64,000 nt of DNA from Massalongia carnosa (Eukaryota). A model generated the notes under the pieces. It did not search any database. It had not been told where the DNA came from and saw nothing but the letters and a program-made list of their open reading frames with translations. Both the position numbers and the translations under genes were made by a program. The DNA lies in the NCBI GenBank assembly GCA_965645245.1, contig OZ287086.1:372001-436000 (forward strand). Direction: 5' to 3'. Below are positions 1-64,000 of this stretch, one piece after another (within the stretch, counting starts at the first letter, position 1; every line of letters starts with the position of its first letter).

Positions 1-235
1 TATGGATATTGGACTTTGCCATTGTTGCTGAACCAATATATCGTCTGCTGAAGAAAGATGCTGCTTTTGTATGGGGCATGGAACAAACCGAGGCAATGGA
101 CTTGCTGAAGATAGCTCTGACATCTCCGCCAGCACTAAAGACCATTGACTATAGCGAGCTAGCTGGACTTATCATATTGGCTGTGGATGCGAGTTTGAAA
201 GGATGGGGCGCTGTACTGATGCAAATCTTTGATGG
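1..235 (+). CDS. pol: Gypsy pol fragment (RT connection / RNase H start)
   Basis: FAIVAEPIYRLLKKDAAFVWG...LTSPPAL...VDAS motifs; cut at 236 by the Copia LTR. Confidence 0.9.
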
Positions 236-567
236 TGTTTAAAATAGGAGGGATGGATGGAGAATGATGGACCCAATGCACAGAAAATAGGTGGCAGAGT
301 GCCAGAAGTCTCTGGATAGTACAGAACTTCTATGAATGAAATAATTCAGATTATTGCGACTGATCTCTAAGCTATGCGTAGGAGTGATTTTATATACATG
401 TTGATCATAGAACATTCGAGATTCTCCTCGAACGTCTATAGACCTGAATTTCTAAGCATCGAAGATACCAGAAATTCTCAGATGTAACTATTCCCATATC
501 AGTAAAATACGCGAGGGCATTCGCATATTACGTCAGATATGATCTAGCTGGCTTGGCATTCGCAACA
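236..567 (-). repeat. 3' LTR of Copia 1
   Basis: Direct repeat of 5399-5730. Confidence 0.95.
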
Positions 568-749
568 CTCCCACTGCAAAGTCAGCTGAGAAATTTTAAC
601 AGAAAAAATACCTGTATCCCTAACTCCTAAACCGTTTATCAATCTATGTCAATTCACCTCTTCCGTATGCAATTTGAATTTGGTTTGGACCTGTTGTGTG
701 CAATCTGATTTGGTCCATTAGCTCCCACTGAGCCTATGTTCCCCTTTTC

Positions 750-3700
750 TTATTCCACCTCTTGCACACCAAGCTTGGCTCGTAGTTCTTTGAACATGGT
801 TGCTCCCAAGGGCTTGGTGAATATATCAGCTATCATCTCGTGTGTGGATACGTGATCAGTTGAAGCATAGCCATCGTTGATGACTTCGCGAAGGTAGTGG
901 AGTTGGATGTCTATGTGTTTTGATCGGCTATGATGCTCGGGGTTTCTGATCAAGTCGAGGGTTCCCTGATTATCACCGTTCAGCTTGATCGGGAAGTTCA
1001 TATGCTTGCCAAATCCCAATTCATTCATCCACCTTGTCACCCATACGATATCCTTGCCTGCTTGGCACATGGATGAATATTCTGCCTCCATTGTTGACGT
1101 AACCACTGATCGTTGCTTCTTGCTTGCCCAAATCACTGCCCCATTGCCCAATAACATTGTATGCCCGTAGGTTGACTTGCGGTCATTGACGTCATCGCCG
1201 TATGCGGCATCCGCAAAGCTAATGAGATCACCGTTACGGTTATGGTCGTATACGAGGGCTAGGTCGGCTGTCCCTTTGAGATATTTGAGGACTCGGTCAA
1301 GGGCTGTTCGGTGCCTCATGGCTGGATCATGCGTGTACTGACTGAGTTTTCCAACTGCAAAAGCGAGGTCTGGCCTCGTGCTTACCATAGCGTACATGAC
1401 ACTGCCAATACGCTTCTGATATTCTAATTGATTGGTTCTGGGCTCGTCAGCCGTTGCAGGTGTAAGGCTTTCTTTCCCGTCTAGTGGTGTTAGTACTGGA
1501 TTGGCGTTATCCATCTGGTAATCGCGAAGGAAGTTCTTGATGTAGTTGGATTGATCGAGGAAAACCCGTTTTCCTTCACGTCGAATGCGAATACCCAACA
1601 CGTACTGTGCTGGCCCTAGGTCTTTCATTTTGTACTCACGATTTAATAGCTCTTTGACATCTTTGATCGCTGCCTTGCTCTTTGAGAAAATTAGTAAATC
1701 ATCTACGTACAACGCGATGATTACGTGCGAGGTTTGGTTGACAAAGACGCAATTATCGCCTGTGAGGGTCTTATAGCCAATAGAACGCAGGAATTTAGAT
1801 ATTCTTTTGTTCCACTCTCGTCCAGATTGCTTCAATCCGTAAAGGCCCTTCCGTAGTCGTAATACGCAGTCTTCATAGCCTGGTGGTGGCGTGAGGCCTT
1901 CGGGCATCTCCATGTAAATAATTTCTTCTAGATCCGCTTTAAGATAGGCATTCGGAACATCCATTTGCTCGATTTCAAACCCGAAGTATGCTGCGAGCGA
2001 CAAAAGCATCCGCAAAGATTCCTGACGGAGTGTGGGTGAAAAGGTCTCCTCGTAATCTAGGCCGAATATTTGTGTATATCCTCGTGCAACTAGGCGGGCC
2101 TTGTAGCGGTCTATGAAATTGTTGACCGTATATTTTATCTTGAATACCCATTTGGACGTCACGATATTTCTGCCATGCGGCCGCTTACAATACTCCCATG
2201 TGCCATTAGCAATGAGGGCACAAAGCTCCTCGTCTATTGCTATTAGCCATTTACGCCAGTCAATGCATTTGATGGCTTCTTTATAGGAGCGGGGTTCGGA
2301 TAGCTTGGGGGTTTGATAAACTTGCTTGTGACCACTCTGGTCTAGGTTTGCGTCCATGTCTGCTTTCCGAGCTATATGCCCGTGTGCTTTATCGAAGCCG
2401 TACTTATCGAATGGCTTTCGCTCCCGCGTTGATCGACGAGTAGGCTTATTAGCAGAGGTTCGTATAGTGGAAGAAGAAGAATTGATGGTTGATGAAGATA
2501 CGGAAGTGGAAGGGTTCGTAGGAGTGGAAGAGTTTCGATTATGATTTTGCGACCGGAATGTTGAACCATCTGGTCGCTGATAAGCATTAGGGGATGAATC
2601 AGTGATAACTTGCTGATTTTCAGGATTTGATCCTGAATCCCTTCCTGAATTTTCGTCTCTAACCTGATTTTGAACACCCTCAGGCGCTCCCACTTGATCA
2701 GAATCAGGTTTATTTGTGTCATCCTCGTTATCAGTACTATTGTCGTCAGCATCATTAGTGACGCCGGACTGTACGAATAACTCGCGATCCTCATTTGGTT
2801 TTGCTCCTCCTAGAATGATCCCGCCGGGTGTATTTTCTAGGAACTTAATTGAAGTATGCCATTCTACCTTGCTCGTTTTTGGATTATAAATGCGATATTG
2901 GTTTGAAGAGTGATATCCGACGAAAATTCCTTGCCAGGATACTTTATCCAGCTTGGATCGATTTTCCTTCGGGATATGAACGTGAACCAAGCAGCCAAAG
3001 GTGCGTAGATGGCTGATGTCCGGTTTTTGCTGCGTCCATTTTTCTTCGGGTGACTGGTTAACTTTGGCGGTAGGGAGGAGGTTTCTGAGATAGTTAGCAG
3101 TCATTGCTGCTTCTCCCCAGAAGGAATGAGGCAATTTCGCCCATACGAGCATGGACCTAATCATTTGAACGATTGTTCGGTTATATCGTTCCGCAACTCC
3201 ATTCTGTTCTGGAGTATACGGTGTAGTGGGTTCAGCGCGAATGCCATCGGGTCGAATAAGTTCCATGAATTTCTTGTACTCCTTAGCATTGTCGCATCGG
3301 AATTTGATTACCTGCTGATTCTTTTCTCTTTCAACGACATTGATCCACTCTTTGATAGCTCAATAAATGATTCGTCGGTTTTTAAGGAGAATTAGCCAGG
3401 ACTTCCGTGTAAAGTCATCAATCAATGAAATAAAGTACGAATGGCCTCCGAGGCTAGCCGTACGATAGGGGCCCCAGATATCCGTGTGAATCCTGGCCAA
3501 TGGCCGGACTGTTTTCGAAAACGGCTCGTGACTGACCACTCGAGTTAACTTGGTAAAGTTGCAGATAGAACATGAAAGTTGTGTAACAGTTGGTGAAAAG
3601 GAAGTTATTCCAGACGCATAGCGGTATAAATCCTGGAGTCGTTTTGGGCTGGGGTGACCCATTCGGGCGTGCCACAGCCTGTATTCACGCTCTTCTGGCC

Positions 3701-5324
3701 TTTCTTGACCTACAGGTGATACCGATTTTTCTCGCGTGCAATCTCTTGCTGTTATTTTAGGCTTGTTCGACGATTTAGGATCTTCGGGGTTGGCTTCCTC
3801 GATATTTTCGCTGATTTCCGCGAATGCCTGTAAGGCAACCTGAGAGGTCCGCAAGAAATACGTACGTCCTCTAAGAAAACCGCTGGCCACTGAGGTACCC
3901 TTCCGCAGGATCTCCACACCTTTTCCATGAAACAAGACATTTAACCCCTTTTTGTTTAATGCCGAAATAGACAGTAGGTTTGCATCCAGTTGGGGTACGT
4001 ATAAAACGTCGGTCATGCGAATGGCAACACCATCGATATCCACAGAAATATCACCCTTACCCTTGCTCCAAAGCCTCTGGCCATTAGCAATTCGAATTGG
4101 GGTGCGGTGGTATTCGAATTTCGTGAAGATATTTCGCATATAGGTCATATGACGTGAAGCACCAGAGTCTAGCATCCAGCCACTAGTTTTATCCTCCGCA
4201 CCTTCACGGACTTCAAAAATTTCTTCTAATTTTTCAACTTTCTCATCAATAACCTCCTCTTTTATATCCACGGCCATCCACCCCTCATCCTCACTGGCAC
4301 CATCGTCAAAGTCCTCTTCATTGGCCGGCCGGGCAGTGCCTTTGCTTCGGCCACTGAAGTTGGAAGAACTGGTATTGCTCGTGGAGGTAGGCCTAGTGGT
4401 ACTCCGTGATTTCAATTTGGGTACAGGTTTTGATGTTTCGGATTTGGACTTCGGTTTCCTCCGTTGCTCAGGATGGGTGCGTTCCCATTCCTGGCCTTCG
4501 TCGGTGTCATCGAGCCAGCTCCAGCAATAGATTCGGATATGTCCAAGTTTCCCGCAATGGTCGCACTTCTTTGGTGGCCCTTTACCCTTTTTTGCATTCG
4601 CTCGATAGGCATCCTCGACAGAGTCATCCTTTTCGAATTTTAGTCGCTGCTCCGTCGCTTTCAAGGCCTCCTTAGTTGCTTCCAAGGTAAGCTCGGGTTC
4701 CCGTTCCAATAAAAGCTTTGTTGTATCAAATGCAGGGTCCTCCACGGCACTCATCAGGGCTATGGCCATCAACGCATCGTGAGGCTCAAACTCCGATTTT
4801 ATGTCCGCAATCTGGACTCGTAAGGTCTCAAGGGCCCCTGCTATATCATCGATAGAGTCGCTGGATCCAGCCTTGTAGGTATAGAATCGCTTCAATAAAT
4901 AGTTGATTCTTCCTCTGGCGTGGACTCCATGGACCTTCTTTAGAGCGTCCCAGGCGGCTTTGGATGTTGTTTTGTTTCGAAGGTGAGTCAATTGGCTTTT
5001 CTCACAGTTGGCCCGTATCCATTTCAATGCGTTGGTATCATCGTGGTCCCATTCGTCAAAGTCTTTTGGTCGGGTTACTGTATCTGGTTGAGGGGTTTTT
5101 CCTTCTACTAACTTGAGGACTCTCATAGATTTAAGCTGAATCCACATCTCTTCCGCCCAGGTTAAATAATTATCGGCACCTAGCTTGGGCTCTACCCTTA
5201 TATCCCCTTTCCTTACCGCTTTTGTATACTGCCCATCGGGGCCAGAAGATGAAGAGGAAGGAGGGGAAGGGCTGGTCATACTTGCTGGTGTATTAGGGTC
5301 TGTGGAGTCGCGTTGGTCCGTCAT
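750..5324 (-). pseudogene. Copia gag-pol polyprotein with one in-frame stop
   Basis: ORFs 3360-5324 and 750-3266 share a frame, separated by a single TGA at 3360-3362 within the integrase. Zinc knuckle CDHCGKLGHIRIYC, protease LDSGAS, integrase HTDIWG..CDN..NGVAER, RT YVDDLL. Confidence 0.93.
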
Positions 5325-5398
5325 CTCATTGTGTATAACCTCGAAACTAACACAAGAAAATCACTCGGCAGCACTATAGGCTAACCGGGCTCATAACC

Positions 5399-5730
5399 TG
5401 TTTAAAATAGGAGGGATGGATGGAGAATGATGGACCCAATGCACAGAAAATAGGTGGCAGAGTGCCAGAAGTCTCTGGATAGTACAGAACTTCTATGAAT
5501 GAAATAATTCTGATTATTGCGACTGATCTCTAAGCTATGCGTAGGAGTGATGTTATATACATGTTGATCATAGAACATTCGAGATTCTCCTCGAACGTCT
5601 ATAGACCTGAATTTCTAAGCATCGAAGATACCAGAAATTCTCAGATGTAACTATTCCCATATCAGTAAAATACGCGAGGGCATTCGCATATTACGTCAGA
5701 TATGATCTAGCTGGCTTGGCATTCGCAACA
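5399..5730 (-). repeat. 5' LTR of Copia 1
   Basis: Direct repeat of 236-567; adjacent PBS. Confidence 0.95.
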
Positions 5731-7611
5731 GATGGCAAGCGTCACCCCATTCGGTACGAAAGCGGAGTATGGAGCGAGGTGGAACAGCGATATGATGCAA
5801 CCAAGCGAGAGTGTCGAGGCGTTCTAAAGGCATTGAAAAAGACAAGGCACTGGCTATATGGAGTTTACTTTGTGTTGGAGACAGACGCCAACGTCCTAGT
5901 GGCGCAATTGAATGGAGCTTGTACCGATTTGCCTGGTGCTCTGATAGTCCGATGGATAGCATGGATACGACTGTTTGACTTCGAGGTCAAACATGTTGCT
6001 GGCCGAAAACATACGGCAGCAGATGGACTGTCTAGACGACCTCATACTGAGGAAGAAATTCGGGCCGAACAGCAGGAGCAAGACATAGACGACTTCATAG
6101 ATGCCGAACTGAATTCACTAAGGGCCTGTCCAATTTCCGTTAACTCCGCAGACGAGGTGCCAGACGAAAAAGTGCTAAAGGCCGGATATAGTGATAAGTC
6201 CGAGAGAATCGCTGCATTTCTAACATCACTACAAAAGCCGGTTGGACTAAACCGCAAAGAGTTTAGAGCGTTTAAGAGCGAGGCCTTGCGCTATCGAGTA
6301 CAAGATGGCCATCTTTATAGACGAAACAGCAAGAACGTACCTTCCAGGAGAGTGATAGACTCCGATGAGCGGAAGTTGGAAATATTGAAACAGCTGCATG
6401 ACGAAAGTGGACATAGAGGCAGAGAGGGCACATACAGACGCATAGCAGACAGGTACTGGTGGGAACAATTGCACGATGATGTAAAAGGCTATGTTCGGTC
6501 CTGCGAGGAATGTCAGAAACGTGACCCCACTAGGCTCGAGGAAGCACTTCATCCGACATGGGTTACCTTCATGTGGCAGAAGGTTGGCTTAGACGTGGTC
6601 CACATGCCAGCTTGTCGAGGCAAGCACTATATTGTTATGGCCAGAGATGACTTTTCCGGATGGGTCGAGGGTAGAGCACTAGGAAAAGCTACCGCTCAGA
6701 ATGTCGCGAGATTCTTGTGGGAAGATGTTATATGCAGACATGGGTGCTTCGGAAAACTGATTGTTGATGGTGGACCAGAAAACAAAGATGCTGTTATCGA
6801 ATTAGCAAATCGATATGGTATCAAAAGAGTAGTTGTTTCTGCCTATCATCCGCAAGCCAATGGCATGATAGAACGGGGACATCGGCCAGTTGTTCAAGCA
6901 TTATCCAAAATGACAAATGGAGGCATGGGCAAATGGGTTGATAATCTTCCTGCAGTACTATGGGCCGACCGTACAACAGTTCGTGCTAGCACCGGCAACA
7001 CACCTTTCTATCTGAATAGCGGCAATGAGGCTGTTCTACCAATTGAACTGGAAATTCCAACATGGAGAATATTACCATGGAATGAAGTTCATACAACAGA
7101 CGAATTGCTAGCTATGCGTGCGAGACAAATACAGCGAAGGGATGAAGACATGGAAGAGACAGCTTTATTCCTGCAAAGACAAAGAATGGAAGGCAAAGAG
7201 ACCTTTGACACTCTGAACAATCTGAGATCAATTGAACTCACCGAGGGTCAATTAATTCTTTTGCACGACACTAAATTAGACAATCAGCACACAGGCAAAC
7301 TAACGTTCAGGTGGTTGGGACCATATAAAATTCAACAAACAATTGTTGATAAGGGAACTTACAAACTATGTGAACTAGACGGCACCCTATTAGCTGGAAC
7401 CTTTGCAGGAAATCGACTGAAACCATTTCATGCTCGGCAAAATATTAACTTACCTCCGATAGAAGAACCTGAGCAACATAATAGTCAGGGGCCGACTATA
7501 AACCATGGGGGGGACGAGGACGACCGACAGTCCATGATTCCACCTAGCTGGCCAATGGCAGTAGTGATTCCTAGCAGACGTGCTGATGCGATGGAGACGG
7601 TGGAAAATTGA
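5731..7611 (+). CDS. pol: Gypsy pol continuation: RNase H and integrase
   Basis: RNase H (ETDAN, ADGLSR), HHCC (HDESGH..CEEC), DDE (GLDVV, VDGG, GMIER), GPY motif (WLGPY). Confidence 0.93.
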   Translation, partial: DGKRHPIRYESGVWSEVEQRYDATKRECRGVLKALKKTRHWLYGVYFVLETDANVLVAQLNGACTDLPGALIVRWIAWIRLFDFEVKHVAGRKHTAADGLSRRPHTEEEIRAEQQEQDIDDFIDAELNSLRACPISVNSADEVPDEKVLKAGYSDKSERIAAFLTSLQKPVGLNRKEFRAFKSEALRYRVQDGHLYRRNSKNVPSRRVIDSDERKLEILKQLHDESGHRGREGTYRRIADRYWWEQLHDDVKGYVRSCEECQKRDPTRLEEALHPTWVTFMWQKVGLDVVHMPACRGKHYIVMARDDFSGWVEGRALGKATAQNVARFLWEDVICRHGCFGKLIVDGGPENKDAVIELANRYGIKRVVVSAYHPQANGMIERGHRPVVQALSKMTNGGMGKWVDNLPAVLWADRTTVRASTGNTPFYLNSGNEAVLPIELEIPTWRILPWNEVHTTDELLAMRARQIQRRDEDMEETALFLQRQRMEGKETFDTLNNLRSIELTEGQLILLHDTKLDNQHTGKLTFRWLGPYKIQQTIVDKGTYKLCELDGTLLAGTFAGNRLKPFHARQNINLPPIEEPEQHNSQGPTINHGGDEDDRQSMIPPSWPMAVVIPSRRADAMETVEN

Positions 7612-7968
7612 CATATCCGACTACCTATATCGAACGAATTTCCTTAGTAAAATGCATATTGTCAGCGGAGGAAGCACACGAACCTTCGGAATAGTTTCAT
7701 TTCACACTTACCAAAATTCACCGAAAACTTCACCAACCTTAGTCGAAATTGCCATCTTCCGAATCCTCACCTCCATGTTTTACCTTTTCCATACTACCAG
7801 AACTCAGCAAATTATCTAGCTTTTACTACCTACCTGATCAGCACATATACTATCTTCCTATCAGCAAACATCTCTGCTAAGCTCAACTTCTTATCTAAGC
7901 GAAAGTCAGCAAGCTACTCGATAACTTGGAACAATTTATCTTACCTTACTTGCCTTACATCTTTTGGC

Positions 7969-8484
7969 ATGTCTTTCCAATTAGTCATTGTCCTAGGAAA
8001 TGACCGCTTCCACCACATGACAGACGCACTAGCTTTTCTTGAGACATTGACCCCAGCAGACCGATACGAGGGACAGAGGACCATAGAATCGCAGCTAATA
8101 GAGTTTCAGCATATGCTAGGGGATAGCATAGTGGACTATTATGACTATGTCATACAGAATGATGCCTGGGCCTCGGTGATGAAAGAAGAAGAGTTCAAAG
8201 CTCAACGAGAAGATGTTATTGAGGAGGTGGATATGGTCCAACTGTCACGGGCAGTTGGAGAATGGAGGAATCGGACATTAAAGGAGGCCATTATTATGTT
8301 TCAGCATGTGAAGAAAGCAGAGGAAGAGGACTTTGGGACTAGGTCATCTTTTCGGTTAAAGCGAGAGTCACATGGCAGGCCTATTCCTCACATCTCTGAT
8401 GACATTGATACGACTCCGGGACCCGAGCTGGATGAGGAGGAGTTAGTGTTTGCTGAGGCCGGAATGAAGCGAACGCTGGAGTAG
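7969..8484 (+). CDS. Extra 171-aa acidic ORF between Gypsy pol and the 3' LTR; function unknown
   Basis: ATG-initiated open frame inside the element, ending about 30 bp before the PPT. Confidence 0.5.
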   Translation: MSFQLVIVLGNDRFHHMTDALAFLETLTPADRYEGQRTIESQLIEFQHMLGDSIVDYYDYVIQNDAWASVMKEEEFKAQREDVIEEVDMVQLSRAVGEWRNRTLKEAIIMFQHVKKAEEEDFGTRSSFRLKRESHGRPIPHISDDIDTTPGPELDEEELVFAEAGMKRTLE

Positions 8485-8533
8485 GAACAGTGATAGGTGT
8501 CAGGGGTCGACACCTAAAGAGAGAGGGGAACTA

Positions 8534-8883
8534 TGTAGGGGGGTGGAGCGGTGATACTCTAAATTCAAATTGCTAGCGGTTCGGGAGTTGGTTCTTTTCG
8601 GTTGATACTCGGTAAAGGTAGCGGGGAAGTCAGGTGACAGTCTTTCTTTTAGTTTAGTTATAGATAGTTCTTTTCCTTATAGAGCAAGCATGCTCGTAGC
8701 AATAGCTACAACACACAGCATCAACACATACAGTTCACAGGCACGAGGCACGAGGCGCGAGGCATACAGTGACCAGTCTAGCTATTGTTCTTATTCTATT
8801 GTCTTGTTCTTCCCTTGTTTGTTTGTTCTCTTGCACTCCCAGCAGTAGTGGACCACGCACACCACCCAGTTCATCCTTCCACA
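8534..8883 (+). repeat. Probable 3' LTR of Gypsy 1 (right end uncertain; alternative end 8710)
   Basis: Starts TGTAG after the PPT and ends ...CCTTCCACA. Layout resembles solo LTR 9839-10121 (TTATAGATAG motif, T-rich tract, CGCAC..CACCC near end). Confidence 0.6.
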
Positions 8884-9221
8884 ACTGCTGGAACAAAATC
8901 GAAGGTGCGAGAACGAAATCGAAAGTTCCTACACGTTCCATCTACGGTTTGCCCTAGGCGGTGCCGAATTCATCCGAGTGCCGAGGTCGTGCCGAGTAAA
9001 ATTGTGACACCTATCAGTTCAATGAACATAGCACCTACGGCTGCCCTAGATGGACAGGCCAGAAAACCGTAGATGCCGTAATAGGCTTAGTCCCAAGATA
9101 AGATAAGATCACCTCGCTTAGTAGAGGGTGACCAGTCACGCGGCTGACAAAAAAACCGGGACATCAAAATTCTCACCCTACCAAAATCTACCCTTCTCTC
9201 CCTATCTTCAACATCACAATC

Positions 9222-10623
9222 ATGGATGACTCACGCCCACATACTCCAAACATTGAAACTCGAGCTCTATTAGCTCATTATTCTACTCCCACCAAGGCAT
9301 CAGTTTGGGCAGCGGTTCATTTCGCCGATCGTATGAAATTACCGTACTATAAGGAGGATATTTTTCGAACATTCAACGTTAGTCGCACACGTGGCTATGA
9401 AATGCTTCGAAATGAGGACTTTTCTTCTCGCCAACTACACAATAATCCTGATCACAAGGAGACTAGAGGAAGAAAATCCCTGATTTCTTCCGTCAAAATT
9501 CGAGAGATGGAACGAATTTTAGAAGAAGAAGGCATTGAAGCTCGCTCTTTAACGTGGCAGCAGCTAGGCTACGAAGTTGGGCTGGATTGCAGTGGCCGTA
9601 CGATACAAAGAGCAATGGGGACAATGGATTATCATAAGTGCGTGTCTTGTAAGAAGGGCTGGGTCAATGAGCGAACAGCAGCTAAAAGAGTTGAATGGGC
9701 CACATTCATGTTGAATAAATATCCTGAAAAGGAGGACTAGTATTGAGTCAGATTTAGTGATGAAGTTCATTTTGGATGGGGTTCACAAGGCAAGCTACGA
9801 ACCATTCGCAAGCCAACGATACTGTCAAGATTGCATACTGTGGTGGGGTGAACAGGTGAAGGAAGGTGGGTGCTAGGAGGCGGAGCGGCAGGGAGTTTTT
9901 CCGGGGCCCATGCATTTCTTTATAGATAGGAGTCCAGACAGAAAGCTTTTTCATACAGAGATAGTCACATGTACAATCTTTCGAGTTTAGAAGAGTCAGA
10001 GTTCATGTTTCGGTGCTTCTTGTGTCCAGAGTTCTTGTTGTTGTCACGTGTATTTTGTGTTTGCTTTCTCTGTCACCTCGAGGTCATCTAGCTACGCACC
10101 ACCCCTGACTACTCCTTCTCAATACAAGAGGAGCACATGCCGGATAAGAAGAATAAAAAAAGGCATCATTTTTGGGCGGCCGCATGGCACGATTTCAAAT
10201 CTTTCATTTATTTTTATGACGTCTCGGGCAATAAGAATGGAAAAATGAGTCAACGGGTTTATATTGATCAAATTTTAGATCCTATAGTCAAACCGTGGCT
10301 TGATCAGGGGCATAATTTCGTGTTGGAGGAAGATGGTGATTCAGGGCATGGGCCAGGCAAATCAAACATCGTACGCACTTGGAAGGAGGAGCATGGGCTC
10401 GAACATTACTTCATCTCCTGATTTATCGCCCATTGAAAATCGCTGGCAGCCGGTCAAGCAGGAGCTCTACAAATATCCCCATTGGGACGATGAGACCACA
10501 AAAGGGCTGATTTATGAGGGTTGGAGCCACGTTTCTCAAGGTTTTATCAATGAGAAAGTAGCTAGTATGTCCGATCGACTAGAGGCGGTGATTCGAGGTG
10601 AAGGCAAGATGACTGGTTATTGA
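9222..10623 (+). pseudogene. Tc1-like DDE transposase, disrupted by stops, a solo LTR and small deletions
   Basis: VRFSDEVHFG, LEEDGDSGHG, SPDLSPIEN motifs; homologous to 58084-59187. Confidence 0.9.
9839..10121 (+). mobile_element. Solo LTR (283 bp) with 4-bp TSD, inserted in the transposase
   Basis: TG...CA ends; ATAC at 9835-9838 and 10122-10125. Removal restores DCIQEEHMPDKK. Confidence 0.85.
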
Positions 10624-10860
10624 TTATTGATTTGATTGCATGGTAACTGTACGTAGCAAAGTGAAAATTTTGGTGTCCCGGTTTTTTTGTCAGCCGCGTG
10701 CCAGTAATAACTAAGAAAAGATTGCTGCATAGCAACTCTTTATCCTTAACATCACGGTCATACATATCTTTATTATTACAGTCATATAGCCATAGTCATA
10801 TACCTATTTCAACAATGTACTGTGTTGCAACATCGCCGATCTCTTAGAATTTGTTGACTC

Positions 10861-10927
10861 AAATCACGATCTTCTCTAAGAAATCACGATCTTCTCTAAG
10901 AAATCACGATCTTCTCTAAGAAATCAC
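10861..10927. repeat. 20-bp tandem repeat (AAATCACGATCTTCTCTAAG) x3.3
   Basis: Direct reading. Confidence 0.9.
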
Positions 10928-13508
10928 AAAGTATCAGCACTTCGTCGTTGCTTTTTCTGTATTTTCATCTTTTCTTCAGGCAGATCAATCGTTTCTGTTC
11001 GACAGCTCCGAGCAGGTCTTTCAGTATCGCAAGTATTTCGATTGTTTTGCGTTGAGAAGACTCATTAGCAGTTAATCAAGTGTCTGAATAAAGAAACGAT
11101 GATTCGAGAAAGCTGAAGACGAGGTGATGCTTTTACTGCATTGATTCGCCCTGAAAGATAACACTGCTGTTCGTTTTATTCTACTAGTGAAACGCAGCCA
11201 CCTTGTGTTTATTGCTATTCTAGTGTTTGGGCAAAGTCCTGACCCTAGGGTGTGGCATGACACCGTTCGTGCGCCGTCCGCGCCGGGTACGGAGCCGCAA
11301 CGGGTAGGCTACGGGGTCCATGGACGCTGTAGATGCGAACCTGGGGTCAAGACATACTCCATCTATCTAAGCGACAGACTGTGTAGGAGAGGGCGGGTGG
11401 GCGAAACAGCGATACACGATTTTTGATGAGTGTTGATGAGGAAAGAGAGAAGAGATGGGGGGATGGAGGAGGCGAAGAGTTTTTCACCTCCCTGCTAGCG
11501 TCCGGCCCTATCCCGCTTACACGCCTGGTGTCGTCCGTCACGGTGACAACTTCACTAGCCCCCAGCAAGCTGGTGCGTAATCTCTGATATTTTTCCGATG
11601 GGCTACAGCCCGATAAATAGCTACATTGAAGATAGTAAATACTAAGACTAGCTTGACGAGGGACATTCATTGCCGAATGAAATGATATCGCAATTCTCGT
11701 CGAGACATTCGTGCTCTAGATATCTCAAGTACTTCAGCGCTGTTGATCGACATTTAATTATGAGCTGTGTAAAGTAAAAGCCCAAGGCTTCAAGTCCAAG
11801 GCTTCTCCTGTCCAAGCTACTCAGCCTCGCGTGCATGTAAATATGTACCTAGGTACTCTGTAGCTCCAGCTAACATCGCTTCCACAGTCTAGTCAACTCA
11901 TACAGCTCCTTTACTCACTATCGACCACTATAACCATGCTACAGCCTTGATCGTCCCGTCCTGGCTTTATGCTCTTGTTGTTGATAAACAGTTGACGGCA
12001 CGACGTTGAATTTACAACGAAGGTGACTGCATGTAACTAGGGCTTACCGAACACTCTAGTGCTTAGCTACAACCATCTTCTCATGCTCTTACATTCCTTG
12101 CTTATGTCCATCAAACAGCTCAATGACGCTCCATCAACGGACGAGACGCGAGGACCCTGGGCAGCAGCCGTCTAAGTATATCAACCAGGGCCTCTGAACA
12201 ACAAGACGCATTTCATGTTCTACAATCCGTCTGTCAAGCGGACGTTATCGTTTTGCGTGACGTACGTAAGTGACCTGATGCCGGAAGAGGGGCCGGATAT
12301 GGGGAACCTTGCGCTAGGGGCTTTGGATAAGGCAGATTTGGAGGTGGACTGGTTGATGCATGAAAGGTAGTTTTGGCAATTGCAGGAGCTTACGAGCGAA
12401 GGCAGTCGGGTCCTGTCGAAGCATCCAAGTTCGAGGAGTTGATGATTTAAACCGTCAGGAGCGGTATATATGAAAGGGGACAGGAGGTCGGATTCTCTAA
12501 GACTAGGCATCGAGATCTTGGATTTCAAATACCATCCGTCCATATAAATGGACGCTTTCTTATCAGTTACAGACTCGACTCTATCCTATTCAAACGTGAA
12601 ATGAGGTTTAGAGCGCGTAGACATTTGTTCATCAAACAGCATCAGTGTAACGATACAGGAATGAAGATTAGTGCTGCAAACCCAAGTACCGAGTTTCTTC
12701 ATTTCAGGCCTAACTTTCGGTACAAAGGCGGATCTACCAAAGGTAGCAGCGCACCGGCTATACAGCGAAAAGTGACGATCGCAGCGTTTGCAACCCCCGC
12801 AGGAAAGCCGAATGGACTCACAATGTAACTACATGAAGGGATAACGATAAACGACTATTCCAAAGCCCAGAAACCTTGTCGCTATGGCTGCAGCCATTCA
12901 GTGCACGCATAACCCTGCAGTCTAGTTGTAGGGAAAGAAATCAAGAGGAGTCACAAGCACATCGGAAATCATCGATAACAGACGCTGCTCAAGCTTCATG
13001 CCGCCTCGATCTTTCATGATCTTAACATCGTGATCTGACGTGAATTTGACAAATAAGCAACTATCTGCACAGCCATTTCATCTCCTGCAAGGCTATCAGC
13101 AGAACAGTGTCATGAAGAGAACGAACATCTCAGGTTACCTATCTTTACAAATGTGAGACTGTCAAAGAATGATAAATGTCTAGGACCCTCGATCAAAGTT
13201 TTAAAACAGCAGATAAAGCATAGACAAATACGATGACAATGTAGACCGCAGGTAGAAAGATTATCGGCGAAGGATGCTTATATCAAATGATAGCCTGATC
13301 ATCTAATATCAAAATATTCTTAGGTTGAGGTCCCGTGAACTTGAAACATGGCTTTAAAAGCTGTTCTCGTTCCATTCAGACTTAAGTTCCACAACCGCAT
13401 TCCGTAGCACTCTCTTATATGATTCCACAGTCCCATCCGCCTCAATATCATGACCCTTGGCAATCCCGTCGACTTTCGATGACACATCAAGGCATTTTCA
13501 CCATAACG

Positions 13509-14009
13509 TCAGTATTCCGGATTCAGGCCATTAGCGGGACACGAGTCCTTTGCCGGCCGCGCGAAAAGATCGTATAGATCATCCAGCCATTCCGGCTGCG
13601 CGGGAAGCGAATGTCGCGCGACGCTTGGCTCACAGTCGAAGCCAAGCGTCCCTCTGACCTCTCTGCAACAATAGATCGACGTCAATCCGCTGCACCACTC
13701 GTCATCCTCGTCCCATTTGGTGCACATCTTAGTGTTTCCCTTGCGGCAGCAGTGATGATGTTTCCCGGCCGGGCAATCTGGAAAACCGGATGGCGGCGGG
13801 CTGTCGTCAAACGCCAATTTGTAGTCTTTAGTCGATGGTGTAGGAGTGGATTGATCGCAGGCGGGCGCAAGACTGATTGATTCTTCAGTGAAAGGGGGGT
13901 TTGTAGGGTCTAGGATCTGACTGGAGAGATCGTTATAGTTCTCGTTGATGTTCTGCGGTAGGGAATCGACAAGCAGACAGCTAACGTAGAGAAACACGAG
14001 AAGAAACAT
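13509..14009 (-). CDS. Small secreted cysteine-rich protein with a hydrophobin-like 8-Cys pattern
   Basis: Signal-peptide-like N-terminus MFLLVFLYVSCLLVDS-LP; C-X7-CC-X7-C-X9-C-X7-CC-X10-C. Confidence 0.75.
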   Translation of the reverse strand: MFLLVFLYVSCLLVDSLPQNINENYNDLSSQILDPTNPPFTEESISLAPACDQSTPTPSTKDYKLAFDDSPPPSGFPDCPAGKHHHCCRKGNTKMCTKWDEDDEWCSGLTSIYCCREVRGTLGFDCEPSVARHSLPAQPEWLDDLYDLFARPAKDSCPANGLNPEY

Positions 14010-15270
14010 GGTAGAGAGGGTTCACGATGTGATTCGGTCATTCACAATTATGAGCAGAACTATCGGATTCGAGAAGTGACTTTATCCTACATTTAAAAAT
14101 GAAACAGAGCGAGGAAGAAGACACCTTCTCGCGGAAAAAAAGAGAGACTGCGCGGCCTAGATTACGTTTTTCTTACCTCGTTCCGCGTCTGGGAGTTTCG
14201 GACGGCGTATTTACTAGGTATTTCGAAACCATGAGCGTCGGCAACTCGAGAATCGGCCTTGTTTGAGGCTGACTGCGGGAACGAGCGCGGACCCGATGTC
14301 ATGTCAGCTCAGAGTTCAATTTGCGCCCGGAGTCATCATATCGTTTGCTCATATTGAGGTCGAGAATTGATCACCTTGCTGCATAGACGAATATTTGGAA
14401 GGGATAATTCATTTGTACGGAGTAGAGAATTTACCAACTGCCTGACACCCACACTCCTTCTGGTTTTGGCCTTCTAGCCCAAACTCAAAGCTTGACTCGA
14501 AGCTGCTTGAATTACTTCGTACTTAGAGTTCTAAAACCGAGCCGTATGCGCATTTGGCAATTGGGGACGACACGGAGACAACGTCATGGACTCATCGTCG
14601 TGGATGGCAATTAATGAAACGGAGGGGAGTGATCCGTCTCTGTAGATCGTGCATTGCATATGCAGTCCTGCTCATCGACCATACTCGGATACTCTGTAAC
14701 TACCGAGTCCATATGCAGCGTAGCCTGTTCCTCTTTCATGCATGATGTCGTCATATAAATAAAGCAGAACACTCTCAGCTGATATGACCACTCTGCTGTC
14801 TGTTCATCACCCTCCATGGCATATATCCAGAAACAGTTCAACCACATCTGCTCAGATTCTGTTCAATCGCGTGTAGATGTCTTTGCTCTGAAACGAAGAA
14901 AAATTCCATCGATAATATAGGAATCAAGTGCCTGGACAGATCTCAATCTCATTTAGAGTAGTCTAGTCAACAACACCCTCTTCATCGCTAGAACATATCA
15001 TTAGTTGCGCACATGGAGATACAAATTGCGTCGCTCTGCAGGACTACGGTTTTCATGGATCCACTTTTTTACAGCAGTCGATAAAGGCGAAGGTCTCGAC
15101 TGCTCTAGAGACGAAGGGGCTTGCAGTTGGGTCTCACTTCTCCACCTCAAACCCGGGCATTTAGAAAACACCGGGCTTGCTCTTCCGTTTTTCTCATGCA
15201 CTCACACGTTCATTGATTTCACACATCACAGCTCGAGCGAATCCTTTTCCAACAAAGGAGATATCCAACA

Positions 15271-15970
15271 ATGAAATCGCAACTGCTTCGACTATTCTCT
15301 GGCCTTGCTATAGCTAGATCTGTCTTGGGCGACACCGTCGGGTATAATGCAACAGTAATTATCTAGACAGGGGTTATGATAATCACACCGGCCACGTTCA
15401 TAACTCGACTCACTTTCTGAGGGCCCCATCCATAAATTTTTCACAGGAAACCACTGAAAGTACGACGACCTCCAAAGTGGATTAACTATAACCCCTTTGG
15501 GAACTTACAAGTCCCTTCAATACAACGCCTGGTCATATACAAGCGCCCTAGGCACCGTGCCGGTTCATGTCGGCGGCCCTCAACCCCAGTCGCCGCCCAC
15601 GCTCATCTCGGCCGCGATCGATAGTGAATTGACCAATGGAATACCTTCCTTCATCGTTGCTCCACCATATAAGTCCTTTATTCTGATCGACTTTTACTTC
15701 GCCTGCGATGTTCGCTCCACGGAACCAACTGAAAATGTAGCTTTGAAATGCACCATCACCGTCGAAGGTTTTCAGCCGACTACCAACAAGCGGGTTGCGG
15801 TCGATTCGTTTACTTTCACTCCCCCGCTCAACCCGATCACTCAAGTACCGATGATGCATGCGGTATTGTCATCTGAGTTTTCACAACCGTTGTACAACGT
15901 TGAAATCAACACGGAAAACGTGGTGACTGCTATTTTGATAGATAACCTGCAGTATTATGTTTCTACTTGA
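15271..15970 (+). CDS. Secreted protein of about 197 aa, exons 15271-15354 and 15461-15970; resembles fungal DUF7371-type beta-rich proteins (from recall)
   Basis: Signal peptide MKSQLLRLFSGLAIARSVLG; GTAATT donor and AAG acceptor keep the frame (YDDL...DFYFAC...CTITVEG...LIDNLQY). Confidence 0.7.
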
Positions 15971-17577
15971 TCGAGAAAAGATTGATTTTAAGCGAAATAG
16001 CGACTGGTTAACATAGCGAAATTGAAAGTCTTCGCACTTTTCTCCTCTATCTTCTTTAATTAGCAGCGGCGGGAAAGCATCTGTATTTAGTCATACAAAG
16101 AAATATCTGCATCAGCACTTCGGGAAAGCCAGTCCTACGAGCTCCCATTGACTCAGCGGGCTCGGCCCTTTCTGCACATGTCATAGCTTAAAAATCTCCT
16201 GAGCACTCCCTTAGGGGCGCTGATCTCCCTGAGCACCTCTTAGAAGCATCGAGCTGACGACATGAATTAATGCCTGCATGCATGCGCACGTCGCATGCGA
16301 CACATCAACAAATCTCAAAGAAACAAGATATATCGCATGATTCTCGCGCAATTATAATTTAAATAACGTTGATGTTCGCGGCGTATCGACCGCTTATTGC
16401 TCGTTGTGTACACGAAGACTCCGTACCGAGACCTTATGCCTGTTCCTCTTTCACGCATGATGGCGTCGTATAAAGCAGAACACTCTCGCTATTTATTCAT
16501 CACCATTCACGGCATATATCCCGACTCAGTTCAACCACACCTTCTTCTCGGATTCGGTGTGTAGGTGTCTTTGCTCTCCAAAACGAAAAAAAAAACTTTC
16601 TTGGCTAATATAAGAATCAAGTGCCTGGACAGACTTCAATCTCTTTTAGAGTAGTCCAGTCAGCAACAACCTCTCCATCGCCAGAACGAATCGTCAGTTG
16701 CGCGCATGGAGAAACAAACTACGTCGCTTTGCAGGACTAACTATGATTATCATGGATACATTCTTTACTGCAGTCGATAAACGCGAAGGTCTCGACTGCT
16801 CTAGAGACGAAGGGGTTTGCAGTTGCTTTGGTATCACTTCTACACCATCAAACCCGGGAATTCAGATCATCTATGATGAAAATACCCGGTCGCATGCAGT
16901 TTCTTCTACATCTCACGCCAGAGATTTTCTCTGCATTCTTTTGCTACGCTACAGAGCATGCGTGAACCAATAAAATAACCCCTCCATAATCGAATGATCA
17001 AGATTGTCGTACCTTCGACGTCAGCATCCCTTATGTGCAAATCACAAGGGGTGGAAGGCAAAGTATAAGGAACCGAACCGCTGCACATCAAGGAGGGATC
17101 TTCAAACTTAATCCCGATCTCGACCTCTCCTAGATCCTGTTTCATGGTCGAATTTACTACTGTGTGTCTTTAAAACCCGTCACACTCCCATAATCTATTC
17201 CGCAACCACCCTGTTCAACATGTTAACCACAATGAAAGACTTTCAGGGAGATCGTCGGAGTTCTCATACATCATCGACTCGAAGGATTTGACTAATGATG
17301 TAGATTAACAGATGGGTGTGAATGAAACTCGGGGGACACATCATTCCTTGAACCGAGCATCATCGATGTACATTTTTTCATGTTGACATCATCAGTTACT
17401 TTACGCACCGTGTCTGTGGAATCCAGGTGTTGAGACGTAGGATTGAAAAAAAAGCATAACTTATAAACACCGGGCTTGCTCTTCCGTTTTCCTCATGCCC
17501 TCGCACGCGCATTGATTTCAATTTACAACACATCACAGCTCGAGCGAATCCTTTTCCAACAAAGAAGACATCCGACA

Positions 17578-18282
17578 ATGAGATCGCAACTCCTTCGGCT
17601 ACTCTATAGCCTTGCTGTAGCTGGGTCTGTCTTGAGCAACACCGTCGAGTATACTGCGACAGTAAGTATCTAGACAGGGATTTGATAATCACACCGGCCA
17701 CATTTATACTCGACTCACTTCTAGAGGCCCCTATTCATCCATTTCTCATTGGAAACCACTGACGCTTTGAAGGTATGACGACATCCAACAAGGATAACTC
17801 CAACCCCTGTTGGAACTTACCTCTACCTTCAGTACAACGCGTGGTCCTATTCAGGTATCCAAAACGCCGTACCGGTCAGAGTCGGCGGCATTCAGCCTCA
17901 ATCGCCGCCCATAACCATCTCAGCAGGGTTCGACACTGAATTGACCATGGGAACACCTACCTTCACCATCGCTCCACCATACAAGACCTTTGTCCTGATC
18001 GACTTTTACTTCGGCTGCCCGGCTCGCACCACCGAATCGACTGCGAATGTGGATTTGCAATGTACGGTCACCGTCGCAGGCTTTCATCCCATAACCAACC
18101 AGCAGGTTGCGGTCGATTCGTTCACTTTTTCTCCCCCGCTCGGATCGACAACTCCAGTACCGATGACGCATGCGGTATTGTCGTCTGAGTTTTCACAGCC
18201 ACTGTATAACGTTACAATGATCACGGACAACAAACTTGCTGCTTTGGTGTTGGATAATCTGCGCTATAAGGTTTCTACTTGA
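17578..18282 (+). pseudogene. Paralog of the 15271-15970 secreted protein; exon-2 start appears frameshifted or uses a different splice
   Basis: Signal peptide and GTAAGT donor present. GGATAACT versus GGATTAACT in copy 1 (1-bp loss near 17793). Downstream frame open to 18282. Confidence 0.55.
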
Positions 18283-19311
18283 TCGCGGAGGCAATAACCT
18301 TCTGTGAAATAGCGACTTGTTAAATCGGAATTCTTCGTATTTTCTCTCCTCTATCTTTTCAATCAGAAGCGGCGGGAAACGCTCGGATTTAGCTATACAA
18401 AAAACATTCGCTTCGGGAAAGCCAGCCTTGCGAGCTCCCATTGACTCAGCGGGCTCGGGGCCGATTCCGTAGCTCATAAGCTTCCTGAGCACCTCCTAGA
18501 AGCATCGAGCTGATGGCATGAATTAATGCCTGCATGCATGCGCACGTCGCATGCGACACATCAACAAATCTCCAAGAAACAAGATATGTCGCATGATTCT
18601 CGCGCAACTATAATTTAAATAACGTTGATGTTCGCGGAACGATACACGATTTGATAAAGTGCAAATGTCCATATGCGCACACATACGTACGAACACCTAA
18701 ACCCCCACTGCCCTGAGGATCCAGACAGCTCAGCGAGCTCCGGGTTACAGTAGCTAGCCCCTAGCTAGCGCTGGGAGCTACTCGCGATTGCGGTTCCCGA
18801 TTTGCCGATGCTGGGAGAGGGGATATTCAATCATGCTTTCATGGTTTGGGGGCAGGGAATATAATAGGTCTTGAGTAGGATCTGTAGGATGGGAGATTTG
18901 TGCTGGAAGTCTGGTGGGGAGTTGGAGGGAGAGGGGACATGTGAGAATTTGACTAATCCTCTTGATACGTTTACAGGGCAGTGATGTATGTTATGGCATA
19001 TCAAAGCGAATTTAATGAGGTCATAATGACTTTAACGTTTCGACGATCGATGGAGACTAGGCCGTTTTGAATTGTAGATCTAGGTGCTTGCTAGTGAAAA
19101 GAAAATTTCATGCATTCGTTTCTGTAGAGTCTCAAAAGAAAACCAAAAGGAAGCGATGCGGAGGGAGTGGAGAAGGGAAACTCAAGACTTTGAAAGTGCT
19201 GATGTTTAAAGAGATAATCGAGTCTCGAGGAAGGAAAGAAGCAATGTGAAAAGTCGTTTTGTGTTATGGGATTGGTCCACCAGCACCACGAATCGGGCCA
19301 TTGATTGTTCA

Positions 19312-20070
19312 AGTTCTTCCAAATGGAGTTTTCCACTCGCAGCCTGGTTCTGTACAGAGCCGAGCGAGGATTGATGTGAATGTTGGTAAGGTGTTGCCGA
19401 AACAATAATAGCGTTTTGAATTTTATTTTTGAGGTATATCCCGGCCAACTGCATAGACTACCGATCCGACTACCAAGAATGTTGACACCATTCAGAGATG
19501 ATTGGTGTAGCATTATAGTAAAGGCACTGAGCGCCCAGTTAGCGTGCTCCTAAAAAAAAAACTCACGCAGATTGGTCCGCTACCAAACCGAACGGCAAAG
19601 TAGCATCCTGATTAGACTTGCCAGCGGATGCAAAACTCGAAGGTTGCTCGAAGGTGCCAAAAGCATTTAAGCCGATAAGATGCTGGTCATGTGTATCGAA
19701 ACCGCCCAAGAAGTCTGGAGCGAGAAAATCATAGCCAGTATGACTGCCATCGTATCTCTAACCTTGTCGGAGTCGAAATCATACGACTGAGACTTTGCTG
19801 GCGCTATATAAGGAGTTTGTTCGTAAATGCAGGAAGCCCTTATTGTCTTGATCGTCACGATTTCGTCGGCTATAAGGGCCGTGGTTGACAGTGAAGTTGC
19901 GGATTCTAGAGTTGCCTGATCAGAACCATGCGTGTTGAATACGGTTTTATCAAGTCCTGACGGCCATAGGGCACAGTTGTCAGATCCGCTGCGTCGTAGC
20001 CTGAGTGCGTTGGGATTTCGTTGAAGGAAGCAAGATCAAAGTCGAAATATTGCTCAATATGACCGTTGTC
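19312..20070 (-). pseudogene. 5'/middle fragment of a decayed gene; 19312-19700 is near-identical to 46479-46862, which leads into C2H2 fingers
   Basis: About 390-bp direct duplicate; broken reading frames. Confidence 0.55.
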
Positions 20071-20353
20071 GTGTCATGGATAATCACGGTAGTCATACTC
20101 GTATTCACCCCCATTTGCAACACACTCCCATTTGCAACACTCTAGTTAGTAAGCACCCGCATTAAAGTCCGCTAACTCCGGTATATCAAATTTTTTTCAT
20201 TTCTCCCTCTTCTATCTGCATTGTCAACTTGTCATGGAATTACCTCGCACCCTCCCACGTTTCCTGATCGGGTTAGTATTTAATAGGCTCTCTTGCCGTG
20301 AAACCTGCCCTGCCTAGTTCGTCTATGGCGAGAGCTAGTGCGGGACCGATGCT

Positions 20354-20416
20354 ATTCGGCTACCAGCGGATTCGGCTACCAGCGGATTCGGCCACCAGCG
20401 GATCGGCTACCAGCGG
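20354..20416. repeat. 16-bp tandem repeat (ATTCGGCTACCAGCGG) x4 inside the transposon
   Basis: Direct reading; two variant units. Confidence 0.85.
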
Positions 20417-21235
20417 TTCTCCACGCATGACGGGGACAACAGGTGATGCAAAATTCGGACCTCTTCGGTTTTGCACGGTTATCCGCCAGGAGCTGGTTCG
20501 GATAACGACGGGGGATCGGATAGGGATGGATGGATGACAGGGGGGAGATGGAGGCTATATAGAGGGCCAAAGCAGTCCTACATCTCCTCATCATCTCGGA
20601 TTCGGAGGTAGCACTGCATAGTAGTTTTTGACCCGCCCACCCACTCCAGGTCTCAGCCGCAGAGGTAGAGGGAGTATCCACCGCGATCTGCACCAAGGCC
20701 CGAAAGGGGGCGCTAGGTAGAGGCGCCGGCGAGAGTGACGGCGCCAGCGAGGTGCAGATCGCTGTGTTTCCGCCAACCTTAGAAATAGAAGCAATACGAG
20801 GTCACATGAACTAGATGTTGAATAGAACCGTGGCTCGTTATTCCGAACTATCCTGAAAACCTCACCCCATGTGTTCAGACCTTCTTCCGCTGCCTTCAGT
20901 GCACTCCCAAACTCCTACATCCCGAATCCAATCTCAACGTCTCCACTATCCAAGCCTACGACTGGGATTGCCCAGCAGAGAGAGATTGCTTCGGCATGGA
21001 GAAAGGCGGAACAGGTCAAAGCGATCATGGTTAGGAAATTAGCACGAACAGAGATGAGGGCAAGTCAAGAATAGGGGAGTTGGAGCCATGGCTATAAAAC
21101 CTATGTGGTTTCTCAGGTGTTTGGAGCTCTTCGTCGGACGTCTTGTATACTATCCCTAGACCTAGCTTTCTAATAGTAACTCTTGCATATCTCCCTATCT
21201 GCACCTTGTCCGTGACACAACTCAATTAATTCATT

Positions 21236-23080
21236 ATGAACTCAGCAGACGAACTGCCCAAAGAGGAGCGCATTCAGCTTGCTATTGCTGCTTATAGAGA
21301 GTCATTTAATGACTGGGAAGCCGGTCCCAAAGCTTTCGAAGACAAGCCATCCGTTCGAAAAATCGCCCGTAAGCATGGTATCATTCATTCCACCCTTACT
21401 AGACGACTTGCAGAAACGAAAACTCATAAAGAAGCTGCTCTATTGCAGCAGCGATTACTTCCGGAGGAGGAATCCGCTCTCGTGGACTGGACAATACAAA
21501 TGGAGGCATGGGGCTGGCCTCCTCGTGTAACACAACTTCGCTTTATGGCGTTAGAAATGCTGATAAAGCGAGACGATCGCAACGATTTGGGTATCAATTG
21601 GGTGAGCAAATTTTTATCCCGTCATAAAGAGTTGGATACTGTGTTTTGTCAGGCATTGGACAAGGAAAGAGCTTTAATGCATAATGCGGAAATGCTCAAT
21701 CAATGGTTTCAGCTGTACGCAAAGAATTTTAATCAATACAAATTCAATGAGGAGGACTGCTACAATATGGATGAAAAAGGATTTGCTATGGGACTAGTGG
21801 GCAAGCTCAGAGTAATTTGCTCTAAGCATGATCGACCAGCATTATTGACTCAATGCGGTAATAGAGAATGGGTTTCTCTGATCGAATGTGTATCTGCTGA
21901 TGGAGCGGTTCTTAAACCATGGGTTATTTTCAAAGGTAAACAACAGCAAAAGGCCTGGCGTTCATTTATCAAAGAAGGTGGTCACATTGCTCTGAGTGAG
22001 AATGGATGGACAAACAATGAAATCGGTCTGGATTGGTTAAAGCAGTGTTTTGAACCGGAAACACGAAGCCGTTTAAAAGGTCGCTATCGTCTTCTTATTC
22101 TCGATGGACATGCTTCTCATCTTACTTCAGAAGCGATTGAGTTTTGTAAGGAAAAAGACATCATTCTTTTATGTCTTCCTTCTCATTCAACGGACATGCT
22201 TCAGCCTTTAGACGTTGGTGTTTTTCATCCATTGTCTACAGCCTATCGGGTGGAACTGGAGAAGTATACTAGACTAGGAGTTGGTTATTCAATTGATAAA
22301 GCAGACTTTCTGCTTCTTTATCAAAAGGCTCGAAACAGAGCTTTATCCACTCAAAATATTCAGCATGCCTGGTCCAAAAGTGGGTTGTTTCCATTCAATC
22401 CTGCTATAGTTCTTCAAAAACTTCCTAGTCCACCTCATCCTTCTACGCCTCCGAAAATGACAGTCACGAGTTCAAATGATGTCTCTGTTTCAGTGGCATT
22501 TACTCCAGCAAATGCTGATCAAGTCAATACTTTGATGGAGCAATTGACTGACAATGACTCAAATCAATTGATTCTCGACAAGCTTGGAAAGGCCTGCAAA
22601 TCCGCGTTGGCAAGCAGTCATCTTCTCAGGATTACAAACGAAGAACTTCTTGTAGCTGCTCGTCGTAAACACGAAAGAGCAAATCGAGCGAAGGGACATT
22701 ATGGTACTGCTAGAATCATGAATTCGGAGGTTCTCGAGGAACGAGAGCAAAAGCTAGCTAGCAAAGAAAAGGAAAAGATTGATAAACAAATGACCAAAGA
22801 GTTCAATCTTTTGGTGAAATCTTTCAACAAACTCAGTCCCGATTTATTCATGGAGTCAAAACAACGCAGTCCCATCAAGAAAGCTCTTCAAAGGCCTCCG
22901 ATGCTTCCTCCGCCTTCGGGTTCAATCATACTTCTCTCGCCCAGTCCTATCAAGAAGCGATCAAGAGGAAATTCATTGCCAAAAAAGACTTTCATGATTG
23001 GGCCGGAGGCGAATAGAATGAAAGAAATGCGCATCAGTCGAAGTGGTAGGACAATAAAGCCGTCGCAAAGGCTTGATTAA
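21236..23080 (+). CDS. Intact pogo/Fot1-type transposase (HTH, CENP-B-like HTH, DDE_1), 614 aa
   Basis: YNMDEKG, LILDGHASH, LQPLDVG motifs. Confidence 0.93.
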   Translation: MNSADELPKEERIQLAIAAYRESFNDWEAGPKAFEDKPSVRKIARKHGIIHSTLTRRLAETKTHKEAALLQQRLLPEEESALVDWTIQMEAWGWPPRVTQLRFMALEMLIKRDDRNDLGINWVSKFLSRHKELDTVFCQALDKERALMHNAEMLNQWFQLYAKNFNQYKFNEEDCYNMDEKGFAMGLVGKLRVICSKHDRPALLTQCGNREWVSLIECVSADGAVLKPWVIFKGKQQQKAWRSFIKEGGHIALSENGWTNNEIGLDWLKQCFEPETRSRLKGRYRLLILDGHASHLTSEAIEFCKEKDIILLCLPSHSTDMLQPLDVGVFHPLSTAYRVELEKYTRLGVGYSIDKADFLLLYQKARNRALSTQNIQHAWSKSGLFPFNPAIVLQKLPSPPHPSTPPKMTVTSSNDVSVSVAFTPANADQVNTLMEQLTDNDSNQLILDKLGKACKSALASSHLLRITNEELLVAARRKHERANRAKGHYGTARIMNSEVLEEREQKLASKEKEKIDKQMTKEFNLLVKSFNKLSPDLFMESKQRSPIKKALQRPPMLPPPSGSIILLSPSPIKKRSRGNSLPKKTFMIGPEANRMKEMRISRSGRTIKPSQRLD

Positions 23081-24510
23081 AGAACTAGAAACTCGCCTCG
23101 TACGCATGATCCTCCTCCTCCTAGCCAATAAAAAGTCTCTGTACGTATAAATAGTCCTTTCACAAGTTCATTTGCCCTGAGTTTATCTGTCAAATGAAGT
23201 TGATGGGACTTCAGGACCTATCCTAAAAATTCCCTCCGATCCAACACAAGCAACGCCTTCTTGATCAACAGTATCGCTTTTTCGAAGCTCAAACTGGAAG
23301 ACCTCGTTGATTAGAGGACATCGATTGGTCAAGGGAAAGTTATTAGGACAGTCTGCTGCTGTCAGACAGCTGGAAAGTGGGAGTCAAAAGATGAGGTTTA
23401 AACGTACATACAAAGCTCAATTCCAGTTCTTTTGATGCAGCCATTGGGTTATATTTAAGGTCAATAAATGTTCAGATTATTCCGAACCGACTTCATCAGT
23501 TGGCTTGCAATTACTAGCAATTTTGGTGGCATGCGAAGCTGAAAGGTAAAGGTTTTTCGGATTTTGGTGGGGTGCTTACTAACTAGCGTGTTGCAAATGG
23601 GGGTGTGTTGCAAATGGGGGTGAATACGAGTATTACTCCTGAATTCAACAAGCTTGCCAATGAAAACTGGATTCGTCCTTATCCTTTGATACCACACTTG
23701 ACGCATTGTATGCAACCGCTTGATGTAGGAGTGTTTCAGCCTTATAAACATTAGCATGATGTGGCCATTCGAGATGCGATTGCGGAGTTCAATGTAGAGT
23801 ATACAATAACTCGATTTTGTCAAGATCTCACCAAAATACGAGATAACACATTCAAGAAATTCACTATATAATCTGCCTTTGAAAAATTTGGAATGTAGCC
23901 TATTAATGAGAAGAAATGCACTAAACAGCTAAAGAAGTTTGTACCTTCGCAAAATGAGAATAATTCCTATTCTTTTCAAACATCATCTCTCCCAACATTG
24001 CCACGAGTTCAACCTAAAACGTTTGATGATATTGAAAGAGGATTACTTGAATGGCTACCCAAAATTCGCGATAATACACAATGGAGCGATCCAGTCCGGG
24101 AACAGGAGTTAGAGGAATTCGTGAGTAATACGAAGGAAGTTGTTGCCAAATCGACGCTTACGAAATTCGAACTATCACTTCATCATGAGCGAAGAAGCAA
24201 TGAATTACTACAGAGAGCAAATTCTCGCAAGCTATTAAGACCTAATTACTCGACAGACGGAAGATTAGGACTCACGAAGGAGTAAAAGATACTCATATAT
24301 TCAATGATGAAGAGGAAGAGACAGAGACTACCTTTATCATGGATACTGTAGGTGATCAAAATCTACGATTTATAGGCGAAGGTGATTCTATTCGTCTACA
24401 AGAAGACTTCGTTGCCTTTGAAATGGAAGAGGAAGTAGGCGACGATGTCGACGACAGCGACGAGGATGTTCAGGAGCAGTTGGGTTATTATTAGTATAAC
24501 TACTATTATA

Positions 24511-27092
24511 ATCGTCGGCTCGCTTACCTCCGGGATCCGACTTGAAAAAATGTCGACCGCATTTTAGTCGGGGAAAGCGGTTGCATCCCGGAAAGCGGTT
24601 GCATCCCCCCAAATTCAAATTTCTTCACCTTTTTGATTATTGACCAACAACCACATTGATTAAAAATCAGCCGATACCGTACTTAGCTTGAAAATTATTT
24701 CTCCGACCCAACTGATCATCAATTCAAATTCTTTCCTCTCGAATCAATCCCCCAAACCAATCTCCCCTTTCGTATCATGGATAACGACGCCTCCCTTGTC
24801 TCCACTCTCAACCCCATGGAAAGATTGGAAAAGGCGAAGGAATTTCTGACAAATCATCCCAAAGAAAGTAAAACGACTGCAGCTAGAATCTACAATATCA
24901 ACGTCAAAACTTTGACGTCTTCCATTCGTCGACCAGAAGGGAGGAAAAATGGAGGACAAAATCAGATACTGAGGGAGCATGAGGCAAGGTCAATTACTGG
25001 CTTTATTAAGTCCTTATTGATGCATGGAATTCTTCCTACACATCAGATGGTTTTCAAGGCTATTGTAAGTCTGAAAAAGGCCCATAACCCCCTCGAGGTA
25101 GGCCCGTCAAGAAGATGGTTTCGGAGCTGGTGGAAATGTAACAAACTTCATAAAATAAAGACAAAACCACTAGCAATGATTCGTTATGAAGCTGCCCAAG
25201 AATCAGATGTGATAGAATGGTTTGAAAGGTATAGAGAGGTGTTGAAAGAGTTGAAAATTCGAAAAAGTCGGAACATTTTGAACTTTGATGAAGCTGGTTT
25301 TCGGGTTGGATGCATGAGGGGTCAGGAAATCATTGTTCCTGAGGAAATCAAACAATTCTACGCCGTCAGCCCGGAAAATCGCAGATCTGCGACAGTTATT
25401 GAGACTATCAATGCTGCCGGCGACTATCCCCCCCCTCCAATGATCATCGTACAGGGTCATGACATCATGGCCACATGGTTTTTAGAAGGTGTGCCCGAGG
25501 GCACGTATGTCGTGCCGTCGAACAGTGGTTTTACATCTGATAAGATAGCAATTGAATATTTGAAGCATCTTATCAAACATACAAATGCAGGACCTGATGC
25601 GGAATGGCAATTATTGCTGATGGATAATCATGGCAGTCATACAACCCCTGAATTTTCACTTTTGGCCAATGAGAATCGCATTCGACCCTTTCCCTTTATA
25701 CCGCATTTAACTCATTGCATGCAACCATTGGATGTGGGCGTATTTCAGCCTTATAAGCATTGGCATTGCAAAGCTATTGAGGAAGTCGTTGCGTCGTCAT
25801 TTGTCGAGTATTCTCTGTCTCAATTTATACAGGACTTGACCAAAATCAGAAATCATACATTCAAGACTTCTACGATTCGGCATGCATTTGAAAAGTCGGG
25901 AATGTGGCCGATTGATCCAAAGGCATGCATTCGTCAGCTGAAAAATTTCAATCCCAATGATCCCAATGATTCATTAAACAGTCTGAATAATGAGCCCTCA
26001 TTACCTCTACCCCTACCTCGTCAAATCCAACCGACAAAAGTAGCTGACATTGAGTATGGTTTGAGTCAATGGGGACCGAAAATCAGAAAATCCATGCAAT
26101 GGAGTGATCCCGCTCGGGCTGAGGAATGGGACTCATTTGTAGACAATACAAATGAAGTTGTTTCGAATGCAATCATCGATGGCACGGAGCTGGAAATGCA
26201 TCGAGAATCAAGAAGAAGTCAGTTAAATAACAGACGAATGTCTCGTAAACGTCTGAGACCAGAAACCGGAAGATTGGAAATCACAGCGGAAGATGCAAAG
26301 CAGGCTATAGCCATCAGACTACAACAGGATCAAGAGGCTGAGGAGAAACGAGCGAATAATAGCTTCATGAAGCTATGGCGAATAGAAAGAGACGAAATGC
26401 ATATCAAGGGATTGGCTGCTCGAAAAGCAGAAAGAGATCGAGTTAAACAGCTGAAAGAAATGCAGAAAATGCTCGGTCCCATTCCAATTAAGATGTATGA
26501 GAAGATTCCTGACCCCGAGGAATTATGGAAGGCCACGAATGAGGTATGGATAGCTGAGGAAGCGAAGAAGGAAATTAGAAAGAATCCGCGTGCCAATGTC
26601 AATGAGGAAGATGTCACGTTTATCGTAGATAGCACTGGTCATGGATATAATTCAATCCTTCCAGATCTTCCAGAAGGAGAAACATGGCTACGAGATGATT
26701 TCGTATCTTTCGATTTGGAAGAATCATTGAAAGAATTCGATTCGGAAGCATCTTTTCAACCAGGAGATGCGAATGATTGTTAGAATGCGGGGTATGCGGG
26801 GTATGCGGAGTAAGCGGAGAATCACGAGGGTCAGGGGGTCAGGGGAGTCAAGGGAAATGATTTTGACGACGGTGATGATGACGGCGATGATTTTCAAGCT
26901 ATGTACGGTATCGGCTGATTTTTAATCAATGTGGTTGTTGGTCAATAATCAAAAAGTTGAAGAAATTTGAATTTGGGGGGATGCAACCGCTTTCCGGGAT
27001 GCAACCGCTTTCCGGGATGCAACCGCTTTCCCCGACTAAAATGCGGTCGACATTTTTTCAAGTCGGATCCCGGAGGTAAGCGAGCCGACGAT
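24511..27092 (+). mobile_element. pogo/Fot1-like DNA transposon with long (about 185-200 bp) TIRs
   Basis: TIR ATCGTCGGCTCGCTTACCTCC... at both ends; TA at 24509-10 and 27093-94. Internal 17-bp repeat x2 on the left and x3 on the right. Confidence 0.94.
24777..26783 (+). CDS. Intact pogo/Fot1-type transposase, 668 aa
   Basis: LNFDEAG, LMDNHGSH, MQPLDVG motifs. Confidence 0.93.
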   Translation: MDNDASLVSTLNPMERLEKAKEFLTNHPKESKTTAARIYNINVKTLTSSIRRPEGRKNGGQNQILREHEARSITGFIKSLLMHGILPTHQMVFKAIVSLKKAHNPLEVGPSRRWFRSWWKCNKLHKIKTKPLAMIRYEAAQESDVIEWFERYREVLKELKIRKSRNILNFDEAGFRVGCMRGQEIIVPEEIKQFYAVSPENRRSATVIETINAAGDYPPPPMIIVQGHDIMATWFLEGVPEGTYVVPSNSGFTSDKIAIEYLKHLIKHTNAGPDAEWQLLLMDNHGSHTTPEFSLLANENRIRPFPFIPHLTHCMQPLDVGVFQPYKHWHCKAIEEVVASSFVEYSLSQFIQDLTKIRNHTFKTSTIRHAFEKSGMWPIDPKACIRQLKNFNPNDPNDSLNSLNNEPSLPLPLPRQIQPTKVADIEYGLSQWGPKIRKSMQWSDPARAEEWDSFVDNTNEVVSNAIIDGTELEMHRESRRSQLNNRRMSRKRLRPETGRLEITAEDAKQAIAIRLQQDQEAEEKRANNSFMKLWRIERDEMHIKGLAARKAERDRVKQLKEMQKMLGPIPIKMYEKIPDPEELWKATNEVWIAEEAKKEIRKNPRANVNEEDVTFIVDSTGHGYNSILPDLPEGETWLRDDFVSFDLEESLKEFDSEASFQPGDANDC

Positions 27093-28419
27093 TAATACTT
27101 TTCATGCTTGATCTTTGTAGAAAAAAATTCCTATCGTTATTTGATTGATTTTTTGCGTGTAAAAGTTGAAAAGACGAACTTTGCTTTCCGCCGAACTTTG
27201 CTTTCCCCGACTACGGAGGATGACACAAAAAGTCCTTGGATGCGCTAAGAATGGCACTAAGGATTTAGCGCTGCATCAATGCCCCTTTTCCATATTTGAT
27301 TTATCATGTTTATTTTTCACATCAACCTAATTTTCAAATGATATAATGCATTAAAAATCAGGTCTATATGCAGACTTATGACATGATCAGTCTACATCAC
27401 TGCTATCAGATATAATGTCTTTGCGATAGCGAATGCGACGATCTTCGGAATTATATGGCCGAATCACACAATTGTCTCGACCCTCTCGATACTCGTTTCC
27501 TCCATTCAAAGCGATGACTTCTTATATATGTCGTGGAATTCGTTCTATCCATTGCTGAATTTATTTTTGTTTCAGAGTTTTTGTCCAGCACCGAGTCCAT
27601 GCTTTGATAGTCGTAATACGATTTCGAGGTGCTCTTTTTCGTGTGGGTTGCCTTTTCATCCAAGGCCAACATTGCTCGATCATGTTCAAATCAGGAGAAT
27701 TACCCGGCCACAATAAACGCAAGACTTCTGCATCCATAAAGACGAGGTCTTGATGTTTGGAAGCATGACTAGAGGCCCTGTTCTCCTGCATAACAGTATC
27801 GGGACGATCTATTATACATTCTTTTGCAAACGGAAGAAGTTTAGGAAGAAGAATAGTTTTTTGATAACGATACCAGTCGATGCCCCCTTTGCCTTTTCGA
27901 GCCACTTTTCCATGCTTTTCATCCCATTTCCAGACCAGTTTTCGGCCTCCTTTGGTACGCAGTCCCATTCGTTTCATGCCTATTTCCAATTCCAATTTTC
28001 TTTCGCTAGAGGCTCCAATGCCTCATTGATTTTGTCGATTTCTCCTTGAGCGGCACGTTTTTCTGCCGCTGTCTCCGGCTTCCATATATGAAAATGACCT
28101 TTCTTTTCATACGAAAAACAACCCCAAAACATGAATTCGGAACATCCTTTCCATCTACGTCGAATGCATGTTTGAGCATATTTTTCTTTTGGAGTTCGCC
28201 ACTGAAGTCTTCGTCCTCTTCGAGAGCCTAACACAACACTAGTTTCATCGCTCCATATGACATTCTTCCAGTCATCGAGAGTCCAATGACGATAACGCAA
28301 ACAGAATTGCAATCGAGCCTCGTTCATTGCTGAATCAAGGCCTGGTTTCATGGTAGATTTGCAGGGACGAAAGTTATTGCGTCGAAGAACATTGAGAATA
28401 GTTGTAGATGAGACTCCGT

Positions 28420-31400
28420 TGTCACGGTGCGAGGTCAGGTAGGAATTCAGGTGGTGCAAACGTGTTACTTGATTGTCTAGCTAGGTGGACAAGACGTTCG
28501 ACAAGGAGAAAAGAAACAGAAAATCCAACGTGGGCGAGTATAAGACTTTGGCGAACGGAACTAGTCCCAATCCAGCCGTTGATCCAATTTCCCAAGTCCC
28601 TAGCATGAAACTATCGCCATGACACTATTGATAGTCGGAACACTTACCTTTGAACCGGATTAAGCTTAGTTCCTTTCGGATCGGCTAACCGGCTAGTGCT
28701 TCGTTCAAGCAGCTAAGGTTGACTCAATGAATTAACTGGCAGGTGCCCAGTCACTCCATGACACCAGCTCCCCTTTTAGGTCCGAGCTCCGCGAGGACCA
28801 CCGGGCTTGGTAGGCCTCAGTCGCTGAAAGTCTTCCAATAGGTCGGAGCAGTGGGTGACGTCCTTAGCTTCGGTCCAGTCGGGTGCGTCCCAACCAGTCC
28901 ACTTGATTAGGTACTGTAAACGTCTTCGGAAAAAACGGGAGTCCAAAATTTCCTCGACCTCCCACTCCGTTTCACCTTCAACTTCGACAGGAGGGGAAGG
29001 AGCGGGTATGTGGCCGACGTGGGGGTTTTGAGAGACAGGTTCTAGGAGGGAGACATGGAACACAGGATGAACGTTCATGGAGGCGGAAGGTCTAACTCGT
29101 ATGCGTACTTGCTGACAACTTTCTTTATAGTGAACCTTCCAAGCTTTTTCCAGTCCAACTTTCGCGATGGCCGTTTGGTCTTTATATGTCGAGCGTCCAA
29201 CCAGACCTCGTCACCGATCTGAAACATAGGAGCCGGGGTCCTACTTGCATTAGCAGATGCTTCGTAACGTGCTTGAGCTAGGCGCATTTCGTCGCCGAGG
29301 TGTTCACTGATACTTTGCATTTTGAAAGCAAATTCATCAGCGCTAATGACATGTGCATTGGGGGAGTCGCGATGAACAGGTTCAAAACCAAGACGGGGGT
29401 GGAAACCATAGTTGGCAAGGAATGGGCTGACGGACGTTGTCTCAGAGTCGGAGTTATTACTAGCGAACTCAGCCATGGGTAGCCAGTCGGTCCAATCATC
29501 TTGTTGATAAGACACATAGCTTCTGAGGTATTGTTCCATGACTGCATTATAACGTTCCGTTTGACCGTCAGTTTCCGGGTGAAACGACGTAGATGGCCGA
29601 CTGTTGATCCTTAGTCGTTCACATAGTGCTTTCCAAAAGTCAGCTATGAACTGGCCTCCTCGATCCGACACAATGGAGTCGGGTAGGCCATGAAGTTTCC
29701 AGACATGTTCAACGTATAGTCTAGCCAAGGCCTTAGCGTCGGTGGTTTCTCTGCAGGGAATAAAGTGCTTCATCTTGGTTAGTCGACAAACAACGCTTAG
29801 CACGGCGTTTTTATCACTACTTTCGGGTAGGCCGGTAACGAAAGCCATAGATATGTCCTTCCATCGTTGTTGGGGAACGGGCAAAGGTTTTAACACTCCG
29901 TACTTGGCATGATGGGAAGCTTTACTGCGAGAACATGTATGACAGTGTTGAACATAGCGAGCAATGAACTGATGATATCGGGGCCAGTAGTAGTCTCGCG
30001 CCATCAGACTAAATGTTTTAGATCTGCCTGGATGGCCGGCGACTGGGCTGTCGTGATATTCCTTGCATAGTCTCATTTTTAGTTCATGCCAATCAGGGAC
30101 ATAAAGCCTTTCCTTGTAGTATAGTCTTCCATTCCTGTCTTCGCATTCGGCTAGGGTGATGTCCTTGCTGTGTCGAGCACCGTTTCGGAGAAGGGTTAGG
30201 ATTTTTTTAGGCGTGGGATCATGTTCATATCCTAGATCAATGAGTTCGTCTATAGATTTGTCTTCCGAGTCGAGGGCAGGGGCGAGATTCGATGGTTCAA
30301 TGGCGATGTCAGGTGCGATGTCAGGTGCGATGTCAGGTTCAGAGTCGGACACGTCAGTCACACGAGGCACGTTGTTAGCATGAAGTTCAAAATTATGCGG
30401 TTTTAATACCACCTGATTCTGATGTTCTAGTCTCACGTCCCCTTCTTTAGGAAGATCTCCTGATCTTCTAGTCAAAGCGTCAGGTTTTCCGCCTAATTTG
30501 CCGGGTCGATACGTGATTTTGAAGTCGAAACGTGAGAGATATTCTGCCCAGCGGGCCTGTCGCCTGCTTAGCTGCTTGGTGGTGGTGAAATACTCCAGGT
30601 TTTTATGATCAGTGATTACCTTGACCGGGTAGGCGGCTCCCTGAAGTTCTGGTCTCCATTCCTCGAAGGCACGTATTATGGCTAACAGTTCTTTATCATA
30701 AATCTCGTAATTGCACTCCGCCGGTGACAAACGTCGCGAGAAAAAGGCTACGGGGCGAAGGACTCCATCGTCATCATACTGTGAGAGGACTCCGGCATTG
30801 ACATAATCAGAAGAGTCAGTTTCAACCACGCTTTCCTTATCGGGGTCAAAATGCAGCAGAACAAGGTCACTAGTGAACATAGCCTTCAGATCTTCGAAGG
30901 CCTTGGCGTAGTCATCGGTCCATACGAATGGTATCTTCTTTTTTGACATAGCAGTCAATGGTCCGGCTATACGAGAGAAACCCTTGACAAATCGACGATA
31001 GAAATTCGCGAATCCTATGAAGGCCTGCACGTCCTTGAGGTTCTCGGGGGTGTTCCAATTCTGAATAGTTTCAATTTTCTTAGGGTCCATTCTTATACCA
31101 TCTTTGGATATTATTAACCCTAAGTAAATGGTCTCCGTGACATGGAATTCACACTTTGAGATGTCGAGTTGTAATCCGGCCCTTTGTAAGGCCATCAGCA
31201 CTTTTCTCACATGATCCTTGTGTTCTTTCAGGGAATTGCTGTAAATCAATATGTCATCGATGTACGCGGTGCAGAAGATGTCTAGATATTCACGAAGCAC
31301 ATCATTAATGTACTCCTGAAACGAAGATGGGGCTCCACAGAGTCCAAACGGCATGACGAGATATTCATATAATCCATAGCGTGTTCGAAAGGCAGTCTTC

Positions 31401-34278
31401 CATTCCTCTCCATGAGCTACGCGGAGACGGTTGAAGGCCGCGACAATATCCAACTTAGTAAAGATAACTGCTTTACTCAAGTGGTCCAAGGTTTCTCTGA
31501 TCAAAGGTAGGGGGTATCTGTTCTTGATCGTTATCGCATTTAATGCTCTGTAATCAACACAAAAACGCAGGCCTCCGCCTGGTTTCCTAACGAACAACAC
31601 CGGGGACGCAGCGGGGGAAGAACTGGACCGAATAAAACCCTTCTTCAGGTTTTCCGTCAGATACTTCTTTAGAACTAACAGTTCATCTCGACTCATGCCA
31701 TATAACGGGCCATACGTGGGTTTCTTTCCATTCATCAACGGAATTTTATGATCATGGCTACGTCGCCCCGGAAGTTTATCAGCTTCTTTCTTGGAAAATA
31801 CATCTAGAAATTCATGATATTCCGATGGCAACACTGTAGCGGGATCAACTTCCGGCTTAGGGTTCAAGGAATGTTCAATGTCTCTCATGTTCACGGTAAA
31901 GAGTTCACACTCCTTCTTCTTCGCTAAACGGGTAAAGGGGGCTGCCCCTATCATACATATGCTCAATGGTGGATTCTTATGGGTCGGCAGCGGAACGAGC
32001 AGGGACGGGACGGGTGAAGTCCAAGGCAAGATAGGCGAAACGGGCAAGGTCGGAGGCAAGATGGGCGAGGGGGCGGCGATCGCGATCGATTTTGAATTAA
32101 CGCGCCGATTTAACCGGCCGGGCCTGTTAAATCTAACCGCTTCGGAACTAGGGTCTTCGGTGATTGCAGCAGTCAAGTCGGGACTAGCGCTGCTTTCAAC
32201 GACGAGGGGTTTTTCAGCGCGGAGTTCTGGAACGTTGGTTATGCCGATGACCGTGTTTGACTCGGAGTTGTCAAGACAGTGCTGACGGCAGTAAGGTGAG
32301 TTGAAAGTGAGAGAGTTCATGGCCCATCGTATGCTGATGTCGTGAATTTGCAGCTATTTAATGCCGAGAACGATGGGATAGTGACCGAGGCTGGTGACGA
32401 GAAGGTTAGCGGGTTCGGAATGCGAGGCTATGTCAAGGTTCAGACGGGCGAGGTGAGTAAGCTTTCCAGACGACACGGGACGGCCGTCTGCGAGTTCAAG
32501 AATACGAGGGTTCTTCATGAGGGCGAGGGGTATGCGATGATGGTGCGCGAACGAATCAACAAAGGCAAATCCAGATGCTCCACAATCAATCAATGCATAA
32601 GTCTTGATTCTGATTGTTCCTATGGAAACAACAAGAGACACAACCAAATGCCTTCCATCCAAATCTTCTTCGGATAGAGGTTCTTTGGACAAGGAAAATG
32701 CCGAAATTGAAATAGTTTCTTTTTGTCTTCGGCCGCGACTTAGGCCGAAGACTGAACTTTTCCCTCCTCTTCCGAAGTCACCGTGCTCAGTTCATATGTT
32801 CTCACTCTAGGTTTTCCCTTGGAGGCTGGGCAGGAATTGGCGAATGTGTCCTGATCCTCCACAGTACATGCATAGTCCTTCGTTCATGCGGCGTGATCTT
32901 TCCGCCGGGGTGATGGGACCGCGACGCCTGGAGGTCGACAGGTCCATGGCGTCCGTGTCTGCGGATGGGGTGATTGCGGGCCTAGGAGCGGGAGTGCTGA
33001 AGGTGGAGATGGATGAGGTCTTGGTAGTCGGGGTGGACGGGGCGGAGGAAGAGCGAGATGAACCATATGAAAATGGTTTGCGGATTGAGGCCTGGACGGA
33101 ACGGAATCGATTATCAATTTTCTGGAGAACTTGTATGGTGTCGTCCAACGACGGGGGTAGGTCAACCGTGATGAGAGCAGATTTCAACTCATCACTGAGA
33201 CCATCTAGGAGAATGGATCGCTTGGCTTCATCATCGAAGCCTGTGTCTGGAACGAGACGTTGATAATCTGATAGGTATAGGTAGAACTCTTTATTCTTTT
33301 GTCGAAGCTGTCGCAGTTCCCTTTGTGCTGTCGCTTTTCTATCGGGGTCACCGAAGGCCAATTGCAATTTTGTATAAAACGCTTCCATATCGACAAGAGC
33401 GATATTTCCATCTTTTTCTAGGTACGGCTGCAGTTGTTCAATGCTCTCTCCTTCAAGCGGCTTAGTGCATAAGCGAGCTTGCTTTGCTCGGTGGGATAGT
33501 GGTCCTTGTTGATGTTCAGCTTTATTCGGAGTTGCGTCATCCATCCCCGAAGTTCTGCCTTATCGCCACCAAAGGAAGATGGGTCCGGATGTTTGGTAGA
33601 ACGATGTGACTTAGACTGCGAGGCATCGATCAGATTGGTGCGAAGTTCGTCTATGACAGCTTGTCCAGCGGCCATGGTGATTGCATTCTCGGACAGAGTG
33701 ATGTTAACCTGCTCAAGGGAAGATAGTGCAGTTGCTTTGTCGGTCTCTAAAGTGGTGATAAGTTCCTGAGCATTGGCCGAGAAGTTGGTGACGCGAAGAA
33801 GGAACTCGAGCCATGCCTGTGGCTGTTGCTGCACTGCAGTTCTCAGTTCGTCGGCGTTGGAAACGGAGATAGGGGGGTCGAGGTTGATGGACATGTTGGT
33901 GATGCACCAGGTGAATAGGCAGGTCGAACGTAGTGTCACGGTGCGAGGTCAGGTAGGAATTCAGGTGGTGCAAACGTGTTACTTGATTGTCTAGCTAGGT
34001 GGACAAGACGTTCGACAAGGAGAAAAGAAACAGAAAATCCAACGTGGGCGAGTATAAGACTCTGGCGAACGGAACTAGTCCCAATCCAGCCGTTGATCCA
34101 ATTTCCCCAAGTCCCTAGCATGAAACTATCGCCATGACACTATTGATAGTCGGAACACTTACCTTTGAACCGGATTAAGCTTAGTTCCTTTCGGATCGGC
34201 TAACCGGCTAGTGCTTCGTTCAAGCAGCTAAGATTGATTCAATGAACTAACTGGCAGGTGCCCAGTCACTCCATGACA
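28420..34278 (-). mobile_element. Full-length Ty3/Gypsy chromovirus
   Basis: LTRs 28420-28763 and 33934-34278 (4 substitutions and 1 indel seen). TSD TCCGT at 28415-19 and 34279-83. PPT TAAAAGGGGAGCTGG at 28764-28778. Confidence 0.96.
28776..33894 (-). pseudogene. Chromovirus gag-pol (gag, PR, RT, RH, INT, chromodomain), inactivated
   Basis: LIDCGAS, YIDD, ETDSSD, chromodomain WEVEEILDSR..YLIKWTGW. Frameshifts near 33430, 32843 and 29078; TAG at 32354-56; integrase ISMAFV instead of ISMDFV. Confidence 0.92.
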
Positions 34279-34845
34279 TCCGTGCTCATATCCCAAAACG
34301 GCTGAGGATTTTTCTCTACAATTCGATCATGACGAACGTTGTCTAAAACGGCCTGTTCTACCTTAGACGTCACTTTAGGAGGACGTCCTGAACGACATGC
34401 ATCTTCTACGTATTCTACTTTCAATATTCGCGAAACAGTGGGATCATATCCTCGATCTCGTGCCTTGCGTTTGAGATAGCTGATAGACTGAGTAGAGACT
34501 CCGATGACTGCTTGAACGACTTTAGCTGTTATGCCGTGTTCAATCAAGGATAATGCTTGTAACTTTTGACCAATGGTCAGACTATTGTTCTGAGTTCGTG
34601 ATGTCATGATATGAAGCAAATAAAATTTTACTTGATGATATTTGATAAATAACAGATGCTGCACAGGTTGAAATGTACAATATCTATAAAAACCTCTATT
34701 TAATTTTTAGCGTCCTATCTGAACGACGCTAAAAATGCACTAATGCACGCTACCAAGAACTTTTTGTGTCATCCTCCGTAGAGGCGAACGCCTCGGCACG
34801 AGGTAAGCGAGAGACTAGCCAACGATTAGTAAGCTAACTTGTTTC

Positions 34846-37800
34846 TGTTGAACAAAAAATCAACCAGGCATACGGCAGCGGGATGCAGGAGAAGAGGGTC
34901 TAGGGCTATCAAGGATAGGCAAAGAGAAGTGCTTGGCAAACGTGATGCAGGTACTCCGTATTTCCAGTAAAGATACTCCAAATTTAGCTATCTGCTGAAC
35001 TGAATTCTGAACGACTGAATAGCTAAATTACATGAGGAATCATCGTCTCTTTATACTGCTTGAGGGCCTCCATCTCGGCCTATATCAAATGCATGAACCT
35101 GCTTCCTTTGAACCTTTTCAGCTGGGCAAAATACACCTCGTTGCTGACCGGAGACACCGAGACACTCAGTGATCATGAACAGCTGAATTGCCTCCGAAAT
35201 GTAGCATTCTTGCTGCATACTTTTGCCTCCTCGTAGTTGCCGAAGTCGTGCCGATATCTGAAGCTTTTCGCATATAGCATATGATTGCCTAATCTGGAAA
35301 TTAGTAAGCAGGAGGCAAAAGAACCTCGGTCGCAAATATTCAGGTATCTCGGCAAATTCCAATACTCCCACTCCGAGTATCTGAATGGCTTCATACCCTC
35401 GCATGCCCAAAAACGAATTAAAAGAAATCCTCCGCGTTCTGCCCATCTGAACACGATGCTCAGGTAGGCCATGGGCCCTCGTGGGCCGATGTGGTTGCGA
35501 TAAACTATCGCTAACTCTCTAGGTTTCCTTCATACCTAGTAGAGCACGTCCGCGTTCAAAAGCCGCCTTGGTCAAAGGCTTTGTTAGAATATCAGCTGCC
35601 ATCTCGTTGGTGGGAACATAGCTGATTTGGATAAGTCCATCCTCCACTACCTCGCGAATGTAGTGATATTGCACATCGATGTGCTTCGTACGTGAGTGGT
35701 TTTCGGGGTTTCTGACGAGTGCAATGGCCCCTTGATTATCACACCGAAGTTCGATGGCTCCTCTCTCTCTAATCCCAAGTTGCTGTAGCCAGCGACCTGC
35801 CCAAACGAGCTGTTTTGAAGCCTGGCATTGCGAAACGTATTCGGCTTCAGTGGTTGAGGTAGAAACAGTGCGTTGTTTCTTGCTGGTCCAGATGCATGCT
35901 GAATTTGCAAGAAGCAAAGTCATGCCATGTGTGGATTTTCGATTTTCCGAGGAATCGGCATAAGCCGCATCCGCGTACCCTATGGGGGTGTTGCCTTTCG
36001 GGCTAGGGCCATAGACTAGGCCTAAGCTTGCAGTGCCTTTCAAATACCTAATTACTCTATCCAGCGCAACTCGATGCTTTACACCTGGATCGTGACTGAA
36101 TTGACTTAACTTGCCAATTGCAAAGGCTATGTCAGGTCTGGTACTTGTCATGGCATACATTAGACTTCCTATCCTTTTCTGATACTCCAGTTGGTCGGTC
36201 CTGGGTTCCGTGGGGGTGGCGGCAGTCAGTGCTGCATATCCATCAATAGGAGTTGAAACTGGGTGTGCATTTTCCATCCCATATTTCGAAATGAAGTTGT
36301 TGATGTATACTGACTGATCTAGTGTTAGATTTCTAGATTTTCGGTTCCTCCGCACTCGCATTCCCAGGATATGGTCCACCTCTCCCAAATCCTTCATCTT
36401 ATACTCCCGTTTTAGCTGTGCCTTGACTGCATTGATGCGGGATATTTTGGCGGCAAAGATGAGAAGATCATCGACGTATACTGAGATAATGACGCCGGCT
36501 TGGAGGTTTATGAACACACAATTGTCGGCTGAGATTGGTTCGAATCCAATGGATCTCAGATACCTTCTGAACTTTCTGCTCCAGATTCGGCCGGATTGCT
36601 TGAGACCATAAAGACCTTTTTGCAGTAGAAGGGCCTTATTTTTTCCGTTCGGAACATCCATTCCCTCTGGTATTTCCATGTAGATTTCTTCTTCCAACTC
36701 ACCTTCTAAATAGGCATTTGAAACGTCCATTTGATGTGCTTCCAGGTTCAGTAACGCAGTAATTGCCATTAAAATTCTCAGAGATTCGAACCTTAAGGTG
36801 GGTGCAAATGTCTCTTCGTAATCAATGCCATATTTCTGACTGAAACCTCTAGCACAAAGTCTGGCCTTGAACCGCTCAATAACTGCGGCGGATGTGTATT
36901 TGATTTTGAACACCCATTTCGAAGTTATTAGCTCACGGTTTTTCGGCCTCGGCACGATGATAAACGTGCGTTTCCACCGCAGCGCTTCCAGCTCTTCTTC
37001 CGTTGCCCCCCTCCATTCACGGCGATTTGGTCCAGTCATGGCTTCCTTATAGGTAGCCGGTTCAGGCAATCGAGCTATATAAACGATAGCCATTGGTGCT
37101 TTTGACTTATCAAATGCCTTGGAGTCATACGGCTTTTTCGTGCGTCTTGACCGGGAAGATGCTGCGGAAACAAGCTGTTGATTTTTCGGTGGGAGCGTGG
37201 CTTTCTGCCCCCTTTTTGAATTCTGTGCTGGCTCTGGCGAATTTCGCCCAGTAGTCGGCAGACCTTCGAATTCTGGCGCTCGGATTTCAGTTTCCGAGGT
37301 CTCGTTTCCTTCTTCTTGATTTCCCGGAGTTTCGCGATTTCCGGGAATATCGCCTTCATTCAGTGAGGGATTCTCTGCACCCTCAATACTTTCTCCGGGA
37401 ACATTATCGCCTAGAACTATTGCGTCGTCATTTTCTAGGTTTGATGTTCCCTGAAACTCTAAGGCTGTCTCAGGGTTGGTAAGTTTGTGCGTAGGAACTC
37501 CTTGTTCCTCATCCGGTTCGTAGTCCGAATCTGCAACATCTAACTCCCACTCACCCGGTTCCACTGGTGCGTTCAGTAAAGGGCCTCCTGGCCAATCCTC
37601 GAAAAACTTCACTGAGGTATGTACTCCCACTGTTTTCGTATCAGGATTATGCACCTTATACTGTCTTGATGACCGGAATCCAACGAGAATTCCCTGATGG
37701 GATACCTTATCCATCTTCGCACGAGTTTCGCTAGGAACGTGCACGTGTACGAGGCATCCATAGGTCCTTATATGGCCTACCTCTGGCTTCTTCTGGTGCC

Positions 37801-40800
37801 ACATCTCATATGGGGTCTTCATATCAAACCGCTTCGACGGAAGCCGATTCTTCAGATAATTGGCAGTCAGTACTGCGTCCCCCCAAAATGACCTAGGCAA
37901 CCCAGACCACATCTGCATCGCTGATACCATCTGCATCAGCGTTCTATTGAGTCTTTCTGCAACCCCATTCTGCTCAGGGGTATAGGCCGTGGTAAACTCC
38001 ACCACTATTCCTTCCGGCAATATCGTTCTAGCCAGTTTTTCATACTCCAAAGCGTTATCACATCGCAAGGTCCTGATTCGCTCCCCTGTCTCGATCTCGG
38101 CACGATTTTTGAACATCCGAAAGAGCTTTTCTAGCTCGCTCCTGGCCCCGAGGTAAACATCCGAGTAGCCGGTGGCTTCGTCGGTGAAGGACACAAAATA
38201 CTTGGTCCCCTGGTTATTGGGCACCCGATATGGACCCCAAAAGTCTGAATAGACTCGTTCCAGACGGCGGGTAGCCCGTTCTGGTGGGTTTCGGTTGATT
38301 ATTCGAGTCATTTTCGTCTGAGTACATGTGATGCATTTGCATTCCTTCTCATGGTCATGTAACTTGGCTCCCACTCCATTAGTGGCTTCATGGAGGACAG
38401 TGAGTCTGTATGCTCCCACGTGCCCCATGCGGCCATGCCATAGTAGGTATCGGTCTCTTTCTAATTGGGACCGAGTGCTAATTGCTTTTTTGTTGTCTTT
38501 TGCATTTTCTGGCATTCTTGGCAAATTCTGATTTCCGGACGATCTTTCGCTGATATTTGGATCAGAAGTAATAGGGATTTCTTCCTCGGGATCCTCAGTG
38601 GCTATCAGGGCCACTCCGCTTCCTGCGGATCGGAGCAGGTACGTTTTTCCCACCAAAAACCCGGTGGCGAGGCAGGTACCTCTCCTCAAAATTTCGACGC
38701 AACTCAATCCAAACCTCACAATCATTCCTCTAGCTTGTAATGCCGAAATTGACAACAAATTCGCATCCAGCTCAGGTACGTATAACACTTCTGTGAGTTT
38801 GAACTTCTTATCCTCCAGCTCCACAGCCACATCACCTTTACCAGGTGATTTAATCTTTACCCCATTAGCTATCGTCACCCAACTTACCTGCAGTGTAAAG
38901 TTTGTGAATAGCTTCCGATTGGCCGTCATATGGCGACTGGCCCCTGAGTCAATAATCCACTCATTCGGGGGTATTACTTTGGAAGTGAGTTTTGCCACTC
39001 TAGCAAAACTCTTAGGGGAGGAGCACTTCTGGGAAGTGCGATAGCGCGCCCCATTGTTGACGTAGTCGGTGTAATCCTCATGGTCGCTCTGGTCCACGTG
39101 GTCAATGGCCATGCGACCGTACACTGACTCGTCGTCGCTATCCTCACTGTCGCTGTCCCTTGTGCCGGATGCTTTGCGTGCAAGGTGACCTCCTCGGCCC
39201 TTGCCACGTCTGCCATCCCTTAACTTTTCCTCTCCCTTACCTCCGTCCTTGGCTTTCTTGCCCTTTGATTGGGCCGTGCTGGCGGTATCTTCATTGTAGG
39301 CCTTGCCTTCGTCACTGGCAAGCCATTCAAAACACTTGGTTTTCACGTGACCAGGTTTCTTGCAGTGGTAACATTTCCCCTTAAACTTATAGGGCTTGGC
39401 GGAGACCTTATTAGCGATTTCATAGGGGGTCCCCGCGTTATCTCTGGCCATCTGCTCGATTTCCTTATATTTTTCAATCACCTTCCGAAACGTGAGGTTT
39501 TCCAAGTCGTTTAATTGCAATTTCACCGCATTATACCGCTCGTGATCCACCGAATCCATTAGGACTAGGGCCATCATGATATCGGATGGCTTCACCTCTG
39601 GGTTGATATTTGCGATGATATCCCTCATATCTTCTAGCTCTGCTGCAGTCTCATCCACTCCTTCCTCTGCCTTGGCCTTATACGTATGAAATCGGCGGAG
39701 CATGGGGACCAAGCGTGTCCTGGAGTCTTTGCCGTGAATTTCCTTTTGGGCATCCCATACCCCTTTGGCAGATTGCTGCAGTTGCACATGCTTCTGCTGC
39801 CTTTCATCCATGGCTCCCATGAGGATGGTGATTGCTGTGGCGTCATCAAAGATCCACGAGTCTCTATCCAAAGGCATGCTTCCTGGTGGTTCGAGTATCT
39901 CTCCACTGACTACTTTCCAGAGCCCTTTGGCAATTAAGTGCACCTTCAAAAGGTGGGACCACAGCCTGTAGTTGTCGCTAGTAAGTTTTGGCAGTTTTAC
40001 TTCACCTTTCACACCGGCACCCCTTTTATATCCCCCATCAATGGCTGTCATAGCCGCTAGGCCCTTGTCCTTTGATGAGGAGGCCTTGCTTGCCTCGGGG
40101 GTGGTGGATGCCCTCATGGCACCTCCGGTATCTTGGCTGTCTTCTGAGGCAGACATTTTGGTGGTGAAGGAGTCGTCCTATTCGAGTGCCGAAATGGATA
40201 GCTAGGAGTTCAAACAAGCACACGGGCTATATCCCCTAAGATAAAAGATCTAGTGATAAATACTCCTGGATTTGAATAGAGTGCTATCCGGGCTCATAAC
40301 CTGTTGAACAAAAAATCAACCAGGCATACGGCAGCGGGATGCAGGAGAAGAGGGTCTAGGGCTATCAAGGATAGGCAAAGAGAAGTGCTTGGCAAACGTG
40401 ATGCAGGTACTCCGTATTTCCAGTAAAGATACTCCAAATTTAGCTATCTGCTGAACTGAATTCTGAACGACTGAATAGCTAAATTACATGAGGAATCATC
40501 GTCTCTTTATACTGCTTGAGGGCCTCCATCTCGGCCTATATCAAATGCATGAACCTGCTTCCTTTGAACCTTTTCAGCTGGGCAAAATACACCTCGTTGC
40601 TGACCGGAGACACCGAGACACTCAGTGATCATGAACAGCTGAATTGCCTCCGAAATGTAGCATTCTTGCTGCATACTTTTGCCTCCTCGTAGTTGCCGAA
40701 GTCGTGCCGATATCTGAAGCTTTTCGCATATAGCATATGATTGCCTAATCTGAAAATTAGTAAGCAGGAGGCAAAAGAACCTCGGTCGCAAATATTCAGG

Positions 40801-40820
40801 TATCTCGGCAAATTCCAATA
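34846..40820 (-). mobile_element. Full-length, apparently intact Ty1/Copia element with TA...CA LTR ends
   Basis: 519-bp LTRs 34846-35364 and 40302-40820 (1 substitution seen). TSD GTTTC at 34841-45 and 40821-25. PBS GGTTATGAGCCCGG at 40288-40301. PPT GGAGTGGGAG at 35365-74. Confidence 0.97.
35519..40156 (-). CDS. Copia gag-pol polyprotein, 1545 aa, uninterrupted
   Basis: CYHCKKPGHVKTKC, IDSGAS, YSDFWG/RCDN/NGVAER, YVDDLL, RNase H ADAAY..EAEY..CDN. Confidence 0.96.
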   Translation of the reverse strand: MSASEDSQDTGGAMRASTTPEASKASSSKDKGLAAMTAIDGGYKRGAGVKGEVKLPKLTSDNYRLWSHLLKVHLIAKGLWKVVSGEILEPPGSMPLDRDSWIFDDATAITILMGAMDERQQKHVQLQQSAKGVWDAQKEIHGKDSRTRLVPMLRRFHTYKAKAEEGVDETAAELEDMRDIIANINPEVKPSDIMMALVLMDSVDHERYNAVKLQLNDLENLTFRKVIEKYKEIEQMARDNAGTPYEIANKVSAKPYKFKGKCYHCKKPGHVKTKCFEWLASDEGKAYNEDTASTAQSKGKKAKDGGKGEEKLRDGRRGKGRGGHLARKASGTRDSDSEDSDDESVYGRMAIDHVDQSDHEDYTDYVNNGARYRTSQKCSSPKSFARVAKLTSKVIPPNEWIIDSGASRHMTANRKLFTNFTLQVSWVTIANGVKIKSPGKGDVAVELEDKKFKLTEVLYVPELDANLLSISALQARGMIVRFGLSCVEILRRGTCLATGFLVGKTYLLRSAGSGVALIATEDPEEEIPITSDPNISERSSGNQNLPRMPENAKDNKKAISTRSQLERDRYLLWHGRMGHVGAYRLTVLHEATNGVGAKLHDHEKECKCITCTQTKMTRIINRNPPERATRRLERVYSDFWGPYRVPNNQGTKYFVSFTDEATGYSDVYLGARSELEKLFRMFKNRAEIETGERIRTLRCDNALEYEKLARTILPEGIVVEFTTAYTPEQNGVAERLNRTLMQMVSAMQMWSGLPRSFWGDAVLTANYLKNRLPSKRFDMKTPYEMWHQKKPEVGHIRTYGCLVHVHVPSETRAKMDKVSHQGILVGFRSSRQYKVHNPDTKTVGVHTSVKFFEDWPGGPLLNAPVEPGEWELDVADSDYEPDEEQGVPTHKLTNPETALEFQGTSNLENDDAIVLGDNVPGESIEGAENPSLNEGDIPGNRETPGNQEEGNETSETEIRAPEFEGLPTTGRNSPEPAQNSKRGQKATLPPKNQQLVSAASSRSRRTKKPYDSKAFDKSKAPMAIVYIARLPEPATYKEAMTGPNRREWRGATEEELEALRWKRTFIIVPRPKNRELITSKWVFKIKYTSAAVIERFKARLCARGFSQKYGIDYEETFAPTLRFESLRILMAITALLNLEAHQMDVSNAYLEGELEEEIYMEIPEGMDVPNGKNKALLLQKGLYGLKQSGRIWSRKFRRYLRSIGFEPISADNCVFINLQAGVIISVYVDDLLIFAAKISRINAVKAQLKREYKMKDLGEVDHILGMRVRRNRKSRNLTLDQSVYINNFISKYGMENAHPVSTPIDGYAALTAATPTEPRTDQLEYQKRIGSLMYAMTSTRPDIAFAIGKLSQFSHDPGVKHRVALDRVIRYLKGTASLGLVYGPSPKGNTPIGYADAAYADSSENRKSTHGMTLLLANSACIWTSKKQRTVSTSTTEAEYVSQCQASKQLVWAGRWLQQLGIRERGAIELRCDNQGAIALVRNPENHSRTKHIDVQYHYIREVVEDGLIQISYVPTNEMAADILTKPLTKAAFERGRALLGMKET

Positions 40821-41339
40821 GTTTCCACGTCGACTCTTTTTCTTTTTCTTTTTCTGTTTCTGTCTGGTTCACAAATGCACAAAGTCTCGTCGTGTCGTTT
40901 CCATCGCAACCACAATGCATCCTGACCATGACGAGCTTGTCTGAGACGAAATAACGGTTTGATCTGATGAAACACAACGCCGATATTATCAGGGTACACG
41001 GTGTTCAAATCCCTCCAGCGGCCAGATTCAGTCCATGCATGGAGGGGTATGGGGCGCAACCAACCGACCACCCGACCTACTGACCGCCTCGAGGTGCGAT
41101 CATATTATCTCTCGTCGGATGTAGCCTTAAGCCTTATTTGCCCTTTCTGCGGCTGAACTTAACGCGCATCCCTTCGAGTTACTGGTGGCCCCCGCCACGA
41201 GGACGAATTCTTCAATCTTGTGTTGGAATAGTATTTTTAGTCCTCCTGGCATCGGCTTCCCCATCACGTAGAGTTGGAAGGGTAGAGTCCTCTCGTCGTG
41301 CAAAGATTTTTGGACGATCTGTCAAGCCGAATAGAGTCT

Positions 41340-44300
41340 ATGTCGGACATTGTGAGAAAAGATAATTATGATTTGCAGGCCGAGTGGGACAGGGTCTTCA
41401 GATCATATCTCAAAACGACCGGGGCAGATCTTACGAAAAGTTCAAATCTCTCTCCCGACGAGGTTGTCGGCCTGATAAAAGCCAAGGAAGAGAAAGATGA
41501 AGCCGACGGTGCAAAGTTCAGGGTTGCAAAGGATGTTATTGGCAAGTTGCTCACAACCATTGAAACCCTTGGGAGTATTGCGGCGCAGGGCGCCGGTATG
41601 GTACTGTTCTCCCTGTCTCTTTACATCCGCGAAGGCGGTTGCTAAGCTGTATAGGTCTTTGGGCCTAGCACCATATGTTTCAATGCGGTGTCCTACTTGA
41701 TTGTAGCGGGGCGTAATTATCGGAATATTTTTAGCAGCTTGACAGAGCTATTCAGTCGAATTTCGGATGTTCTTGAGCGTTTCTCGATTTATCTGCGGAT
41801 GAAAGACGATGTGGACGTGGCGTTGAAGAGGATTATTCACCAACTCCTTCTGAGTTTTGTCAGCATTTGTGAGCTCTCGGTGAAGGTGCTTCACGGAAAC
41901 AAAGTTCTCAAATTTTTAAAAGTCTTCGCGTTCAACGAAGATGACGGGATTAAGTGTGAGCTGGAAAAGCTGAAAATCCTTGCCGAAAAAGAGAGTCAGA
42001 TGAAAGGCACCCTGACCCTCGAATCAGTCAAAGCGAATGAGCGAAAAGTTATAGCTGGCTTTGCTGAGACCAAGGAAGGATTACGAGGCGTGAGAGGCGA
42101 CATGGCGGGCATGTCTTCTACATTGGGCACAATTGCTGAGTCCGAAAAAAAACGGGAAGCGCTTTCAGTTGCTGAGAAGCAGTTTGAAAAAATTAAAGGT
42201 GCCTTGGGCAATCCAGAGGAGTCGTACCGGGATATTTATCAAAGCTTCTTGACCATCAAGCTTCCGAACACTGGAGAATGGCTTCGAAGAGAACCCAGTT
42301 TTATGTCGTGGGCTGATCAGCAATCAGACTCGGAGCCGATTTTTTGCATTTCGGGCAATGAAGGCTATGGTAAATCAGTCTTGATGTCCACCGTCATCCA
42401 AGCGCTCAGTAAGAAGTACCCTGCAGGACAAGACGACTTCTCGCGGACTTCTATAGCGTATTATTACTTCCAAAAGGACGTCAAGAGCTCGCAGTCATCG
42501 GATAGGGGCCACCAATCTATCGAGAAGGCTTTGAAGGCTTTGGCATTGCAGATTGCTCAAAATGATCCTGTATATCAAAAACATCTTGCGACGTCCATTA
42601 AAACCTTCGAGGACTTGAGCGAGGTTGAGCATCTATGGAGAAATTTGTTCACAAAGTTTTCCCAGATTGATGCAACCTTTTTCCTCCTTCTCGATGGCAT
42701 CGATCAGATAGACGAAAGACATGAAAATATCTTGCTTCAGCTTTTAAGGGATGTTCAGGCACGACCTAGAGTTAAGGGTTTGCTTCGCATACGGTTATTC
42801 TTGTCAACAAGAGTCGACAAGTTAAGAGAAACGAGAAAATTTCTGGAAAAACCATTCTCATCTATTGACCTGGCTCGGAAAAATGGAGATGATATCCAAC
42901 ATTTCGTAAAATTCAAAATGGATAAAATGAAAATACTGAGTGTATCGTCCACTCAAGTGCAAGGCTTGAGAGATGAAATCTTTGCTGATCTTACCGAAAA
43001 TGCTCAGGGAGATTTTGTGAACGTGGATCTTTTACTCAAAGAAATCGGTAGCATGCAGAGACCTTTCGAGATTCGTGCGGTGCTGGCCAAGGCCAAAGCA
43101 GGAGAAAATCTATCTGATACAATAGCTCGAAAGATAGAGCGATGCAACGAACTCCTCGGAGAACGAGACATACAAGATCTTAATGAGCTTTTAACCTGGG
43201 TCATCAACTCATGTCGACCACTAACACTGAGAGAGTTAGAGGCCGTTTTGTATCTGAAAAACAAAACTAGCGGTGCATCAATGGAACCTCTGCGCGAGCA
43301 GATCCAAGACCGATATTCTACCTTCTTCCGTGTATCTGATGAAGCCGACCTCTCCAAAGCCTCGGGTCCTGTTGTCACTCTAGTCTCGGATTCAATCATA
43401 GATCATTTTCGAAAGTCTGCCAAAACCGTAGATATCGAGGACTCACCAGCGGATGAAAGCATCAACGAATCAGAAGTCAAAATTATCAAAAGGTTCCTCG
43501 AATCGGTTTGCGATCCCGACTTGTTCACCAGATTCGGCTTCGAAGGGTTTTTCAAGCGCAAGTTGGCTAAAAACACCGCAGTAATCGCTGTTGACCTTGA
43601 TGCTGCGCCATTGAAACTCTTAATGGACTGCCTTCTTGTAATCAACGACGAAGTTGACGAAATGACAGAACCTCTCGTTGATCATGCAGCACTGTGGTTT
43701 CCTGAATACCTTCAACAAGTAGACCTTTCTTCGGCTCATCCGACCACCAAGACTGCCATTGGAAAGCAACTATTACCATTGTTCACTAGCAACCGACATA
43801 TCGAAAGATGGTGGAAAAAGAATGATTTTGGTTTGCGTTACCGGTGGCTATATAATGATAACTATATTGATCAAGTTTTAAACTGGCTCAAAGATGCAGC
43901 AGTTATTAAAGAACTTACTAACGAGGAGAAAGAATGGATCAAAAGTCTGACCTCCAACTCTGATCTCGACGTCGATCTCCTGATGCCTCTTACAAAGTTC
44001 CTCGCAAGCAAGTGGCTGCAAAGTACGGATTGGGGCACAGTTCTCCCCTTTATATGCGTTCATGGTTATATCATCAAGGTCCGTATCTCAGTGTCCTCTG
44101 GAAATAATCGCTTAGAACTTATGAACAGATCAAAAGTCGTAAGAATCCAGACCTTATTCATCGACTTGACAATGATCCAAATCCAATTGATATCAAGCCG
44201 TCCGACATTTACGAGGCAGCGGAGTGGGCTGCTAAACAACTAGAAGTAAATCAGCCAAGTTATCAGTGGTTGTGCTCTCTAGGCAAAACGTTTGCTTCGT

Positions 44301-45982
44301 GTGAGTATTGGGAAGATGCGATACGTCAATACAAGGTTGCTTCAGCTATGACCTCTGAATCTATGAAAGCGGACCTTGGTCTAGCTGAAGCATATATGGG
44401 TCAGGAAAAGTGGCAGCTCGCCATTCAAACTCTGACAACGCTAGGTGAAGCATTACAATCCGATATAAGCAGAGACGATAATGAATCTCTGCTTCGAAAT
44501 GTCTTCCGCTACCTTGCCAGTTGCTACGCGAATCTCGGAGAAGACACCAAAGCCATGGAGATATATCAAAAAGTTCTTCAAGATCGATCAGATGATTATG
44601 ACACCGCCGTCGACATTCTGAGGCTTCAAAACAGGCAGGGCAAGTTCACGGAAACAATCGAGTTCCTGCAGATGTTGAGGACGCACACAGACATAGAAAC
44701 CGGTCTCGATAGACTCACTCAATTCTATCATGAGTTTGCAGGCGTGATCACTTATCATGATACCATCTTCGAGGCTGCGGAAAAGGTCAACTGCCTCGAT
44801 TTTATCAAGAAATGCTATGAGACAGCTATTGAGGCCGCAAAAGCGAAGCAGGTATCGGTCGGTATATCACAAAGACAACAGATGGTAGTTGTTTACAACT
44901 TGCTTTCGTATTACTTCGCAGATCTACTATTTCAACATCATGTTGATGAAAGCGAAAGGATGCGCGCAATCTATCTCTGGGAACAAATTAGGAAACCAAG
45001 TGAGATTTCAGAAGATACGATTTTAGATTACCAGCTGTTAACTGCCCAAAAACTCTCTTTGGTGTATTACGAAAAGATGAAGGAAGCTACTCCAGACTCC
45101 GAAATCGTTGTCGAAAACATCAATAAGCTAATTCAGCTCTCGATTAATGAAAATTTCAAGATGATCTCGTACGATCACCTACTAACGGATTCCAAGATGC
45201 TGCTTGGTCGTTATTATCAATCGATCAACCGTAAAGACGAGGCGAGAGGATACTTAAGAGGAGCTGTTAAAACTGCTCTCGACCTCTTATCAGATGACGA
45301 TGTCGCCAACGACTGGCAAGGATACACGATACTGAAAGGAACATTGATGTACTTTGGTGACGATACCAATGCACTCGCTGCTTGGTCTTTAATCCTCCCA
45401 ACCACCGCTGATTCTGAGACTATCGAATATGGTCTGGAAAACGCAGTTGATGCGGTTTCAGGCTATGCTTTGCAGGGACCAAGTAGTGAAACGGTCACAT
45501 ATTCTCGGGTCAACCCTCTTGCGATCAAGCAAGAATCAATCGCACAAGATGCGGTACCTTCAACTAGTATTCTCCATGCGTGTGAACTGGAGAACCCTGG
45601 AAACCCCTCCAATGAGGCTGATTTAGGTTCTCTCATATCTCCTCCCAAACTGAAGGGACCGATCGGGCTGTCTTGCGATGGTAGATGCGGCACTAATTGG
45701 ACGTTCGCCGACGACATTTATGTTTGCAAAGACTGCCTAGATATCCAATTTGACTTCAACTGCTGGAGGTTACTCCAGGACGGTCAACTCTCCAAGAAAG
45801 TGTGCAATCCCAAGCACGAGTTTCTCCATGTGCCCAAATTCGACATGGAAGAAGCCAGAAGAGTGGGCAAAGAGAGGGTCAGAGTAGATGGGGAGATTGT
45901 GTTGATTACGGAATGGTTGAGGGGGATTAGGAAGGACTGGGGGCTTTTAGTGGAAACGGATAATACGAAAATCAGTAATTAG
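41340..45982 (+). CDS. NLR-like STAND protein copy 1: Goodbye-like N-terminus, NACHT, TPR, ZZ-like zinc finger (about 1512 aa; exons 41340-41600, 41655-44078, 44129-45982)
   Basis: GT..AG introns join the three ORFs in frame. P-loop GNEGYGKS, Walker B FFLLLDGIDQ, TPR-like helices, CDGRC..CKDC..C..CNPKH. Confidence 0.88.
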
Positions 45983-46101
45983 GACGATAGCGATGACAAC
46001 AAGAGAAATCAGGAAGTATGGTTTGATTGAGAACGCATCAGCTTGCTGGCTAATGGTGTCGTCATCGTGACGGCCAACACTCGATGTGTGGGCAGGAAGG
46101 A

Positions 46102-46862
46102 CTATGAAAATTTCCCCATCACTCTATTGACCGAACGATATGTTAGACCATGATCGATCCTTAGATAAGTTTTGAGAAAGCCGTAAGAGAATCTAGAGGA
46201 AGGTGCTTGCGCACAAGCTTTGACGGCGCACTCGAAGATATCTCCATCATGAAAGCCTTCAATGTGTGCGGCCTCCTCTTCTGGTGTAGTGAAAGCGGCA
46301 CCTCTTCCACGACGGCAATGATTCAAAGGACAGTAGTAGTTGGCATGCAAATCCCTCATGTGTTTTATCAAATGGTCCTTGCAGGCGAATTCCTTGATTT
46401 GGGCGTCGCAGGATGTGATTGCACAAAAATATGCTCGTTCCTTGGAGTGAACAGTCATCTTTTGACGCGCAAGATCGGAAGTTCTTCCAAATGGAGTTTT
46501 CCACTCGCAGCCTGGTTCTGTACAGAGCCGAGGATTGATGTGAATGTTGGTAAGGTGTTGCCGAAACAATGGTAGCGTTTTGAATTTTATTTTTGAGGTA
46601 TATCCCGGCCAACTGCATAGACTACCGATCCGACTATCAAGAATGTTGACACCATTCAGAGATGATTGGTGTAGCATTATAGTAAAGGCACTGAGCGCCC
46701 AGTTAGCGTGCTCCTAAAAAAAAACTCACGCAGATTGGTCCGCTACCAACCCGATCGGCAAAGTAGCATCCTGATCAGACTTGCCAGCGGATGCAAAACT
46801 CGAGGTTGCTCGGAGGTGCCAAAGGCATTTAAGCCGATAAGATGCTGGTCATATGTATCGAA
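46102..46862 (-). pseudogene. C2H2 zinc-finger gene fragment
   Basis: YFCAITSC..FACKDHLIKHMRDLH, YCPLNHC..AAHIEGFH, FECAVKAC..; 5' side ends at the Tc1 element. Confidence 0.65.
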
Positions 46863-46871
46863 GCCACTGTA

Positions 46872-48197
46872 CAAAATCGGGTCTAGGAAGTCAGCAAACA
46901 CTTCGCTTAATTTCCCCTCATCTAAATTCCCCCCTTACTTCACCCCCCCCTTTCTACATCAATTTTCATCTGATCAACGAAATGCCTTCTAAACCCAAGA
47001 CGGCCAGACGTGAACACTCGTCTGAAACCATTGCTATCGTTGTAGCCCTTCATGAAGTCCACTTATCCTATGCTGAAATAGCCCGTCAAGTTCGGCTGGC
47101 CCGTTCCACCGTAGTCACCATAGTTCATAGAGCTAAGAGACAAGCCGACGCCTCTTCCGTTCCCAAAAAACGTACTGGTCGGCCAACCAAGCTAAATGTT
47201 CGTGCCAGACGGGCATTGATTCGCCATGTTGAGAAAAATCCACACGATAATTTGCTGGCCCTGACTACCCCTTCCAAATCGGGTCAAAAGCTCTCTCGCG
47301 TCACCGTACGAAAATATCTGAAGCTCGGTGGCTATTTCCGTTTCAGGGCTAGAAAAAAGCCGTTTCTATCAGCACGTCACAAAGCAATCAGACTAAAATG
47401 GGGCAAGGAGCATAAGCATTGGACGGTAGAAGATTGGGGCCGAGTTATATGGACAGATGAAGCTACGTTTGAAACTGGTTTAGACACTCGCTCGTGCTAC
47501 GTCACGAGACGAAAAGGCACGGCCATGGAGTCTAGATATCTGAAGCCTACATTCAAAAGCGGACGAAGCACTGTGGGCATCTGGGCTAGCATACGATTGG
47601 GTGAAAAAGGCCCTATGCTCGTTTTGAATAAGGGGAGACGAATGAATTCAGATATCTACATTGACGAGGTGCTACGGCCTTTAGGGCTCTCGTTTTATGA
47701 AGCATGCTTGACTAGGCGAGGTTTGACGATCTGGATGGATGACGGAGCCAGCTATCATACTTCGAAAAAGGTGATTGATTGGGGAAGACGAAACGGGCTT
47801 TTACGCATGGATTGGCCACCTCAGTCACCCGATTTGAATCCCATTGAGAATCTCTGGCGTATTATCAAAATACGGGTCAGTGCCCGTCGTCACCAAATCC
47901 ATACAATTGAGGCCATGGAGCAGGCTATTCGGGAGGAATGGGCGCTGTTGACTGAGGAGGACTTCAGACGGTGCATTGAGAGCATGCCTGAGCGTATTCG
48001 CTTTCTTATTAAGGCTAAAGGGGGTTCTATTAAATACTGATAACTTAATCTTCTTCAGCATACAGTATTTGACGAAATATGTAGGTTTCAAAGCATCAAG
48101 TTGGAAATTGATTGATTGGGGTGATTTTCATCATTAGGGGTGAGGGGTAAAATGGGGGTGGAACGTGCGCTGTTCGGTCACTTCCTAGACCCGACTG
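46872..48197 (+). mobile_element. Tc1/impala-like DNA transposon
   Basis: Imperfect TIRs (..TCGGGTCTAGGAAGT..); TA at 46870-71 and 48198-99. Confidence 0.88.
46982..48040 (+). CDS. Intact DD34E Tc1-type transposase, 352 aa
   Basis: IWTDEA, WMDDGASYH, SPDLNPIENLW; 34 residues between the second D and E. Confidence 0.93.
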   Translation: MPSKPKTARREHSSETIAIVVALHEVHLSYAEIARQVRLARSTVVTIVHRAKRQADASSVPKKRTGRPTKLNVRARRALIRHVEKNPHDNLLALTTPSKSGQKLSRVTVRKYLKLGGYFRFRARKKPFLSARHKAIRLKWGKEHKHWTVEDWGRVIWTDEATFETGLDTRSCYVTRRKGTAMESRYLKPTFKSGRSTVGIWASIRLGEKGPMLVLNKGRRMNSDIYIDEVLRPLGLSFYEACLTRRGLTIWMDDGASYHTSKKVIDWGRRNGLLRMDWPPQSPDLNPIENLWRIIKIRVSARRHQIHTIEAMEQAIREEWALLTEEDFRRCIESMPERIRFLIKAKGGSIKY

Positions 48198-48710
48198 TAC
48201 CACCCACATCGCTCGGGTCGCCTTAAGCTAGGCGAACCGAGCGATACGGATACTCCCGTGACTCCGTACATTACTTCGTACTCCGTACTCTGTCCCAAAA
48301 CGCCCTTTCGCTTGCATGCGTCCAATGCAACAATCAAACCTGGCAACCTGGATCTGATACAATCCAAGTCATAACAAGAACTTCTTCTGTCGTAGTAGTA
48401 AGCTACCTTGTTTCCACGTCGACTCTTTTTCTTTTTCTGTTTCTGTCTGGTTCACAATGCACAAAGTCTCGTCGTGTAGTTTCCATCGCAATCACAATGC
48501 ATCCTGACCATGACGAGCCTGTCTGAGACGAAATAACGGTTTGATCTGATGAAACACAACGCCGATATTATCAGGGTGCACGGTGTTCAAATCCCTCCAG
48601 CGGCCAGATTCAGTCCATACATGGGGTAGGGGGCGCAACCAACCGACCCGACCTACTCCGTACTTCCCGCCTCGAGGTGCGATCATATTATCTCTCATCG
48701 GATGTAGCCT

Positions 48711-49594
48711 TAAGCCTTATTTGCCCTTTCTGCGGCTGAACTTAACGCGCATCCCGTCGAGTTACTGGAACCCTAACCCTCAAGCCTTATTTGCCCTTTC
48801 TGCGGCTGAACTTAACGCGCATCCCGTCGAGTTACTGGAACCCTAACCCTCAAGCCTTATTTGCCCTTTCTGCGGCTGAACTTAACGCGCATCCCGTCGA
48901 GTTACTGGAACCCTAACCCTCAAGCCTTATTTGCCCTTTCTGCGGCTGAACTTAACGCGCATCCCGTCGAGTTACTGGAACCCTAACCCTCAAGCCTTAT
49001 TTGCCCTTTCTGCGGCTGAACTTAACGCGCATCCCGTCGAGTTACTGGAACCCTAACCCTCAAGCCTTATTTGCCCTTTCTGCGGCTGAACTTAACGCGC
49101 ATCCCGTCGAGTTACTGGAACCCTAACCCTCAAGCCTTATTTGCCCTTTCTGCGGCTGAACTTAACGCGCATCCCGTCGAGTTACTGGAACCCTAACCCT
49201 CAAGCCTTATTTGCCCTTTCTGCGGCTGAACTTAACGCGCATCCCGTCGAGTTACTGGAACCCTAACCCTCAAGCCTTATTTGCCCTTTCTGCGGCTGAA
49301 CTTAACGCGCATCCCGTCGAGTTACTGGAACCCTAACCCTCAAGCCTTATTTGCCCTTTCTGCGGCTGAACTTAACGCGCATCCCGTCGAGTTACTGGAA
49401 CCCTAACCCTCAAGCCTTATTTGCCCTTTCTGCGGCTGAACTTAACGCGCATCCCGTCGAGTTACTAGAACCCTAACCCTCAAGCCTTATTTGCCCTTTC
49501 TGCGGCTGAACTTAACGCGCATCCCGTCGAGTTACTGGAACCCTAACCCTCAAGCCTTATTTGCCCTTTCTGCGGCTGAACTTAACGCGCATCC
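48711..49594. repeat. 70-bp tandem array x12.6; each unit ends in the telomere motif AACCCTAACCCT
   Basis: Units start at 48711, 48781 ... 49551; near-identical (one G>A near 49467). Confidence 0.97.
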
Positions 49595-50012
49595 TGGGGG
49601 TGCGCGGGAAGACACCCATGCGATAGTCTCAACCGGTCCAATCATGTAATAATAATTAGTTTGACGAACGTGGCTTGATCGAGGTGGGCTATAGAATAAA
49701 GAGCCCTTCGCCCACCTCTTTCGGAGGGCCACTAATCAATCTATTGATTACACTCCACCTACTGCTATTCCATAGCGACTCCCATTCTATTGTCCTACCA
49801 CTACTGTAGAGCCATATAGTCACACTGTTCGTACTTCGCCCCACATATTGATCAGTGGTGGCCCCCGCCACGAGGACGAATTCTTCAATCTTGTGTTGGA
49901 GTCGTATTTTTAGTCCTCCTGGCATCAGCTTCCCCATCACGAAAACTTGGAAGGGTAGAGTCCTCTCGTCGCGCAAAGATTTTTGGACGATATGTCAAGC
50001 CGAACAGAGTCT

Positions 50013-53000
50013 ATGTCGGACATTGTGAGAAAGGATGATTATGATTTGCAGGCCGAGTGGGACAGGGTCGTCAGATCATATCTCAAAACGACCGGGAAAG
50101 ATCTTACGAAAAGTTCATATCTCTCTCCCGAAGAGGTTGTCGGCCTGATAAAAGCCAAGGAAGAGAAAGATGAAGCCGACGGTGAAAAGTTCAGGGAGGT
50201 CAAGGATGTTGTTGGCAAGTTGCTCAGAACCATTCAAACCTTTGGGAATATTGCGGCGCCCTGCGCCGGTATGGTACTGTTCTCCCTGTCTCATTACATC
50301 CGCGAAGGCGGTTGCTGAGCTGTATAGGTCTTTGGGCCTAGCACTATATGTTTCAATGCGGTGTCCTACTTGATTGAAGCGGGGCATAATTATCGGAATA
50401 TCTTTAGCCGCTTGACAGAGCTATTCAGTCGAATTTCGAATTTTCTTGAGCGGTTCTCGATTTATCTGCGGGAGAAAGACGATGTGGACGTGGCGTTGAA
50501 GAGGATTATTCATCAACTCCTTCTGAGTTTTGTAAGCATTTGTGAGCTCTCGATAAAGGTGCTCCACGGACACGGAAAAAAATTTGTCAACTTTTTAAAA
50601 GTCTTCGCGTTCAACGAAGATGACGGGGTTAAGTGTGAGCTGGAAAAGCTGAAAATCCTTGCCGAGAAAGAGAATCAGATGAATTGCACCCTGACCCTCG
50701 AATTAACCAAAGCGAATGGTCGAAAAGTTACAGCTGCCTTTGCTGAAACCAACTCTACATTGGGCACAATTGCTGAGTCTGAAAAAAAACGAGAAGCGCT
50801 TTTAGTTGCTGAGAAGCAGTTTGAAAAACTTAAAGGTGCTTTGGGCAATCCAGAGGAGTCGTACCGGGATATTTATCAAAGCTTCTTGGCTATCAAGCTT
50901 CCGAACACTGGAGAATGGCTTCAAAGAGAACCCAGTTTTATGTCGTGGGCTGATCAGCAATCAGACTCGGAGCCGATTCTTTGCATTTCGGGCAATGAAG
51001 GCTATGGTAAATCAGTCTTGATGTCCACCATCATTCAAGTGCTCAAGAAGAAGTACCCTGTAGGACAAGACGACTCGCGGACTTCTATAGCGTATTATTA
51101 CTTCCAAGAGGACGTCAAGAGCTCGCAGTCATCGGATAGGGACCACCGATCTATCGTGAAGGCTTTGAAGGCTTTGGCATTGCAGATTGCTCAAAATGAT
51201 CCTGTATATCAAAGACATCTTGCGACGTCTATCAAAACCTCCGAAGACTTGAGCGAGGTCGAGCATCTATGGAAAAATTTGTTCACAAATTTCTCCCAGA
51301 TTGATGCAACCTTCTTCCTCCTTCTCGATGGCATCGATCAGATAGACGAAAGACATGAAAATATCTTGCTTCAGCTTTTAGGGGATATTCAGGCACAACC
51401 TAGAGTTAAGGGTTTGCTTCGCATACGGCTATTCTTATCAACAAGAGTCGACAAGTTGAAAGAAAGGAGAAAAGATCTGGAAAAACCTTTGTTATCTATT
51501 GACCTAGCTCGGAAAAATGGAGATGATATCCAAAAGTTCGTAAACTTCAAATTGGATAATATGAAAATACTGAAAGGATCGTTCACTAAAGTAAAAAAAG
51601 GCCTGAGAGATGAAATCTTTGCTGCTCTTACCGAAAATGCTCAGGGAGATTTTGTGAACATGGATCTTTTACTCAACGAAATCGGCAGCATGCAGAGACC
51701 TATCGAGATTCGTACGGTGCTGACCAAGGCCAAAGCAGGAGAAAATTTATCTGATACAATAGCTCGAAAGATAGAGCAATGCAACAAACTTCTCGGAAAA
51801 CGAGACATAGAAGATCTTAATGAGCTTTTGACCTGGGTCATCAACGCATATCTACCACTAACACTGAGAGAGTTAGAGGCTGTTTTGTATCTGAAAAACA
51901 AAACTAGCGATGCATCAATGGAACCTCTGCGCGAGCAGATTCAAGACCGATATTCTACTTTCTTCCGTGTATCTGATAAAGCCGACCCCTTCGAAGCCTC
52001 AGATCCTGTGGTCACTCTAGTCTCGGATTCTATCATAGATCACTTTCGAAAGTCTACTAAAACCGTAGATATCGAGGACTCCCCAGCGGATGACAGCATA
52101 GAAGTCAAAATTATCAAAAAGTTCCTCGAATCGGTTTGCGATCCCGACTTGTTCACCAGATTCGGCTTCAAAGGGTTTTTCGAGCACAATTTGGCTAAAA
52201 ACACCGCTGTTATCACTGTTGACCTTCATGCTGCGCCATTGAAACTCTTAGTGGACTGCCTTCATATAATCAACGACGAAGTTGACGAAATGACCGAACC
52301 CCTCGCTGATCATGCAGCACTATGGTTTCCTAAATACCTTCAACAAGTAGACCTCTCTTCGGCTGATCCGACCACCAAGACTGCCATTGGAAAGCAACTA
52401 TTACCATTGTTCAATAGCAACCGACATATCGAAAGATGGTGGAAAGAGGATGATTTTTGTTTGCGTTACCTGTGGCTATATAATGATAACTATGTTGATC
52501 TAGTTTTAAACTGGCTCAAAGATGCAGCAGTTATTAAAGAACTTACTAACGAGGAGAAAGAATGGATCAAAAGTCTGACTTCCAACTCTGATCTCCTGAT
52601 GCCTCTTACAAAGTTCCTCGCAAGCAAGTGGCTGCAAAGTACGGATTGGGGCACATTCCAACCCTTTGTATGCGTTCATAGTTATATCATCAAGGTCCGT
52701 ATCTCAGTCTCCTCTGGAAGATAGTTGCTTAGAACTTATGAACAGATCAAAAGTCGTAAGAATCCAGACCTTGTTCGTCGACTTGACAATGATCCAAATC
52801 CAATTGATATCAAGCCATCCGACATTTACGAGGCAGCGGAGTGGGCTGCTAAACAGCTAGAAGTAAATCGGCCAAGTTATCAGTGGTTGTGCTGTCTAGG
52901 CGAAACATTTGCCACGTGTGAGAAGTGGAAAGATGCGACACGTCAATACAAGGCTGCTTCAGCTATGACCTCTGAATCTATGGAAGCGGACCTTGGTCTA

Positions 53001-54590
53001 GCTAAAGCATATATGGGTCAGAAAAAGTGGCAGGTCGCCATTCAAACTCTGACCACGCTAGGTGAAGCAATGCAAGTCGATACTAGACAAGACGATAATG
53101 AATCTCTACTTCGACATGTCTTCCGCAACCTTGCCATTTGCTACGAGAATCTCAGAGAATACACCAAAGCCTTGGAGATATATCAAAAAAATTTTCTGGA
53201 TCGATCAGATGATTATGAGACCGCCGTCGACATTCTGAGGCTTCAAAACAGGCAGGGCATGTTCACGGAAACAATCGAGTTCCTGCAGAGGATGAAGACG
53301 CATAAAGACAAAGAAATCGGACTCGATAGACTAACTCAATTCTATCATAAGTTTGCAAGAGACGACACTTATCATGATACCATTCTCGAGGCTGCGGAAA
53401 AGGTCAAATGCCTCGATTTTATCAAGAAAAGCTATGAGATAGCTATCGAGGCCGCAAAAGCGAAGCAGGTATCTGATAGAATATCGCAAAGAAAAGGGAT
53501 GATATTTGTTCACAACTCGCTTTCGTATTTCTTCGCAGATCTACTATTTCATCATCATGTTGACGAAAGCGAAAGGATACGCGCAATCTATCTCTGGGAA
53601 CAAATTAGGAAACCAAGTGAGATTTCAGAAGATATTACTATTCCAGATTATCAGCTGTTAGCTGCCCAAAAACTCTCTTTGGTGTATTACGAAAAGATGA
53701 AGGAAGCTGCTCCAGACTCCGAAATCGTTGTCGAAAACATCAATAAGCTAATTCAGCTCTCGATTAATGAAAATTTCAAGATGATCTCGAGCTATTACCT
53801 AGTAATAGATTCGAAAATGCTGCTTGGTCGTTATTATCAATCGATCAACCGTAAAGACGAGGCGAAACGTTACTTAAGAGGAGCTGTTAAAACTGCTCTC
53901 GACCTTTTATCAGATGACGATGTCGCCAACGACTGGCAAGGATACACGATACTGGGACGAACGTTGATGTACTTTGGCGACGATAGCAATGCACTCGCTG
54001 CTTGGTCTTTAGTCCTTCCGACCACCGCTAATTCTGAGACTATCGAATATGGTGTGGAAAACGCAGTTGATGCGGTTTCAGGCTACGCTTTACGGGGGCC
54101 AAATAGCGAAACGGTCACACATTCTCAGGCCGACCCTGTTGCGATCAAGCAAGAATCAATCGCAGCAGATGAGGCCCGTTCAACTAGTATTCTCCGTGCG
54201 TGCGTATTGGAGAGCCCCTCCAATGAGGCTGATTTAGGTTCTCCCACATCTCCCTCCAAACCGAGGGGACCGATCCTGCTGTTTTGCAATGGCTTATGCG
54301 GCACTGGTTGGACGTTCGCCGACGATATTTATGTTTGCAAAGACTGCCTGAATACCGAATTTGACTTCGATTGCTTGAGGTTACTCCAGGACGGTCAACT
54401 CTTCAAAAAAGGGTGCAATCCCAAGCACGAGTTTCTCCATGTGCCCAAATTCGACATGGAGGAAGCCAGAAGAGTGGGCAAAGAGAGGGTCAGAGTAGAT
54501 AGGGAGATTGTGTTGATTACGGAATGGTTGAGGGGGATTAGGAAGGACTGGGGCTTAGTGGAAACGGATAATACGAAAATCAGTAATTAG
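50013..54590 (+). CDS. NLR-like STAND protein copy 2 (about 1490 aa; exons 50013-50273, 50328-52694, 52746-54590)
   Basis: Close paralog of copy 1 with the same intron positions and an open frame throughout. Confidence 0.88.
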
Positions 54591-55475
54591 GACGATAGCG
54601 ATGACAACAAGAGAAATCAGGAAGTATGGTTTGATTTAAGTACGCCACAGCTTGCTAAGAGCTAACGATGTCGTCATCGTGACGGCCATGACTCGATGTG
54701 TGAGCAGGAAGGACTAGAAAAGAAGTCAAGAAGTCGAAAACTCTTTGTTCTTTTCGCTTCGGTTTTTCTATCTTTTTTACTTATCAACACTTAGCAACAT
54801 TATGTTTCGATGATTCTTTCTTTCAAATGATTTTCTTTCACATAATCTACCGTTTAGATGAATGAAATAAGTCTTGATACCTGACTTCGCATTTACAACG
54901 TTTATGAATCACGTAATTTACTTGGTTCGTTCTCCTATTCATGCGCGAACGAACGAACGACGCACGAAAGATGACATGTCACATTTTAGAATTCGGGACT
55001 TTGCTCCAACGTTAGAATAACAATATACTCGAGGTGTCTGAGTTTCATTAGACAGCGTCTAATTGTGCCGAGCTTTTTGTTGTTTTTTTTTAAAAAAAAA
55101 GCCAGATGTGATCGGACACGTCAAGCGAACAGCTTTGTGGTCGACACTATTTTGATTCACGTCAAGACTGGTACGTGGAGTTTCCCTGTCATCCAGTACT
55201 AACTATTCTAATGCAATCGGCTTTATCTTCCACTCAAATGTTGTATCCGCCAATATTCCACCTCCAACTACTCCAGATCTTCATTGTACCGAAACACTTA
55301 GTTTAGGCACCCCAGATTCCCAAGGTGAGACTGGTCGGGTGCATCAAACAACGGAAATTGCGACGACGCTTTCGCATCACCAAAGGGTGTCAACTTTGCA
55401 CCCAAGAACGCAATCAGAGCTGAATATTCAATCCAACATGAATCCAAATATTAGTACGTAACACAACTGGCCTGA

Positions 55476-57368
55476 ATGATTAGCACGGCTCGTTCCCTAT
55501 TTAGTGAACTAGTGATACTTTCATTAACTGACCCTCGTCTAGACCGAAGCAACATTAGTTTCACTGCAGCTAGCGCCAATTGCACCCGCAGTGAAATAAA
55601 AGGGGCTGATGAGTCCGCCGCAAGCAATGATGCCGATTGTCTTATGACGAGTACATCTGCATCTCACTGGAAGAGCTGTTCTGAAGCGGCAGCCATACAA
55701 GCCGAACCACGACTCATTGAGTACGGCTCCAGAAATGCTGCCCTTGTCTTGGTGCTCTTGTGTTATCTCGATAGCTCCCAGATAACTACAGGTGTACTGT
55801 ATCGTGGGAGTACTTCTCAAAATCGATGGAGCGAATGTGGCGAGATAGAGGAAGTAGCAGCATATCAAGCGGGTCTTGTTCACGAAGTGGTGACATTGCT
55901 TTCAGATGATACGGAACTTGATCTAGCCTTCAGAAGTCTTCTTGCTGCATCTGCAATCCGGGCGGAACCATGTACGATAGGGCCAACAACCTACGCTGTG
56001 AATGACCAAGTCAAGATTCGAGTATATGAGAACTTGCTTCCCATAGTCAGATCCTTCTGGAGACGTCAAGCGCTTCTGCTAGTGTCCCATGGCTTTCCAC
56101 GGCGATATCTGGATTCTGAGTACGTTGAATGTAGCCTCAGCTTTTCTGATTCTTACTGATCGCCGTGTGTTAGATCTCGAGATATAGGAATATTGCATTT
56201 ACCTCACCTGCAATATACTTTGCAAGCGTTTGACATGCATGAGCAAGATGGAGAATTGCCTATCATTGCGCAGAATGATCTAGTTCTCACTCTTCTGGCG
56301 GCCTCGGAATTACCAGGAAGATGGAAAGAGCATGCAATCACGAGGGTGAGAAGTCTTTCACAGAATATGCAGGATTGCTATCTTGGCGCTTGCGTTGTAC
56401 ATAGGGAAAGTACACGTTATCGCATCCTTGGCCACTTGGAAAGTTCGAGTCTTGCTCTTAGCAGTGTCCATAATGACACCACCCTCCCAAACGACTACTA
56501 AAAGGGAAGAGTCATTCCAAGGGTCCACGCTCAGCTGGGACACTTGACGGTATCATCCGCTATTAACTTCCTACAGCGAGAGAAAATGAAAGAGGCTATA
56601 GATGAGCTTGATCGGTGGAAACCGATCCATCCGGCATCCCCTTCGACAATGGAGCGGGTTGTCCTATATCACATTAAACTCACGCTGGGAAAGGTGTTGC
56701 GTTACCAAGGTCACTTTCACGACGCATTGGCGTGTCTGAACAGGGCGATTTCCCAAATCGGACAAGATGATCTTCTCAACGAGGTTCGACATGATCTATT
56801 ATGCAATCTTGCAGATGTTTATATCAAACTGGACGATCCAATCAGTGCAAAGCAACTGTTGCAAGCGGAACTCAATCGTCTAAATGATCGAAGAAGGGGC
56901 GACCGCATAGAATCGAGACTCTTGAAGCTATCACTGGCGGAAGCTTTGATGCGACAAGAGCAGTATGACGAGGCCGAAGTGCTTTGCTCGGAGATATAGG
57001 CCCGTCACGAATGCGCGTTAGATCTCACAAGATTTGGAAAGCTGCGTTTGTGTATTAGCTTGGCAAGAGTTTCACATATGCGGGCTCAATAGACTAATGC
57101 ACATCGTTATTGGACGGAAGCACTGGCACTCGTCAACAAACACTACCCCCTACACAACGGCCATACCTCGGCTGTGATCCTCTACTCTATGCATCATGTA
57201 TTGTTGGAACACGGGGAGTTTGAATGGAGTCAGAGATCGCTGGAAGAAATGAAGAAAATAGAAAGCACGGCCGAATCTGGGGGTTGTCAGTTTTGGATTG
57301 CAGGCCTGCGATCTTATTGGTTTAACTATGTGCGTAGTGCACTTAGAAATGGGTTTTCGAATACATAA
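55476..57368 (+). pseudogene. TPR-repeat protein pseudogene (resembles the post-NB-ARC/TPR region of fungal STAND proteins)
   Basis: LCYLDSSQI..LYRG..RW, LGKVLRYQGHFHDA, LAEALMRQEQYDEAE. In-frame stops at 56499, 56997 and 57089; intron near 56119-56173. Confidence 0.7.
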
Positions 57369-57959
57369 AGTCTTGATTTTGGAGCATAAGTAGTATACAC
57401 GTGCTGGGGGCGCCCGTCACTTCTAGCAGCAGTAGCATCCATTAAGCTTTACAACTCACCTCAATAAGCCGTCTTTTCTGTTCTCCTTTCTTTCTCTTTT
57501 CTCCTAATCTCCCTCCAATCCGGCGACTTTTCAATTCCTAGCTCCATTATTAATTCACCTACATCTCTCCAAGAGACAACAGTATCTCCACGACTAATGA
57601 ATTTGTGTTTCATGACTGTAGTTAACCGTTTCACTAGCCCGGAATGATTTAACATCCTTCGTAGACATTCAATCCAATTCTTAAGCAGACAACGGAGGGC
57701 AAGCGAATGATACCTCCCTAAACTTTTTCATAAGCCCGTCTACATCCAAGGTCCTACTCTGTCCTGCTGCCGCCGCTGTCGCGAGCGCGGTAACTCCTCC
57801 ACCCCCTCCACCTGTAGCAATAACTAATCGCGTTGACGGCAGCTCTGCCCATAGCCGCGCTCTGCATATTGTCTATAATTAAAATGGGCGGATATGCACC
57901 ATGTAATCATCGACATAGATCATAGTCACCTATAGTAGCACTAAGTGACCATATCTACC

Positions 57960-59286
57960 CACGCGGGTGACAAAATAAATTGCAACGTGTAAGCGAATTT
58001 ACCCCCCCTTTTTTATTCAAATTTTCATCTCATCATCAACCATCATCTGCATAGCTGATAAAATTCATCTAAATTACATGAGATCAATAACCAGTCATCG
58101 CCCCCTTTGCATCTTTTACCTCTTTCAATATTTTGGGCATGGATAACACCCTTTCATTGATAAATTCTTGACTGACTCGAGCCCATCCCTCCCTAATCAG
58201 CTGCTCCAAACTTGCATCGTCCCAATGAGGAAATTTACGAACATGCTGCTTTGCGGGCTGCCAGCAATTTTCAATGGGAGCTAGATCAGGAGATGAAGCA
58301 CAATTGAAATAGTGCTCTAAATCGTGATCTAACTTTCACTTTTTGACCGCGTTTCGTGTCTTGCCCGTGCCATGACCAGAATCTCCATCTTCTTCAAGTA
58401 CGAAGTCATCTCCACGCTCCAACCAGGGCTTGACGACGGGATCAAGAATAGCGTCAATATACACCTGATGAGTCATTTTTCCATTGCTATTGCTGGGCAC
58501 ATCGTAGAAGTAGGTATCCGACTTGAAATTGTAACCAACTGCTGCCCAGCAGTGCTTTCTTTTACGATCTTTCTCAGGTGGTGCATCACGATGCTGAATA
58601 CAATCCCAACGATATCTTGTTCCGGGCTTACGAATGATTCGTAACTGTCCTTCAGGCCCGTAGCCAAAATGAATCTCATCGCTGAATCGTACGCGATGCC
58701 AGTCTTCGGACCGAGGATATTTATTTAACATAACTGTAGCAAATTCTTCTCTTCTTTCTTCTGATGCCATTGCCAGCCACCCTTTGACACAGGCTAGATA
58801 TTTGTGATAATTCAAGGCAGCTGTAAGAGTTCTCTTCATTGTACGTCCCATCACGTCGGCCCCAATCTCCTGTGCTAAAGCATCCCATGTGTAGCGTTTT
58901 CCTTCCAATTGTAGATCTTGATCCTGCAGAATGTGATCTGCCTCCTTCAGCTGATCATCACTAATCTTTCGCTTTCGACCCCGAGTCTCAACGAGAGAAG
59001 AATTGTGACGTGTGCGAGAAGAAGCTCCGCTTTTGATGATGTTATAGCCCGCGCGCTCGGCCACGCCAAATTCCTGAAAAATGGCCCGTGGATCGAATGG
59101 AATTGCATGTGAGATGAGAAATTGATAAGCTCCTTGAACTTTGGCCTTTGTGGGAGTATCATAATGAGGCTTTTTGGGTCGAGACATTGATGATGAGATA
59201 AAAAGTTGAAAAAAAGGAGGGTGTTTTGATGGGGCATTCAGGGTTAAATTCGCTTACACGTTGCAATTTATTTTGTCACCCGCGTG
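57960..59286 (-). mobile_element. IS630/Tc1-like DNA transposon with CACGCGG termini and 5-bp TSD
   Basis: Perfect 42-bp TIRs 57960-58001 and 59245-59286, flanked by CTACC at 57955-59 and 59287-91. Confidence 0.94.
58084..59187 (-). pseudogene. DD38E transposase (367 aa if repaired) with one premature TGA
   Basis: VRFSDEIHFG, LEEDGDSGHG, SSPDLAPIENCW. TGA at 58336-38 aligns with W in the paralog. Confidence 0.92.
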
Positions 59287-59310
59287 CTACCGTAGTTGTG
59301 TAACGGCATA

Positions 59311-61252
59311 ATCGTGCTAGACCACTTTCGGAATGCAGAGAGCACCCCTTAGTGCTTACCGGCTCAAAGACGCTACCGGCTCAAAGACGCATTTTCAACA
59401 TTTTACACCTCAACTTCGACACGTCAACAATCAACAACATAATGGTCAATTCATATTCAGCTATCGAGGATCGAATTGACAGTGCAATTGACGCGTTACA
59501 TGATGGTTTGTATACTAATTGTCGAGCTGCAGCTATAGCTTTTGACGTTGCCCCTCGTACGGTTCAAAAACGATGGAATGGAGGCAACTCCAAAAGCAGT
59601 CGACCTAGTACCAACAAAGCTCTGACGGATGAGCAAGAACAAGCTGTTCGTGACTACATCGAGCGATTGGACAAGGCCAACATGTGTGCGCGACCCAAAT
59701 TGATCGTGGGGGCTGCAAATTATCTGATTCGTTTTGAGAATCGTACTCTTGGTCATCAGTGGCTGAAGCGATTTCTTGATCGAAATCCCGAGCTTCATGT
59801 ACGAAAACAGAAGCCTCTCGCAGTCGATCGAAAAAATAGTCACGACGTTAACGATATGGTTGAATATTTCAGCAAATTAGAAAGGGTGATGAGGGAAAAG
59901 GGAATAACGGAGCTGGATGTATGGAATATGGACGAAACAGGCTTTCGAATTGGATGCGGACGAGCTCAAATAGTAATCACCTTGGACCCACGAAAGCCTC
60001 TTCGTATGACTGATCCGGATAATCGTGACTACATTACTTCTGTAGAGTGTATCAGCTCGGCCGGTGACGTTATTCCACCATTACTTATTCTTTCGGGTAT
60101 TCATATTCTTCATAAATGGTGTCAACACAACGATCTCGACGGAGAGACGTTGATTGGGACCAGCGAGACCGGCTATTCAAATGACGATTTAGCCATGGAT
60201 TGGCTTCGTCATTTCATCGAGCATACACGGACTAAAAGACGTGGAGCTTGGCTACTTCTAGTCATCGACGGGTTTGGGTCTCATTCAACCATTCCGTTTT
60301 TGAAGCTGGCCACTGAAAATCAGATCGTTCTATTTCGTCTTCCAGCACATTCTACTCATTTGACTCAGCCGTTAGATGTAGGTGTTTTTCAGCCGTACAA
60401 ACACTATCATGCTGAGGCCATTGATCATGCGATACGAATGGGAGACACGGAATTTGGAAAATTGGAATTTTTAGCCGCATTCCAGGAATTTCGCAACAAG
60501 ACATTCAAATCATCTACTATTCGTCATGCATTCAGGACCACCGGCATCGTCCCATTCAATCCGAACATGGTACTCGACGTCATTCGTCAGAAGCAAGCTG
60601 CAGCCTTGGAAATTAGGAATGAACCCCGCACCCCGAGCCCCCTACCTCTTCAATTTCATGAGCGCACCCCTCGAGGCCCCGAATCAATCAGAAAATTCGG
60701 TCACAAATTGCAAAGGGCATTGACCGCGGCCGGGCCGATCGGTGGATGGATGGATAAAAAAACAGTGGACGGTTTTCAGAAATTTATTAGGGCCTCCATC
60801 ACCTCCGCCAACACCCTAGATTTGACTACGCGGGACCTTCAGCAAGTGCAAAAAGCCACCACATCGCGTAAAAGTCGGGCCGCTCTCGGGGGTCAGGTAG
60901 CTGCAAAGGGTGGAGTCATAAAAGTCAGTCAATGTAGAGAATTATGTTCAATTCGTCAAAAAAAAGAGGAAGAAAAGGCTAGACGAAAGGAACAAAGGGA
61001 GGCTAATAAGGGGAAAAAGGCCTCATCAACCCAGTTAGACAACGTCCGATTTTTACTAGGGCAGGGCCTGTTAGTAGAACAGACTGAGCAGTAGATTTTA
61101 AACCCGAAATGAAGCTATTTAGACGTCTTTTCATGAAGGTCTGATTTTTTTAATGTTGAGGTGTTGAAAAATGCGTCTTTGAGCCGGTAGCGTCTTTGAG
61201 CCGGTAAGCACTAAGGGGTGCTCTCTGCATTCCGAAAGTGGTCTAGCACGAT
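59311..61252 (+). mobile_element. pogo/Fot1-like DNA transposon
   Basis: About 90-bp TIRs ATCGTGCTAGACCACTTTCGG...; TA at 59309-10 and 61253-54. Confidence 0.95.
59442..61094 (+). CDS. Intact pogo/Fot1-type transposase, 550 aa
   Basis: WNMDETG, VIDGFGSH, TQPLDVG motifs. Confidence 0.93.
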   Translation: MVNSYSAIEDRIDSAIDALHDGLYTNCRAAAIAFDVAPRTVQKRWNGGNSKSSRPSTNKALTDEQEQAVRDYIERLDKANMCARPKLIVGAANYLIRFENRTLGHQWLKRFLDRNPELHVRKQKPLAVDRKNSHDVNDMVEYFSKLERVMREKGITELDVWNMDETGFRIGCGRAQIVITLDPRKPLRMTDPDNRDYITSVECISSAGDVIPPLLILSGIHILHKWCQHNDLDGETLIGTSETGYSNDDLAMDWLRHFIEHTRTKRRGAWLLLVIDGFGSHSTIPFLKLATENQIVLFRLPAHSTHLTQPLDVGVFQPYKHYHAEAIDHAIRMGDTEFGKLEFLAAFQEFRNKTFKSSTIRHAFRTTGIVPFNPNMVLDVIRQKQAAALEIRNEPRTPSPLPLQFHERTPRGPESIRKFGHKLQRALTAAGPIGGWMDKKTVDGFQKFIRASITSANTLDLTTRDLQQVQKATTSRKSRAALGGQVAAKGGVIKVSQCRELCSIRQKKEEEKARRKEQREANKGKKASSTQLDNVRFLLGQGLLVEQTEQ

Positions 61253-61544
61253 TAATGTTAAAATTACTACGGAGGTGACTGCAGGGCTGAGCTAGAACTA
61301 ATGGGGCTAAGCGAGTATTCCAACACATCCCGTTCACGTGCCGTTGTTCACAGACTAACGGCAGAGATTATGTAATAAGCGAGACAAGCTCATACAAAAT
61401 TCTCTTCTTGTAAATTTAGGCTTAGAGGATTCATCATAAAAATCCGTCAATAAATCAATCATCTATTTCACTATCAAGAGATATTCTTCTGACGTAAATA
61501 TAAATTCATCATAGAGCTCATTGTTATCATACATTCAGCTCAAC

Positions 61545-64000
61545 ACAAGATCTTAACGAACTTTTGACCTGGGTCATCAACGCATATCAACCACTAACAC
61601 TGAGCGAGTTAGAGGCCGTTTTGTATCTGAAAAACAAAACTAGCGACGCATCAATGGAACCTCTGCGCGAGCAGATCCAAGACCGATATTCGACTTTCTT
61701 CGGTGTATCGGATGAAGCCGAACTCTCCAACGCCTCGGGTCCTGTGGTCACTCTAGTCTCGGATTCTATCATAGATCACTTTCGAAAGTCTACTAAAACC
61801 GTAGATATCGAGAACTCCCCAGCGGATGACAGCATAGAAGTCAAATTATCAAAAGTTCCTCGAATTGGTTTGCGATCCCGACTTGTTCACAAGATTCGGC
61901 TTCGAAAGGTTTTTCAAGCGCAAGTTGGCTAAAAACACCGCTGTTATCGCTGTTGACCTTCATGCTGCGCCATTGAAACTCTTAGTGGACTGCCTTCAAA
62001 TAATCAACGACGAAGTTGACGAAATGACAGAACCCCTCGCTGATCATGCAGCACTGTGGTTTCCTGAATACCTTCAACAAGTAGACCTCTCTTCGGCTGA
62101 TCCGACCACCAAGACTGCCATTGGAAAGCAACTATTACCATTGTTCACTAGCAACCCACGTATGGAACGATGGTGGAAAGAGGGTTATTTTATTTTGCGT
62201 TACCTGCGGCTACGTTTTGAGTTGGCTCAAGGATTCAGCAGTTATTAAAGAACTTACTACCGAGGAGAAAGAATGGATCAAAAGTCTGACTTCCAACACT
62301 GATCTCGACGTCGATCTTCTGATGCCTCTTACAAAGTTCCTCGCAAGCAAGTGGCTGCAAAGTACGGATTGGGGCATATACTCCTCCTTTGTATGCGTTC
62401 ATACTCATATCATCAAGGTCCGTATCTCAGTCTCCTCTGGCAGATAATCGCTTAGAACTTATGAACAGATTAAAAGTCGTAAGAATCCAGACCTTGTTCA
62501 TCGACTTGACAGTGATCCAAACACAATTGATATCAAGCCATCGGACATTTACGAGGCAGCGGAGTGGGCTGCTAAACAGCTAGAAGAAGTAAATCAGCCA
62601 AATTATCAGTGGTTGTGCTCTCTAGGCAAAACGTTTGCTGCGTGTGAGTATTGGGAAGATGCGATTCGTCAATACAAGGCTGCTTCAGCTATGACCTCTG
62701 AATCTATGAAAGCGGACCTTGGTCTAGCTAAAGCATATATGGGTCAGGAAAAGTGGCAGCTCGCCATTCAAACTCTGATAACGCTAAGTGAAGCATTGCA
62801 AGTCGATGCAAGACGAGACGATAATGAATCTCTACTTCCAGATGTCTTCCGCTACCTTGCCAGTTGCTACGAGAAGCTGGGAGAGTACACCAAAGCCATG
62901 GAGATCCATCAAAAAAAAAGTTCAGGATCGACCGGATGATTATAAGACCGCCGTCGACATTCCGAGGCTTCAAAACAGGCAGGGCATGTTCACGGAAACA
63001 ATCGAGTTCCTGCAGATGATGAAGACGCATAAAGGCATAGAAATCGGACTCGATAGACTAACTCATTTCTATGTTTGCACCCGACGACACTTATCATGAT
63101 ATCGTTCTCGAGGCTGCGGAAAAGGTCAAATGCCTCGATTTTATCAAGAAAAGCTATGAGATAGCTATCGAGGCCGCAAAAGCGAAGCAGGTATCTGTTA
63201 GTATACCACAAAGACAAGAGATGATAGATGTTCACAACTCGCTTTCGTATTTCTTCGCAGATCTACTATTACATCATCATGTTGACGAAAGCGAAAGGAT
63301 GCGCGCAATCTATATCTGGGAACAAATTGGGAAACCAAGTGATTTTTCAGAATATACGATTTCATATTATCATCTGTTAAATGCCCAAAAACTCTTTGTG
63401 GTGTATTATGAAAGATGAAGGAAGCTGCTCCAGACTCCGAAATCGTTGTCGAAAACATCAACAAGCTAATTCAGCTCTCGATTAATGAAAATTTCAAGAT
63501 GATCTCGTACGATCACCTACTAACGGATTCCAAGATGCTGCTTGGTCGTTATTATCAATCGATCAACCGTAAAGACGAGGCGAAACGTTACTTAAGAGGA
63601 GCTGTTAAAACGGCTCTCGACCTCTTATCAGATGACGATGTCGCCAACGACTGGCAAGGATACAAGATACGGGGACGAACGTTGATATACTTTGGCGACG
63701 ATAGCAATGCACTCGCTGCTCGGTCTTTAATCCTTCCGACCACCGCTAATTCTGAGACCATCGAGTATGGTGTGGAAAACGCAGTTGATGCGGTTTCAGG
63801 CTACGCTTTACAGGGGCCAAGTAGCGAAACGGTCACACGTTCTCAGGCCGACCCTCTTGCGATCAAGCAAGAGTCAATCGCAGCAGATGAGGCCCGTTCA
63901 ACTGGTATTCTCTGTGCATGCGAATTGGAGAATCCCTCCAATGTGGCTGATTTAGGTACTCTCACATCTCCCCCCAAACTGAAGGGACCGATCGGGCTGT
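61545..64000 (+). pseudogene. NLR-like copy 3, 5'-truncated and frameshifted; runs off the window
   Basis: Homology to copy 1 from approx. 43170 onward; frameshifts near 61845-61870, 62210, 62915, 63073 and 63412. Confidence 0.9.

Follow-up and report, generated by a model that had tools for sequence, protein, structure and literature searches.

In mammals, short interstitial telomeric sequences formed at repaired breaks have their repeats aligned in register to 1-8 nt of the break end, and in some cases a target duplication or extra sequence accompanies them (Nergadze et al. 2007, PMC2246262). In the relevant part of that source, in-register seeds and target duplications mark the interstitial repeats made by telomerase. 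At yeast double-strand breaks, Ty1 replication intermediates are captured, and an LTR fragment with a replication-intermediate end is left in the break (PMC11372161). Snap-back SD-MMEJ and foldback insertions show an inverted repeat at the junction, a local templated duplication and multiple rounds of synthesis (PMC2943611, PMC11724301). Identical units parted by identical short telomere tracts are found in the MoTeR arrays, the 4-kb repeat and the MoTeR relics of Pyricularia (PMC7367193, PMC8381367) and in yeast ALT circles (PMC13287614). For the Pyricularia units, the cited passages offer both D-loop cycles and circle copying (PMC7367193, PMC8381367), and circle copying has been shown in yeast ALT (PMC13287614). 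The minimal Teb1 site is known from the HisBox / Teb1 (Tay1 family) promoter sites (PMC4839565), and proteins of the Tay1 family occur widely among ascomycetes (PMC7952879).

In this study, we analysed a window of 64,000 nucleotides from Massalongia carnosa (assembly GCA_965645245.1, contig OZ287086.1, positions 372,001 to 436,000 of the forward strand); coordinates are those of the window unless a contig is named. Upstream of the second of two NLR paralogs lies a composite scar, which appears to join a telomerase tag, a captured LTR cDNA and a local templated duplication, and which was amplified. The scar is real, and although every ingredient is known, the combination is unusual. Compared with the sequences described in PMC2246262, it is fungal, has two repeats only, carries a 43-47 bp duplication and a co-captured LTR cDNA, and has been amplified to a minisatellite. 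Unlike the Ty1 captures in the cited part of PMC11372161, it is natural and fixed, involves a self-priming Gypsy element, ends at the PBS (the plus-strand strong-stop shape) rather than at the 3'-LTR hotspot, and includes telomerase. Relative to the SD-MMEJ insertions as reported in the passages cited (PMC2943611, PMC11724301), it adds a telomerase step and gives a far longer product. The Pyricularia and yeast ALT arrays, as described there, lie at chromosome ends, are kb-sized or purely telomeric and are tied to telomere failure, whereas the present array is interstitial and has a 70-bp unit of single-copy local DNA. Its tag reads as the exact minimal Teb1 site (PMC4839565, PMC7952879), which here would have arisen by accident and stands in 12 copies. 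Among the records listed from an open-licence library there was no report of an interstitial minisatellite of local sequence plus telomere repeats, or of the combination. The array and its source are as follows.

48712..49594, plus strand: 70-bp tandem array, 12 full units plus 43 bp, with a single substitution
48712..48768, plus strand: first 57-bp unit at its native position, the left flank of the break; this flank aligns continuously to 40821-41185
48769..48781, minus strand: telomere tag (two TTAGGG repeats) plus one extra base, identical in 12 units and equal to the minimal Teb1 site
41129..41185, plus strand: empty paralogous site upstream of NLR copy 1, by sequence comparison

The units begin at 48712 with a period of 70, and the thirteenth is partial, 43 bp long, and ends at 49594. 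The sole variant is a G>A transition at 49467 in unit 11, that is, one change in 883 bp. The first 57 bp of the unit are identical to 41129-41185 at 56/57 positions, and at the search sensitivity used the unit matched only the array and the copy-1 site in the 52-Mb genome. Thus the preliminary description was right that 57 bp of each unit are local and occur once at the copy-1 site, and that they are repeated almost perfectly 12.6 times up to a partial unit. The anatomy that it gave holds, but the array does not directly rejoin the right flank, where an LTR-plus-PBS fragment (49596-49856) intervenes. Its word "promoter" for the 57 bp reflects position only, 155-211 bp before the copy-1 ATG. 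Every full unit ends with AACCCTAACCCT and one C, a base that belongs neither to the telomere repeat nor to the native sequence, which has T here. Measured from the copy-2 ATG at 50013, the array is 419-1301 bp upstream, and the site is 0.42 Mb from the nearer contig end. A dispersed subtelomeric repeat or a MoTeR-like telomere-targeting retroelement was considered for the unit and rejected on the two matching sites above and on the Rfam search, in which no structured RNA was matched at E up to 1 within 48200-50100. The unit folds weakly (-3.9 and -4.9 kcal/mol), and a small hairpin over the tag/unit joint is too weak to count.

The reality of the array was judged from contig depths in public runs. 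One study contributed three runs, from two samples, in which the bin with the unit was 2-4.5 times deeper than its neighbours (3070 versus 1441/1182, 695 versus 247/154, and 1807 versus 665/469). By rough arithmetic this rise equals 6-12 unit copies, the values being contig depths that possibly come from the assembled material. The depth was zero at 48900-49243 in all four runs, as a collapsed repeat gives, which says nothing either way. Run X5, which carries another organism label, showed no depth rise, and its depth of about 5 is too shallow to call an empty allele. No empty allele was found at the orthologous site. An assembly or library concatemer artefact would agree with the fact that no contig from the public runs spans the array, and the runs may be the assembly's own material; but the depth rise speaks against it, and a library step does not supply a telomere tag and a base change. 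We therefore give such an artefact next to no weight, and an error of the assembler in particular is unlikely.

The telomere of the species is TTAGGG, as had been assumed in the preliminary description: tracts of this repeat were found at 41/45 contig ends examined. TERT is present in the genome, and a TER candidate (C8:505655-508734, minus strand; 9-nt template) scored 55.5 bits, above the Rfam cut-off, and reads UAACCCUAAG. About 1.3 kb upstream of the Rfam TER match, on the same strand, TAACCCTAA followed by G is the only telomere-like motif of that strand at the locus. Of the 41 tracts, 18 end after TAA, and 16/18 continue with G as the TER candidate predicts (nominal p 3e-7); some of these ends are related, and the left end of C3 was parsed inside its variant array, where the true junction is also G. 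Therefore, new telomeres in this fungus appear to be seeded on ends reading CTTA. At the tag boundary, the minus strand natively reads CTTAAGG, and the tag sits on this telomerase seed with one base extra or changed. Either CTTA would have primed telomerase and one base would have been inserted, or CTTAAGG would have primed it with one bulged base that changed later. The species repeat is matched, the paralogous site is empty and the break end is in register with the template, as in telomerase-made interstitial sequences. Because of the TTAGGG telomeres, the template of the TER candidate, the extra G at 16/18 ends and the position of the tag on the same seed, the sequence gives good support to the view that the tag was made by telomerase at the break, and the earlier proposal of telomerase extension there is upheld by the register with the CTTA seed.

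The tag might instead be a captured telomere fragment or chance filler rather than telomerase synthesis in place. Telomeric DNA does occur among the templated insertions at yeast breaks in the cited part of PMC11724301, and the extra C breaks the register. However, the orientation and position fit the seed used at the informative ends, comparable seeds occupy only 0.03-0.3% of window positions, and the probability of a chance telomeric filler is 5e-5 (9-nt) or 7e-7 (12-nt). We consider this origin very improbable.

Other features of the telomeres were also observed. The 16/18 informative ends pair one base past the TER template, and 5 of them two bases, which suggests that many chromosome ends arose when breaks were healed. 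In one telomere (C3:1-670), the outer ~670 bp mixes TAACCC with a 13-nt variant repeat, whose motif occurs in 30 copies. Between the variants there are 1-7 plain repeats, the mixture lies outside ~160 bp of pure repeat, and no other end has the variant. The TER candidate accounts only for the first variant base; a second template allele, circle copying and recombination are options. Many telomere tracts lie 0.3-4.9 kb inside contig ends (L198-L235), and the tract at C20:1601640 comes after a run of N, 32 kb before the contig end; both are probably assembly overhangs.

Compared with copy 1, the whole insert spans 48769-49858 (1,090 bp). Beyond the array, it holds a 261-bp Gypsy-type LTR piece with PBS (49596-49856), and one T separates the array end from this piece.

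49596..49845, plus strand: 3' 250 bp of a ~300-bp LTR of a dispersed Gypsy-type family; the first ~50 bp are absent, and a TATA-like box at 49690 and the self-primer site at ~49729-49740 are kept
49846..49858, plus strand: 11-nt primer-binding site (PBS), then GG; native flank again from 49859
49586..49606, no strand: inverted repeat over the array/LTR joint, 9-bp stem with 8 Watson-Crick pairs, 3-nt loop, -9.5 kcal/mol

Plus-strand strong-stop cDNA has this form, an LTR with its PBS and no further sequence, and Tf1 copies its self-primer into the plus strand. The LTR family is common, with 40 matches scored among 63 candidates. Its other copies have TG...CA ends and 5-bp target duplications, and paired LTR copies flank RT, RNase H and integrase in Gypsy order (Pfam on neighbouring frames). 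The PBS is complementary over 10 bp to a site within the LTR, and this partner site is exact in 22/25 listed LTR rows, some loci being listed twice. Pairing of the PBS to the own element marks Tf1-type self-priming in the cited part of PMC4600332, and with the RT-RNaseH-integrase order it points to a putative self-priming donor family. At 10/10 other LTR-PBS junctions the sequence continues into internal sequence, and of the 11 junctions this one alone breaks off after the final PBS base (13 pattern matches were obtained, and 2 unrelated ones were left out). A random deletion would end at exactly this base in about 1-4 of 10,000 cases. The GG after the PBS is compatible with a copy of the primer's 5' end and also with a 3-bp TGG target duplication, so the target duplication at the insert is none or 3 bp. 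Because the piece consists of LTR and PBS and ends exactly at the last PBS base, it looks like a captured plus-strand strong-stop-type cDNA of a self-priming Gypsy element.

In such a common family, a full element could also have integrated normally, with two later deletions leaving the LTR-PBS piece beside an unrelated minisatellite. The piece differs from an ordinary integration or a solo LTR: the first ~50 bp are missing, the PBS is present, and a target duplication of at most 3 bp takes the place of the 5-bp duplication expected at the LTR end. Moreover, one of the deletions would need a breakpoint that coincides with the PBS end and lies no more than 3 bp from the target site, and we regard this course of events as extremely doubtful.

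The array/LTR joint is without direct microhomology and falls in the hairpin loop. The joint stem was reached by 51/18,970 possible unit-by-LTR joints and its energy by 14/6,324 sampled ones (p 0.002-0.003), in a test picked after the joint had been inspected. In the cited part of PMC2943611, snap-back synthesis leaves an inverted repeat across the junction. The inverted repeat over the present joint fits such synthesis.

The two parts of the insert differ in divergence. Of the 250 bp of the LTR piece, 7 positions carry a base found in no more than 20% of 39 other copies, and at 4 of these the base is private; among the other copies the median number of such sites is 5. The nearest of the 39 copies is 3.2% away. 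A whole-genome scan for the donor LTR, with a 31-nt stretch holding three rare alleles and at most 2 mismatches, matched only its own locus. With 6-7 rare substitutions in 250 bp, against a single one in the 883 bp of the array (Fisher p 2e-4 to 6e-4), the divergence of the LTR piece is about 20 times that of the array. If the array were as old as the LTR piece and never homogenised, 21-25 changes would be expected, against the one observed; a similar divergence is seen between the LTRs of the youngest Copia in the window (1 in 520). These data suggest one of two things: a long interval passed between the capture and the amplification or homogenisation of the array, or the strain lacks the donor LTR.

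The age contrast argues against one recent all-in-one event, that is, the earlier model with cDNA capture added and the LTR copied from a diverged element since lost from the strain. Such an event would be the simplest account of the unit identity, and the lone variant is a transition. However, the rare alleles are in none of the 39 copies, the scan matched only the own locus, and the 5'/3' LTR pairs of the family differ by 2.7-8.1% (5 pairs), so the family was apparently not recently active here. We consider a single recent event improbable.

We favour, with a probability of roughly 55%, a reading in two stages: one old complex double-strand-break repair left a 1.6-unit seed, which was expanded later. 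In the old stage, a break would have occurred between 48768 and 49859 in the copy-2 upstream region. One minus-strand 3' end from the right flank would have copied the strong-stop-type cDNA, joined by its PBS end, and after a snap-back hairpin it would have copied 43-47 bp of the resected left end up to the telomerase seed. Telomerase RNA, as a third template, would have added 1.5-2 repeats at the CTTA(AGG) seed, and end-joining would have closed the break and left the 1.6-unit seed. In the recent stage, the tagged unit would have been amplified or homogenised to 12.6 copies from a tagged template, by D-loop cycles, unequal exchange or a popped-out circle. Within this reading, the anatomy, the LTR and PBS identity, the telomere and template sequences, the seed match and the contrast in divergence are observed, and we infer the strand order, the snap-back, the timing and the amplification route. 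Copying of a tagged template is required because the tags, the odd C included, are identical in 12/12 units; repeated telomerase rounds for each unit are ruled out by the same identity. The partial last unit is also expected from the 43-47-bp seed duplication, and short telomere motifs favour tandem amplification in Pyricularia according to the cited passages (PMC8381367, PMC7367193).

Several points weigh against two stages. Over 43 bp the first unit does not differ from the last, although two units as old as the capture should show about 2.4 differences (P 0.09, or 0.26 when the odd C counts as a substitution in a 47-bp overlap). Expansion from 1.6 to 12.6 units through a 43-47-bp exchange needs several steps, or a circle anyway. 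A donor LTR missing from the strain could erase the age contrast. The Pyricularia amplifications in the cited sources are subterminal and (TTAGGG)2 tracts proved stable in them, whereas the present site is far inside its contig. An intermediate state of the array was not found in any second isolate.

Part of this evidence also fits a rolling circle that made the array directly. In that case, telomerase would have lengthened a 57-61-nt strand released from the left end, the strand would have become a 70-nt circle, and synthesis primed by the complementary overhang would have gone round it 12.6 times. This would have happened at the time of the old capture, with turnover keeping the units alike since then, or recently, when a second break opened next to an LTR piece already in place. 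The 12 identical tags, the partial last unit and the identity of the first and last units agree with this, and circle copying yields star-like unit arrays in yeast ALT in the cited part of PMC13287614. Identical head-to-tail units with a partial end are expected of rolling-circle copying but are not specific to a circle. Circularisation would proceed without a favourable structure (circular folds +0.7 and +2.0 kcal/mol), and since the size quoted for duplex bending is ~100 bp, a circle as small as this would have to be single-stranded. If a second break was involved, two breaks within ~50 bp would be needed, and no other tagged array was found in the genome. A circle as the direct maker of the array is thus unlikely, while the circle variants taken together form a tentative account, clearly less probable than the two-stage reading. 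Of the mechanism first proposed, the repair of a break at the site, the local 57 bp and the telomerase tag stand. The 70-nt circle is a possible route but is not singled out, since D-loop cycles and unequal exchange would also copy a tagged template, and the patching back at the same site leaves out the captured LTR-PBS piece, which looks ~20 times older.

The insert stands before the second of two NLR genes.

41340..45982, plus strand: NLR copy 1 (Goodbye - NACHT-type - TPR), with an open frame once two canonical introns (54, 50 bp) are taken out
50013..54590, plus strand: NLR copy 2 (Goodbye - NACHT-type - TPR), which follows the insert, with an open frame once two canonical introns (54, 51 bp) are taken out; an in-frame ATG is also at 49992

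Both copies look intact, because each gives a full open frame after the two predicted introns are removed. Pseudogenes were considered and rejected: the copy-2 stop and the copy-1 frameshift lie in the same candidate intron. A third NLR paralog at 61545-64000 is 5'-truncated and 89-91% identical to copies 1 and 2. A young Copia at 34845-40820, with LTRs differing at 1 of 520 bp and a 1552-aa frame, lies 520 bp upstream of the copy-1 ATG. With this Copia before copy 1 and the insert before copy 2, both paralogs therefore have altered upstream regions.

The array contains AGGGTTAGGGTT in 12 copies, and as far as sequence goes it agrees with the earlier suggestion of clustered telomere-binding-protein sites upstream of an immune-type gene. 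The LTR piece is oriented toward NLR copy 2, and no ATG lies between its likely start at 49729 and 49992. Thus 12 putative Teb1/Tay1-type sites and a putative LTR promoter likely precede an apparently intact NLR. Fragility of the tags is not expected, because two-repeat tracts are stable in Pyricularia in the cited part of PMC7367193. Should telomere proteins bind the array, or should transcription start from the LTR, the expression of duplicated fungal NLRs could diversify fast. We find it doubtful, as one complete chain, that a released, telomerase-tagged strand formed a ~70-nt single-stranded circle that rolled into a minisatellite at its own site, that two reverse transcriptases (telomerase and, by its product, Gypsy RT) met in one scar, and that the 12 Teb1/Tay1 sites and the LTR promoter re-wire an intact NLR.

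The locus captures, in nature, the birth of a minisatellite from single-copy DNA where a break was repaired, and the neighbouring empty paralog serves as a control. It would also record an internal break at which telomerase acted but did not complete a telomere, and where a retrotransposon replication intermediate became part of the scar as well. Since it is one event with a hypothetical function, its weight is limited.

The genome was searched for further cases. A two-tag pattern, which misses about a quarter of short tags, gave 38 matches, of which 11 were the array itself, 26 telomeric and 1 unrelated. Among 47 interstitial single tags checked, from 100 of 119 matches listed, no tag-bounded duplication was confirmed; the one flagged was rejected as a 145-bp repeat with the motif in only 1/4 units. 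In other genomes, a metagenome scan gave 4 matches, all short (19-23 bp) and due to chance. The scar looks like a rare one-off repair and not like a new mobile element. Five interstitial telomere tags of 17-22 nt elsewhere in the genome (L152, L160, L173, L174 and L179) are without flanking duplication and are candidates for ordinary telomerase-made insertions.

Follow-up and report, generated by a model that had tools for sequence, protein, structure and literature searches.

A widespread fungal family of Tc1-type transposons with 5-bp target-site duplications at a GC-rich core flanked by TA steps

The window, by which we mean the whole 64-kb stretch of DNA that was analysed, contains a 1327-bp Tc1-like transposon, here called element A, which occupies positions 57960-59286 and carries a single transposase gene on the minus strand. 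Its parts, together with the observations by which each was placed, are as follows.

57955-57959, no strand: left copy of the target-site duplication (TSD) of element A, CTACC, identical to 59287-59291; the bases beyond differ.
57960-59286, minus strand: element A, from inverted-repeat comparison and sequence inspection.
57960-58005, plus strand: left terminal inverted repeat (TIR) of element A, first bases CACGCGGGTGACAAAA; 46 nt, 98% complementary to 59241-59286.
58087-59187, minus strand: transposase frame of 367 codons, DD38E, from translation, alignment, Pfam, structure-sequence matching, AlphaFold and Foldseek.
58336-58338, minus strand: in-frame TGA at codon 284, from translation and alignment with relatives.
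59241-59286, minus strand: right TIR of element A, from inverted-repeat comparison with 57960-58005.
59287-59291, no strand: right copy of the TSD of element A, CTACC, from sequence inspection.

A preliminary description of the locus had reported perfect 42-bp TIRs on the copy at 57955-59291, flanked by the direct repeat CTACC with no TA at the ends, and both features were found. The TIRs extend to 46 nt and are identical at 45/46 positions; the first 42 bp are perfect and the one mismatch lies at position 43. The 28-nt terminal sequence of element A occurs at two sites only in the 64-kb window, with 0 expected from 100 shuffles. Because the bases outward of both CTACC copies differ, the repeat is exactly 5 bp long, and no TA adjoins the element at either end. 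The right boundary was confirmed independently by a contig of run X7 that holds another copy, since its match ends exactly at 59286 and is followed by unlike sequence. With 1327 bp, 46-nt ends and one frame, element A fits the single-gene plan of 1.3-2.4 kb typical of the Tc1 family, and related elements with detected ends are 1237-1754 bp long.

The transposase, read on the minus strand from 59187 to 58087, contains the sequences RFSDE, EEDGDSGH and SPDLAPIENCW. Its catalytic triad is formed by D170, D267 and E306, which are invariant or nearly so in the aligned relatives. The spacing from D267 to E306 is 38 residues and not the 34 residues of Tc1 proper (DD34E), in agreement with the IS630/Tc1 motifs and DD38E arrangement noted earlier for this frame. 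The linker motif RGRK is also present, and RGR(K) is nearly invariant in the alignment. The frame had been thought to be one stop codon short of a full-length enzyme, and this held: the TGA is its sole in-frame stop, and 12/12 aligned relatives have Trp at that position. Contigs of four public runs that cover position 58336 read C there, which restores TGG. Given the Trp in relatives and the C in these other contigs, element A stands one substitution from the intact form of the family. An intact relative, P0002, whose cluster has 43 member sequences, is 98% identical in protein sequence and has no stop.

Several comparisons bear on the identity of the enzyme. Pfam recognised a DDE_3 domain in the read-through protein of element A (E 1.5e-9); among aligned family proteins this domain was found in 24/26 and HTH_Tnp_Tc3_2 in 13/26, the latter being absent from the element A copy itself at E up to 1. 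The N-terminal helix-turn-helix region that belongs to the Tc1 family is represented by these domain hits in relatives and by two predicted helical bundles, at residues 13-53 and 77-125 of an AlphaFold model of an intact relative (mean pLDDT 80). The best sequence match to a solved structure was the catalytic domain of Sleeping Beauty (E 3.9e-9), and a Foldseek search with the AlphaFold model returned the same domain first (E 4.5e-11, 28% identity), followed by Mos1 transpososomes and SETMAR. The NCBIfam IS630 model NF033545 matched at E 3.3e-16 with a score of 59.6 bits, below its cut-off of 100, and this score, together with the lack of any relative in the prokaryote collection described below, places the enzyme outside the bacterial IS630 family. 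Judged by the sequence and modelled fold of its protein, element A belongs to the IS630-Tc1-mariner group and is of Tc1 type; domain, sequence match and Sleeping Beauty/Mos1 fold all agree with the Tc1-related lineage that had been proposed.

A second element in the window, element B, is a decayed relative of element A whose transposase frame is in pieces, with best-matching segments up to approximately 60% identical to A.

9132-9136, no strand: left copy of the TSD of element B, CCAGT, from flank comparison.
9137-10700, plus strand: element B, 1564 bp, with 40-nt inverted ends, first bases CACGCGGCTGACAAAA.
10701-10705, no strand: right copy of the TSD of element B, CCAGT, from flank comparison.

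No TA adjoins either end of element B, and CCAGT contains none. We also considered element C (46872-48197) as a TA-type control within the window. Its ends can be read as TA/CA...CTG/TA, but a 5-nt repeat, CTGTA, can be read there as well, and as a single decayed copy with ambiguous ends it was not counted as evidence. A search for small non-autonomous copies in the window and the fetched loci described below returned only a 79-bp candidate, in locus L043, whose flanks do not match.

Relatives of the transposase were numerous. When 1.84 billion representative proteins were searched with a profile, 457 clusters matched at E <=1e-30 and 14,424 at E <=0.001. Those with named hosts came from Pyrenophora, Botrytis, Clathrospora, Bimuria and Pseudogymnoascus (Dothideomycetes and Leotiomycetes) and are at present annotated as 'hypothetical protein' or 'HMG box protein'. 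No relatives were found in 185,579 prokaryote species genomes or in viral contigs, and the named ones are all fungal, as expected of the fungal lineage suggested at the outset. The near-identical ends of element A, the closeness of the stop-free P0002 and the TGG codon in other copies point to recent activity of element A, which we consider very likely, a judgement made jointly with that on the transposition mechanism presented below.

We then turned to the flanks of other copies. Eighty loci around relatives were fetched from public metagenome contigs, the inverted ends were located in each, and element boundaries were then placed where the sequence fitted the terminal motif CACGCGG best, with the flanks unseen. 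For a strict count neither end was allowed more than one mismatch to CACGCGG, and each flank had to be 10 nt or longer; four loci were left out because they repeated an insertion already represented by a different assembly (L005, L026, L031 and L073), and two because their flanks were short (L015 and L029). This left 24 unique insertions, 22 from metagenomes and the two window copies, A and B. A perfect 5/5 flanking repeat was present in 17/24 (15/22 of the metagenome insertions), and in 0/17 of these perfect cases did the repeat extend to 6 bp. One further insertion, L022, matched at 4/5 positions, the only such case in the strict set, and the remaining 6/24 matched at three or fewer of the five (L009, L013, L023, L044, L065 and L068); a shift of one base would bring the flanks of L009 into agreement. 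Ends that departed further from the motif were placed by hand; these, which included mutated forms such as CAAGTGG and CTCGCATG as well as CACAGCGG and a subfamily with CTTGGCGG, added nine perfect 5-bp cases and one miss. Three of the hand-placed loci, L034, L047 and L062, all of one subfamily, count less because their left ends were placed while the flanks were in view. Also matching at three or fewer of five positions were the hand-checked loci L052/L054, L018, L071 and L015.

In a maximum-likelihood tree, built quickly from 57 translated rows, insertions with the 5-bp repeat stood in all of the larger subclades. Several of the misses, L009, L015, L022, L052 and L068, each have a close relative with the repeat as their neighbour. 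This placement fits a probable origin of the mismatched cases in decay, recombination between copies or chimeric metagenome assembly, rather than a difference between lineages. Outside the main family, one copy of the sister lineage L046/L057, with ends CAAGGCC, is flanked by a 7-bp repeat and the other has no repeat, and no credible inverted ends were found in the distant loci L003, L007, L012, L032, L041, L059, L061, L063 and L066, even when gapped searches were included. The preliminary description had proposed that flanks of other copies be tabulated and had suspected an altered target geometry. The tabulation agrees with it, in that 5-bp repeats recur, TA duplications do not occur and the 5-mers vary, and none of the contrary outcomes it had named for the flanks of other copies was encountered. 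The geometry is moreover carried by the two window copies and by the 15/22 metagenome insertions spread over the tree, as a trait of the lineage would be.

The 26 sites with perfect repeats, a small sample, were used to derive a target profile, in which positions outside the duplication carry a sign. The enriched positions were the following.

Position -3: T in 13/26, p 0.007.
Position -2: A in 18/26, p 1e-5.
First duplicated base: C in 20/26, p 7e-9.
Second duplicated base: C in 16/26, p 2.5e-5.
Position +2: T in 16/26, p 1e-4.
Position +3: A in 20/26, p 2e-7.

The preferred site is approximately TA-S, then CCNNN, then S-TA, that is, a GC-rich core with a TA step one base outside on each side. 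The flanks of the target are mirror-symmetric and the core is lopsided, with C at the first base in 20/26 and G at the fifth in 9/26. A lopsided core is not what a symmetric dimer would predict. The ends of the elements themselves gave the consensus CACGCGGGTGACAAAAAAAG from 68 termini, the most constant positions being C1, C3, G4, C5, G6 and G7 together with a run of A; this A-rich block lies approximately 5 nt from the terminal motif. Taken together, these data confirmed that a fungal Tc1-type family with 5-bp duplications at a GC-core site flanked by TA steps is real and widespread.

Ends of Tc1-type elements start with CAGT, whereas those of the fungal family start with CACGCGG. The family also differs from Tc1 in duplicating five variable bases and not TA, in having 38 residues, as against 34, from the second D to the E, and in a target that consists of a GC-rich core between TA steps. 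Within the same superfamily, Tc4 and Tc5 of Caenorhabditis elegans duplicate TNA; they resemble the fungal family in departing from plain TA, but their three bases still hold T and A. To our knowledge they are the nearest precedent in the superfamily for such a departure. Likeness to the Tc1 family (Sleeping Beauty, PDB 5cr4; impala) lies in the single gene and short inverted ends of an element of approximately 1.3 kb, in a DDE_3 domain with its DDE triad and SPDLxPIEN motif, and in the Tc3-type helix-turn-helix seen in relatives. Intruder, a Tc1/mariner family of animals, has the same DD38E spacing, and an equal spacing is no evidence of membership; according to the accessible text of PMC7731502, an all-kingdom search that included fungi matched Intruder only in animals, and Tc1/mariner insertion is there described at TA, in contrast to the fungal hosts and 5-bp duplication found here.

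Of the other readings of these data, the one that survives best accepts the biology and holds that the family, 5-bp duplication included, has been catalogued before, in Repbase, in Dfam or in a subscription-journal paper. We regard this as unlikely, although with a chance that has to be taken seriously. The family is large, as the 457 clusters at E <=1e-30 indicate, and it has members in the well-studied genomes of Pyrenophora and Botrytis, for which curators are likely to have built consensus sequences. Against this, a 2026 article still gives TA as the mark of the superfamily (PMC13469147; also PMC7731502, each in its accessible portion), and annotators have left members under the uninformative labels given above. 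No Tc1-like family with a 5-bp duplication was found in the full-text literature as far as it is openly accessible, a scope outside of which lie Repbase, Dfam and most subscription journals. In the accessible text of the Tc1/mariner papers on Sclerotinia, Paracoccidioides, Zymoseptoria, Diutina and powdery mildew, the elements described are TA-duplicating or of pogo type. For Zymoseptoria, the available part of PMC4522978 lists two unclassified miniature-element families with 5-6-bp duplications, to which no link from the fungal family described here was found.

It is very improbable that the flanking 5-mers were not made on insertion, whether because they are constant outer bases of the element, because the elements landed between pre-existing tandem repeats, or because a true 3-bp duplication is accompanied by one more paired base per end. 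The last version draws on six loci (L019, L028, L036, L072, L075 and L076) in which the duplication begins with C and ends with G; there these two bases may instead be counted as a further pair of the inverted repeat, which leaves a direct repeat of 3 bp. All versions can appeal to the fact that no empty site was seen: in four public runs compared with 57300-59900 no contig joined across element A, among all fetched loci and the window the two flanks, searched for separately, were never side by side, and the window holds no uninterrupted paralogue of the A or B flanks. Since neither an empty allele nor an excision or insertion event was seen, it is from the flanks alone that we infer the duplication. 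Against these versions, the 26 perfect sites carry 23 different 5-mers, and because these vary among copies the repeats are not part of the element. At sites with CTACC, CCAGT, CCTGC, ACCCC, CCTAC, CCACC and CGTAA the outer bases are unable to pair and yet all five are repeated, so that 3 bp cannot be the length in general. To suppose that tandem 5-mers already stood at 17 or more unrelated sites would be far-fetched.

There is next to no chance that element A is an ordinary TA-duplicating Tc1/mariner element whose matching 5-mers reflect coincidence or misplaced boundaries. In its favour, PMC7325037 and PMC7731502, in their accessible text, name TA duplication as the mark of the superfamily, and CTACC does have an internal TA. 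The ends of A and B, on the other hand, have no adjoining TA. The TA target-site duplication that marks the Tc1 family was absent from the flanks of the 24 insertions, A and B among them: it occurred in 0/17 perfect cases, no strict site had TA on both sides, and TA adjoined an end only once among the 24 strict sites, on one side. In a control in which left flanks were paired with right flanks of other insertions, 3/552 pairs matched at 5/5 positions, as against the 17/24 of the true pairs, and the boundaries had come from the inverted-repeat motif and not from the flanks.

The chance of a Transib-type or other non-Tc1 transposon is negligible: ends that begin with CAC and have an A-rich block a few bases further in, together with a 5-bp duplication and GC-rich targets, do recall Transib (PMC1131882, accessible text), but the protein is a 367-aa DDE_3 enzyme that resembles Sleeping Beauty and Mos1 by sequence and fold and has no RAG1/Transib-like match in Pfam at E up to 1, and in Transib 23 bp separate the A-rich block from the heptamer, as against approximately 5 nt here. 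According to the available text of the same paper (Kapitonov and Jurka 2005), Transib is the only eukaryotic DNA-transposon superfamily described with 5-bp duplications; it has GC-rich targets, CACAATG ends and an A-rich nonamer after 23 bp. The features of Transib/RAG1 that the fungal family shares are thus those of ends and targets, and the RAG1-type transposase, of approximately 700 aa in Transib and unrelated to the fungal enzyme, is not among them. The comparison with Transib made in the preliminary description stands as an analogy and no more, and the likeness is convergent.

The reading that we prefer, and hold to be correct with high probability, is that element A, active until recently and now carrying a single mutation, belongs to a Pezizomycotina cut-and-paste family, whose Tc1-type DDE enzyme would join the element ends to target phosphates 5 bp apart, as against 2 bp at TA. 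On the flank patterns, this 5-bp-duplicating branch appears to cut target DNA differently from the TA-duplicating superfamily. In the mechanism that we propose, the N-terminal helix-turn-helix pair and the RGRK linker would bind the inverted ends, with the linker possibly contacting their A-run. A dimer would then excise the element at its CAC...GTG boundaries, and the two 3'-OH ends would attack the target with a 5-nt 5' stagger, which gap repair by the host would convert into the 5-bp duplication. The flexible TA steps that flank the core may help to bend the target and so bring phosphates 5 bp apart within reach of active sites whose geometry suits a 2-bp stagger.

A broader version of this reading is conceivable, and we put it forward tentatively and with some doubt that it holds in every part. 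In a Tc1 branch found throughout Pezizomycotina, strand transfer may have shifted away from the common TA, to phosphates that lie 5 bp from each other across a GC-rich core, with the TA steps retained one base outside on each side. This branch would be the first IS630-Tc1-mariner lineage without T and A in its duplication, would have arrived by convergence at ends and a target geometry like those of Transib/RAG, starting from an unrelated scaffold, and would have gone undescribed despite many sequenced genomes.

Since TA duplication is used to define Tc1/mariner, also by transposon classifiers, a large branch of fungal elements with 5-bp duplications would be mis-sorted or left unclassified. 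The family can also serve as a natural experiment on what fixes the spacing of the two cuts that a DDE dimer makes in its target: its enzyme resembles Sleeping Beauty and Mos1 closely enough for their structures to be compared directly, yet the stagger and the partly palindromic target differ. This has a bearing on engineered target choice in gene-transfer tools of the Sleeping Beauty type. In addition, the family indicates that the Transib/RAG signature of CAC ends and 5-bp GC-rich duplications can arise independently.

Two minor observations concern the public runs. One run that contains part of the window stretch is labelled as a lichen metagenome. In two runs the summed contig depth over element A was far greater than over its left flank, a depth measure that is not a copy number.

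The target preference of the family, the fungal Tc1-type transposons that make 5-bp target duplications, was tabulated over 26 insertion sites, comprising those of element A (the 1327-bp copy with CACGCGG ends) and its decayed relative element B in the window, together with 24 metagenome loci. Relative to the direction of the transposase gene the target core was found to be lopsided: C occupies the first duplicated position at 20 of the 26 sites, but G occupies the fifth at only nine. Unlike the core itself, the TA steps that flank it are mirror-symmetric. Three further insertions without matching flanks (L013, L044 and L068) all carry CCTGG on the left side.

One insertion was recovered in seven contigs from different assemblies (L002, L006, L008, L037, L038, L055 and L064), with the common right flank CGTGGGTAGTAG...; the left terminus and the adjoining flank are deleted in L037, L038 and L064. 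This insertion is an old one, common to related genomes.

In a quick maximum-likelihood tree of 57 translated rows, two copies with ends CAAGGCCTGGCCAAAAAAAG, at L046 668-2024 and L057 226-1585, together branched as sister to the family in its entirety. A 7-bp repeat, CCCAGGT, flanks one of them and no repeat flanks the other, and this lineage might mark the point at which duplication length changed. In locus L043, two family-type ends (CACGCGGTGAGCAAAATAAT), paired at 17 of 20 positions, together span 79 bp at 240-318; this pair lacks a coding part and may be a miniature derivative of the family; inspection of its flanks for a repeat revealed none.

Element B (window 9137-10700, forward strand) is approximately 240 bp longer than element A. 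Its transposase match is broken between about 9815 and about 10119, where an insertion or an intron may lie, and changes frame near 10400. Two other transposons in the window were compared with or positioned relative to element A:

Other transposons in the window
46872-48197: distant Tc1-like copy, the third in the window, with a catalytic half 28% identical to that of element A
59309-61254: pogo/Fot1-type transposon, on the right of element A and 17 bp beyond its right-hand duplication

The third Tc1-like copy has the ends TA|CA...CTG|TA, compatible with the usual TA duplication. The 5-nt string CTGTA likewise lies on both sides of this single decayed copy, so that either a TA or a CTGTA duplication may be read there.

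The pogo/Fot1-type element contains a 580-aa frame (59352-61094) with DDE_1 and HTH_Tnp_Tc5 domains, and has inverted ends of approximately 93 nt that are 99% identical. Its left boundary, 59309, is the exact point at which contigs from three of the four public sequencing runs diverge. Within its left end, at 59357-59390, the 17-nt unit TACCGGCTCAAAGACGC occurs twice in tandem. Since one contig from run X4 skips 35 nt at this repeat, copies of the pogo-type element seem to differ in the 17-nt repeat.
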